In this document: piece after piece, positions 1 through 52,760 of the stretch
Numbering within the stretch: the first letter of the stretch is position 1
How the letters are laid out: the number at the start of each line of letters is the position of its first letter
Origin: Klebsormidium nitens
Lineage: Eukaryota > Plantae > Klebsormidiophyceae
Reading direction: 5' to 3'
NCBI GenBank assembly: GCA_000708835.1
Contig: DF237550.1
Coordinates: 1-52,760, forward strand
Length of the DNA: 52,760 bases
Position numbers and translations under genes: made by a program
Notes under the pieces: generated by a model
Told to the model about the DNA's origin: nothing
Database searches by the model: none
What the model saw: only the letters and a program-made list of their open reading frames with translations

Positions 1-557
1 AAACGTGGCCATGTGCTGCGCTTGCCTCTGCTGACACTACAAAGCATCCGGGGGCCCAAGAGCCCCCGGCACGCCTAGTTTGGGGATTGTGGGAGCATAG
101 GATGTGAACCATCGACACAACCCCTATCCGTACCGGTAAAACGGTCGGACTGTAAATAACACCATGACGAATCCCGTCCTCTTCTCAACAAGTAGATATA
201 TTACTAGGTCAATCGGATATGTGGAAACAGCGGGAATGTATATGCTCTAAGGAGAATCTTCTCCCATTGCGATCAGATAATATATAGTTCTGTACAGGAT
301 CTTTGCGTGGTTACTGACTGCCGTATCCTAATTAAAATCTTGAGCCGTATCGGCTATATTCGAACCTCATGAGAGACATACGCGTCCTTGTAACCCCACC
401 ACAGTTTTCAGAGGACGTTGTCCTTGACACAAATCCAACCCGGACTCGGAGCGATTATGTAGCAGTTTCAAGTTGGAGTGACAGAGCTAATAGTAAAAGC
501 GGGCGGCCCTAAAAGCGGGGAGCTGCAGGGCAGATTGGTGTGGCTCAGGCCCAGGGT

Positions 558-594
558 TTTCAGGTTGGCCCGTTTCAGGTTGGCCCGTTTCAGG
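558..594. repeat. Short tandem repeat, 15-bp unit TTTCAGGTTGGCCCG x2.5
   Basis: Units at 558-572, 573-587 and partial 588-594 read directly from the sequence. Confidence 0.85.
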
Positions 595-1546
595 AACTGG
601 CATTTTGTGGACTGCTGTGATGGCACATAGGTATCTGAAGCGCTTCTGAGAACGTCGTGGACTAGATAAGTTGCTATTTGGTTGCCTTAAGAAGCACTCG
701 TAGTGTAGTACAATGTGTCAGGCAGAGATGGGCTCTGCCGCTTCTTTTCTGATACTCAAGGACGTAAGTCACTGGCATTGTGGTGCCCTTGCATCGATTT
801 TTGGCATAGCGAAAGGCGCGCAGCGTAATCGAGACTCTCTAAGAGTTCCAAAAGTAGCATAATTGTTGCGCTAGTTATGCCAAAATTCGTGCTGTTTTCA
901 TACTTATCACGTAACCATTTGCTCTTGCTGTCTTGAGCAGCCTCTAGAGGCATCAGGATGATACACCATATCTGAAGCTCTTCAAGAACGCAACTGAGGG
1001 ACTTGTTTGAAGGAGGTGGACGTGGTTTTAGGGGTTGTTTCTGTGACTCTTCATGAGTGCGTACGCGCGGGAGTTACGCACGGGAGTTGCATACGCAATG
1101 AAGGAGCGAATGCATTAGAAGTGGAGCATGCGAATGTTCATCGACAGAAACTAATATTTACTCTTTACTTTCCTCTTGACCTCGCAGGGGATTGAAAGCT
1201 GGTCCTTCAATTTTCTCATCATGACAAGGTGCCGGCCTCATGGCCGGTCCAAGTTTGATCAAAGGGTGAGCGTGTGGTGCGATCTGACACAATTGGTTGT
1301 TCTCTTATACACAATCTGGGGGCAGCAAGTTCCCTGTCATGACCCTAATGCATTGTGGGTCTGCATCTGACACGTGACTCAATAGCGACGGTAACTTAAT
1401 GCTTCACCGTTGCTTCTGCAGCTTGGAATGAGTTGCAAAGTATGGGGGATATCTCCTCTCTTTCATCTGTTGCCTATCCGATCTGAGCAACGGTGCTTCT
1501 TCTCATGCAGAAGCCAGGCAGGACCCCCTTGAGAAGCGCACTGCCA

Positions 1547-3256
1547 ATGGCTGAGCACACACCCGCTGCCTCGAGCCCCCCAGACCTTGACGCCGCTCTT
1601 CCCCTCCCAGACATTCAACGCCTGGTCATGAGCACGTTCAAGCAGGGGACTGTCAAGGGGGAGCGCCTCTTCCGCAGGAGCGTGGCAGTTGTGCGCGGGC
1701 TAGCTAGGAAAGCGTGCGGGTCAGCGGGCTACAGCTGGACAAAGGCCGCCCGGGACGGGGCCTCGCAGGTGGCCATGCGGGGCTTAGAGGGGCTCCTGAG
1801 TGCTTCAGAGTCGTTTCTGCGCGAGGGCTTCAACCATGTGGTTGCGGAAACTGCTGAAGCCTACCTGGAGGGGCTGAAGCACGAGGGCAATGTGCGGGGT
1901 AGGTTGCAGGGCCGCAAGCGCAGAACCTCGGGAGTGAAGCGGGGTGCGCAGCGCAGCTACCGCGAGCAGCCGACGGAGGGGCTAGGTTCCCAACTAGGTA
2001 AGAAGGGCTAGCTGTTCACTTTCTTCTGCAGTTGATCAGTCGGGCCAGGCGATGCCAGTATGTCGGGTTGTACTTTGTCGCAGCGCCTGCGTAGTGCAAA
2101 TTTCAGGCGGGGGGGAGCTTCTTCTTGTACCAAGATTGGTTCAATCTTGACTAACATAGACTGTACTGTATGTGGTAGACGCCAGTACCTACTTTTGGTC
2201 TCGAGGATTCCAGGATAGAGCTTCTCGTGTACCCAAATGCACCCTTCGTTTCTGGATTAGAACCTCTCCTTCCTTGGTACGCTGCCATCACCTGCAAGGT
2301 TTTTCAGTGTTCAGCATCAGGTCTCCTCCATGGTAGAGTTGCCTGCTTGAGTTACACATCGCAACTTAAGGTGCGATTCTAACTCCGTTCTTGGGACCCT
2401 TTTTCAGATCATTTAGGGCCACACAGCCTCAGCTGCCACGGGTGCGGCGCCGGTGCAGCGTGGGGTCTTCGAGGAAGCAGGGAGGGCGGTAGTATCAAAT
2501 ACTTTTGCGAAACGCATGCAACCTCCAGTGGCTGCTTTCGAGTCGACCCAGACCGTGCTGGTGAGAGCATTCGCGGTGCCTGCCTTAAAGTTGCGTCTGG
2601 GTTTCCTGCAACATTTCAGCTGCTCCCCTGCCGCACAGCAATGGGTCTTTAGAGTAGAAAGGCGAGAGTGACGCGCTCTGTATGCTTCTGCAGTCTGGGC
2701 AGCGGACCACGAACTGCGTCGCCTGAGAGCAAAAGCTAGGCGACTCGAGCAGGAGCTGCAAGATCTTGGAGGGGCCCCGAAAGGTGAGCGTGCGCTGCCG
2801 GTTGGGCTGGTCTAATCTGTTCGCTCTTGTTTAAAGCCGGGGAACAGTGAGCTCCTTTTCATGCCTTTGGTGCGTGGTGGGTCCTTCTTCACTGCACTGA
2901 TACGTGATGCGTTCTTCTTGGCAGATGCACCCAGCGCGCCACCCTTTGCAGCTTGGCAGGAGTCCGGAGGTATGACGGACTGGGTTTCCATGCCCAAGAG
3001 CCGGTCGCTTATAGGTAAGGCACTTCGATTGTGGCTCTGTGTCTGCATCACTTGTGGAGCAGTCGGGCTGAACATTCAAATGGTTGTGGAGCACTTGGGC
3101 CTTGACCTTCTCTTGACTTGTTCGGGGGTCTTCCTCGTCGGTTCCGGATGAGCCAACTGCGTCAGACCTTTAGCATCTGAATGTGGTGTCCTCATGTGCA
3201 GCGACGCTTCTCATGAGGGGTGGGGTGGAAACCAATCCGGGGCCTTCTCCACATGA
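1547..3256 (+). CDS. Putative spliced ORF1 (~270 aa): basic NLS-like stretch, C-x2-C-x20-C-x2-H zinc-finger-like motif and short coiled coil; function unknown
   Basis: Phase-consistent GT-AG exons 1547-1997, 2408-2560, 2694-2784, 2952-3014, 3202-3256 (TGA 3254-3256). Translation includes GRKRRTSGVKR, CHGCGAGAAWGLRGSREGGSIKYFCETH and ELRRLRAKARRLEQELQDL. It may extend upstream via exons near 1188-1265 and 1422-1439. No family recognised with certainty. Confidence 0.45.
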
Positions 3257-6200
3257 GGTGAGCCTAGACAAGGAGTCCCTGCAATTTAGGGCGGGGACTG
3301 GTTAGCGCTGGTTGTATTCAGGCATCATGGAGCAACTTTGTGTCCCTTGTCAATGTCCATGCTGCTAAAGAGCGGGCTACACATTGTTGTGCTGATCTCC
3401 AATGTCTCCCTACCACAGATTGCACGAGTCTGGCGGGAAGCTTATCCAAACGCCGACCCCACCCTGCTGGAGTATCTCTCACTTCACCAGTTCAAGTTGG
3501 CAGAGTGGAGAGCACTGCCTGCTCAAAGGCGCTCTATCATTCTGACCGGGCTGAAAGAGAAGTACAAAGAGCCATGGGCAGTGGGCTGGAGCATCTTCCT
3601 TAGAAGGGCAGCCGGTGAGCAGCTCCTCCTCTAGATGAGTAGGCTAGCTACGAGGCAAAGTGCTTGGAGATTAAATTTACAGGTTGTGGCCAATATGGAC
3701 ATGAGGGATTCGAGCACTGTAGTACTGTTCTTTAGCATATAGCGGCGGGAAAGCTTGGAGGAAATGGCATGGAAAACGGAATCCGCTCATTTTTGAGATT
3801 TTGTCGGCTTCCTTGCTATGCGATATAGTCGCTTCTTTATCAATCTTGCCGGACACACTGGTGCATGCTAGGCATGTGGTGTGTCCAAAAGAAGCAGAGA
3901 GCAGAAAGCATATTGGTGTGCAGCTGATGGCAGACACGCACCATTGTGGGCATTAAGAATCTGTCAGGTGCTTTTTATTTTGCACGCTTCCAAATGGTGA
4001 GGGTCTCCACAGTTGGATCCTGCCTTTGCTTGCTGCCTTAAGAGCTTATGCGCGCGATAGCCTGATCTGCTTCTTGGTCCGATGCAGCTTCTACCAGTTC
4101 CGATGTGGATATGGAGAATGCAGAGAGCTGGGTGGAAGCTCATCCGACTTTCCATCCACCCCTGCTGGAGTACCTGGCCAACCAGAAAGTCCAATTGGCG
4201 GATTGGAGAGCGCTCCCCGCTGAAGCTCAACTTGAGAGCCTGACCGAGTTGAAGGCCCACCACCCAGCATGGCTTATCGGCTGGGATCTCTCCCTGGAGG
4301 CTATTGGTAAGCAGTATTCTCTTCTAGATGAGAAGGCTAGCTACAAGGCAAGTGCTTGGAGATTATGGTTAGAGGTTGTGGTCAGTGCGGAGATGAGTGA
4401 TTCAAGCATTGTAGTACTGTTTATTTAGCCTGCAGCGGCGGGAAAGCTTGGAGGAGCTGGCATGAGAAACGAATCTGCTGATAGTGACTTTGTGTGGGCT
4501 TCCTTTCCGAGTGACATAGTCGCTTCTTTGTCAATCTTGCCGTGGACCATAGTGCATGCTAGGCATGGGGTGTTTCCCCAGAAGAAGCAGAGCAGAAAGC
4601 GGACTGATGTGCAGTTGCAGTTGTTGGCAGAGCAAGCACACTTTTTGCCCATTAGAATCTTCATTAGCTGTTACCCTTCTGCACTCTTCCAAAAGTGTCG
4701 GGGTCTCCACCGTTGGAATCCACTTTGCTCGCTGCCTCAGAGCTTATGCAGCGAGACCCTGATATGCTTATCCTTCTGCTGCAGTTGCTGTGAGGAAGGG
4801 TCAGGATGGAGAGGCGGGCCAACCTGAGGACATGGATATGGGGGATGCTGATGAGAATAACCAGAGTTGTGAGTTCTGCCGCTTATGTCGAGAATATTTA
4901 AACCAACATCGTGAAGCTAGGTTTGCCCGTTTCCTTGGCAACTGAGGTCCAACCAGCACTGGCACCTCTGCTGCTTGAGAGCTGATAAACTCGAATGTCG
5001 GACAACTACTCTCTGCTCTCTGCCTTACTATCTGGTGCATGATGGACAATCTACGGATAGGTTGAGCAACCCAGCAAGCATCTGCATCTCCAAGTCCTAA
5101 TTTGTATTGCGTTCCGCCATTGCCTAGTAGTGACCCTGCCCACTAGCGGCTTTCCTCTCAGGCAATGCATTTGTGACCAAGTCTGAGCACGTAGCCTTTG
5201 CGCAGATGCACGGAGCGACATCCTGGCGTTGCAGAACTTGGCAAACGTCTCAGATACGGGCCTCAAGGTATGTGATTTCTGCCTACCCTGGTCTTGCCGC
5301 ACTTGCACCGGAGCCGGAAGGGCCTCTTCTCTAATGCTTTGCTTGAGTCTTTTAACTACCAGTCCAAGCTTTTTGATTGCTTGCGTGGGGTCTTCCTGTG
5401 CCTCTTCTTCCCTCGAGCATGTCCTTTTCTTCATATGTGCGGATATGCGACTGGCGGACACTCACGCTTGGAGGAGTTTTCTCGTTGCGCGAAAGTTTAG
5501 CTCGCCTTTCATGCGGTGCAGGAACCAGCTAGCTCGTCTGCCCCGCATTTGGAGAAGAGCAGAGATGCTGATTGGTATGTCGTACAAAGCCAATGCGAAG
5601 CTCTGATTAACCGAGCTAGGGGTGCACTTGCAAAGCTGCAAATAGAGCCGCAGATTGCCTGCTTCCAGAGCCCCTCTGAGCTTCCGCATGCCGCAGCAAT
5701 CAACAAGAACAAGATTCCCCTGGCAAGGGGATTGCCCAGTTTCCTAGTGGACCGTCTGCCAAGCCCTGTCTTCAACAATGTGACGTGGACGCAAGCTGCG
5801 GAGCTTCTCGACGGGATGAAAGAGAGGCACACATTTCAGAACCTTTCCGTAACAAGCTTTATGGCTGCCTCTGGCTACGGGAAGACAAGGACTGCGCTAG
5901 AAATGGGCTGCCTGCGGCCAGGTGTCCTCTACTTCAGCTGCTGCGGCCCAGAAGAGGTCGGCTCGAGAGATTTGTGGGAAATGCTGGGCCGCCTCAAGGT
6001 CACGTGCAAGGAGGGCTCCAGGTTCTGGGAGAGCAACCACGAGCGGGTGCAAAAGCACGTGTACGCTATGCTGCTTTCGCGCCTGAAGCACCTCAGCGAG
6101 TGCCTCTCCTTAGGATGTGACCCCCAGCAGTGGCTGCGCTACCAGCTCGTGGTCTATCAGGGGCAGCAGGTAATGATGTGTTGTCTATTCCCACTCCTAG

Positions 6201-8343
6201 GCACGTTTCGTTAGTCTTTTGCCTGCTCCCCAACATCTCTTGTGATCCCAGCAGGACCCTGCGTGCGTTTGTTTTGGGCGTTGTCCATGCGGTGCTTCTT
6301 ACAATGGTACTACTCCAAAGATTGGAAGTGGATGCACGCGCTATTTTGCCTCAATCCGTCAAGTCGGACTGCTAAGTTCTTGCAGTGTCTCGTTCTTGCC
6401 TCCAATACCGTCTTCCTTGTTTGCACCAGGAGCTCCATTGAGCTGTTTCGTATCGTTCTGTCATCTACTGGCCAAGATTGGTGCTTAAACGTGGCTTTTC
6501 TGGAGAATGAAGAAGCACCCATCTTCCTTGGGCGGCTAGGGGTGCACCTCTGCTTGCTTTGTGCAGCTTACTAGCTTTGTGCTTACTAACGAGGATCACC
6601 ATCGTTGTGCAGGACACCTTTGCGGAGGCGTACAATGTGCTGCGGCATGCGTCACTCAAGGACCTCCAAGAGCTCGTCACCGCCGAACTAGAGGCTTGTC
6701 TGAGCACCTTGATGGCTGACGGGGTCGAGTTCCTGATTCTGGTGTTGGACGAGGCTCAGCTCTGGGCAGAAGAGCTCCCTGGCATGTTCTCGAATGGGGC
6801 CGTCAAAGGGCAGCAAGAGGGGCGGCCCTTGCTGTCAGCCTTCCTTGCTGTTATCGCCAGCGATCCTGTCCTCGTCAAGAACATCCACGTCGTGCTTTCG
6901 GGCACTGGGTTGTCATTGTCACAAAGCATGCTCGTAGCTTCAGCCTTAATGAAAGTGGGAAGCAAGCCGTTCCCTGTTGTCGACTTTGGAACTTTCAACG
7001 ATGCATCCGCACGCAAGTATCTGGGGGACTATGCGGGTCCGCAGGACATTCCAGAACACGACCTGCTTTTCCTTGTTGGGAGGAGACGGTTCGCAGCTAG
7101 GGTTGTGCTGGACTGGGCGCAGAGCGGACAGGAGAGCATTCTGACTTGTCTTAGATCGTTAGTCCGGCAGCACACAACAAAGGAAGGAAGGGAACTCTTC
7201 TTGGCGAACGAGCGCAGGGACGTGTACGAACGCCACTTCCTCTACGGCCGCCTTGGTGCTTTGTTGAAGCGAGGGGCAGAGGGAATGAAGCTGCTTGACC
7301 TACTGAAGCGGGTTGCCTTTGCCCACGCAAGGCTGGGGGGCCCCTGTTTGTTCCTGCACCACCAGGAGTTCGACCTGGTGGATCTTGGTTTTGTGAAACT
7401 GCACCACTCAGGGAAGCACCGCATTGTGGCCTCAATCGAGGAGCCCCTTGCGGTCAGGGCACTGTTCAACTTTTTGGAAACGGAGCTCAAATGGAGTGCC
7501 AAGGAACACGCGCTGACTCTGATGGCGCAGAGCCAACCCTTTCCAGCCATGCTGGGGCAGTGGTTCGAGGTGGTGGCTCCCGACCAGCTTCCCCAGCTCT
7601 TTCAAACGGAGGGGGCTCTAGCGGATGCGCCGCTCTTCAGCAACCTCAAAAGCGAGCTGCCGGAGTGCTTTCGGAGGGAGGGTGCAAGTTTGGCGCGAGT
7701 CCAATTGGCTCCCGATGGCAAATACAGCTTTAGCACAGTGGCTAAACCGACAGGGTTAGACGCCCCAGTGCGTCTAGCGACCAAGGGCAGGGGCGTGCTG
7801 GCGTGGCTGCGAGACCCCGGTGGCATCGTCTGGTTCTTTCCTGAGACGAGCGCCGGGCCAGACCTTCTCTTTTTCGTGGTTGTTGGGGGTGCCCTCTACC
7901 TTGTGGTCTGCCAGCTAAAGCTCCGGTGGAAGTTGGACAGCCTAGCCAGGGCCATCCAAACGGTCGACCCCAGGTATCTTTTTGAGGGGAAGGTAAACAA
8001 GGAGGAGTTGCGAGAAGTAGCACACGAGGCGCTTCGCGCAGAGAGGGGGGTGGACGGGGTTATCAGCCTTTTAATCGGATATCCTCTCAGAACCCGGATG
8101 AGAGAATTTGTTCCCAAGAAGTCTTCTGCTGAGGAGGAGGATAGAAAGAGGAAGAGCAAAGAGGAGGTGGATGACATGGTGGAGCCGTCTGTCCGAATTG
8201 TGATTGATGGAAAGCGAAAGACAGAACTTCTTCCAAAGGAGCTGAGAAAGTTTTTGGATGCGGCAAAAAATTACGGAGAACTCGAGGCAGAGGAGGACGA
8301 CTTAAAGGAGGCCGAGGAAGTGGAGGCAGAAGAAGGCAGGTGA
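2972..8343 (+). CDS. Crinkler (CRN/CR)-like protein, ~1010 aa: 2A-like N-terminal peptide, duplicated helical header, P-loop NTPase, C-terminal restriction-endonuclease-like domain
   Basis: Phase-consistent exons 2972-3014, 3202-3257, 3419-3614, 4088-4306, 4785-4868, 5206-5267, 5522-6169, 6613-8343 (3039 nt). Walker A MAASGYGKT (5861-5887), Walker B LILVLDEAQ, VVLSGTGLSL motif, and REase-like FFPETSAGPDLLFF...VCQLK...AIQTVDP. This NTPase+REase layout is typical of CR effectors. The 5' exons are less certain than the last two. Confidence 0.8.
3419..4868 (+). repeat. Tandem duplication of an exon+intron unit (~690-700 bp) encoding a ~65-aa helical repeat, plus the start of a third degenerate copy
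   Basis: Exons 3419-3614 and 4088-4306 encode similar peptides (WREAYPNADPTLLEYLSLHQFKLAEWRALPA vs WVEAHPTFHPPLLEYLANQKVQLADWRALPA). Introns 3615-4087 and 4307-4784 align along their length (e.g. ctagatgag..ggctagctac.aggcaa.gtgcttggagatta; gcggcgggaaagcttggagga). Confidence 0.9.
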
Positions 8344-9107
8344 CAGGCGAACCCGGGCTAAGGTACGTGATCAATACCTTATGCGGAAAAGCGCACTGTT
8401 GAAGGGGAGGCTGGACATGCTAGCAGCAGCAACCGGGCCATCTCGAGAACACGCACCTCTTGCAGAAATGGGTAGTAAGCAGGCCAGTCTTAAGCTTGCA
8501 GTGTGTCGAGGCGAAAATTAGGAGTTTTCTGACATCTACTTTTGCAAATCTGGACGCTTGTTGCTTATTTCTATGTGCAATCGCTTGTAGATGGATGTGC
8601 AGCGTTTGCCTTTCAGCTCCTTCTTCTCTGGAAGAGATGCAGACCATTTCATTTGCAAGAGATGCAGACCGTTTTATTGCTAAGAAGTTACGCAGGCAAG
8701 AGTTGTTGCTTTCAATGAGGAGCTTGATGAGAACTGCAAGCTGGATAGTTACCCGCGAGCCACAATCGGTATGTGATACTACTGCTGAGCGGTCCAAAAG
8801 CACCATAGAAATCGTAGACGAGGTTCCTGACGTTGCTTTCATATCCATGTGCAGATCGTCCAAGCGTCCAGTTCGAGCGACTCTGAGGCTGAGCTGAAGT
8901 TGAGCGGTATGGCATGTCGAGCACAGCAGACTCGCTGCTGTGCACAGTGCTTGACGAATAGGTCGAAAGGACGATGCGGGAGTCGATGGCACAGGCTGAA
9001 AAGGGGAAGGAGTTAGCGGAAGAAAAGGCAGGCGGACGCATGTGAGCAAGAACTTGAGAAGGATTGAATCCAAAGTGGAGAGACAGAGCGTGGTTGAGGA
9101 CCCACCC

Positions 9108-9870
9108 GCACGGTGTCCATGTGTAAGGTGCCCGTATGGAAACCATGCCAATAAGTCCACATGAGAACCTTGTTTTCAATAGTCGCGTGGTTTCTATTCG
9201 CTTTCCAAGATGAGCACGATATGGTTTCCATACGAATTGACCAACTTGCTCGCATACCAGGCAGTCCCGTACGGTGTCCATGTGGAAACCATGATGCAAG
9301 TGATGGCATGCCGCATGATTATTGTGCCTTCAAAGTGACATCACAGATGATATAGCTCGCTATATGGCTCTGCAAGCATGCCTCTGTAATTGCATCACAA
9401 AAGACCCGGGCCCCCCAGATTCCACATGGAATGCATACGTACGAAGTTCGAGCCGGTAAATCTGCGTACGAACGCTGCATACATCACAAATCCCCCCCCC
9501 CATGGATCCAACGCGGAATCAACGTAGAATATACGCGCGTAGAATCGTACAAAGACTATCACACGAAATCAATGTTGTTTCAACGCTTGTGGTTCTCATG
9601 CATGGCCTATGTTGGAAACTTGCCGCGGATCTACATAAGATATACAGAAGGTTCGACATTGATTCTACGCGTGGCATTCTTACGGCGGACCCGCGTTGAA
9701 ATTACGCGGCGTTGCTTCTATGCAAGCCTCATGTTGAAACACTTCATGTGGCCTCTATATGAGAACCGTGTAGAATACACATGATGCAGTTTCAACGCCG
9801 TTTCTATACAGGTTCCATGCTTGCGGAGTCCGCATGAGCACAACGTGGCTTATGCATGGAAAACACATTG
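9108..9870. repeat. Degenerate short-motif array (ACGGTGTCCATGTG x2; ATGGAAACC/ATGAGAACC and GTAGAAT motifs in both orientations), probably transposon-derived
   Basis: acggtgtccatgtg near 9110 and 9270; catgagaacc near 9160 with its reverse complement ggttctcatg near 9591; gtagaat recurring around 9525-9545 and 9770. No convincing ORF. Confidence 0.4.
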
Positions 9871-9949
9871 AGTCCCGCGTGAAAACTCTGTTGAGGCTAT
9901 TGTACCGGTCACCAATGGAATACCTCTATTTGCAATCGATCTCAAGAGG

Positions 9950-11330
9950 AATGTTTCAATGTCGGATGCTGTCGGTCCAAGGAGCTGCAATCTTGATCCT
10001 CTGTCAACTGTACCAGTATCAAAGCAGTAAAGCCTGTCTCAACTCACTCGAAGCTGCCGCTAAAGCCCGCGAGTCTCACGTAATCTCTGTCAACCGTCTA
10101 GTAAGTGTGGGCGCCGCTCTACCTCAGTCGTCTATCAATCTCTGACCAGATCAAACGCAGTACTACAAGAACAACCGTTCATCTCACCTCAACAACACTT
10201 TATCAGCTCCAGGTCTGTGCTATTGGATAACGTCAGCGGACGCAGCCTTAATCCCTGGTCTAGCAACCTGCAACCAATTTAAGAAGAGTGTTGAAATGCA
10301 GAAGACGCATGGTGAGAATGACAGGCTAATCAGCCAGCGGTTCCTGGTCACTGAACCTGGATGGTGGCGGATGTGAAAAAGCCGCGTCTTCTAGACTGCG
10401 CACGAACTGAGGACGCCCATCTCGAAGCCCCTGCTTGCACGAAAGAGCGTATTCTGAACGTTTAACATCAGGCCTACTTTTTGAAACCGAAGGATGACGG
10501 AAAACGTTGAGCAGAGAGCCTCAAGTTTGATCACACGGAAAAGACTGCCTGCAGCTCTAGCACACGGCTAGTTCCGCCTGTCTACAAAAATGGAAAGAAG
10601 AAGGGGCCACACCGACAGCAGTACTCTGAAACAGTCATGACTGTTAACCTGCAAGGAGCAAACGCCGGCCAATGGCGGTCAATTCTTTAGAATGGGCAGG
10701 TTCTTTTCAGGACATTTTGGTCTGGAATCTGCATTGATCAGGCCGCCGTCAGGCATGCTGTAGGACTCTCGTAGATTTGGTCTTCCGGTCCAGTTTGCGG
10801 CTGCGCTTTATTGGCGTGGTGCAGAATAGACCTTGGCCTAAAATCAAGCAAGGTTGAGAAAAATCTAGAAGTATCATGAGCTGTCTCCTGCAACAATTGC
10901 CTTTGAAAGTTCAATGGGCAGGGCGAAACTAGCTTACTTTTCAAAGACACTCTCAGGCCGTCGAGGCCGTTGAAAAAAGGTCAATTACAGAAACGTCTTC
11001 AATAACAAAAGGAAGTCAATCCTAGTCAAACCAAGAGACGATTTGCAGAAGTCAAGGACGAAGGATCGCCCTTGGGCACTAGCTAACAGGATCGGAACGT
11101 AACGACCGAAACACGCTTGAAACATTGTACTCGTACACCTTTGAGCGCAAAATTTTGGCGAATCATGATGGATATCAAACACTTCAATCGAAAAACTCCC
11201 GGTCTCGTTTGACTGGGACAGAGTCAAAGGGGCTGCCAATGTCTTCAAAAGAAAACTTTGAAGACGAAGAAGAAGAGCCCGACCACGTAAACGACAAGGC
11301 AGGAACCAGTTTCGCTGCAAGGCCGCAGGC
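9950..11330 (-). pseudogene. Possible degenerate reverse-transcriptase remnant (Penelope-like element)
   Basis: Minus-strand fragments fall in PLE-RT order: SFSIEVFDIHHD (~11200, motif-A-like), NTLFRASRGFEMGVLSS (~10460-10410, GxxMG motif), GLRLRPLTLSNSTDLEL (~10250-10195), RRLTEIT*DSRALAAASSELRQALL (~10110-10030, thumb-like). Stops and frameshifts are present and there is no clean YxDD. Confidence 0.3.
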
Positions 11331-14300
11331 AACCATCCGGTTGAAGACTGAGTAACGAGTTTCTGCGACTGACCAGATACTTAGAGCAACAGGTAAGACA
11401 GAAGACCCTCAGAGCCGGCGACGACATGCCGTGTGTCCAACCACCTTCCAAGTAGACGACAGCAAAACTTGGATGAGCCCGCACAAACCGCACCTGAGCT
11501 TCGTCATAGCCTGAACACCAGGATTGAGAACTGGCGCAGGCGATGGAGTAGGAAACTCAAACCTTTCTGAACGGACACCGGCCGTATCAATCGGCAAAAC
11601 GCTGGAGCAGTAGCAGCAACCGGCATGTCAGTGGAAGACTAACACATCAATCATTTAGGGCACCGCAAACGCCGGCAGCACATGTAGGTGCGAAAACCAG
11701 CGACTACTAATTGTCTGTGCAGAAGAGTCATTCCCATGATCGTTACAAACAGACGGCTCAGGTACCGGTCATTTCGGACTCAGAAGTCACTCTTGGGGGA
11801 AAGAAAGCCAGGTACACGCAATTCACCCAAAATTGTGATCCAACGACATGAACGAGTGACGTGACCGAAGGTACTCAGCGCAACGTAATCAAGCCATTTA
11901 CCAAGCAGGCACAGCCAAGTTGCTCGACTTCGAACACGAGTACTCACCGCCAGTACTGGGAAAGCGGAAACCTGCTCAATCCAAGATACACATAGACGAG
12001 ACGCGCTTGCTACAGGAGTCACTTGTAAACAGCAATCGAAGGCGGCGGAAGTGCAAGGGTTTAGATATACAAAATCATGCACCAAACAGGGCCCACGTGG
12101 GATAACCGGAATACTGCCCTAGCAACCCGTGTTGCTGCGGTCGAAAACAAGACTGAAGCAACATCAGAGGACAAATAGTGAGCGATCATGACAGGAGCAA
12201 TCCAGGGCAGAGCTGACCAAAGGAACCTTCTGCCAAGTGTCGATAGACATGCCCGGTCAATCAAGCACTGTCTGCGGTTGTTCTTTGAGACTAGCTAGAT
12301 CGCAAACCAGCTCAGACAAGGCTCCTTTTCTACCGTCCAAACACGGCGACAATACAGCAGGGGACGCCAATGACAACCACACACCGTAACAACGATGCAT
12401 TCGCTCAAGAGTCCGAAAACAAACTAAAAGGGCTGAAAGCTGATGGAAAATGCCATGGGTCGGGGAACGACCAAGAAGCGAGTCGCAGCCCAGCTAGCCT
12501 AGAGTTGTGAAGGGCAGCAAAACGAGTCTTTGCACTCGAAAAAAGGATGGATAACAAGGGACAAGGTTAGTAAAGAAGAACTCTTGTGAACGGGCCAGAG
12601 GAACCGGTCCAAGCCAGCGTAAGCAAAAGCGAAAAGAGCAGGCGATGAAGGATGTCCGCAGCGGGACGAAGAATGGAAAGTGTGCTAGCTTGGTAAAACG
12701 CCGGAGATGAGCGAGGGATAGAAAAAGGTGTCTCGTATCATTACGAGGCTGTCGACCGAGGGACAAAGAGACTCGCGGCGAACAGTGGGGTTTGCTAGCT
12801 CATGAATAATTACGAAAAAAAAGCGACAATTTGGCAAAACAAAACAGATCTGAAGCCGTAAGGACCACCGCGCAAGGAGAAAACTCTGGTCAATTCCACA
12901 GGGAACGTGTCTCGGGAATCATCCTGCAAAAGTGGCCAGATGCGAGTGTTGGCCAGAAGACCTCAACGAGCAAGTTCATATTCAAGCGAGCCACTTTGCG
13001 GCTTTCAAGAAAGGAAAGCGCCACGTCGGAGGAACTCGCGTGGCGCGCCGGACGAAGGTTGCATTTGACCGGAATCAAAGCGAGCGGAATGGAGGATGGA
13101 AGCGAGCATGGAATGGATATCGACCAAGACGCGGGCCGCGCGTGTGGCTGCAGCTGGAACGCAGACGGCAGCGGAGCGAATGGTCGCAGGAAGAAGAGTA
13201 GGATTGTCCCAACGTGGATAGCGGCAGGGAAGAAAGAAAGCCACTTGGCCGGAACACCGAAAAACCGCAAAAGTAGTATCAAGCCGATCAGGCAGTGCAG
13301 ACAACAAGTGCAGTCAACAAGTACCGCAACAGAGCGAGAGAGGAATTGACAAAGAACAAGAAAGTGCACGAAAGTGAATAAGGCTTCCTATTTAGACTAC
13401 TATCATTGGTGCTATCTTTGAGGGAAGCGTGCCAAACAGCAAGGTTTGCGAGCTCATTCTAGGACTGGAAATAATCACTGCGATTGATAGGCAGGAAACG
13501 CTCGGCCGAAAGCTCCGGCAGACCTTAACAAGGCGGGCGCTCACAATACGGCGTTTGTAAACACACGGAGGAATAGTCAAACTGCGTGCTGTTGCTGAGT
13601 TGCTGAAAATTAACTGAACCAGATGCATAATCGGCGAAAGAAGTTCCACATAATGTTGGGTATAAGAAGGACCTGGATACGACCGGCAGACATTATCTTT
13701 TTGGCGGGATTGACGGTAGTACCAACGCTTCCGCCCGATGTAAACCTGGGAAGGAAGGTTCAGAAGTCGGCACCAGATAAGCGCTAAAGTTCGTCACAGG
13801 AACACCCGGACTAGCAGTTGGCAATAAGAAAGGAGTAAAACCGACTCTCGATTTCAGTGGAGCCTTGCAGATTGGTTGTGAGAACCGATTAGCAACATGC
13901 ATCCATGGACAAAAGCAATCCTGGACAGGCTTCGTCGCTTCGCGACATGCCAGCAATGGGTGGCGCAGAAGACAACCACCGACTTCCTTTTTCTGATCAA
14001 CATGAATTTCACGACCTATTCTTTCCAAAAGGATCACCCAAGTAGCGGCCAACGAATACACGCCACCTGTAGTATCCAACCATACACGAAAGTGGAAGGA
14101 GGCAGGATTGCACGTGTCAATACACCCTTTAGGAGGATACCCGCTACACGTCCGGGTTGATGCCCTCAGACGAACAAGACCGAATGCAGAGACTAAAAGG
14201 GAGACCGGCTCTTAGCTTAACTGGAACGGTCGGCGGCTGACCGAAGGACCTGTTGCCGAAATGTCAACGCACAACTCCAGATGATTTGAAAACGTCCATT

Positions 14301-16700
14301 CGCAAATCAGCTCAATTGACTCGAAGGAGGTTCCTATCCTGTTTTCTGAGCTATGCTCAGGCAGAAACGTGGGTTACAAGGCGGGTTAACGGCAAAGAAA
14401 AAGGACGAATTCCGGGCGGCCCAGGCAGAATGCTAGGAATCTGAAAGAGCTTCGACAAGCGGAACATCCCGGCAGGTGAAGCACGGCACGAGCGGAGCGG
14501 AGCTGAAAGTGACGGTAGATGGGGCTGGTGATGGAGACGCCAGAGTGTACACACGCAGAAGGGGCTGGAGATGACGGCTTTGATCAAATCATAAGAGACA
14601 CAGAAATATCGGGACCAGAAAGAGCGGGCCACGAGATGTATGTAGAAGGAAGTGGAGCTAATCGACGATGGAGGGGCGGTTTTGAAGGACGGCGCGCCAG
14701 CCGAAATCTGCATCAAGCATACTACCGGCAATGAAAACGGGCAAAAGGAAAGATGGAAAGAGGAAGAGCACGAAGTGAACATACGACTAGGACGCTAATC
14801 CCCGCGCCCGAAGCGCTGCAGCTAACCAGTGACTCAAAGGCAAACATGCATACGGAATGGAAAGAACAAGCGGAAGGGAAGATGGAAGAGGAGGACAGGG
14901 GGTAGAGATACGATCAGGACGCGAGTTGCGCGCTCGCTCGCAAAGCGCCAGCTGACCCCGGACCGAAGAACATTACATCAAAGGGTTGGACTCGAGGGAC
15001 AACGGCAAAACGACTTACCGACTGGCCGAAGCACCAAAGTCAGCGGAAACGGAGACGAAAAGAGCAGGCGGTGGAGAATGACAGCAACAGAAAGCGGGGA
15101 CAAGCAGCAGAAACACAAAGCGGGGACAAGTGGGGACGAGTGGCCGCAAGGACATGAAAGAAGCGAGGGAGCCAAAAACGAGTCCTGGATTCAGATTGAA
15201 GGCTGCAGACAATGGAATTACTCCTTCGAGGTCGAGCGACGAAAACACATGCCGCGATCAAGCCAGACTGGGACGCTCGTCCTAAAGTATAAACGAAGGT
15301 CCTGAACAATGAAAAGATTGGAAAGTTCAATCGAAAGACTGACCGCGGAAGGAGCCAATGATATCAGGGAGAACCGCAGGCGCAAAAGAAATCAGCCCTC
15401 GAACGAAGCAGAGAGGAGAGACAACATAAACTAGAATTCAGGGTCAAGCAGCATGAAGTCAGCTGCTTTCAGGATGATGCAGCGGCGCGATGGAGGGCTC
15501 TCTCACAAGCATTGGGGCGAATCCGACTAAAGGGCGAAGGGTCACGTGAAACCTTTGGTCTACTGCATGTACGGTCCGTCCGTCTGCAACCTTAATACGT
15601 TGCTACAAGACCGTCGTTTTTGTGACGCAATACCGTCGATGAAGCTTCTGCGAAAGGCAATAGGATTCGGACGGAGAGGACAACGGGGAGTTCCGGTGTG
15701 GATCTTCACGAGACAAAGGAACTTCGCAGACCAGGCGATGACCAAAAGGAAGTCTTGCGGAGCTTGATGTCGTAGGCGGAGCAGCACTCGAAGATGTCCG
15801 GTCTCTGAGAGGTCTGGATTCCATGGTTGGAAACCCAAGAAGGTGGTGAGCGGAGGACGCGCGAGAACTTAAAAATTGAGCCAAGGAGGAGAGTCTTGAT
15901 CGGTCCAGCGACTATTTGAGGAGCTCCGGCAGATCCTGACAGAAAAGAGCAATGGAGTCCGCAACCAGAAGGGACGAGTTACTCGAGAGCAGGATACGTG
16001 CGTCTGCGTGCTTTCCTGCTAAAAGTAGTCCTGAAAAGGATACAATCCGACTTCATGTGGGGGGGAACACGACAAGCAATTCGAACAAGGAAGGAGATCA
16101 AATTCCTTGGGTCAGACTGGATGGCATCAGCGCCTCCGTGCCTCGAAACTTCAAGCATTCTTTCGTTTCCATTCAGCGAAGCCGCTTCGCGGTGCCTTTC
16201 AACCGTCGTAAAAGTTTGTCCCGGGACGGTGAACTTTGGCACTTCGCGCCGGCCATCAACCAGGCGACCTCTGAAAGGATTTGGCAGCTTCGTCAACGGG
16301 TTGCAAGAATCGGCGTGATTCAGTAAGTTGCTTCTCCTCGTTGCTTTATAATTATCTGATTCATTGCGTTGACGTCGGGTTGGCAGCGCCGATTTGACGA
16401 CTTACGGCGAAGTTGGATCGGGTGAGCTTGGCCGTTCAGGACGAGGTGGCTTCAACAGAAACCCGCGGAGCCCGCCGCAGCAGGGTATCAGCCTAGAGTA
16501 CAGTGGACGAAGCACCGTTCAGGACAAAGCCCGGAAGGACTTGAGGTGGCTCCGCTCGTTGGTCATTCATGGTGAGAACCGATCTTTGTGAAGCCCTTCA
16601 AGTGCAGTGGTTTTCAGACAGCGTGCGCGTGCGGGGCTCGCGCTTGCGCCGGGCGAGAACTCGGTCCAAGGAACCAGGTGAGGCTCTTGGACGTGTAGAC
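11331..16700. mobile_element. Gene-free, purine-skewed block, probably decayed transposable element(s)
   Basis: No spliceable gene model or recognisable ORF over ~5.4 kb; the + strand is visibly A/G-rich; flanked by the RT-like remnant and by motif arrays. Confidence 0.25.
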
Positions 16701-16752
16701 TAGCACGCTGTGCAAAAGAAGTTGGCGGTTTCTTTCGTGTCGAACTGCCACG

Positions 16753-17046
16753 TGTAAACCCGCCGTCTGGTTAGTTATCAACCAAACGCTGGTCAAGTGT
16801 AAACCGAGCTCTGGTTGACAGGCAGCCCGACTCCGGTTAGTGGCTAACCGAAGTCTGGTTTAATCTCAACCAGAGCCTGGTCAGTCGTTAACCAGGCCCT
16901 TAACCGTAATCTGGTCGACGGTTAACCAAGCTGTTAACCAACCCCTTGGTTGACCGTCGACCAGGCTTAGGTAAAAACCCTCTCGACCAAAGGTTGGTTA
17001 AGGCTCTGGTTGACGCCTCAACCAAACGTTAACCAGAGTTTAACCA
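16753..17046. repeat. Dense array of TYAACCA/TGGTTRA-type motifs in mixed orientation
   Basis: Roughly two dozen copies of ttaacca/tcaacca/tcgacca or their reverse complements in ~290 bp, several as the palindromic core GGTTAACC/GTTAAC. Confidence 0.75.
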
Positions 17047-17075
17047 GTCTTGGCAGACTGCGAAAACGCCCTGTA

Positions 17076-17117
17076 GGTACGGTACTACGGTACTACGGTA
17101 CTACGGACCTACGGTAC
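17076..17117. repeat. (GGTACTAC)n short tandem repeat
   Basis: Perfect units at 17081-17088, 17089-17096, 17097-17104, then degenerate ggacctac and ggtac. Confidence 0.9.
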
Positions 17118-17189
17118 ATCGTAGCGACATTGTTGTCTGCAGTAGGTGGAAGCAGGAACATGGCGTAACTATTATCTACATACAGTGTT

Positions 17190-17670
17190 CCCCCTGGTGG
17201 CCCACTCCCTGCTAAAATCGCCATCAATGGTCCAAACGGGCCACCAATGGGGGGGTGGAGGTGGCCCAACGGGCCACCATACGGAGGGCCAAGGTGGCCC
17301 GGTGGGCCATCAATCAATGCACCCAACTGGCCTACCTTGGAAGTCAAAGGGCGTATTAGCTTGACATCCTGACAATTTTTCCGAAAAAGCCTGTCAAAAT
17401 GGCTAGTATGCACTATATTTGAAGGAAAATCCCTTCGAGCCGGGCTGTTTTGCCACTGCATCCGACCAAACTTCAGCCCGGGGTCCAAAACAAGTGGAGT
17501 ATAATACTACGACAAATGTGGCATATGCACTATAGTATTTTCTCATCTTGTGATTGTCGATCGTTCAAGAAAGCAGTCGGAAATCCTGATTTTGCGGTGG
17601 GGTTGGGCCATCAATGGTCATGGTCCGGTGGCCCGTTGGGCCACCAACAGAGGGACCCGGGTGGCCCTCC
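17190..17670. repeat. Two clusters of GGTGGCCC/GGGCCACC motifs bracketing an AT-richer core (MITE-like)
   Basis: About 6 motifs at 17195-17312 and about 4 at 17604-17668; GCCATCAATGGTC occurs in both clusters (~17220 and ~17607). Confidence 0.5.
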
Positions 17671-17828
17671 GGCCGTCAATCTAAAAAGTTAGGGGAAACA
17701 CTGTCTACATACCTAAATAAATAAAGTAACCTAAAAGGCATTGTGACCTATAAGGTACTGTACTGTGTAAGAGGACTGTACTTATTAATGATTGCGGGGT
17801 CGTACCCCGCGCTGCGCGGTGCGTACCC

Positions 17829-17962
17829 GAGAAGCAGCCGGGCCTACCCTGGGACATTAGGGTCTCGCAAGCAACCGGGTGACAAGCAGGCCCTCCCTCT
17901 GACATTAGGGTCTCGCAAGCAGCCGGGTCAAAACCGGGCACTTCCCAGTAACATTAGGGTCT
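17829..17962. repeat. ~48-50 bp imperfect tandem repeat containing GACATTAGGGTCTCGCAAGCARCCGGGT
   Basis: Copies at 17853-17880 and 17901-17928, partial copies at 17951-17962 and 17829-17850. Confidence 0.8.
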
Positions 17963-18908
17963 GTCGGTCACATCACCCTAGGTTTTTAGTGTTGCCCGGG
18001 GCCTCACATGTACAGTATTCCTCTACGGTTGAACAAAGTACTTATAGGGAACGTACCTTATACCTAGGCATTAAACTTTATAGTTAGGTATCTAATCTAC
18101 GAGGTGATACTGAACTTCGTCTACAGATCGCTGGGCACCAAAGTTGCCGGAAGCGTGGAATGGAGTACCGAGGCTAGGTACCGGGAAGCCGAAGTAGGCC
18201 GGTAGCTTCTGGAAGGGTTCTGCTGCTAACTTCTGCATGACCGGTTAGCTCAATTTGTTCCAACCGGAATTGACGACTGGGTGAACAGTAATTGCATCAA
18301 GTGGTAACCCGAGTATGCAACCCAACAAAGTCCTGTAAAATTACCAAATTTCCGATTCTACTTTTGCCTCGTTATCCCGGGTGTCGCAATGCGGCGACTC
18401 ACTGTGTGCAGTGTAAACTGAGACAGTCGCTTTTAACCAAGGTTTCCAAGGAGACGTTTTCGACGGCCTCTCAAAATGGCCGTAGATTCTGTTTGACAGA
18501 ATTTTGACGTGAGGTACGATCCGTCACTAAATTCTGTCGCTAAAATGCAAAATTGCCCGCACGCGCGGCATCCAATCCGGCATTTCGACGATAAACGCGC
18601 ATATATGTAGAATATGGACCGATTCTATGGACAACGTGTGCTGAGTTGTAATAGGTAAAGATTGTCTCTGCTGACAGTGAAATGAGGAGAAAGTTCTGCA
18701 TGTCCTGAAACTCAGTCCTGGCGGAAGATCCTTGATGCGTGGCAGTGACGCTCGGCAGGGGCGCTCGTAGCTCCAACACTCCAAAACCTTTGGCGACCTT
18801 TAATACGTAAGAAGAGAAAGGGATGCCTTCCATGCAATCCTGATTTTTGGGAAGCACGAGCATTTCAGAGACTTGGTCGAATGTTTCTGCGAGACGCAAT
18901 CGAGAAAC

Positions 18909-21900
18909 ATGATGGCGTACAAGCCCATACTCATCGTGTACTCTGTTTTGAGTGTCAGTGCTATTGCTTGGCGGGTCCATGATGCTCAGCTTGTGGTACT
19001 GGCAGACGCTAGAATGCAAGGTCTGCCATCAACGCCACTAGATAAGATGCCAGCACTAGCAGGAGTTGCGGGGACAGACAAGACAGCAGCAATTCTGCAT
19101 GCGATGCTTTCCTCAAAAGCTACTGTCCTGGTCTTGGTAAATCTCGGATGGAACGTCTTTGTGCTGGTGTCTCTTTTGACTAAGGTGAGGCGGTCGTCCT
19201 TACCTTATAGCTGTCTTCAGCATTTTGACAGCTCAAAGTTTTCTTCTGGCGCATTAGTACACTCTTGGCAGCGGTGTGCAGCTTTCTTTGTTCAAGCTCT
19301 GAGAACACAAGCATAATCTGATTGATTTTATGTCGTACGCATACTTCTTCTTGACATTGCAGTTGCCCACCACTCTATGATGTAGAATGGGGATTCCATC
19401 AAGTGCCTCACCTTCAGCATTGAGTTTTACCTTTTCAACTTCTGGGATGGAGGGAGTGATCCAAGGTCCAGAGTTTTATCCCTGCAGCCAGGACAAAGGC
19501 GCGAAGTATGGAACATCAGAGCAAAACCTGCAAGTAAACTTTATTTCTATCTGCAGTCGGTATTCTTCGGACGTTTGAGCTACATGGAAACACAGAAACT
19601 GGCGGAGAGACTCATCAATTACATCCTTTTCAAGGTGAGCTGGAGACTCTGTTCCTTTTGAGCATTCTTTTGAGCTCAGTGGACAAGCATCAATTTTGCA
19701 TCGAAATTGGCATGATGCAATTCAAGCATTCAAGTCAGTATCCTGGAAAGGGTCCAAAAGGTGGTTGTGACAAGCAAGTGCCACTAAAGAATCAAGACTC
19801 TGGTGTCACATCATCATACAGTCATCTGGAGCAGAGCAACAGGAAAGGACATGTCGCTTGACAAAAACGATGGCATTGGTCACTTTGGGCCTGCGTTTGC
19901 AGAAGTATTTGTGCTGGGGCTTCCAGCGTTGGATGATTGAGCCTTAATCAATGCCATTGTTCCTTGCAGACTTTCTTCTTGACAGCAGTTGTGGAGTTTG
20001 AGAGCACTGAGATTGCCTTGTGGATGGCCTGGTTTGCGCTTCTTGGATATTTGAAGGTGAGAAAACAACGTCACACATCAACCTTCTAGAAGCGCGATGC
20101 ATCCGTCATTCTGGTCTCTTTGAGATTGAAGCTGTAGCACTTGCTCAAAGTACAGATCCTCATTGATCGTCTCAGTCGCAGAGATGCCCTTCATCTTTTG
20201 TGCTTCTTCATGCAGATGTTCACGGGGTTGGCCAAGGACAGGTTTGAGCGGCTCCACAAGACCCCTGCAGCTTCACAATGGATGCACGGGAAGACCCTTA
20301 TGGTTCTCATTCTTGTCTTGGTATCGGACGCAGCTTGGTGAGCAACCACGTCCAAGAATTTCGAGAGAGAAAGTACATTAATGCTTACCAGTTTGTTTTA
20401 TATATTGACAAGACTACTTGACGTGTTGAAACAGTAACGGATTTTTAGTGGGACCTTTGATATTGTGCGTGCGTTGATGTTCACAATACTGGAGCGCCAG
20501 TTCGGTCACTGATATACTGCATCGTTCCTGCAGGGTCCAGGTCTGTGTCACAGTTTTCAAGGGAGCCGGCATCAGCAACATCTTGCTCCTGCTCTTTGAA
20601 GCGGTCATCATTGCTTTGGACACTATCCAGGTACAGGACAAGACCACGAAAGTTCCGCTTGTTTTTGAGCAAGTGGCCTCAGTCAACTTTCGTTCATCAT
20701 GTGACTTCTTTTCAACTGGCAAATCGAATGGGAAACCTCCTGTCTCTATATGAACTTGGCATGGGGACTTTTGGAGAAGGACTTTCTAAGACAAAAGTAT
20801 TTGTGATGCAGACTCTGACTCAGTACGTGGTGCACCTGAGCGAGTCGTGGGATGTCCCCATCTTCTCCAAGCAGACCCCGGAGTGGCGGCTTGGCTTTCT
20901 ATACCACACAAACCTCCTTGCCGAAGTCATGTTGCAGCTCCTTACTCTGGCGCACTACGTCCACGTCTGGTGCTTGCACGGCATCGCTTTCCAGTTGATC
21001 GATGCTGTCCTGCTCCTGAACATTCGGGTAAGGCGGCACTTTCATGGTCCAAACCTCCACTGTTGCTACAGGGCACGAGGTCGTTGCAAAGGCTCATGTT
21101 AGTTCGAAGCAGAGAAAGGGGTTCTTGCTGGAGTTCAGTCGATTGTTTGGTTGAAGCCCGTGTGCCATTACCTGCTCGATGGTGCCACTGCCACTGACTT
21201 TTGAGCCAACGTATCTATACTGAGGGAAGACTTTCTCTACAAAACCGTAGTTTGGAAAGCTCAAGTTCTTGTGTTCTATTGTTCCTCTACCGAACAAGAT
21301 TTTGCTGTTTCTTGCCAGGCCATCTTGAGTTCCCTCATGAAAAAGCTCAGCGCATTTCTCGCATATCGAGCCGCCACTCGCAACCTCCGCGAGGCGTTCC
21401 CTGATGCCACGGAGGCGCAGCTGGCGGAGTGCAATGACGACTGTGCCATCTGCAAGGAGCCGATGTACACTGCCAAGCAGCTGCCCTGCAGGCACCTCTT
21501 CCACCTGTCGTGCCTGCGTTCCTGGTAAGGACGGTAGTGATTGTCGGCGGAGGGTCCCTGGAGGAAGCTAGCGGTTGTCCGGAGCGCTTTCGCTCCTCTT
21601 TGATCATCACGAGCTTGTTTCTTTGGGTGCTCATCATGTTTTTTTCCCTCTCGTCCCAGGTTGCAGATCAGAGCCACCTTGTTCTTCGGGGTCAGGACCC
21701 TCCAGACAAGATACTCTGCGATGCACACAATTCCCGCTCAGCTCCTTCGCAGACGGACGGCGCAGATTGTCCCAAAGTCTCTACCTCCCTCCTTGCAGGT
21801 TCGACCAAGGGTCGGACGACAGCTACACGTGCCCCACTTGCCGCACGTCGCTCAGCGGCAAGTACAAGTCCTCCAGCTCAGCAGCCAGGGCGGCAGCAGA

Positions 21901-23083
21901 GAGCGTGCTGGTTGAGCGGCACCAGCAAGAGGCTCTCTTCCAGGCGCGCGCCGTCAACCGCTACCAGGAGGAGTTGGCTCGACTGAGGGGCAGGGCGGGC
22001 GGGCAAGCCTCGGTTGCAGCAAGGCAGGCGGTCGGAGGCGCAGCCGGCCAGGGGAACGGTAGACCTGCGGAGATTATGGAGGGACCGGACGCGGGTGCCG
22101 ACGATTTGAGCAACGAGAGCGGATACGGGGGGGTGGGTTCGCAGCAAGATGCAGGACCGGCTTCAGTTGCTGGAACCGGTTTCCGAGATGAGCCGAGCCC
22201 GCTCAACGGGGCTCCGGACCTCTATCGGACCGCAGGGGGGCAGTTGTTGTCGGACGCTGGAGAGGGGCTGAACGTGGGGCGGCTGCTCGCCGGGATTGGT
22301 TTAGCCGGGGCCCGAAGACGCTGGCAGTGGCCATTAAGTCAGAACGATGGGGACTCTCAGTTGCATGGTCCCGGTGCTTCGACGCTGCCTCGAGATCGAT
22401 GGACAGATCGACGCTCGCAGCCGTCAAACGCCGTCAGAAGCGGTGCAAGTCGCAGTGGTGAGTTCAACTGGGACTTCGGCCAAGCGGGCCCGTCTTTTGC
22501 CTCGGAGAGTCGGAGCGGGAGACGTAACGACGTCAGCAGGGAAGCCGCACTGCTTCGGGAGCAGAGCGCGACAGCACGGAGAACAAGGGCGGCTGGCAAC
22601 GGGGAACCGGAAGTCAGCACGAGGCTGGCGGAAATGGTGGCGACCGTAAGGGGCGTCCTTCCAGACGTACCGGAACAAGCCGTCTTACGGGTGAGTGTCC
22701 TGCAGCTTCTGCTGCTGGGCTGGCTTGGCTCCATGCCAGGCAGTCGTTCTGAGAAATGCGAACCAAGAAGCAAGGGGCAGAAGCAGAAAGATGCCGACTG
22801 AATAGCCGTGTAACTTTGGGATCGGATACGGCGAATAGTACCTACGTCCTCAGGGGTACGCCTTGCCTTGAGATATGTCTGTGCGTTCTTTTACTGGCCG
22901 CTGAGTTTCGGTGTCCGAATCTACGCTGTGATGCGTCATCTTAAGCTGGAATCAAGTAACGCACCTTTCAGTACGGCTTTTGGTGAAAAGAAGGTCCGGG
23001 CTAACATCTCGTGGTTCTCCCTGCAGGAACTTCGAAGAACTAACTCGGTTGGGGCCGCTATTAACAATCTGATTGATGCTTGA
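18909..23083 (+). CDS. Multi-pass membrane RING-H2 E3 ubiquitin ligase with C-terminal CUE domain (RIN2/RIN3 / gp78-AMFR / HRD1-like family)
   Basis: Exons encode LFFGRLSYMETQKLAERLINYILFK, MFTGLAKDRFERL, HYVHVWCLHGIAFQLIDAVLLLNIR, RING-H2 DDCAICKEPMYTAKQLPCRHLFHLSCLRSW...TCPTCR (21319-21524 and the exon from 21799), and CUE LAEMVATVRGVLPDVPEQAVLR|ELRRTNSVGAAINNLIDA*. Confidence 0.92.
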
Positions 23084-23930
23084 AGGGGGCAAGCTTTCCC
23101 ATCGACTCTACTGGATGTACGATGATAGGTCCTGGTAGTACATTGAACTGAACTTGGTTTTGCTGGCTGAACTTCCACTACCGCCAGATCAGGCGAAGCA
23201 AGTGTGTTGAAGAGCACATTTGCCCACGAAATTATTACCATGCAAGTACCACTGACCGCTTCATAAATGGATACCCCCGTCAAGACAGTGTTTGTGACAG
23301 TTACGTTCTCTGCAGCATGACCGGCCACGGCATTTCATCATGTACAACTTTTCTGGATCGGAGACAAGTAGGTTGACAACTGCAGATTAAGACCAGTATC
23401 ATTCAGTGCGGCCTTTGACACATGCGCCTGTACAGTTTTGATGGACATGGTACGATCAACACGTATTGATCGGACAGACGCGTAAACACTAGCTTTTGCA
23501 TAGTGGCTGGCCCTTATGGAAGCATGGGTGACTAAGCATGCGCTATAACAAGCTGATGCCGCCAATATCGCAAAGTCATGCTGTTAAAGAGTGGTATCAA
23601 TATTGGGCATAAGCGCTGGCCTAAGCGGGCTGAGGCTCTCACGACCACGACATGCCAGCGGCCCAGGGCTCATGGAATATCATGCGGAGAGGCCTGCATG
23701 ACCATTTCGCGCTTTATGCCTGCAACCGGACTCTAGAAAAGCCTGCTGCCCCCTGCAGCTAGAATGAGAGTGAATAGCAACGACATCTCGCTCGATCTGA
23801 GGACTACAAAGAAGGCGTCTAGACCACATTATTTACGCTCGCTTAAGGTGCCTGCAAGTTGAAAGTTCTAGACAAATCCTACGCTGGCATTTTCAAGGTC
23901 GCGACTATCCTATACGCGTAAGTCTCACTT

Positions 23931-26900
23931 TCACTTACTGGACCGATCAACTCGTAACAGCACTGTCCGACCCCTCCCCTCGATACCGTCAAGGCAGTGA
24001 CCCCTGCAATTACAACACGAGCATTTAGTAGAGAAATGCGGCAGCTTCCAAGCTTTTGTGACGAGGGAGAGAGCTTGATGTACTGGCTGTCAACTGGTTT
24101 GTGTTGACCGACGGTTGCTGCTTCGCCCACTTCAAGCACAGTAGTGGTGGACATAGATAGAATACAGGTCGCCCTGAAAGAGCTGGGGTAGAGTCCGACA
24201 AGCTTAGCGTCACACTTGGCCCTCCAGTGCAATCTCCCGCGGAACAACATAAATAGGGATGTAAGCAGCCCTTTTGGTCCTTGCCTCCAGAGGAACAGCA
24301 AGCCGGAACCCCTCCTTGTTCCACAAAAGTTGAAAAATGCAAGCCATGGCTCACCGGTAGTGTGCTTCGTTGCTGGTTTCCTCCCGCTCGAGCACAAAGC
24401 CGTGCTTGCAATAGAAGTGCTGCGCCACTTCGTTCACAGCCATCGTGTGCACATATAGCGCATCCACCCCTGCAGGTCATCAAAGGCAAGCTCATCTTCT
24501 CTTCTTCAGAAGTCGAATGTTCTTGACTCTCATAAATTGATTGAGCAAGAAGCAAACTGCTACCGGACCGCTAACCAACAAAATCAGAAACTTCAAGAGG
24601 GAGTCCACCAATGAGCTTTGAGTGGGGAGTGGATGTTGCTTTCAACCTGTTGACACTTTTGGCGCGTTCGATTGCAATTGACAAAATCCTCACTGTCAGG
24701 GGCGAGATTGTACAACAGTGAAGACAGGATCACACAAGCATCCACCAAGGAAGCTACCGGAGGCTTCAAATGAGAGACGTCAACCAAGCATGTAACGGGC
24801 ATGCGAACCAGCATGTCCGAGCTCTCACCCCACTCGTGTGCCCGTCTGCGCGCTTCGTTCAGTAAGGAGCGGCCCACGCTTCTTCGACGAGCAGCCTCCG
24901 AGACGCACACGTTACTCAGGTATGCAGCGTTCAAAGTCGCACCTGCAAGGAGCCGTTCGAGAGAGTCTGCACGAGACAGCTCGAAAAGAATGACCCAATA
25001 GAGATACACAGTGTGGTCAGAATGAGAGCTACAATTTCCTAAGTAGCACGGTGGAAGAAGACCAGATCCAGAAGGCTTCAAGGCAGAAAGTACACGGCAA
25101 TGGTCGATTCTTTCATGAGTGGAAACGAACAAGCTGCAGCAGAGTCGCGCACTCATTGTGCAAAACTTACAAGGAAAGCTAGCGACAACTACTGCCTGCT
25201 CAGGTATTCCGGGTCTCTTGAAAATTGAAGCTACAGCGTAGCGGGGCTTTTAACATTCACTTTTAGAAAGTGAATTTCTGATCAGTGAATCGTGACTTAC
25301 CTATGAGCACCTGCCCTTCCACCGCCCTGGTCGCACAGACATCCAGCGACCCAACCAGCGCAAGGTCTTCACCGTCCGCTGATGTCACCCGCAGCTCCTC
25401 GGGCGCCAAGGGCACAGTCTCCCACCTACAAAAGGCCGCCTGTTGCAGAATGAGGCGCACATAGGCTTTAAGCCCACACAGTCAGCTACTTTCACCATCA
25501 GATCAGCAAGCGGCTTCAAGTTAACAGTAATTACTTGAGTTCCCTCATACTCTCTGGACATGTGGGCTCTTTGATCGTAAACGACTTTCTTCTTCCACAG
25601 AAAGAAGGAACGCTTGCAAATCTGGTGAGCCAACAACATGGTTCAGTTTGAAGTGTTAAGTAGATTAGGTAGGCCGTATAAAGTGGATGCGCTATGCGAG
25701 GAGACATCTGTTGGTAGAATCTACTGGACATCATCTAGCAGGATCTCACAGATGGCAAAGTCGTGCATGTTTGAATGATTAAGCCCAGCAGCTTTTTACA
25801 ATGCAGAACGGTGTACTCTCCTTCGGAATCAGCACGCCAATGTGGGCCTCCAAAAATAAGACAACTCTTCCAGCTTTCATACCGCCAGCGACTGCACGCT
25901 TCTCACCAGGCACGCCTCTTGCTGCTCCGGCTTGCTCCCATTCTCCCTCAACTCCAGGAGGCGCTCATATTCCTCACTAGCCTTCATCTTCTGATGGAGC
26001 TGAAAGACACAAGCGCTGACTTGTCACCATCTGGTTGATGCAGAATAGCAGGAAAGAAGCAACCAACTGATTGCTTCAGACCAGGAAGGCATGTCTTACA
26101 TATGAACAATAATCATGTCAAGCTAGATTAACTGCGAGGGCAAAGACAAGGAGGACGACACAAGGTGGCTGTCTTGCAGCAAAGCACCTTAGTTTCACCA
26201 TTCCGCAAGAGCTAAACCCTCGAACATGGACAATCAGTGTGCTCTCACCTTGCCCGCGAAGGCCCTCTCTGGCCGATATGCATAGAAGGAGAGGGCTCGA
26301 AGCAAGGCAACTGCGCGTAGCTCTGCATCACTCACTGGCTCTCTGTAGAACGACACGAAGGGCTGTCAGAAGTCGGGACCAATTACGTGTCCTGCGCTTC
26401 TGAAGGACATTTATCAGTGGAACTTCACCTTGTTCTGCGTTCCTTCCCCCTGCATTTTGCGCCAGCCCAAAGACAGGAGGGAGCTCAGAAAACAGTTGTA
26501 TCAAGCTCAAGCAAGTGCTAGTCAAATGTTTGACCTAGTCTCACCGTATCTGTATCTCCAGTTCTGCTTGTTGCAGTTGCTGCGGTCGCTCGGTAGCCTT
26601 GAATCTTTGTTGATGGAAGCCCTTCTGTGAAGATTCTGCTGACTTATCCTCACCAATTCTCATTGCAACCCCACTGTCTTCCCTAAGCGCTGCATTAGCA
26701 ATGAGTCTGCCCCTATGGCCTGCAATATTGACGTCCCTTTGTTCTACAAACCGCCTGGCACTTGACAAGCGCCCCCTTGCATGGTTTGGCCTCGTAGCTC
26801 CAAGCACCAGCAAGCTCTGCTTGCAGCAGTCCTGCAGTAGAGCTGCAACACCTGGCCGCATTCCACTGAGTCCATGTAGTTCCTTTTCAGGAGACCTTTG

Positions 26901-26960
26901 CAAATGCTGCAAGTCAATCGGGGTATGAAGACGCACAATCGAGAGGCTCTGCCCCACCAT
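23931..26960 (-). CDS. GNAT-family N-acetyltransferase, probably plastid-targeted
   Basis: Phase-consistent exons giving ...ELEIQIREPVSDAELRAVALLRALSFY, LVGSLDV, motif A AYLSNVCVSEAARRRSVGRSLLNEARRRAHEWG, motif B VDALYVHTMAVNEVAQHFYCKHGF, and last exon GHCLDGIEGRGRTVLLRVDRSSK* (stop 23931-23933). Start codon uncertain. Confidence 0.85.
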
Positions 26961-27547
26961 TGTATGATTTCAAAGTGGGCCAGATGCCGAGTGCAGCAAG
27001 CCACCAAACAAAAGCTGACGCCCCTTCCAAAGCCTGCATCAGGTCTGCGGACCTGGTGCCGACGGCTTGCGAGCTAGTATTACTTGGCGTTTGCTTGTTC
27101 TACTGCACGGCCCTGGCCCTAGGGGGGGTCATCCTGAGTTATCGACCGAGTTTCACTTCTTCTGCCGCTCTTGTGGACGGCCACAGGAACGGCATTGAGA
27201 TAGACAACTTCGGGTTCTAAAAGTGCCGTCTCTTAAACCGGCCACTAAACTACCGTACTCAGATCGAGCTTTCGAGCTTTGCAACTTGTTCAAGGATGGA
27301 CCACACCCCCCCCAACGTCGGCATTTTCAGCTTGCTTCATGTTCAGCTTGCTTTCTCGCACATTGGCCACTTTCCAAGTTCCAGTTTTGTGACAGTGAAC
27401 TTGAAGCCTGAAGCAGTGAATAGCGAAGGCAAGTTCCAGCTAGAGCCCGAGGGTTTCACGTTCAACTTCAAGGACAGGCCAGCCTTCTGGCCTCCACTAT
27501 TGCCTTTCTGTCAATTCCCTTCTTCCTCAGCTTCCTAGACGCGAAAG

Positions 27548-30500
27548 ATGGACACCTGCCACTTGCGTCCTACAATCAGGAATTTGAAAATAACAAAAGG
27601 GCAAGTCTCAGAATGGCAGCCGCCTGTTCGGCCTGCAGTATGGGCACCAGCTTGCAGCAGCTCTATGCGCTTAAAAAAGCTCGCTGCAGCTCGTTCAGAA
27701 TTTCGGAAACCCAGATCAGGAGGCTTTGTGACCAATGCTGAAAGCTTTGGACAAGCCTTCGGGAGACACCTCTTTTGCCGTGTTGTAAGAAAGAGGAGGT
27801 TTACCACTTGCTGCCAAGCAGATGACCAAAGGGAAGGAACAGACGGTGTAGATTCGAAGGAGTTGATGGACAGCTTGCGCAAAGCAAAAGAGAGGCAGCG
27901 CAATATGGCAGTGGTTTTTGAAATTGAAGGGTACGTTGATTTTCAGTGGCATATGCAATGCTGTCATGCTGGTGCCCACTTCCATTGTCAACGGTGTGCT
28001 GAATCTGTATCAGTAGAATGCATCCTGAAAGCTGATGAAGTGATAGCCGGACTTCCCAAGTGACGGGCTCTCGAACATTGGCATAGTCAGCAGGACAATG
28101 CTGACAATGGCCCTTATTTGTTTCCATCGGCAGGGTTCTGACAGACATCCACAGGCGGGCCAATCGAGAAGCATACAACCTATGTAAGCCTGATGAGAGA
28201 GCTGTCTTTCAAGATCTATGGTACCGTATTCATATGCCCGCAGTTCCCGGATCGATCTCCGAAGTTGCCTTTGAAGGCTTGTGCGGCATGCTAACAGCAT
28301 TGTGATACTGCAGCTTTCAAGGATCTCGACCTAGACTGCGCGAACTGGACGGAGCCCGTCTATAAGGATCTCTACCGGTGAGTGCACGACTCAGAAGCAA
28401 GCGACACTAGATTGCCCTTAGCCTCATGATATGACAATCTCATGAGGACCTTTGTTTCTTTCTAAATGGAAGGAACTCCTTGGTGCTCGTCTTTCACACA
28501 TACGATCGAGTAAGGCGCATGTGGCTGCTTTCCTTTGAGGCGATGCATTCTTGGTCCAATTGCAGAAGCGTTGGAGGGGACGAGGAGCGCATGCTTCAGG
28601 TCTTCTTTGATAGGGTGAGTTGTAATCCATTTTCCTGATCGCAAAGTGCTTCTAGTCCTTCCACCAAGTGAGGACTTGATTGTTCAATCCAAAGCGATTC
28701 AACCCAGTCTTGTGAAAGAGTATGGAGGAGCCCAGAGAAGGGTTAGCCGAAGGAGGGCACTCTAAATGAAAGTTCCCTTGTTGCTTTCCTACAGATTGGG
28801 TGGCCACTTGCAGTGCCCACAAGTGAAAGAAAGACGTTCACCCGGAAATGTCTGGAGATCAAGGTACGTCCTCCTCGACATCCCTGCAGTCGCATGTGCT
28901 TTTTTCTACCTCAGACTGAATCACTAAGCAAATGCTTGCTTGACTCAAACGTGCCTCAAATGCGATTAGCCGCATTTTTATGAAATTTGATGGGCAGTTG
29001 TAGACTCACAGCTCTGATGGCAGAGCCTGATTCATTGTCTTCGAGGTAGACCCGGGTACTATGCAAAGTGTTCTGCTCTGCTTTTCATACTTTTTGACGG
29101 TCTTGCTTTGGAAAAGAGGAGGTCGTCACATAAGCTCAACTGATTGGTCTGTTATGTAACCTTTGAGAGACGATTAAGGGGCTCAAGTTGATCTGTCTGG
29201 CTAGTCGATCACCAGCTCTTCCTGCGGAGCTCTGACTTCATCTCGTGTTATATGCTGACTCCGTTTTGGACTATGCAGAAAAAGCACTTAGAAAGCTTCA
29301 TCGAGGCTGGCCGGCTACCATTACGACCAGGTGTTGCAGAGTAAGCAGAACGCCACCCTGGTCCTAGAGGTCGGTAACTGATGATCTGTTTTTTCTTGTC
29401 CATTTTTCTTTCTGCACTCTGCATGACACCGAGTTTCTTGATGACTTGCTCTGTCATCGCCAATATGACGACTTCGCAGGCACCTTCGGTCCTCTGCAAG
29501 CTAACCTTCGTGGCATTCAAGCCTTGGTTGCGGCACTCACATCCGGGAGATCTGTCAGGACGTAGATTTCGAAGCAAGGCAGCAATCTAAAGGACTTGTC
29601 TTTGCAGGTTCGTCCAGGAGGCGGCGTCGGAAGGGGTCGCGCTAGTCATCCTTGGTGTGTCAAGTCGGATTGGCTACGACGCTACACGGTGCGCTTCTAT
29701 ACCTGCACGCGCTCCATGAGAATCTGATTCAATAAGTAGAATCATGCAAATATTTGCCACTGCGCCCCCCAAAAGTCGGGGTTACGAACATTCCGAGGCA
29801 GGGCGTCTCCCTTAACACTACGCTCGGGCACCTTCAAGTCGCACCCAAGATGTTGCACGGCCAATCTGCACTTCGTCAGGTGCGAACTTCACATATGTTG
29901 ACGATATGTCTTTGTCAAACCTATCGAACACACCGTCGAAAATAACATATTGGGCGCGAGGTTAAGGGGCCCGAGAGACGCGCTCTTTGCGTTGAGCTTG
30001 GACGAATTGCTGAGAGGTGTCTGTGCAGGAAGCTCGTGGAGGGGCTAGGCGACGCAGTGCGAGTCCTGTCGGACGAGGACGTGCGCGCGAGCACGTATGC
30101 TCAGGTCGCTGCCGGGGAGGGGGCACTGGCCGGCATCGATAACATGCTGGCGCGCCAGCTCGCGGAAGCAGGTCGGGAGAGTTCTGCCTCTTAACCACTG
30201 GCACGCGCAGTCGTTCTGCAGGGCCGCCTCTCTTGGTTTCAGAAGCCAGGCGCCGAAAGTGAAGACCTACGGCGTTATTCATTTGGTCATTGTGCAATTC
30301 AATCCTTCAAAGCCGAAGCCTGGCGCGATAGGAATCGTATGTTGGGGCGGATGTAGAAACCAACGTTCTGGCTCTCCCTTTCTGCAGTGAATGCCGAAAA
30401 GCAGCGCTTAGCGGAGATGGTCGCCGAGAAGCTGAAGCTGACGGTGGACCTAGATACAGGCGGGAAGTGAGTCGCAAGGGACCTCAGTTGCTCTTATCAA

Positions 30501-31466
30501 TTTGTTCTCAAGCTTCCGCTTATTTGGAGGAGAGACAACGAAACGACAGGCGGACACACCTGTGCAGGCCTCAATATCAAGCATGTCGTGAAAGAATTTT
30601 CGTACTGGGCCACCTCCATCGGATTCCTTAGTCTTATGGAGAATTTAACTCCGATCTAGTCCTGAAGCGCCCAGGCGTCTCAAAGCCTGCTCAAAATTAT
30701 TGAGACCGTATGACTGCACCATCCTTCGTGATCCGGAAAGAAGCCTCGGGCTTGCGCTTGCAAGCTCATCTGCATTCTGACAACCCGCACTTCTATTGAT
30801 GCAGGTCAGAAGAAGCTTTGTTAGCACTTCGAGCGGCGGCGGAATTAGCTGGAACGCCTGTGGGTAAGCAATTGGTCGCGCGGTGTTTGTGAGCAATATC
30901 CATTATCGAATACGCCAGTCCCGTCAGCATGCTTGCTCCTCTATCTTGTGCAGTCTATATGTTTCTTCTTATCTGAATCCACTCCTAGCACCCGATATGG
31001 ATGTATCGGAACAACTCAAATGTTTGACTGCTCGAACAAATTGTAAGAGACTGGACGACAAAAATAAACCCTGCATAATCTTGCCGTCCGCAGGCCGGTG
31101 CGTACTGCTAGCTGGGAGTCATGTGGGCGTCCAGGCAGCAGCTCGGATTAGCATGCCGTGCGTCGTGGTGAAAAGCAGGTGGGGTAGATGATCCACACTT
31201 CGGGTGTCAAGAAATTCGAACAGTGTCGGACAACTTATTGAATATCATGCCGTGCAGAAGCGTGCAACATGCTGAATCACGATCGTTTCTCCTACGCTCA
31301 CATCGGGCTTAGAGCTGTACCTCAGGATGGTTATTTTTCCCCTCCGTGCAGCTATACTGCGGGAGCCGAGTTTCCAGGCGCCTTGGCAACATATGGCGAT
31401 TACGGCATGGGCTCGGGTGTGACCCTAGCAAAGCTTCGCCGTGGTTTAGAGAAGTTCCATTCATAG
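27548..31466 (+). CDS. CbbY-like HAD-superfamily protein (plant plastid type) with transit-peptide-like N-terminus
   Basis: Exons give AVVFEIEG|VLTDIHRRANREAYNL|SFKDLDLDCANWTEPVYKDLYR, IGWPLAVPTSERKTF, LPLRPGVAE|FVQEAASEGV, RCVLLAGSHVGVQAAARISMPCVVVKS and YTAGAEFPGA...FHS*, matching the plant CbbY-like HAD subfamily. Confidence 0.87.
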
Positions 31467-32782
31467 CACCTAGCTGATTCTGCTAGTTGCTCGCTCCGTG
31501 CTGCTAAGTGTTGATACTTTGGAGTAGATCGTGAAATGAATAGCCATAGATCATGTCCTTCAGTTAGATAATGCCGAGGAGACTATATGGCAGTTGTCAA
31601 TTGCTAGCTAGATTGTGCGCTTTTCACATGGAGCTGGAGAAGCGCTTATAGAAAGTTCGTAGAGATAGAGATTTGGGACAAGGTGGGAAAGGGTCGCTAT
31701 TTCGATCCATAGGATGACTCTCTTATGGCAATGCGGTCGTTATAAAACAAAGGTAAATGTTGCACTAATTCTCGCGCATGCGCCTAGATCAGCAAAATCA
31801 AGGCTAAGTCAATCTAGAGATTGTGCATATGCGAGCATGCGACGGGAATTGCTGAATTGGTCAACTAGTCCGTGCAGAAAGAGAAGCGTGTAGGCTTGCT
31901 TGTGACGTGCCGAACGGTGCCGTGCACTGGTCTAATACTCGTGTGCACTGATTGGAAAAGCAGCATGAGCCGCCATGCAACAATCATTTCTGGCCGGCGC
32001 GCGCAAGCTACCAGTACCACATGGGTGAGTCCGTTGTACGTACTGGGTGCCAGGCAAAATCGATCGCGTGCACAACAAGCGCAGTGCCGGCGCGGGCGCT
32101 CCGTAGACCCGGCATCGCCCGCGCGACATGGTGCTGCACCAGCGCTGCTGTTGCAGATATACGGTCTGTGCGGTCCTGAGGCTATGGGCTGGCCTCAACA
32201 ACTTTCTATCCATGCAACTCGATCCTGCATCTTCCTCATGCCACGTAGATAGACCCTGTATATACTAGCTTGGCGAAATACAAAACGAGAGTCGCCAAAA
32301 ACAAGCGAGTCATTATCCAAGCGCACTTGCTAACAATGAAAATGCAGGAGCCGGGTCAAGAAGCTGAGCTTGATCATGCATAGGTACTCCACAATATTAT
32401 GGGGCTTGAGCGCCGTATGGTTGCTATCGTTTAACAAGCCTGATGAAGACAATCATCATTGCAGGACGGAGTGCGCGAAGACCTTGATGCCGCTAACAAA
32501 TCAGCTTACTAAGGTGCGTGCTAGCTTGTTGACACGCAAGTTTCATTGAATCAGAGTCAAACGTTTCAGAACCCTGCCGCTGCGACACATCTCAGATCCC
32601 GAACGACAAAAGCACATCGACAGCCAAAGGCTTTCTAGCTACAGAGGTCTCCCGTCTCGATTGTACTTTTTGATGCCTTTTCCTTTATCTGACTGGTTTC
32701 TCACTGATTCCCACCCTCTGATGCATCTTACATTTCCCGGACCGATGCATATCCTGTACACGGTGGGGAACCCATCCCTTTC

Positions 32783-35700
32783 TTACACTGACGTCACCCA
32801 TCCTTTGAACGGCTCGACGTTGCCGCGAGCGAAGAGCTCCACCAGCCCCCACTCCTCCTGCACGTGGCGCGCCCTCGCAGGCCCCATCATTCCGTACAGC
32901 CCCCTCACCGGGGCCAGTATTGCCTGGTACGCCGCTGGGATCAGGTGCTCGTACTTGGCCGGTACGAACCGTTCCAGGAACCAGTCGCTGTGCGCTGACG
33001 TCACCACACCGTCCACCACCAGCAGCCCGTTCCGAGTGTACGGGTTGAACAGACCGGTGCTGGGCGACATCACCGCTGCTGCCACGTGGCACAGAGCGAC
33101 GCCACCGGGGGCAGCGGCCCACACGCGCGCGCCCGCGCGCGCGCGCATGGCGGGCACCAGGCGGTGCTCCCCCCACTTGCCACGGCCTTCCGGGGCGACC
33201 GGAAGGAAGTGTCCGGGAGTGAGTTTGAGGGTGAGGTTGTCGCCGGGAACCCCACCCGGTGCGCCTGGGCATTGGATGTCCAAGTGTACGTAGTCTGCTG
33301 ACGTGGCGCTGTCCTGATGGCCGAACAGGTAGACTTCCTCGAAGCGCGCCGCGCCCGTCAGAGGATCCACGCTCCGAATCTTGTCGCCGAGTTGTAATGC
33401 GTCCATCCTGTCGCGAAGGAAACGAGTGAAAAATTTCTATTCAAGACGGCAATGAACTTCCCTAGTCGAATCATCGCGATTACGCCAGCTCGTCCCACGA
33501 TTTCTACAGTTTCTTCTTCAGCGGCCGTCCAAAAGTGTCTGTTTCCTCTGATCGCGTTGATCCAGCAGATAATTGTCACCCTGCTCAGCAAGCTTTTCAG
33601 GCTTCATCTTTTCCAAGACTTGGGCAGTACTTTGAGCCAGATTCTGTCATCAAGGATACCAGACCGGGTTTCCGCAATGCTTCTCATGCGTGCGTGCGCT
33701 CCTTGCATTTTGACTTCTCCGTCTGCAGAATCTCAACAATGTGTGTCAAAGACAATAAGTGGCAAAGCGGACGATATTTGGGGCAACCGCAAATACATCT
33801 CAACTTTTGGATGAGACGATCGAAACTTTCAAATGTCACCATAGACAATCCACAACGGTCTAGACTCCCGGGACAGAAGTTTCGACATTCACCCGCGAAC
33901 CCGTACTCTCGAACCGTTACATTCGGTTGCAACAATCTGGCGGCCGGCCGAGTGGATGACACTCTGCAGCCAGTCTTTGAAACGTCGAGTGCTCAAAACA
34001 TGGTTGCTTTGAACACAGAATCCATACTGCGGCCGAACAACGATAGCATCGAAGGACGACGGCTCCCCTACCTCTTGCGCGCACCTCCCTGCATTTCCAC
34101 GGTCGCGGCCGCGGGGAAACAGCCCGCATTGTTCTTCTCGACCGCGGCTTGGCAGTTGGCCCCCGCCATGATGCCCGCGCCGACGCCGACGAGCACCGCA
34201 CCGGCGCAGGCCCCGCCGAAGGTCACGACGCAAGCGGCGCCGCCGGCTGAAAGCAAGGTCTGGTGGAGGGTGTTTTGAGAGGTTTTTCGGTGATCGGACT
34301 GGCTTCGTTGGGGACGGCGGGTGTCTGAAGAGTCATGACTCCTGTTCATGATTGACATGCCCAAGTTGTGGAATCAGTCGTGCCAACCACTGAGCTGGAC
34401 GTTTCGACGCATACAGCACCCCCTGATTTTCGTAATACCGGTGCGCCCACAATCCTCTTGATTGGACTTCTTCAAGCTAAACCCCTCACCGACGGTCGCG
34501 CCCGCGAGCGCGACGGTTGACCCGACGCAGTTCGCGGTCGCCTGCCCGTCGACTTGGAGGAGCCGCCTGCCGGGCGGAGTGGCCAGGGATCCGAAGGGCG
34601 GCAGCTTCAGGCTGGCGTTCAGCGTCCCTATCGCGGTGCGGGCGTCCGCCACCGCGGAGGGGGGGTACTCCACGTACATGTAGCACCCGGGGTCATTCGC
34701 CTGGGCGGCACCCGCCGGTTTCACGCGAACGACCGGGTTGCCGAGCTTCCTGCAACGTAGGCTGGCACCAAATTGAAACCAGCAGATATTTGAAGGATGT
34801 GCTTTGTGTATGAGCATTGGCGAACGGAGCCCACTTAGAAAGGAGCGACTTATGTCACGCCGCCGTGGCTTCGAAGCGCGCAGGACTCCTGTGCGGAATG
34901 GTCTTGAGTGGGGCTCAGCGGGAGATGATGGGATCTGATGGGCTTTCATCTGACATTTCTGTGATCATCGCACTCATGCACCATTGGAAGAGGAAGATAG
35001 ACGCGGTCGAGGGAAAGGGAATCGGATGACACCCGTGGGGGAACACAATGAAAGTTCCCCAACCATCACGCCGGCAGAACTTGAATTTGTTGAACAAATT
35101 ATCTGACAGGACTTGAAAGGGGATGAGCTCACAAGATTCAAAAGTGCGCACGCAACGCGTACGAAGACACGAGTGCTGGGAGCTTTCTCTTCCGCTTCCA
35201 GCTCTGCAGTCGCAATAGTGATGTAACAGTTGGTCGACAATCTTACTGATACTGGACGGCGGTGTTCGGGGTGAGGCCTGGGATGAGAGGGGTGAGCGTG
35301 TCGGCGGCTGGGATCGGGATCGAGAACTGCGACACTGGAGCGTCTTGTACTTCGAGAACTGCCCAGGACGAGGACATGTCGCTGCCCTGAGGGGCTTGCC
35401 AGTCGACCGCCTTAGTCTGCAAACAGGAGCAGAAGTTCCTGTCAAGTCTACAGTGGCAAATTAAGACCAATGCATTGCTCCTCGGCTGGCGGCATAGATG
35501 TCTACGGCTTCGGGTCATTTTCGTAACCGCAGCTTTCGAAGTATCTACAGGGCTTTTGTAAGTCTGTGATGATAGAATGAGCGCAGAACATTTTTAAAAG
35601 CGATGCCCCTGGGTCGGCGGACTCAAAAGCAATCAACACCAGACTCAAATGACAGGGTGTTTTTGATGAGGCCCATCATATACCTTGATTACGCCGGTGC

Positions 35701-36739
35701 AGGTCGGGTAGTCGAAGCAGAGGTCCGGGGTAGAGGCGTTGTACTCGGCAAGGATCCCCTGGCCATACGTGGGCAGTTCATTTTCGAGCCGATTGAACGC
35801 TTGGAGAGCGTCCGGACACGTCAGCTCGGCGAGGACCGCCTGTAGGAACGAAGCGGTGAGCTCATCGGATGAGAATGATGGCAACATGGTGCTTTTGCTG
35901 GAAGGACATGTCACGCTTCTTACGAATCATGGGAGGAGAGCCCAGCTGAGTGAGGGTTTGCAGCTTGAAACATTGCAGAATATGCATGCGTTTTCCAGAG
36001 AAATGCATCCGTTGATTATGTCTAGACTGTCGTATATCCTTAGCGGAGCGGTCCTGTCTTGGAAGGCTGCTGGATAGAATCAACCTTGGCCCAAGAAGGT
36101 AGTAATCAACCTGAAAGAGCCAGATGGATTGACGATCGTTCGAAGCTTGTGAAAGCGTTTCTGGCACAGCGGGGAGGAGATGCAAGTCTGGCTGAATGCG
36201 CTGCATTCGGACCCACCTGTACGTCAAATAAGTCCCCGCCTTGGCTCGCCCTCTTCTTGCGCTCCAGCAGGTCCAGGCTGTTTGATGTGGCACCCCGCTT
36301 GATGGGTACCACGTTGTGGCTCTGGCAGGCCGCACCCGCCGCAGCCTGCTGCAGCCTCCGAGAGGCAGCTGTACGGAAACGGACACGCCTCATGAAAGAG
36401 GGATACTTGAGAGAGACTCACAGGACTCAAGGATCCCTCAAGCTTCGGGCCAATACTCATTGCAAAGAGGAGCTCATCGACCCCCCCTTTACGTGGCGGC
36501 AGGATTGGCCGAATAGCTCCATGTTAAACTTCTCAAAACTTTCTCAAAATCTTCCCTACAATGAGTAGTATGCTGGATGATTTCAGACATGCACGTCGTA
36601 AAGATGGCATCAGCCTGAGAAACAAAATTTTACCAGATGCCGCTGCCTCCTTGCCAGCTCCCAGCAGCGCCACCAAATACAGTAACACCAGAAGGCATGG
36701 CCGTCGAGATCTCGTCATGCCTTCCGTATTGTCCAGCAT
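32783..36739 (-). CDS. Secreted Hedgehog-type (Hog) Hint autoprocessing precursor, ~540 aa
   Basis: Seven phase-consistent exons: 36718(or 36739)-36634, 36368-36217, 35839-35693, 35416-35247, 34749-34490, 34246-34072, 33407-32783. Signal peptide PCLLVLLYLVALLGAG; Hint start G|CFPAAATV (Cys codon 34119-34121); MDALQLGDKIRSV; block B LKLTPGHFL; block F GLFNPYTRNGLLVVDGVVTSAH; then a helical tail resembling the Hog adduct-recognition region. Confidence 0.9.
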
Positions 36740-38086
36740 GTTTGGGATCAAGAGCTTTGGCTCAGCTTTCGTTCCAGCTCCACAAGAAAACTTGCCTTGC
36801 AATTGCGTGGGCGCCGGAAAACAGCTAGAACGGGATGGAATTGCTGGAATGATGGAAGAGCAGAATCGATCGACGAAGATCAATGTAATCTTATTCCAAG
36901 CATTTGTTATCAGAACTTGCTCGAGATCTGGGGAGAGCCCCTTCACGAAGCCTTCTGGGGAAGTCTCGCGAAAGTAACGGAGCTGAGGAGGGTGGTGTGA
37001 TGACAACACTTCTGATTTGCGCACCTCGACCGTTCACTGATAGCTGAGGGTCACACAGGTACTGCGAAGGCTTTATGGAGAATGGTTATTTGCAAGCTCA
37101 CTGGTGTGGTCATCCGTTTGCTATCAAGACGTTGCTGATTTCAGAGAGCTGCGAGGGAATGCTCTTCAACTTCATAATGTAATGTCATAAGATCGAAGAA
37201 CCAATCAAAGCTTCCTCGAGCCGTGCCTGTCGACATTGGATGAATCGGCTCATGCATGTATGACAGCTGATTGGGCCTGTACATCGACATGGTGCGACTT
37301 GGTTGATGCACAAAGTGAGGTGGCCTCTTCGGAAGATAGCCAATAACTAAAACTGCTTTGCCACAAATATATATCTAGTGTATCCTGGACCCAGCAGTGA
37401 TCTTACTTGCCGCTCAAGGCATCTTTCCAGCTTTTGCTCAGGTCGAAGTGCTCGCGCGGCATGCCATTCTAGATGTATCGGCAGACCGTTTTGAAGCTTC
37501 TGCCGCAATCAAAGTCTGGCAACAACCAGAAGCCACCCTACATGCGGACCGGTGCACGGAGTATCATGAGCTCCTTTGAATCTCTCGAGTTACTAAGGCC
37601 CCGACCCTGCATTGGAAGCTTTATTTTTCGCTTTTCCCGTCTCGAGGTACCTACGACTTAGCATATCCATTACGAGATTCGAGACATTCAAGATTCGTAT
37701 AGCTCAGAAGACGTTTCCATCATAGCGGCAGCTCTTCTGATCTGCATGTGCTTCATTGGATTCGAGCAGCCTCCCGCCTCGTGTTCATCAGTGTTGTGCT
37801 GGAAGAGACGAAGTAAATAATGCTTGAAAATTCTCACTGGGCTCCCTTAATGCCAGCTGTAAGGGGAAGGATCCAAGGATCATGTGCGCGCATGTTGATT
37901 TGAATGTTGACATCATGGAAGAGTCGACGCGAACGAAGAAAAATCCGTCAGACTGGTTAGCTGATTTAACTGAAGGTTGGTCAGGACTTTTAGATAGCTG
38001 ATTGAAGTCCACTAGGTTGACTAGGCAAGTTTCTGTTCATCGGGTCAACTGAACCTGTCATGCCGCAGTACAGGGTAGTCTCATAG

Positions 38087-38106
38087 GGTATATTGATCAA
38101 TATACC
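38087..38106. other. Perfect 20-bp palindrome GGTATATTGATCAATATACC upstream of DMC1
   Basis: The two 10-bp arms are exact reverse complements with no spacer; ~215 bp upstream of the DMC1 ATG. Confidence 0.9.
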
Positions 38107-38320
38107 TGGAAATTTGAGCCGTTGATTTTGGTTAGTCAGAGAATGTTTCAGAGAAGTCTCGCTTTATGTTGAGGTTTATGTTTAGGCCTATTTAATCTGT
38201 AAAATCACCCGGGCACAAACAAAACAAATCCTAACCCAAAGTTAACATGCTTCGGATCCGTACCCACCCTAAACCCCCCAACCAACCCCATTCGTCTCCC
38301 GGGCAAGACCTGAAGTAAAC

Positions 38321-41300
38321 ATGGCCGATATTGAACAGAAAATAGAGACCACTACAGGTAGGCTCCAGCGCTCTTCGCACCGTGCACTTGTCTTATTTGT
38401 CAGTGAATTGATGATCTGCCAAACGTCGCGGATGCAATGAATCGACTTGTGCTTTCCTGAACGGGAATTTCAAGCTGCAGTCGGTCACCAAGAACTTTAG
38501 GTTCTCTTGCCAAAAGACTGCTCTTACTAATCGAACAAGGAGTGACAGTTCGGTCGGTCTGCAAGCTTGAAAGGCCGGGAGGAAAAAGTCTGGCTTGCAA
38601 AGAACTTCTGCACCTTCTCCATCAGCACCGAAGATGGCGACTGAAGAAGCCATTCGAGAAGTGTAAGTACATGCCTTTGAGATACGAAGCCAAGCAGCGC
38701 ATGTGCTCGTTGGATGCGAAGGGATTGGGGCCAGAGTCAGTCCTGCATCAGGGAATGAATCACTCAAATGAAACTTCTTAATCTATTTTGCTATGCAAAT
38801 TCACTACAATCTTCCATCGTTCAGGTCCGAAGGTGATGAGCAGGCTGCTGAGGAGGAGGAAGAAGAAGAAACCTACGAGCCAGTCGACAGACGTGAGCTT
38901 CAAAAGTTCATCGTGATGATGCGAATGCCGTGCAGAGGGCACCCTTGTCTGCATCCGTGAAGTCTGCAGCATTTGGTCAGATATCATGACGGACATAAGG
39001 CAGCTTTTGAGTGGTGGATTTGCAAATATTGTTTGTTTGTGAAAGGAATCAAGATCAGAATCCGAAGTTTTCATCTGGAAAGATCTTCAGGATTGTTTTT
39101 CTTTTGTGTCCTGCAGTACAGGCTCATGGCATCAATGCTGGTAAGCTGTCAGTTCTTCCTTTCCCAACGCCTCAAGCGGCAATATTCACGACCCTCCAGT
39201 CCTGAAAATCGTGGTATACAGAGCCTTGAATATCAAGCTCGTCCACTTGATGATTCGTTTGCAAGTACACTTTTGGAGTCTGAAGCTGGTTTTTGTAGCC
39301 TTGTTCTTGCATGACGATCTCTTACCGTTTCAAGCATACCACGATCTTACAGGCGACATAAAGAAACTGGTCGAATCGGGCATAGTTAGCTGCAACGGAG
39401 TCCGCATGCAGACGAAAAAGGTGAAATGGTTTCGTTGCCGCAAAGGCATCTTGACGTTGAAGATCGATTTGCTGACTTCAATGAATGTCTCAACTCAAGT
39501 TGCACATCAGTTGCTCTCAGAAGACTATAAAGTTGCGTGGAAGGCCGAGCTGCTTTTGATCAAATTGACTACTTGAGGTTTCAGAAAAACGGAAATTTTC
39601 TGCCTGCAGACGCTCTGCAATATCAAGGGGCTCTCTGAAGCGAAGGTCGACAAAATACTGGAGGCTGTGGATAAAATCATTGTGAGCAAGATTCGACTCT
39701 GCACTTGTGCTCCGAAAAATGTGAAGGAAGAAATTGATAAGCTAACAACCAGGATTTGAGCGGAGCAGGTTACCACAGTTTCAGCTCTGGAATGCAGTCT
39801 CAAAAGGTCAGGCAATGTGAACTTTACGTAAAGGTGCGACTTGATAAGTCTTGCAAGTTCGGCAAAAAAACATTGAGATATTCAAGGTAGAGAGACAAGC
39901 TTGGTCAAATCTTCACTGCAGAATGGTGGGTTCGTTACCGGCAGCGAAGCACTAAACAAGGTAAGACCATTCACTCGAAGCTTCTTCCGAATGATTGGTG
40001 ACTGAGTCAGGATTCGAGGAGCTAGTGAGGGCTTTCTAAATCCATCACTTTTGGTGTCTAAAACTTTAAGAATTTGAAGATCTAGTAAGCCCTTCCTGGT
40101 ACCTCAGAGCGGCGTTCACCATATTGATGACTACACTTATCCGACGCAGAGAAAGCAAGTCATCAGAATTACAACCGGTAGTGCTACTCTAGATGAACTC
40201 CTGGGGGGCGGCATGGAAACAGCAAGCATTACAGAAGCTTTTGGAGAGTTCAGGTAAGCCGTTCGCCTCAGCTTTCTTGATTGCAGAGGACCTAACAATA
40301 ACAAAACTACGAACGCTTGTTCTAACTTTAACAAGTCCATCTCGTCCATCATGTTCATCTTGAAAGGGTGAGCTAGTCTGACCAAAAAGCCCACGACATT
40401 GAACTTCATCCGAACGCGCATCAGAAACTGCAATTTTTGCATAGAACTCGGCACTCTCTGTCTTTGTTAAAACAAGCTTAAAAGATTTTGCTTCACGTGT
40501 CATTTCCAGGACCGGGAAAACACAGATCGCGCATACACTGTGCGTCACCACTCAATTGCCTCGATCTATGAACGGAGGTAAGGACCAATCTTCTTAAGGA
40601 CAGGATGTTCGTGTTGAATCTTCATCGTGCCAGCTTGCAGATGCTCGTTTCGAGTCAGGTCTCCTAAAACAACTACAACTACAACAACTACGCTCGAGAA
40701 CCGAATGAATTGTAACATGAGTTCTCCTTTGAAACATGTCTCACGCTTCCAAACTGTTCACTTTTGCAGGACACGGCAAGGTGGCGTACATGTGAGAAGT
40801 CTTGCAAGGTCCTCAGTTGCCTGTGCCGTTCTTCTTTGAATGGAAGTCAGTTTCTTCGCTTGGAGAAAGCCAAGTTGAGATAGATTGTAATGTTCTGGAA
40901 CAATGCACCGAAGAGTTTAAGGAACTCAAAAGAGCCACTACGGCTTGCTTCATGTATCGGACACCAACCAACGTTTGGGATATCGCTTGCAGAGATACTG
41001 AAGGTACCTTCCGACCTGAAAGGATCATTCCCATTGCCGAAAGGTTTGGCATGGATCCAAACAGCGTCCTTGAGAATGTAAGTACAAGTCCCGTTCAGAG
41101 TCCGCTTGTTAAAGTCAGTCTCGTAATCGCTCGACTGGACGTTACGATTACAACCAAAGCGCAAGTCTTTGAGCTTTGCTATCGTTTCCATCGGCTGAAG
41201 TTTCTGAAGCTCAATATGATGAGTTCCTCTGTCCTCTTCAGATCGTTTACGCGCGCGCGTACACACACGAGCACCAGTTCGGTCTTCTCCTTGGACTTGC

Positions 41301-42213
41301 TGCCAAGATGGCTGAGGAACCATTCAGGCTTCTGATTATCGACAGTATCACAGCCTTGTTCCGGGTCGACTTTACTGGGAGAGGCGAGCTGGCTGAGCGG
41401 CAGGTACTAAACCTTGCAATTCTGCTTCCTCGATCTATCAAGCAGCTGAGCGCAGTCTTTGTACGCAAGTTGCATCGATGCTCGAGAGTGCAAACGATCT
41501 GCTTGATCCTTCTCACATGCCCTTCCCTCTATCTCTTGAAGCAAGCTTACAGAGACTTTCAAATTGCTTCTGCAGCAAAAGCTCGGACAGATGCTTTCGA
41601 GGCTGACAAAGATCGCTGAAGGTAGGAATTTGCTTCCAACTTTAGAAAAGCTCATCAATCGCTTCTACTTCCACTTGCCAATCCTGATAGCTTTGATACA
41701 TGCTTGGTCCTTTCGCAGCAGGCGCACGCTTATAAATCCCATTCCCACGTGTGCAGAATTCAACGTGGCCGTATATCTCACAAATCAAGGTAAGCAATTC
41801 CTACACTGGCTTTTTGCACACATGTCTTGCATCGACTAACTGGACCGTCGATGGGATTATTCATATTGATCTCGAGGCGAGACTCTGATCGCATGGATCG
41901 CTCTAAACGCCTTCATACCTGATTATTTTCGAGGCTTTGGTTAACATGGTCGGTAGGCTTTATGTCAGGTTTCGCTCACCTTGTCTTTGTACGTCCAGTG
42001 ATTGCCGATCCAGGCGGTGGTGCGACATTCGTTGCTGATCCGAAGAAGCCAGCCGGAGGTCACGTGATGGCTCATGCATCCACGACTCGGCTCATGATGA
42101 GAAAAGGAAAAGGCGATCAGCGGATCTGCAAGATCTACGACTCGCCAAGTCTTCCAGAGTCCGAATGCACTTTCCAGATTAGTGCAGGCGGAGTTCAAGA
42201 CGCGAAGGACTAG
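38321..42213 (+). CDS. DMC1: Meiotic recombinase DMC1
   Basis: All exons join in phase: MADIEQK...[27 protein letters not shown], Walker [130 protein letters not shown]...[13 protein letters not shown] and ADPGGG..[12 protein letters not shown] are DMC1-type rather than RAD51-type. Confidence 0.96.
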
Positions 42214-43745
42214 TTGCTGCCATGTCGGTTGTGACCGTTCGGGTGCAGCAGCATTTGCTGAAGGGACGTGACAAGAAGTGCCATATTTTGAACTTTGGGC
42301 ACCATTCTGGAGTAATCAAGTTCAATAAGTATAGCTGCATCTTATCCTTGTAATATCGAAGTATAATATCCTGTCCCAGTTGCTTGGAATAGAGTGTCCG
42401 ACATGGTTCGAATGGGATTGAAAGCCGACTGTTACACGTCAGTGCACCAGTCTTCAATAACCGGAAGAATTCGTTTTCCAACAATGTCTTCCAGCGGCTT
42501 ACCTGCGTGCAAGAGCCGATGATTTCATGACAGGACTTGGATGTGACAGAGCTTGGATCTGTTTAGGTTGCTGCTCAGACTGGGTTAGGTTTTCAATGGC
42601 GACTTCTCGAGCGGGTTGTCAAAGGAAACATAGGATGAATATTCGGGCGGGCTTCTCCCTTATTCGACCGGATGTGATAGCTGCACCAAACGAAGCAGCA
42701 AGGGCGGTCGCAGTCAGCGGTTGCTTGAAACCGATCAATTTACAAGGTTTACGCCTATATCGTAGCTGATCGAGGCAACATACTAGACGTTTAATGCAGA
42801 TGACGACGAGCTGCCACAATGTCTTACATGCGTTAATGAAGTCGGTGCATGCATAAGCTGCCAGCCGCAGAACAGTTTATTGTTGATTGTAAGCAGTAGT
42901 GAGATCCCTACAGCTGCCAAGAAAAAATGTTTCTTCGGCCCGGAGCCTGCGAGATTGAATGCTTGACAGGAACGGTGCGAGTCGTAGAAGCAGGCGATGC
43001 CTCCGGCCCAGAAAATCTTATCAATGAGTGCGTTCTTGAACGCGTTGCATCGATATTCGTACCAATTCGTATCTCGATCTTATGCAATTTGCCGACGTGT
43101 CAACCTGGCATCCCGGTAGCTTAGAGCGCGCGGGGCATGAGTCAGCCGGAGCGCATTTATCATGACTCAAAAAGAATGGCCCCTGGCTTGCTGTTTGAGG
43201 TTTTAGCATCACTAGATTTGATTATACGGTTGAGGGAGTTGCAGTACTGTGCACGAGGCAGAGCAATGCTTGAGAAGAAGTGGAGCCAGAGAGCTCCGAG
43301 AGAGGTGCGAAAAAACAGTCTGCCCCTGGCAGGGGCTCAGCCTGGGTACGGTACTTGCTGGCGTTCGATATGTCTGTTGTTCATCGTACGAATAACAAAA
43401 GCCGCGTGCAAGTCGACGCCTGCCGGCCGTCTACTTCGTCGAATCAACCAGATCAACACCATCAAGGGCTGGGAAAGAATATGAAATGGTTCATGCAGCC
43501 AGCTTTTAAAGTACCTAGGTAGCTCGAAGTTGTTATTAATTCAGTTCTCGGGCGAGTCGGGGGAGCTGACCAGTCAACGCCTTGCTGCTTGCAACTTCGA
43601 CTGATCTCGACTCAGGAGCTCAGCAGCTCATATCCCTTGTCACTTGTGTTGGGCTGCTTGCTTTGAAACAGATTTTGATTGCCCAAAGTGGAGGGACTTA
43701 CATACCTACGCAGAGTAGATAGCTCCTCTACAATTTCTGGACAGG

Positions 43746-46700
43746 ATGGCGGAGAGCTCCAACAAGCCTGTCGTGTTGATCACAAATGATGATGGTATTG
43801 AGGCGCCCGGAATTCTGGCAATTACAGAAGCCCTTGTTGCTGATGGGGCATATGAGATATATGTAGCGGCTCCGGACAGGTCAGTCTTCTTGCTGATGAG
43901 GAGTGTGTAGGTCGTCAAGTTTGCAGTCAAAGGTGCTGCTTGGCTGACAGTGATGGCTGGTTGCAGTTGACCTGATTGGAGTGAAAGTGACACATTGCAG
44001 TAACCTTTCACCTGCACTAAAAGCAAGGTTCGCATGGGAGTCAAGACTGATCACAGATTCAATCAGAGCTGGAACTGAGCTTCTAGGATGTTGAAAAGAC
44101 TTTCTTTGCCCTCAGACACAAACAGATTGCATTGATGGATCAGAAACCAACACTTCTCATCTGCAGGGAGCGGTCTGCGATCTCTAATGCAATCACGTTG
44201 GAGCCATTAGAGGTGACAGAGCGAGACATTAAGGGTGCCAAAGCATACGGGATATCTGGTGAGAGGCAAATGAAAAAGAAAAGCACAACTTGCTTGATTT
44301 CCAGGCTGAAGCCTGTAATGTACTTCTACCCTTCGCACGATATGAGTTGAGTGGCTAAGGCCCCTGAGAAGCTTCCCAACACTGTTCTCTGATAGGCACT
44401 CCGGCGGACTGCATCCTCCTTGCCCTGTCTGGGGCGCTATTTACCTGGACGAAGCCAACTCTGGTAAGCAAACCGATTTCAATTGCAGAGTCTCCTTCTG
44501 ATAAGGTTAGAACTCAACTGAAAGTCAGTCAGATTGTCTTGCCCCGCTATTCAGCACATGTAGAACATAGAGGCATGCCAGTCTTCGATGCCATTACATT
44601 GTTAGAAGGGCTTGAGTCTCCTGGAGCAGGTTGCCCATTGAATTGTGTTCTTTCTTTTTGACCCCGTTTTCTCCCCACACGATGATGCCTCCCCTTCTTA
44701 TGTTCAGGTTGTGAGTGGTATCAATCGAGGGTCCAACTGTGGTCTCCACATGTGAGCTACCTTCCATATGCGGCATCATCTATTATAATGTAGCTTGAAT
44801 AACTGACGGAGGTCTTTTCCTGTTGGCGGGAAAACGCAAAGCAACTTCTTTCACTTGCTCATGCTGCGCAACCAGTCTGGCACAGATTGGTACCTGCATT
44901 ATAACTTGTATTCTGGACAGACTTGATAGACTGGACTTTTCGAGTCAGAAACGTTGCGGTAACTGTACTTGATCATGGTCTGACTGCAAGGGATGAGCTC
45001 ATGCAGAATCTATTCTGGGACGGTGGCTGGTGCACGTGAAGCTCTTATGGGGGGCGTGCCCTCGGTGGCCCTCTCCATGGAAGACAAGTAAGGAGCTTTG
45101 TGACTGGTGCGCTGATCGGTAAAGTAGGCCTTAGCTTATAGCAAAAATAATGCCGCTTGAAGGACATCATCAGTTGTATAGGCTGGACTACGTTCCTGTC
45201 TGTGTACGCTAGGAACTTCCTTCTGAGACCTGATTCGCAACTCAGAATTTTACCACCATCGAGTGGAGCCTTCAGGGCTCCCAACTCGTGATTGGCCACT
45301 GATCACTCCTCTGACTTGCATGGGGCTCAGAAGCTCTTCCATATAGCAGCCATGATTCTCCTTCACGACTTGTATGCACTATCGCTCTTTTGAAGTCCAC
45401 CTCTTCTGTTTACAGGCCGGTGATGGCTGCTGTAAAGCAGGCTCAGGAAGAGGGAAATCTGAAAGGAGTGAGTGCAGCTTGGGCAGTTAACAGGTGAGCT
45501 TGCAAAGGCACCAACAAACGATCTACTCACTTGATTTTCAAACAAGCTGCCGTCTAACCTGTGGGAGCTTGAAGTGCGTGCTCCCTTGGACGCAAAAAGA
45601 TGCCTTGTGTGCATCAGACGTTCCCTTTGCCTATTTTGGTGCGCGCACTATAAGCGGATTCCCCATAACTTCTCGGATGCTTGTTTGGGCAGCTGAATCA
45701 AGCTGGGTTTTGAGTGCAGTCCAGTACAGCGCTTCGAAGCAGCGGCTCAAGCGTGCCTACCGCTCATCAGGGCAGGGGTGCAGGATGCTCTGGCAGGCAC
45801 GTTTCCAAAAGACGCGCTGCTCAACATCAACGTACCAGAGAGGCCGCTCAATGAGGTGAGCAACACGACAACTTACAGCGGCTTCCTTGATGATGCGTAA
45901 CTCCGTTGTTTTCATTGAAAGAACGGCGCCGAACGATTGAGTCCGGGTGACGATCATACTTGCGGATTTTCCGTCACGTTATTCCGGGATCTGGTGGACA
46001 AACTCGTGAGACCAGAAAGACAACAAGCACACGCGAACAATTCATTGTGATGATGTTTCTTTCTTACAACACGTTTTGAGGTCGAGACGAGTACAGCCCG
46101 TCGGTTTCCATACTGGCTTGAACAAGCATCAGATCCGCCGTCCCCACTTTGTTGGGCTCATTGAGTGCCGTACTATCCGATCCTGCAGATAAAGGGCTAC
46201 AAGCTGACTGTGCAAGGCTCAGAGCGCTACGTGAAGCGGTATGCGGCAATGCCCAACCGCAGGAAGTCCGGGCTGGACATGGCCAAGCAAGGGGGTATGG
46301 CTTCCCAGCTGGCGCAGCTCGGCCTAGCGGCGGCCTCAAGGGTAGGATGTCCCGCGGACTGGTTCGTGCCTTTGTTGTCATTCAACGGGGACGAACGACC
46401 TCACTCTTGAGGTGCTGTTTGCATGCTGTTCCTTCCAGAGGTGCTGGCTTAAATCCCCTTCCATTGAGTAACGTGGTTCTTGCTCTGTTCGCTTACACTG
46501 AAGGGTAATCATTTGCGTTTTGCCGAGTATGACATGCCGATGCTAGACAATCTCCCAACTGGAATAATATCGATTTGTCACGTCGAGAGTGCAAGATTTG
46601 TTCCAGAAGGCAACCGTAGTCCCTTCAGATCCTTGAGAAGCTTGTCTCATCGACGATTTCATCAACCAGATCTTACAAACTTCGACTTTCCAGAATGTTG

Positions 46701-47534
46701 AGTCCTGTCGGCAGTCCGAGGAAGACCGTCTTAAATCGGGCGTTGGATGTGTTTGCACAGGGAGCGGCACGGCGAGCCGCTAATCCGGGAGTCGGGGTCC
46801 GCCCGGGGGACAAGGAGGAGGTGGTCTCCGTGGCTGCTGGGTCTTCGGACGCATCGCCAAAGACGATGGAGAAGAAATATTTCCATGCCGAGGTATCTTT
46901 CGGAAGATGTATTTTAATTCAGGTCTTGGCAGTCTTGTGTCCTATCTATGTCGCTTATCTCTTGAACCGGGCAAGCCTATGCACGTACTCACGGCACTTG
47001 CTTGCGCGTTCGTTTGCACAAATTGTTACGCCCTGGCGGCTTGTGTTGAAATGATTTCAAAGGTTGAGGCTTGCGATTGCCTCTGCACATGGAGACAGGG
47101 AGATTCTGTTCGGTGCAGGTCGGAGAACATGTCGGCGGCGTTGATGGCCCAGAGATCGACTCCACAGTGCTCGCCGAGGGATGGGTGAGGTCGCGGGCTG
47201 TCGTTGTGCTCACGTCGCATGCTTTTGCAATCATTCAAACGACCAAACCTTTTTCAAGCATTTGATTGTTCTGACATGCGGCTGATGAGACAACACCAAC
47301 GGACGAAGTAGCTGCATGGGATTCGTTCGCTTATGTACGACGAAGAGATTCCAAGCGTCACTTTTCTTTCTTATATTATTGCAGGTGAGCATTACGCCGG
47401 TAGGTCTCGCGACAATTGTGTCAGACGTCGCTCGAAAGTATGCATCTTCGGTTGTTCAAACGGTCGGGAGCATTGGAGGGAGCGACGGGACAGAGCAGCC
47501 CAAAAGCTCAGAAAACTTCCAATCAGTACTGTAA
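43746..47534 (+). CDS. SurE-like phosphatase/5'-nucleotidase (plant type)
   Basis: MAESSNKPVVLITNDDGIEAPG...YVAAPD|RERSAISNAIT, SGTPADC, VVSGINRGSNCG, IYSGTVAGAREA...VPSVALS, LLNINVP, and last exon VSITPVG...VL* (stop ends 47534). Confidence 0.93.
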
Positions 47535-48235
47535 GATGGACGCAACAGAAGCTTTCTTGTCCACAGAGATCAAATAGCACGAGCATATGCATATATGTGC
47601 AGCTTGCTCGCAAAGGTAGGGTTTGAAGAGCTGAAGTGGTTGCGGCACTTTCAATGGGAAGAGTTAAGGTGCATGCCTGGAGCTTCTCGCTTGCGCCTCT
47701 TCCTGGACACTCCCGAGTGGGAGTATAGTGCACGTAAACGAACATAGCGCAAGATGAGGTTACGCCTTGAGAGTCCAAGGTCGGTTTGTCCGGTGACAGC
47801 CGCATTTAGGCCATGGTGATAAGCATCTGACAAACCCTGACTTCAACGTGCGGATGACGATGTCGAATCCTCTTATGCATGGGACTCGAAATACATTACA
47901 TTGATAGAGAGGCGCGTGATAATCATTTGCGCACTAGAAACTGCAAGTGCATCACGCCACATATGCCTTCACTTTCATGCAACGAAAGGATCTTATAGTG
48001 AATCCCCTCGTCTGCACGCAGCTGCAACATGATCGCGTCGATCAACCAACCAGGTATTCTGTACCAATATAGACCGGTGATCGCATGCAGAGATCTGGTC
48101 CAATTATATGGAGGTGCCGATTTTGAAACACTCTCCATTACATGGCGCGTGTGCATGCGTAAATTTATATATGCATAATTGGACTTGCTCGATCCGAGTC
48201 ACATGAGCGATCCAGGCCAAGTTTGCGCATGCAAG

Positions 48236-48565
48236 GGGGCTGAAAACCCCCCCAACACACCGAATTTTTTTTCTCNNNNNNNNNNNNNNNNNNNNNNNNN
48301 NNNNNNNNNNNNNNNNNNNNNNNNNNNNNNNNNNNNNNNNNNNNNNNNNNNNNNNNNNNNNNNNNNNNNNNNNNNNNNNNNNNNNNNNNNNNNNNNNNNN
48401 NNNNNNNNNNNNNNNNNNNNNNNNNNNNNNNNNNNNNNNNNNNNNNNNNNNNNNNNNNNNNNNNNNNNNNNNNNNNNNNNNNNNNNNNNNNNNNNNNNNN
48501 NNNNNNNNNNNNNNNNNNNNNNNCTCCGGAAAAAAATTCGGTGTGTTGGGGGGGTTTTCAGCCCC
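48236..48565. mobile_element. Inverted-repeat pair (~36 bp) flanking an assembly gap; probable DNA transposon/MITE termini
   Basis: GGGGCTGAAAACCCCCCCAACACACCGAATTTTTTT (from 48236) and its exact reverse complement at 48530-48565, on either side of the N-run 48276-48523. No clear target-site duplication. Confidence 0.65.
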
Positions 48566-49531
48566 GACATGAAACAATTGCGTTCGAGCTATAGGATTAG
48601 AGCTAGCTATAGACTGCCCGGAGAGTATATGTATAGTCCGACCGATTCATGAACTGTCGTAACGTACCTTCGCGAGCTCGAATTGTTGTTTGGTTATCAC
48701 TATGCCAGCACGTATGATGATATGGACAGGCGGCGCCGCACGCATGCGCCACGACAGCCATGTTGACATATACGACACAGGAACTTATTGGCTTAAACAT
48801 GCAAATGCTTCTGATACATGGGCATTCGATAAAACACGTGCAAATGGTCTATTCACGAGTGCACTGGCGGCCTTTTCTTAGAGACGGGAGTTACCAGCTT
48901 CTGACACAAGGAGGACAATAAGCCTAAGAAAGGGCAGAGGGATCCAGATGCGACCCACAGTTTAACAGCAAACACAAACACGGTTTAGAATGACGTATGA
49001 ACAGGCCAAAATCTGACCACGACAGACTTGCACTTTGCCTTTAACCAAGCACAATACAAGAGACAGTACATGATTTCTACCATATGAAGAGGCGCCGCCT
49101 ACTGTTCCCAAATCGATTCTTGGATTGTTAAGCGTAGCTCAATCTTGGATAGGTGCAACAGCAAGTGCAACAATCTATGAGAAAACCAGAGCAACTTGCT
49201 AAGGATCATACTTGCACTCGAACTGCTGATATCGAATCTCCACGGGCCTGTACAAGGGCTCGAGTGCTCAGTACACATCTCCAAGGACTAGACAATCGAC
49301 CTCTACTAACCTCTGGCGTATCAACTGATGAGACTGCTGCCCCTCGAAATATCAACTGGCCGCCAGACTACGAGAGGTCTCTCTTCCATTCGAGCCCAGG
49401 CAGCGTCAGGTATTCAATTTCAAACCTACGCTGCTTGCGGTACCTTCTTGACCTGTTCCCAGCTTCACATAGATACTGTTTGTAGAACTAAACGCTACCT
49501 GACTATGAATGACACCCCATGATTTAAACAA

Positions 49532-52044
49532 CTACGCGGAGAAGACCGAAGGCCCAAGCGTTGCTCCCCATTGTGACAACGCTTGTTGCATCCAGTCATG
49601 TCGCAACTTGGTGATAGCCTCATCAAGAGGACACTGCATGCAAAAATCAGATTCTGAGTACTTGCCAGATGTCTTGAGCCCTTGACAAAACGTCAACACG
49701 GCACAACTCGACCCTTACTGATGATACAAAGCCTAGTGCCATTGTTGGACAGAAGATGCTCAGATTATCCCAGACTTGTCCAAAACATCCTCCAATACCA
49801 ACACATCCAAAAGCGAACCAGCATTTGAGACAGCAGTATTGCAGCAGATCACTGACTGATCAACAGGTATAATAAATAGCAGCTGGAGCATCTCCACCTC
49901 AAACTCAACTAGACGCGAAAACCTCACCCAAGATCGTGATCTGCTGTCTTGCTCGGGCCATGTTTCCATTTCTTCCGTGACACGAAGTGGGTATACATAT
50001 GCTCTACAATCTAACTGCGTCCAATTCCCGTCCTCCTGTTCCTTCCGCTTGCTCTTGAAGTCGTAGGCTCCCAAAGCCTCCTGTAACAACATATTCACAC
50101 CCTGCTCACTTCAGTTATTTACGAAATCCCAGAAACAGTAAGAACCATCGTCAGCGGACTTGAGCGCGACGGCGCTGATGTTACCTAGAGCGTAGAAAGA
50201 CAGCATTCCGATCAACCCTGACAATTCCACGGTACAAACATTTTGCGCCAGTTTCAAATTCATCTGATGGGTGCACACTTTCAAGTTTGTCATGGTTCAA
50301 ATGATAGGTAATCCGTGGTTTCATCCCCTGGTCCAAGTTGTTTGTTTGAAAGGGCAACAGGAAAAGAAAAGTTCTTGCCGGGTCTCACCCCAAGAACTCC
50401 CCTGACGCCGGCTTCTTCCATCGCCTCTCGAAGGGCAGCCTCCTCCATCGTTTCGTCGATCTCCCATCCCCCCTGCATCATTTGATGCATGTTAGGCTCT
50501 CAGAAAACATCAATCCTCTTTTGACTCCTGCGTCTCCTCTTTTGATTTAGACATATCGTTCCGTTCATGGAGAAGCACTTGCGAATGAAGCTCCGACAGA
50601 AGCTCTGCCAGCAGCCTCCAAGTGCTCCGAGTCTGATATTCAGCGGAATTTGCAGTGCTTGCGTGACGAGTGGACACACCTGACTGTGACCACAATTACA
50701 CCATTGCTTCCAGGAGCCCTTCCTACTTGATTTTCAAATTACCGAAGTACGTCCGAGGACAGAACTTTCAACCGAATCTACCCTTGGTAATTGATACGAG
50801 GCTCAAAGATACTCCAACCAAAGACACTAACAATGCCAGAACAAAGGCGGAAGTCGACAGCAACGGATCCCGACCTTTGGGAAAAGAAGCGCCTTGCCAT
50901 GTTGGCTCGTAATCAACAGCACCTCTGTGATGTCTTGGCTCCTTCCATCAGCACCAACTTTTGAAACAGTCCGATATGGTATGCATCTGCAAACGGGGAT
51001 GGACAAATTTACTATGCAGCCTTCCGGAACCCGCTCACTGCAAGTCAAAAAAGCCTGCCAACAATATCATGGAAACGGGGACAAAGCACTTAGAGTAGAT
51101 TAAGCAATCTCTCTCATCTCTGGTTGGTGTTTTACGATTCGAGCATGCAAGAACTACCTACCAGAGCTGATACTTTGCAAAAGTCGCACTTAGTCTGGAC
51201 CATTTGGACAACCCCTATCAGCTTAACTCAAAACCCTAAGATGCATTGAGAACCAGCTGTGCAGGGAAAAAATTTCAAAGACCAGTTACTGACTCTCCCT
51301 GTCTCAGAGATGCTATCCAAAAATGCGGCTCCGATTTGACAAGGGAAGACATTCTTGAATTTTGGATCAGTCCCCACAAGCTCTATCCAAATCCGGGATC
51401 CCCCAGTCCACAATCTCAGAACAATCTCAGCATCAGTATGACTTACAAAGACACAAATCACGAAGCACCTGGTAAACTAACAGTTAATTTTATGTTGAGG
51501 ACAAAAAGCTCGCTCCCTTCCCACCTCCACCGGCAACCCAAGCATCATAGCATTCTCAGAGTAAAGCCTCAGTCAAGCAAAGGGAAGGTTTCAGATATGA
51601 GCGACAGGACATGCTTCAAATCTTCTGAAAGCTACAAGATCGCATTCTGTTGTTAGCAGCAGCCGGTCGAAGAGTTCATCAGCATCTTCAAGCCGGGAGA
51701 AACTCTTCCACCATTACCATCTTTCCATACACGGCTGTTCTGAACTTCTCAACATGAGGGCAGGATGAATCACCCAAATGTACAATAGAGCCTGAGTTAA
51801 TCAACAGGGTCACTAAGCAGCAGAAATCACAAAAGAGGAGTTGCTACATACAGTTAGTCAACCAAGATCAGGATGCTTGGCTGCCCATAGGAGACTTGGC
51901 ATCTCACCCAGCCAGCAGCCGCACACCATTCTCGTATCGTTGCTTGTGCCGCCCTGTGCGTGCCACAAGAGGTGATTCCGACCCTGAAGGACTAATTCTT
52001 CCTGTGACAACCGCAGTAGTACCATTCACCACAACAGGCTGCAT
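49532..52044 (-). CDS. Nudix hydrolase, plant DIPP-like (NUDT12/13/16/17/18-type)
   Basis: LVARTGRHKQRYENGVRLLAG|CIPYR...EVLLITSQHGKALLFPK|GGWEIDETMEEAALREAMEEAGVRG (complete Nudix box)|YDFKSK...VTEEMETWPEQDSRSRSW|...RHDWMQQAL...* (stop 49532-49534). The true start is uncertain and may lie further upstream. Confidence 0.92.
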
Positions 52045-52760
52045 CGTGTGGTGACAAAGCTCTCTTGCAGCTGTGCTGCGGAGATTTCCGCACAGCCAAT
52101 CCAGAACTAACGCGAGTGCGCTTGGCTTATCTACAGACTTTTCCACAGGCGCACCCCATCTTGCTAGACGAGCAAACCGGCCAGCCAGACAGGAGTGCGA
52201 GAGGTTGTTCGGAGGTCACATGTCCGATCGGAGCTCCTGGCTGACATTCAAAAACTCGCAATATCATTGTTGTAACATTCTGAGCACCGTCTCAAAAGAT
52301 TGTACATGCGGCCCGGCCCAATCCACTCAATCCAGCAACCTTTATACCTTTCTGTATCAATGCATTCAGCTCAGTTCATAATTCTGATTAACCCTTGTGC
52401 AAATCACCAGATCCTGCAGCGAAGACGCCTGGAAGTGCTTCTAAAAAGTAGCTCTCAGAGTCTCAACACTGAACAGCCTGAGGGTTTCTTGTTGGAAGTG
52501 CTCAAGGCTCAAGCCTAGGTTGCCTGCAGGATTGGAAGGAGCCTGGGCCTCGAACAATCTGACGTCAAGCTTTGAACAGCCCGGCCAAGCGAGTCGTCTG
52601 GGAACTCAGCCTTCAGGTCAGCATGCGGAGGCCCCATTGTCCTTGAGTTCGAATCTGAGCACGCCGTAACCTGCCTTGGTGCGTACAATGCTGGAGCGCA
52701 ACAGGGCCCACCACTGAGTTTCCTTGTGAGTGGAATGAAGGGGTGTTAGTGCCAATTTTT

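Follow-up and report, generated by a model that had tools for sequence, protein, structure and literature searches.

In RNA viruses, StopGo (2A) peptides link two functional modules within a single ORF, and the downstream product begins with the Pro that closes their core. In one natural class, "motif 5," the core G(V/I)ExNPGP follows a Leu-rich context that ends in (A/G/S)G at position p12 (Li 2026, PMC12846837; PMC13405545). Among RNA-virus ORFs, Gly occupies p12 1,207 times versus 908 for Asp, and among the natural alternatives to Asp at that position, Gly and Cys are the most over-represented (Li 2026, PMC12846837). GxExNPGP is an accepted non-canonical core in a 2026 preprint (PMC13405545), another preprint describes a natural peptide with the G variant that is 97% active, and a variant with Cys at p12, tested in a viral context, was over 95% active. 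Since F2A and P2A tolerate changes at D12 poorly (none retains >0.6 activity, and D12A abolishes it), activity with Gly depends on the upstream context; chimeric 2A contexts are often inactive. StopGo is functional in wheat-germ extract and in plants.

2A-like peptides also occur in eukaryotes, including in non-LTR retrotransposons (Odon 2013, PMC3708506; Rao 2025, PMC12338488; PMC13405545), and most of the catalogued ones lie near the N-terminus. Sea-urchin NLR-like proteins carry them N-terminally, ahead of a STAND-type NTPase, where they double as signal peptides (Roulston 2016, PMC4981915). Crinkler effectors combine an NTPase with HTH and REase modules at their C-terminus, as summarized in PMC5289972 (Zhang et al. 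2016).

The gene KFL_006010010, which lies in the window analyzed here (the 52,760-nucleotide contig DF237550.1 of Klebsormidium nitens), resembles each of these systems in part. Its peptide has the viral core, with Leu-Leu four to five residues upstream and (A/G/S)G at p12, and it likewise sits between two modules of one ORF with Pro first in the predicted downstream product. It differs from the viral cases in that the gene is nuclear and contains introns, the peptide is split by a spliceosomal intron, and there is no RNA-virus context. A non-viral eukaryotic setting is common to this gene and the catalogued eukaryotic 2As, and its order of a basic coiled-coil protein with a zinc element, a 2A, and an enzyme is comparable to the ORF1p-2A-ORF2p layout of some retrotransposons. 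In contrast to the catalogued cases, however, the K. nitens 2A follows a conserved leader of 300 residues, and the payloads of its family are NTPase-nucleases and a helicase instead of APE-RT. The main texts of Rao 2025, PMC13405545, Li 2026 (PMC12846837), and the Baral preprint contain no reference to Klebsormidium.

As in the sea-urchin proteins, a 2A-like peptide precedes a STAND-type NTPase, but in K. nitens it is internal. With the Crinkler effectors, as they are summarized in PMC5289972, the payload shares a P-loop NTPase, a helical and winged-helix region, and a PD...QxK motif. A first-pass annotation of this DNA had the 2A exon run in frame into a Crinkler header from 3419 on; neither this exon (3419-3614) nor that at 4088-4306 matches a Pfam family, PF20147 included. 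The Crinkler link survives through distant relatives of the payload module: the remote homologs P0026, P0047, and P0049 carry the PF20147 header (LxLFLAK type, ubiquitin-like), whereas the public protein of our gene, P0067, has none, and two copies of a 65-residue helical domain take its place. The first-pass statement that no 2A-Crinkler pairing had been described agrees with our literature search, in which we found nothing linking Klebsormidium or Crinkler proteins to 2A.

A spliced gene with a 2A-like core

KFL_006010010 is a single spliced ORF of ~1300 codons, and RNA contigs document its expression. Searches were run exon by exon, with junction-spanning codons translated for frame, and the database record P0067 (1309 aa) served as the full protein. 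P0067 includes all RNA-supported exons (Table 1); the frame is open from at least 1221 through the stop codon (8341-8343), and read across all exons it equals P0067. The joints 3014/3202 and 3257/3419 were seen with GT..AG ends in spliced contigs from four RNA runs of four studies, and the remaining exon joints were likewise present in four runs from four studies. A single contig spans 1510-4305, crossing the 2A exon, and an additional 5' exon ends at 1265. RNA contigs cannot reveal transcript starts; ahead of 1510, loose ends reaching 255 nt are compatible with additional 5' exons. The first-pass annotation had thus read correctly both junctions, with GT after 3014 and AG before 3202, the string GGVETNPGP at 3219-3245, the phase-0 donor that ends the 2A exon, and the ATG at 2972.

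Across the joined exons, the peptide reads ...SRSLIATLLMRGGVETNPG/P, in frame within one ORF of a eukaryotic mRNA and between a leader (residues 1-325) and a payload (326-1309). GVETNPGP matches the core (D/G/C/N)(V/I)ExNPGP of Li 2026. The upstream context is Leu-rich with (A/G/S)G ending at p12 (ATLLMRG-G in the window, ATLLLRS-G at the paralogous locus L003), a likeness to the motif 5 text that was matched by eye. AlphaFold2 predicts the upstream part of the peptide to be helical, with low confidence.

Table 1. Features of KFL_006010010 in the window (E, exon)
Feature	Coordinates	Strand	Evidence
First coding exon, public model (MGSAASFLILKD)	728-763	+	P0067 N-terminus maps here
Start codon candidates	728, 1221, or 1547	+	
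Leader E0, in-frame ATG at 1221	1188-1265	+	RNA loose end matches 1235-1264 exactly; phase-0 junction to 1511
Leader E1: basic region and predicted four-helix bundle (P0067 residues 66-161)	1511-1997	+	RNA contigs; conserved in paralogs
Leader E2: CxxC (2434-2445) ... CxxH (2506-2517), candidate zinc-ribbon element	2408-2560	+	Joints 1997/2408, 2560/2694
Leader E3: coiled-coil helix	2694-2783	+	Joints; helix 248-275 in AlphaFold2 model
Leader E4: ends in first 2A half (SRSLI 2999-3013 plus first Ala-codon base); internal Met 2972	2925-3014	+	Joints 2783/2925, 3014/3202
Phase-1 intron splitting 2A peptide	3015-3201	+	GT..AG joint in 4 runs
E5, 56 nt: TLLMRGGVETNPG/PSPHE	3202-3257	+	RNA joints; ends at phase-0 donor
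Core octapeptide GVETNPGP; predicted skip between Gly codon 3240-3242 and Pro codon 3243-3245	3222-3245	+	
Payload E6: helical repeat 1	3419-3614	+	Joints; helices 328-378 in AlphaFold2 model
Payload E7: helical repeat 2	4088-4306	+	RNA joints
Payload E8 and E9: small linkers, intron between	4785-4868, 5206-5267	+	Joints 4306/4785, 4868/5206, 5267/5522
Payload E10: first P-loop NTPase part, Walker A (SGYGKTRT) 5870-5893	5522-6169	+	
Payload E11: Walker B (LVLDEAQ) 6739-6759, helical and winged-helix region, acidic tail, stop	6613-8343	+	Joint 6169/6613
Nuclease-type motif GPD ... QLK, in E11	7855-7875 ... 7906-7920	+	

Predicted skipping and its alternatives

We consider it more likely than not that an internal StopGo site in the spliced ORF of KFL_006010010 separates leader from payload. 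After ...SRSLIATLLMRGGVETNPG is made, the nascent chain in the exit tunnel would block the bond to the next Pro; the upstream chain would be released and translation would go on. One mRNA would then give two proteins, a 325-aa leader and a 984-aa payload starting with Pro. That skipping occurs at this site is somewhat more likely than not. The first-pass annotation had worried that Gly in place of Asp might leave skipping weak or absent; part of that caveat stands, but it is weaker than feared, given that Gly is a prevalent natural core residue of active StopGo elements and that the Cys variant, the other one in this family, is active in the viral setting cited above.

The site is conserved in a gene family. 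Five loci (the window, L003, L004, L005, and L006) retain the 56-nt exon and a common phase-1 acceptor; the intron position is common to the first four, and L006 shares the acceptor. VExNPG is unchanged in all five, with synonymous changes in the V, N, P, G, and P codons, although residues p9-p12, p15, and p20-22 vary and p12 is only ever Gly or Cys. Four of the five end in NPGP and one in NPGL (KFL_000380150), and a sixth locus, KFL_002680140, contains a decayed copy with NRGP. The decay in these two family members indicates that the 2A site is not indispensable everywhere. The payloads differ among the sister genes (NTPase-nuclease, a second P-loop NTPase, a third P-loop module, and a UL9-like helicase), and the 2A site marks the precise boundary where the conserved leader gives way to these variable payloads.

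The same family data bear on the strongest alternative, that the peptide is a relic of a once-active ancestral 2A. Klebsormidium ribosomes would then skip little or not at all, the product would mainly be a 145-kDa fusion, and SRSLIATLL...VExNPG would persist through recent duplication or as a structural linker. The poor tolerance of D12 substitutions in F2A and P2A and the decayed motifs at two of the six related loci found are consistent with this. So is the shallow divergence between the window and L003: their introns are still 72-84% identical (81% for the intron that splits the peptide), which means that part of the conservation reflects recent duplication, and dN/dS of ~0.4 across their leader exons indicates moderate constraint. 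Nonetheless, VExNPG has been retained with synonymous changes in copies whose whole proteins are only 38-60% identical (44-75% in leader exon E1), both residues found at p12 occur in functional natural cores, and the site lies precisely where leader and payload meet. We regard a relic as less likely than active skipping, but as the most probable of the alternatives.

Far less probable is translation from Met 2972, which would put the 2A-like peptide at the N-terminus, where it would serve both as signal sequence and as skipping element, partitioning the NTPase-nuclease between secretion and the cytosol. An ATG is present there, and N-terminal 2A signal sequences of the sea-urchin NLR type exist. 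However, every RNA contig that covers 2972 extends upstream, either across 2783/2925 or into intron 3 (2788-2938 is covered by a low-depth piece that retains the intron); the upstream frame is open, and paralogs conserve the 300 residues ahead of this Met. The RNA data gave no molecule start close to 2972, although contigs do not reveal starts. In P0067, NPG/P falls at residues 323-326 of 1309. Thus, the first-pass description holds for a 2A-like peptide, split by an intron and upstream of an NTPase-nuclease module, but not for its N-terminal position, as 2972 encodes an internal Met. The signal-peptide and dual-targeting idea taken from the sea-urchin proteins falls with that position because it needs an N-terminal 2A.

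A meaningless chance NPGP in a coding exon is very improbable: bare NPGP is frequent, at ~0.6 per window in simulations, and a second, meaningless one lies on the minus strand at 547-558, but the full core (D/G/C/N)(V/I)ExNPGP is expected only 0.0003 times per window, and intact homologous cores occupy the same exon at four loci. For a K. nitens genome that we take to be 104 Mb, this amounts to ~0.6 expected cores in six frames, falling to 0.002 per genome with Leu-Leu and p11 also required.

Returning to an internal StopGo site, reuse of the leader-plus-2A cassette before other payloads suggests that the 2A would act as a modular joint, co-expressing the leader with a variable enzyme. More tentatively, and with somewhat less than even confidence, a nuclear gene family of this streptophyte alga may use an intron-split, non-Asp StopGo (Gly or Cys at p12) as the standard joint that co-translationally releases a conserved basic zinc-element leader from interchangeable payloads (STAND-NTPase-nucleases, other P-loop NTPases, and a UL9-like helicase). 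Such a family would amount to an operon-like module of two proteins in a eukaryote, perhaps part of a DNA mobile element or conflict system, and would be among very few StopGo uses in spliced plant-lineage genes.

K. nitens is a close algal relative of land plants, and the case is expressed, intron-bearing, and conserved among paralogs. If confirmed, it would offer a natural system for asking why leader and payload are needed as separate proteins in equimolar amounts, a 2A peptide adapted to the plant lineage that has Gly or Cys at p12, and a clue to the assembly and control of modular NTPase-nuclease (Crinkler-type) genes.

Leader and payload modules

The leader (325 aa, ~35 kDa, pI 10) is basic and comprises a four-helix bundle, a CxxC...CxxH element, and a coiled coil. 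AlphaFold2 pLDDT is ~80-90 across the bundle; fold confidence is low in the CxxC...CxxH element, whose C, C, C, and H columns do not vary across five paralogs. Foldseek with the leader model returned generic four-helix bundles only (E > 0.5), and the ESM Atlas gave no usable match. Against 5.8 billion proteins, within a length window that leaves out long spliced models, exon E1 matched one Logan ORF only and exon E2 had no candidate. No leader relatives turned up in the JGI metagenomes or IMG/VR, and across the protein, JGI metagenome, and IMG/VR searches, no carrier of the leader outside Klebsormidium was found. The JGI and IMG/VR scans neither support nor exclude that the leader came from a virus. 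Our guess, drawn from the ORF1p-2A-ORF2p layout of some retrotransposons, is that the leader may partner the payload in a nucleic-acid-binding or regulatory role.

The payload (984 aa, ~110 kDa, beginning with Pro) contains two helical repeats, a STAND-like P-loop NTPase, and a PD...QxK nuclease-type motif. Pfam assigned no family to the exons or to P0067, P0066, and P0068, giving only weak AAA_22/ATPase_2 hints; a PDB sequence search with the payload profile returned nothing meaningful, and PADLOC gave no match. By structure, Foldseek matched the payload to the STAND/ORC-Cdc6 ATPases 2qen, 8dgc, and 8bob (E ~1e-4). The AlphaFold2 model has a mean pLDDT of 80.5 and a beta-rich C-terminal domain, and the D-E-x-Q and G-P-D...Q columns are nearly invariant in 25 homologs. 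Together, the G-P-D...Q-x-K columns and the modeled beta-rich domain mark this region as no more than a candidate REase-fold nuclease domain.

The closest payload relative from another organism is metagenomic (L001/L002, with L001 the closest), at 70% identity. Neither leader nor 2A lies within 10 kb upstream of it, showing that the payload exists also outside the cassette. Within the K. nitens payload, E6 and the second helical repeat exon, E7, form a tandem duplication that includes the intron and has a period of ~692 nt.

Splicing and position of the 2A peptide

Spliced RNA contigs from four public runs, drawn from four studies, were aligned to window 1400-7399. The GT..AG joints 3014/3202 and 3257/3419 were present in all four runs together with nine other introns, and KFL_006010010 is expressed. 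The exon layout that the first-pass annotation had read around the 2A peptide stands at every boundary (table below), but its placement of the peptide at the N-terminus does not. The contig holding the 2A exon starts at 1510 with an unaligned 5' end matching 1235-1264, and the Met at 2972 is internal because the RNA-defined exons keep one unbroken frame from ATG 1221 to the stop at 8341-8343. The window corresponds to one complete K. nitens scaffold, whose 1309-aa public model for this gene (P0067) includes all of these exons, with NPG/P at residues 323-326.

Coordinates of the KFL_006010010 features in the window
Feature	Position	Strand	Evidence
ATG	2972	+	sequence
Donor CTT ATA G/gtaagg	3014	+	sequence
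Acceptor gtgcag/CG	3202	+	sequence
56-nt exon coding TLLMRGGVETNPGPSPHE, phase-0 donor at 3257	3202-3257	+	sequence
Exon after 2A exon	starts 3419	+	sequence
RNA-defined exons, first half	1188/1221-1265, 1511-1997, 2408-2560, 2694-2783, 2925-3014, 3202-3257	+	RNA contigs
RNA-defined exons, second half	3419-3614, 4088-4306, 4785-4868, 5206-5267, 5522-6169, 6613-8343	+	RNA contigs

In runs X1 and X7 a second contig (window 6108-6169 / 6609) has T for C at 6108 and G for A at 6112, and connects 6152 with 6609, 16 other letters lying between them; it could represent another allele, the transcript of a paralog, or use of an alternative donor. The annotated N-terminus MGSAAS (window 728-745) conforms to the common pattern for N-myristoylation (Gly2, Ser6) and shows no conservation across the paralog models.

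A paralog family with differing payloads

Querying with the leader of a paralog recovered four more K. nitens proteins, and another family copy lies on a genomic Logan contig. Because the payloads downstream of the 2A peptide differ among loci, the peptide marks the boundary at which a conserved leader meets exchangeable payloads.

Leader-family loci, their 2A regions, and the payloads that follow
Locus	Protein	Length (aa)	2A region	Payload
L004	P0066, KFL_002470030	1486	SRSLIATLLLRGGVESNPGP	another P-loop NTPase
L003	Logan contig		SRSLIATLLLRSGVERNPGP	third P-loop module
L006	P0014, KFL_000380150	904	SRSLIATLLKIGCVECNPGL	CR-type NTPase-nuclease, as in the window
L005	P0069, KFL_009660020	1165	SRSLI/AKLLAIGCVESNPGP	Herpes_ori_bp-like helicase
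L007	P0068, KFL_002680140	875	TLLFIGGVEKNRGP (decayed, unannotated copy)	

The phase-1 acceptor of the 56-nt exon is identical in position across five loci. The V, N, P, G, and P codons differ synonymously among them while peptide positions p9-p12, p15, and p20-22 vary, suggesting that selection acts at the peptide level and not on the nucleotides. By its leader dN/dS (about 0.42) and introns (72-84% identical), the window/L003 pair is a recent divergence; the remaining members are 38-60% identical as whole proteins and about 44-73% in leader exon E1.

Two of the public models deserve comment. At L005, an exon at 2690-2779 ending PKSRSLI/G gt, homologous to window 2925-3014, is skipped by KFL_009660020, whose actual 2A peptide is probably SRSLIAKLLAIGCVESNPGP. 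KFL_000380150 looks truncated (L006, K. nitens DF236987.1, 6484-8037), as similarity to the window's last exon extends beyond its annotated end and into the gene called after it. The 2A exon of KFL_000380150 has no GT donor and reads through.

Predicted activity of the 2A motif

On balance, we favor a working internal StopGo site in KFL_006010010, by which a single mRNA would yield leader and payload as separate proteins. A distinctly less probable reading is that the inherited motif is weak or inactive and the product mostly a fusion protein; two decayed family copies and the context dependence of Gly at p12, the canonical Asp site, keep it alive. The first-pass annotation had cautioned that this Gly might weaken skipping, and in F2A and P2A, D12 substitutions indeed never retain >0.6 activity and D12A abolishes it. 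Other evidence goes against this concern. G(V/I)ExNPGP occurs as often as the Asp form among RNA-virus ORFs (1,207 vs 908), p12 = C ranks next (85 cases), and p12 = G is associated with certain upstream motifs, including an L-rich "motif 5" ending (A/G/S)G at p12 (Li 2026, PMC12846837). Compared with that text, LLMRG-G (window) and LLLRS-G (L003) match the description of "motif 5." Natural p12 = C sequences gave >95% activity in tests, two 2026 preprints (one of them PMC13405545) count GxExNPGP among the accepted non-canonical cores, and of these two, one reports a natural G-variant peptide with 97% activity. The caution is much reduced by these comparisons, with predicted activity still context-dependent.

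Reading the 2A peptide as an N-terminal signal sequence needs a transcript start, and the RNA contigs suggest none; we consider it very improbable. Least credible of all is an NPGP core present by chance: [VI]ExNPGP matches once in the whole window, and (D/G/C/N)(V/I)ExNPGP is expected by composition 0.0003 times per window, or, for the expanded core, ~0.6 times in six frames of a genome that we take to be 104 Mb, falling to 0.002 once LL and p11 are required. A short GTTGGCCCGTTTCAG-like tandem repeat at window 541-600 produces an NPGP without meaning on the minus strand (547-558).

Peptides of the 2A-like kind are already known from eukaryotes, and their number has recently grown considerably. 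None of the texts searched mentions Klebsormidium together with 2A; since K. nitens proteins are in UniProt, this family's peptides may already stand in published supplementary tables.

Predicted products and genomic setting

The upstream product (residues 1-325, about 35 kDa, pI 10) has a disordered, basic N-terminus, a four-helix bundle at residues 66-161 that AlphaFold2 models confidently, and a CxxC...CxxH element with Cys and His columns invariant in paralogs and a low-confidence predicted fold. A coiled-coil helix, a linker, and the 2A peptide follow, the SRSLIATLL portion of the last being predicted as helical, at low confidence, in the AlphaFold2 model. Pfam, ESM Atlas, and Foldseek with the leader model gave no fold or family match, and protein, JGI metagenome, and IMG/VR searches gave no relatives outside Klebsormidium. 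By analogy with ORF1p-2A-ORF2p, the leader may act as a partner or a regulator, or it may bind nucleic acids.

The downstream product (residues 326-1309, about 110 kDa) begins PSPHEIAR. It contains a 65-residue helical domain in two copies, followed by an acidic linker and a P-loop NTPase (Walker A GYGKT, Walker B DEAQ). Beyond the NTPase come regions of helical and winged-helix type and a C-terminal domain with a nearly invariant GPD...QxK, from which motif alone we infer an REase fold. The helical-domain exon and its downstream intron are duplicated in tandem (window 3419-4784, period about 692 nt, intron copies 80-84% identical). KFL_000380150 also has two helical repeats, with a degenerate 2A segment (GGIEFSSGPGP) before the second. 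The payload's AlphaFold2 model (mean pLDDT 80.5) resembles STAND/ORC-Cdc6-type ATPases such as PAB2304, Avs3, MalT, Apaf-1, and NLRs. The earlier description of a Crinkler-like NTPase-nuclease with a header holds in part: remote sequence homologs of the payload have the Pfam Crinkler header, which supports the Crinkler-type assignment, but Pfam searches of P0067's exons and protein found none. The closest foreign payload relative, a metagenomic sequence, has no 2A upstream within 10 kb.

A Prim-Pol + D5_N gene adjoins KFL_002680140 (L007 17480-18772, K. nitens DF237217.1), and an L003 ORF (10784-11968) shares 36-39% identity with parts of KFL_009660020, the gene with the helicase-type payload. 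Both observations hint that members of the leader family move together with replication genes, as could be the case for a mobile or virus-like element. Over about 6 kb located 3' of the window gene, AT skew on the + strand is strong, up to +0.34 (window 10000-16000).

Follow-up and report, generated by a model that had tools for sequence, protein, structure and literature searches.

Which products would a Hint-bearing Hog precursor of Klebsormidium nitens release, and where would they act? To our knowledge, non-animal Hog proteins have been catalogued since 2008 and none of them has a known product or function. The gene analysed here lies in a window of 52,760 nucleotides (contig DF237550.1; the whole stretch of DNA that was examined). 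Its initial annotation had proposed that the precursor sets free a 64-residue, four-cysteine, bacteriocin-like hairpin located between an RRLL site and the Hint autocleavage site. Our analysis leads to a related and still tentative reading, to which we give a probability of about 0.4: a Hog precursor cut twice, which would yield a disulfide-held, lipid-tagged membrane peptide of about 6 kDa and a shed, soluble N-domain.

Gene model, splicing and the Hint module

From the window sequence, we built a minus-strand gene of seven exons encoding 540 amino acids (Table 1). The protein comprises, in this order, a signal peptide, an N-domain of about 220 residues, the RRLL motif, the 64-residue segment and a Hint/ARR module that starts at Cys317. 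All six introns have GT..CAG ends, the phases fit throughout, and the reading frame is open across the seven exons. The exons share 76-88% DNA identity with those of the syntenic locus L001, while the introns have diverged, and dN/dS is below 1 in every part of the gene. The L001 counterpart of exon 1 also measures 85 nt (2901-2985) and encodes MRRCRRPLFLVLLYLMALLGAG. Signal-peptide exons with the same phase as in the window are present in L001, L004 and L003, the signal peptide being called by a hydrophobicity heuristic only, without SignalP. In the window, L001 and L002 alike, exon 2 is preceded by an acceptor CAG, the exact point from which the coding sequence is conserved; we rejected a start codon at 36393 for this reason and since L001 lacks an ATG there. 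Near the end of the N-domain, the N-glycosylation sequon NAS (34611-34619) is represented by NAS, NRS, NAT or NVT in the relatives.

Table 1. Features of the Hog gene in the window (positions counted from the first letter of the window)
Feature	Positions	Strand	Remarks
Exon 1: ATG and signal peptide (MTRSRRPCLLVLLYLVALLGAG...)	36634..36718	-	85 nt, ends in phase 1
Exon 2: start of N-domain	36217..36368	-	ASRRLQQ motif at 36346-36360
Exon 3: N-domain	35684..35839	-	92% amino-acid identity to L001, dN/dS 0.07
Exon 4: N-domain	35247..35416	-	donor GTAAG
Exon 5: end of N-domain (GCYMYVEYPP), NAS sequon, RRLL, first arm of segment	34490..34749	-	
RRLL, candidate subtilase/S1P-type site	34557..34568	-	residues 249-252
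Gly/Ala/Val-rich four-Cys segment	34122..34556	-	64 aa, Q253-G316, interrupted by intron
Intron	34247..34489	-	243 nt, GT..CAG, correct phase, in-frame TGA at 34374-34376
Exon 6: second arm of segment, EKNNAG tail, start of Hint	34072..34246	-	
Cys317 codon, Hint nucleophile	34119..34121	-	predicted self-cleavage site G316/C317
Exon 7: Hint and ARR-like C-terminal helices	32783..33407	-	His363, T396-x-x-H399, stop 32783-32785

The intron that divides the segment had been correctly delimited in the initial annotation, as indicated by its ends, its phase, its in-frame TGA and its conserved position in L001-L004. Since this TGA lies inside it, the intron must be removed by splicing. Five related loci in all have an intron at this place and in this phase, and joining the exons there restores the frame each time. 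The chlorophyte locus L005 has no counterpart of it. In the sole RNA run that contains this stretch, we found no spliced joint and a single unspliced contig of 261 nt (34299-34559), which says nothing for or against splicing.

The claim of a Hint precursor of the secretory pathway is supported by the conservation of the signal-peptide exon in relatives and by the Pfam family PF01079 (Hint), which matches exon 7 alone with 52.4 bits (cut-off 29.7; E 7e-14) and the unspliced homologue L005 with 101.6 bits. Through L005, Cys317 aligns with Cys1 of the Drosophila Hedgehog Hint domain, and the sequence CFP is found at this place in all relatives. T396-P-G-H399 aligns with TPAH of the Drosophila domain, and His363 occupies the general-base position of Drosophila D303 (D46), where all relatives also have a His. 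The best PDB match is 6TYY, a D303H mutant; the engineered D303H protein keeps its activity and has a wider range of substrates (PMC9163320). The equivalent of Hedgehog C143 is Ala here. About 65 residues follow the Hint domain, with conserved SDWFL and YQAILAPVR blocks. In AlphaFold models of two homologues (fern P0023 and Scenedesmus P0017), pLDDT exceeds 90 in the Hint module and 85 in the ARR-like helices. Because the nucleophile, T-x-x-H and a His at the general-base position are present, the predicted self-cleavage by Hint is well supported. The residue preceding the Hint cysteine is Gly in the window, Gln in L001 and L003, and Ser in the fern and chlorophyte forms, so that the Gly-Cys cleavage site of the initial annotation does not hold as a rule for the family.

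The four-cysteine segment and its candidate processing site

Once spliced, the window translates as ...PPGRRLL / QVDGQATANC...NNAG / CFPAAATV, exactly the peptide initially described; the RRLL codons start at 34568, and the Gly codon that precedes the Hint cysteine ends at 34122. The cysteines are residues 262, 280, 288 and 306 of the protein, that is 10, 28, 36 and 54 of the peptide as had been claimed, with the arrangement C-17-C-7-C-17-C. From the first to the fourth cysteine, the core contains 24% Gly and 27% Ala. The initial annotation had staked its proposal on the conservation of this spacing, and the spacing is indeed kept in four syntenic or paralogous algal loci beyond the window. 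Because the four cysteines and their 17-7-17 spacing are invariant in L001, L002, L004 and L003 despite divergence of up to about 36% at the other residues, with a dN/dS of 0.16-0.26 between the window and the more distant loci, the segment is, judging from these comparisons, more than a product of chance. On the branch leading to the window, amino-acid change in the segment is accelerated (dN/dS 0.77 vs. 0.07-0.32 in the flanks). Three regularly spaced glycines, G43-x3-G47-x3-G51, recur unchanged in the window, L001, L002 and L004, and the paralogue L003 keeps G47 and G51.

Cys-bearing, Gly/Ala-rich segments directly upstream of CFP were also found in chlorophytes (L005, P0016-18), in the fern protein P0023, in a moss and in a lycophyte. 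The spacing of their cysteines is 18-10-16 in the moss and 19-9-16 in the fern, vs. 17-7-17 here. Whatever the type of N-domain, the segment sits 5-12 residues from the Hint cysteine.

The helical hairpin that had been proposed for this segment was not recovered. The homologues P0023, P0017 and L005, whose segment is uninterrupted, took the place of the window peptide in folding and family scans, and we ran AlphaFold2 on the first two, with an alignment of 25 rows from which short exon-5 fragments were left out before folding (MAFFT aligned them to the ARR). In these models, the segment has a pLDDT of 28-39 and no secondary structure. Fourier periodicity of hydrophobicity and side-chain volume in the two arms was not significant either (p 0.07-0.5). 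The symmetric spacing of the cysteines is compatible with a helical or a beta hairpin. The Kyte-Doolittle means over 19 residues reach 1.7-2.07 in the segment. On the Hessa scale, the best 19-mer sums range from +1.1 to +2.5 kcal/mol and are positive in every homologue, vs. -1.8 for the true C-terminal transmembrane helix of the fern protein; because such sums are too weak, the segment would not form a classical transmembrane helix. The fern segment, as modelled in the ESM Atlas, is similar to models of bacterial glycine-zipper hairpins (TM 0.65-0.75 depending on the query), a score that means little over stretches of about 55 residues. An ESM Atlas search by features gave no usable match.

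The role of RRLL as a processing motif, also put forward initially, stands in part. In its favour, RRLL is invariant in the window, L001, L002 and L004, and the motif has a conserved place in land plants, as RRKLL in fern P0023, RRLL plus RKLL in the moss and RRIL in Selaginella lepidophylla. The streptophyte form is R-[RK]-[LI]-L-[QL]-[GV]-D, upstream of the first cysteine and shortened to RRKLLD in the fern, while the residues flanking R-[RK]-[LI]-L vary across alga, moss, lycophyte and fern. In plant type-I pectin methylesterases, RRLL/RKLL is moreover accepted as the motif at which subtilases process the protein (PMC13477033). Against such a role, the motif is missing at the homologous place in the chlorophyte relatives and reads RRLQ in L003. 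Gln is not a canonical S1P P1 residue. From the motif and its distribution, a second cut at RRLL is plausible.

Plant Hog proteins and other comparable systems

By BLASTP, the spliced model shares 35% identity with fern P0023 over 283 residues (E 1e-34), and this alignment takes in both RR(K)LL and the Cys segment. For the moss and the lycophytes, we compared by eye the sequences in the supplement of Bürglin 2008. These plant Hog proteins (Physcomitrella pPp, Selaginella pSl/pSm; PMC2362128) have in common with the window protein a signal peptide, a Cys-containing N-domain with a GC-x-(I/M)-Y block, the motif R-[RK]-[LI]-L-x-x-D followed by a Gly/Ala-rich four-Cys segment, a CFP-Hint with FGH and (S/T)xxH, and the ARR motifs SDWFL/YQ..L.P.R. 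They differ at the C-terminus, where the moss and fern proteins have a transmembrane helix and the window protein has none. The window gene is most likely the Klebsormidium orthologue of the Hog proteins of mosses, lycophytes and ferns. Bürglin 2008 mentions a "conserved upstream region not found in other organisms", and leaves the protease motif and the Cys segment undescribed (PMC2362128). At the level of sequence, these two elements are a previously unrecognised conserved module within a known family.

In animal Hedgehog, cleavage by HhC gives HhN-cholesterol, and the upstream part has a modified C-terminus. Like Hedgehog (PDB 1AT0, 6TYY), the window protein is predicted to be a secreted precursor whose Hint domain has a Cys nucleophile, T-x-x-H and a candidate general base, with a region for adduct recognition at the C-terminus. 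Unlike Hedgehog, it has no Hedge domain, a His in place of Asp303 and an Ala at the position of C143; conversely, Hedgehog has no counterpart of the hydrophobic Cys segment or of a second protease site. No Pfam family, Hedge (HH_signal) included, matched the N-domain exons at E ≤ 1. A profile of exon 5 searched against 1.84 billion representatives retrieved only ORFs of the L002/L004 type and weak matches to bacterial Ig-like repeat proteins, the latter covering the GCYMYVEYPP part. The metagenome scan with the exon-5 profile gave 84 pattern matches, none of which was confirmed, and a word-indexed search with the exon-6 ORF gave no match.

The type-I pectin methylesterase pro-regions, with RRLL, RKLL or RRIL (PMC13477033, PMC4008260), offer the same tetrapeptide in a lumenal position of a secretory precursor, and the moss Hog protein has two tandem motifs, as do many of these enzymes. 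Outside the motif, however, the two families are unrelated in sequence and domains, and the Hog site is a candidate proposed from its sequence.

For the segment itself, the bacterial glycine-zipper hairpins (Gly-zipper_YMGG, Gly-zipper_Omp, Rick_17kDa_Anti) have a comparable stretch, about 45-60 residues long and rich in Gly/Ala, that contains GxxxGxxxG. Many bacterial glycine-zipper proteins are lipid-anchored membrane proteins. These families lack the four conserved cysteines, and their lipid is N-terminal whereas it would be C-terminal here. The families PF13441, PF13488 and PF05433 gave no match at E ≤ 10. Class II (Gly-rich) bacteriocins are likewise small, Gly/Ala-rich and moderately hydrophobic, but the window peptide has no double-glycine leader, would follow another maturation route and is internal to a 540-aa precursor encoded by an intron-bearing nuclear gene of a eukaryote. 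No bacteriocin model of Pfam or NCBIfam matched the segment of five homologues or exon 6 of the window at E ≤ 10. The term "bacteriocin-like" therefore describes a likeness of composition, the segment being without any Pfam or NCBIfam match.

Possible fates of the precursor

If the precursor is cut twice as we propose, Cys317 would attack the carbonyl of G316 in the ER and form a thioester. The ARR would position a nucleophile, most likely a sterol or another lipid, and His363 would activate it; by resolving the thioester, this nucleophile would become ester-linked to the C-terminus of the segment, although the thioester may instead be hydrolysed with no adduct formed. The cut after RRLL would come at a later stage of secretion and be made by an S1P/SBT-type subtilase. 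The peptide of about 6 kDa would be folded back by the disulfides C262-C306 and C280-C288, in or on the membrane, and the N-domain would be shed as a soluble protein.

It is somewhat unlikely that only the Hint cut takes place, with the segment as the membrane-associating C-terminal end of the N-domain cargo and RRLL...D as a structural element. The mature product would then measure about 290 aa and carry a C-terminal adduct, as in Hedgehog. That Hedgehog manages without a second cut favours this possibility, as do the chlorophyte relatives, which have the Cys segment and Hint without RRLL at the homologous place, and the Gln at P1 in the paralogue L003. It accounts poorly, however, for an R-[RK]-[LI]-L whose position is shared by alga, moss (in two copies), lycophyte and fern between flanks that vary, and for a motif core identical to a proven plant subtilase motif.

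The segment could also act in cis, by dipping into the lumenal leaflet and holding the scissile bond next to the lipid, and then become a spent pro-piece. We regard this as quite doubtful. The constant vicinity of the segment to the Hint cysteine (5-12 residues, whatever the N-domain), its marginal hydrophobicity in all homologues and the His at the general-base position, which suggests a substrate other than cholesterol, are consistent with such a role. Animal and nematode Hog proteins are nevertheless processed without a segment of this kind; the invariance of the four cysteines points to a lasting, folded product, and the dN/dS of 0.77 on the window branch would be unexpected for a pure positioning device.

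The initial annotation went further: the doubly cut peptide, once secreted, would either form pores as a toxin or diffuse as a lipopeptide signal, by analogy with class II bacteriocins, a role that appears very unlikely. Sequence comparison relates the segment to no bacteriocin or glycine-zipper family of Pfam or NCBIfam, and a lipid-tagged hydrophobic peptide would tend to remain on the membrane of its own producer. The arguments for this role are the glycine-zipper-like composition with its three Gly invariant in four orthologous loci, the accelerated change on the window branch, the nematode Hog proteins with cargo peptides of just 15-34 residues (PMC2362128) and the resemblance of the fern-segment model to glycine-zipper hairpins, for which TM scores on so few residues mean little. 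Rather than a toxin, we favour a membrane tether from which the N-domain would be shed in a regulated way.

Finally, it is hardly tenable that the segment is a common anchor spanning the membrane twice, or that the locus is dead or wrongly modelled: the Kyte-Doolittle means and the lack of RNA support in the one run covering the stretch would agree with this, but the Hessa sums are positive in all homologues, unlike that of the fern helix, the two turn cysteines of an anchor would face the cytosol, and a dead locus would not be expected to keep a frame open over seven exons, a dN/dS below 1 throughout and syntenic orthologues.

The Hog proteins of the plant lineage share a precisely delimited module, in which a plant-type subtilase motif is followed by a Cys-framed Gly/Ala segment reaching up to the predicted Hint cleavage site. 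Klebsormidium, mosses, lycophytes and ferns have all kept this module, and chlorophytes have a motif-less variant. What had been an "unknown upstream region" becomes a testable prediction, namely that two cuts release a small product with a lipid tag, in a family that includes the genetically tractable Physcomitrium. In addition, the general-base position is naturally occupied by His in this clade, the same substitution that widens the range of substrates in engineered Hedgehog, which bears on the lipid that plants may attach. More broadly, streptophyte algae and non-seed land plants might make a Hedgehog-style lipopeptide, i.e. a Cys-stapled glycine-zipper of about 60 residues, cut by a subtilase and lipidated by Hint transfer, that would serve as a membrane signal or in defence. 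We hold this generalisation to be distinctly improbable; if true, the lipopeptide would represent a class of lipidated peptide so far undescribed in the plant lineage.

Gene model and family membership

The window gene lies on the minus strand and comprises seven exons, with a product of 540 residues, as obtained from a reverse-complement reading of 36500-32400 whose boundaries were then fixed. All six introns are of the GT...CAG type and their phases are all compatible.

Exons of the window gene (positions in the window)
Exon	Positions	Strand	Content
e1	36718-36634	minus	encodes signal peptide MTRSRRPCLLVLLYLVALLGAG
e2	36368-36217	minus	
e3	35839-35684	minus	
e4	35416-35247	minus	
e5	34749-34490	minus	
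e6	34246-34072	minus	
e7	33407-32783	minus	matches Pfam Hint

The intron proposed in the initial annotation (34247-34489) proved exact: its GT...CAG ends and its phase fit, and splicing restores the frame. It is 243 nt long, a multiple of 3, yet contains an in-frame TGA (34374-34376), and its retention would truncate the protein upstream of the second arm and the Hint domain. Public RNA data touch the stretch in only one run, through one unspliced contig of 261 nt (34299-34559) that speaks neither for nor against splicing; support for the gene model is accordingly comparative. The contigs of close relatives were retrieved through ORF fragments that match the Hint exon with identities of 83% and 61%. 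Exon DNA of the syntenic locus L001 is 76-88% identical to the window, with introns below detection, and the reading frame is recovered in L001 and in the related algal loci L002, L004 and L003 when their exons are joined at the corresponding positions. The signal-peptide exon has same-phase homologous exons in L001, L004 and L003. An ATG at 36393 was ruled out as the start, since L001 has no ATG there and conservation in two relatives opens at a common acceptor.

Directly after the signal peptide, ASRRLQQ (36346-36360, minus strand) is a second RxLxQ-type motif, with RELQQ or RKLQQ as its counterpart in L002, L004 and L003; the motif may serve for pro-peptide processing or simply belong to the mature N-terminus. 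In L002, exon 2 has its 5' part (TGAAR(K/E)LQQ...CQTHNVVPI) duplicated in tandem (738-809 and 857-1030). The whole gene also occurs in two near-identical copies on separate contigs, L002 and L004, both from JGI sample 3300060285, which may be paralogues, haplotypes or strains. Within the Hint exon, a (GC)n-like run coding RARAGAR (33116-33155) was passed over as a repeat in read placement. Upstream of the gene, a 1.3-kb block (38402-39722, against L001:384-1713) is 71% conserved and is presumably a neighbouring gene.

Distant relatives were found by a word-indexed search with L005, a chlorophyte locus having segment and Hint in one exon. The spliced window model matches P0023, a full-length protein of the fern Adiantum, over 283 residues (BLASTP, 35% identity, E 1e-34), in an alignment spanning motif and segment. 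P0023 reads signal peptide, GGRRKLLDAG-C-19-C-9-C-16-C-7-CFP, Hint, adduct recognition region (ARR) and C-terminal TM helix. Similar arrangements stand in a 2008 supplement table (Bürglin 2008, PMC2362128): ...ARRRLLARNLLARKLLQGDN-C-18-C-10-C-16-C-AEANG|CFPGDATV in Physcomitrella pPp Hog and ...AARRILLGD-C-REEAGKGAIGGAITGVLGTGG-C... in a Selaginella lepidophylla EST. Taken with the fern match, these sequences identify the window gene as the Klebsormidium member of the "plant Hog" family. The Scenedesmus protein P0017 and its kin P0016 and P0018 carry a six-Cys version (10-5-7-7-9) immediately upstream of S|CFP. Many family members (L003 (P0005), P0023, P0007, P0003 and moss pPp Hog) are tail-anchored type-I proteins as precursors, their last element being a hydrophobic helix downstream of the ARR; the window, L001 and L002 proteins end before such a helix.

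The two candidate cleavage sites

Pfam Hint (PF01079) is matched by exon 7 at E 7e-14, and the module retains Cys1, T396-x-x-H399 and the ARR blocks. All members have His where Drosophila has its general base D303. Searched against the PDB, L005 scores best with 6TYY, the D303H mutant (E 8.5e-8); the wild type, 1AT0, comes lower (E 1.6e-6). The window Hint exon gives the same alignment to 6TYY, though as a weak match. According to a review (PMC9163320), D303H retains structure and activity, with wider substrate acceptance. The equivalent of C143 is Ala, as noted by Bürglin for moss and red algae (PMC2362128). Self-cleavage at G316|C317 is well supported (probability about 0.8). "G|C" does not hold as a family rule, since members differ in the residue preceding Cys1 (G, Q or S).

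The protein reads as announced, ...PPG-RRLL(249-252)-Q253...G316-C317FPAAATV after splicing. The motif R-[RK]-[LI]-L-[QL]-[GV]-D is common to alga, moss and lycophyte (shorter in the fern, RRKLLD), and R-[RK]-[LI]-L lies 3-9 residues upstream of the first Cys. RRLL and RKLL are established sites of subtilase processing in plant type-I pectin methylesterases, where they are often paired (PMC13477033; table in PMC4008260), and moss Hog likewise carries a pair. This conservation and this parallel are the strongest support for the second cut, a subtilase cleavage at RRLL, which is plausible at roughly even odds. Against it, P1 in L003 is Q. By eye, an RRLL-type motif is absent at the homologous place in the chlorophyte forms, whose RRLRK/RRAKK cluster aligns with the helix preceding a conserved N-glycosylation sequon (NAS/NRS/NAT/NVT). 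That the segment is an uncut part of the cargo ranks second among its possible roles.

Conservation and nature of the segment

The four Cys stand at peptide positions 10, 28, 36 and 54 as first described (residues 262, 280, 288 and 306), and their 17-7-17 spacing is identical in L001, L002, L004 and L003. RRLLQVD, the EKNNA tail and the intron position are also kept in L001, L002 and L004; L003, a more distant paralogue, has RRLQQ and a 12-residue tail. Among close relatives G12, V15, A18, A26, A27, G33, A35, G47, A50 and G51 are invariant, and the remaining positions interchange among G, A, S, T, V, I, L and N. Purifying selection acts on the segment, whose dN/dS is 0.16-0.26 in comparison with L002. 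The value rises to 0.77 (dN 0.28) when L001, the closest relative, is used, versus 0.07-0.32 in flanking domains (34122-34556 vs L001:5161-5717). Amino-acid change is thus accelerated on the window branch, relaxed and positive selection being indistinguishable on 70 codons. About sixteen small residues became V, I, M and G in this lineage, most changes leading to V, I or M, with the Cys and the G43/G47/G51 ladder kept.

The proposed hairpin was not recovered by AlphaFold2 in two runs on fern and Scenedesmus homologues (25-row alignment): Hint and ARR exceed pLDDT 90, and the segment stays at 28-39 without secondary structure. Helix periodicity was not significant. The symmetry of the Cys (10+54 = 28+36) is compatible with a helical or beta hairpin alike. 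An ESM Atlas feature search with the segment gave no match; the Atlas model of fern residues 186-243 superposes on several bacterial glycine-zipper cluster models (TM 0.65-0.75 by query), a weak model likeness over some 55 residues. The segment is no classical membrane span: on the Hessa scale its best 19-mer sums to +1.1 to +2.5 kcal/mol in every homologue, against -1.8 for the fern's real TM helix. The invariance of all four Cys in a protein of the lumen points to disulfides, which disfavours a two-pass anchor with a cytosol-facing turn.

Processing and possible roles

Self-cleavage at G316|C317 and a subtilase cut at RRLL would together free the 64-residue segment, its C-terminus then carrying a modification. 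The plant Hog family, moss sequence included, has been public since 2008; the papers found by literature search describe neither the conserved protease motif with its Cys-framed segment nor this two-cut prediction, nor an extension that takes in streptophyte algae and ferns and, as a variant, chlorophytes. A cis-acting positioning device ranks third among the roles. A released toxin or signal, a reading of low probability, comes fourth; for the bacteriocin likeness first suggested, the segment shows no family match in Pfam or NCBIfam at E<=10. Ranked first is a segment that would remain as a membrane-bound remnant or tether while the N-domain is shed. Cleavage of S1P substrates usually takes place immediately outside a stretch embedded in the membrane.
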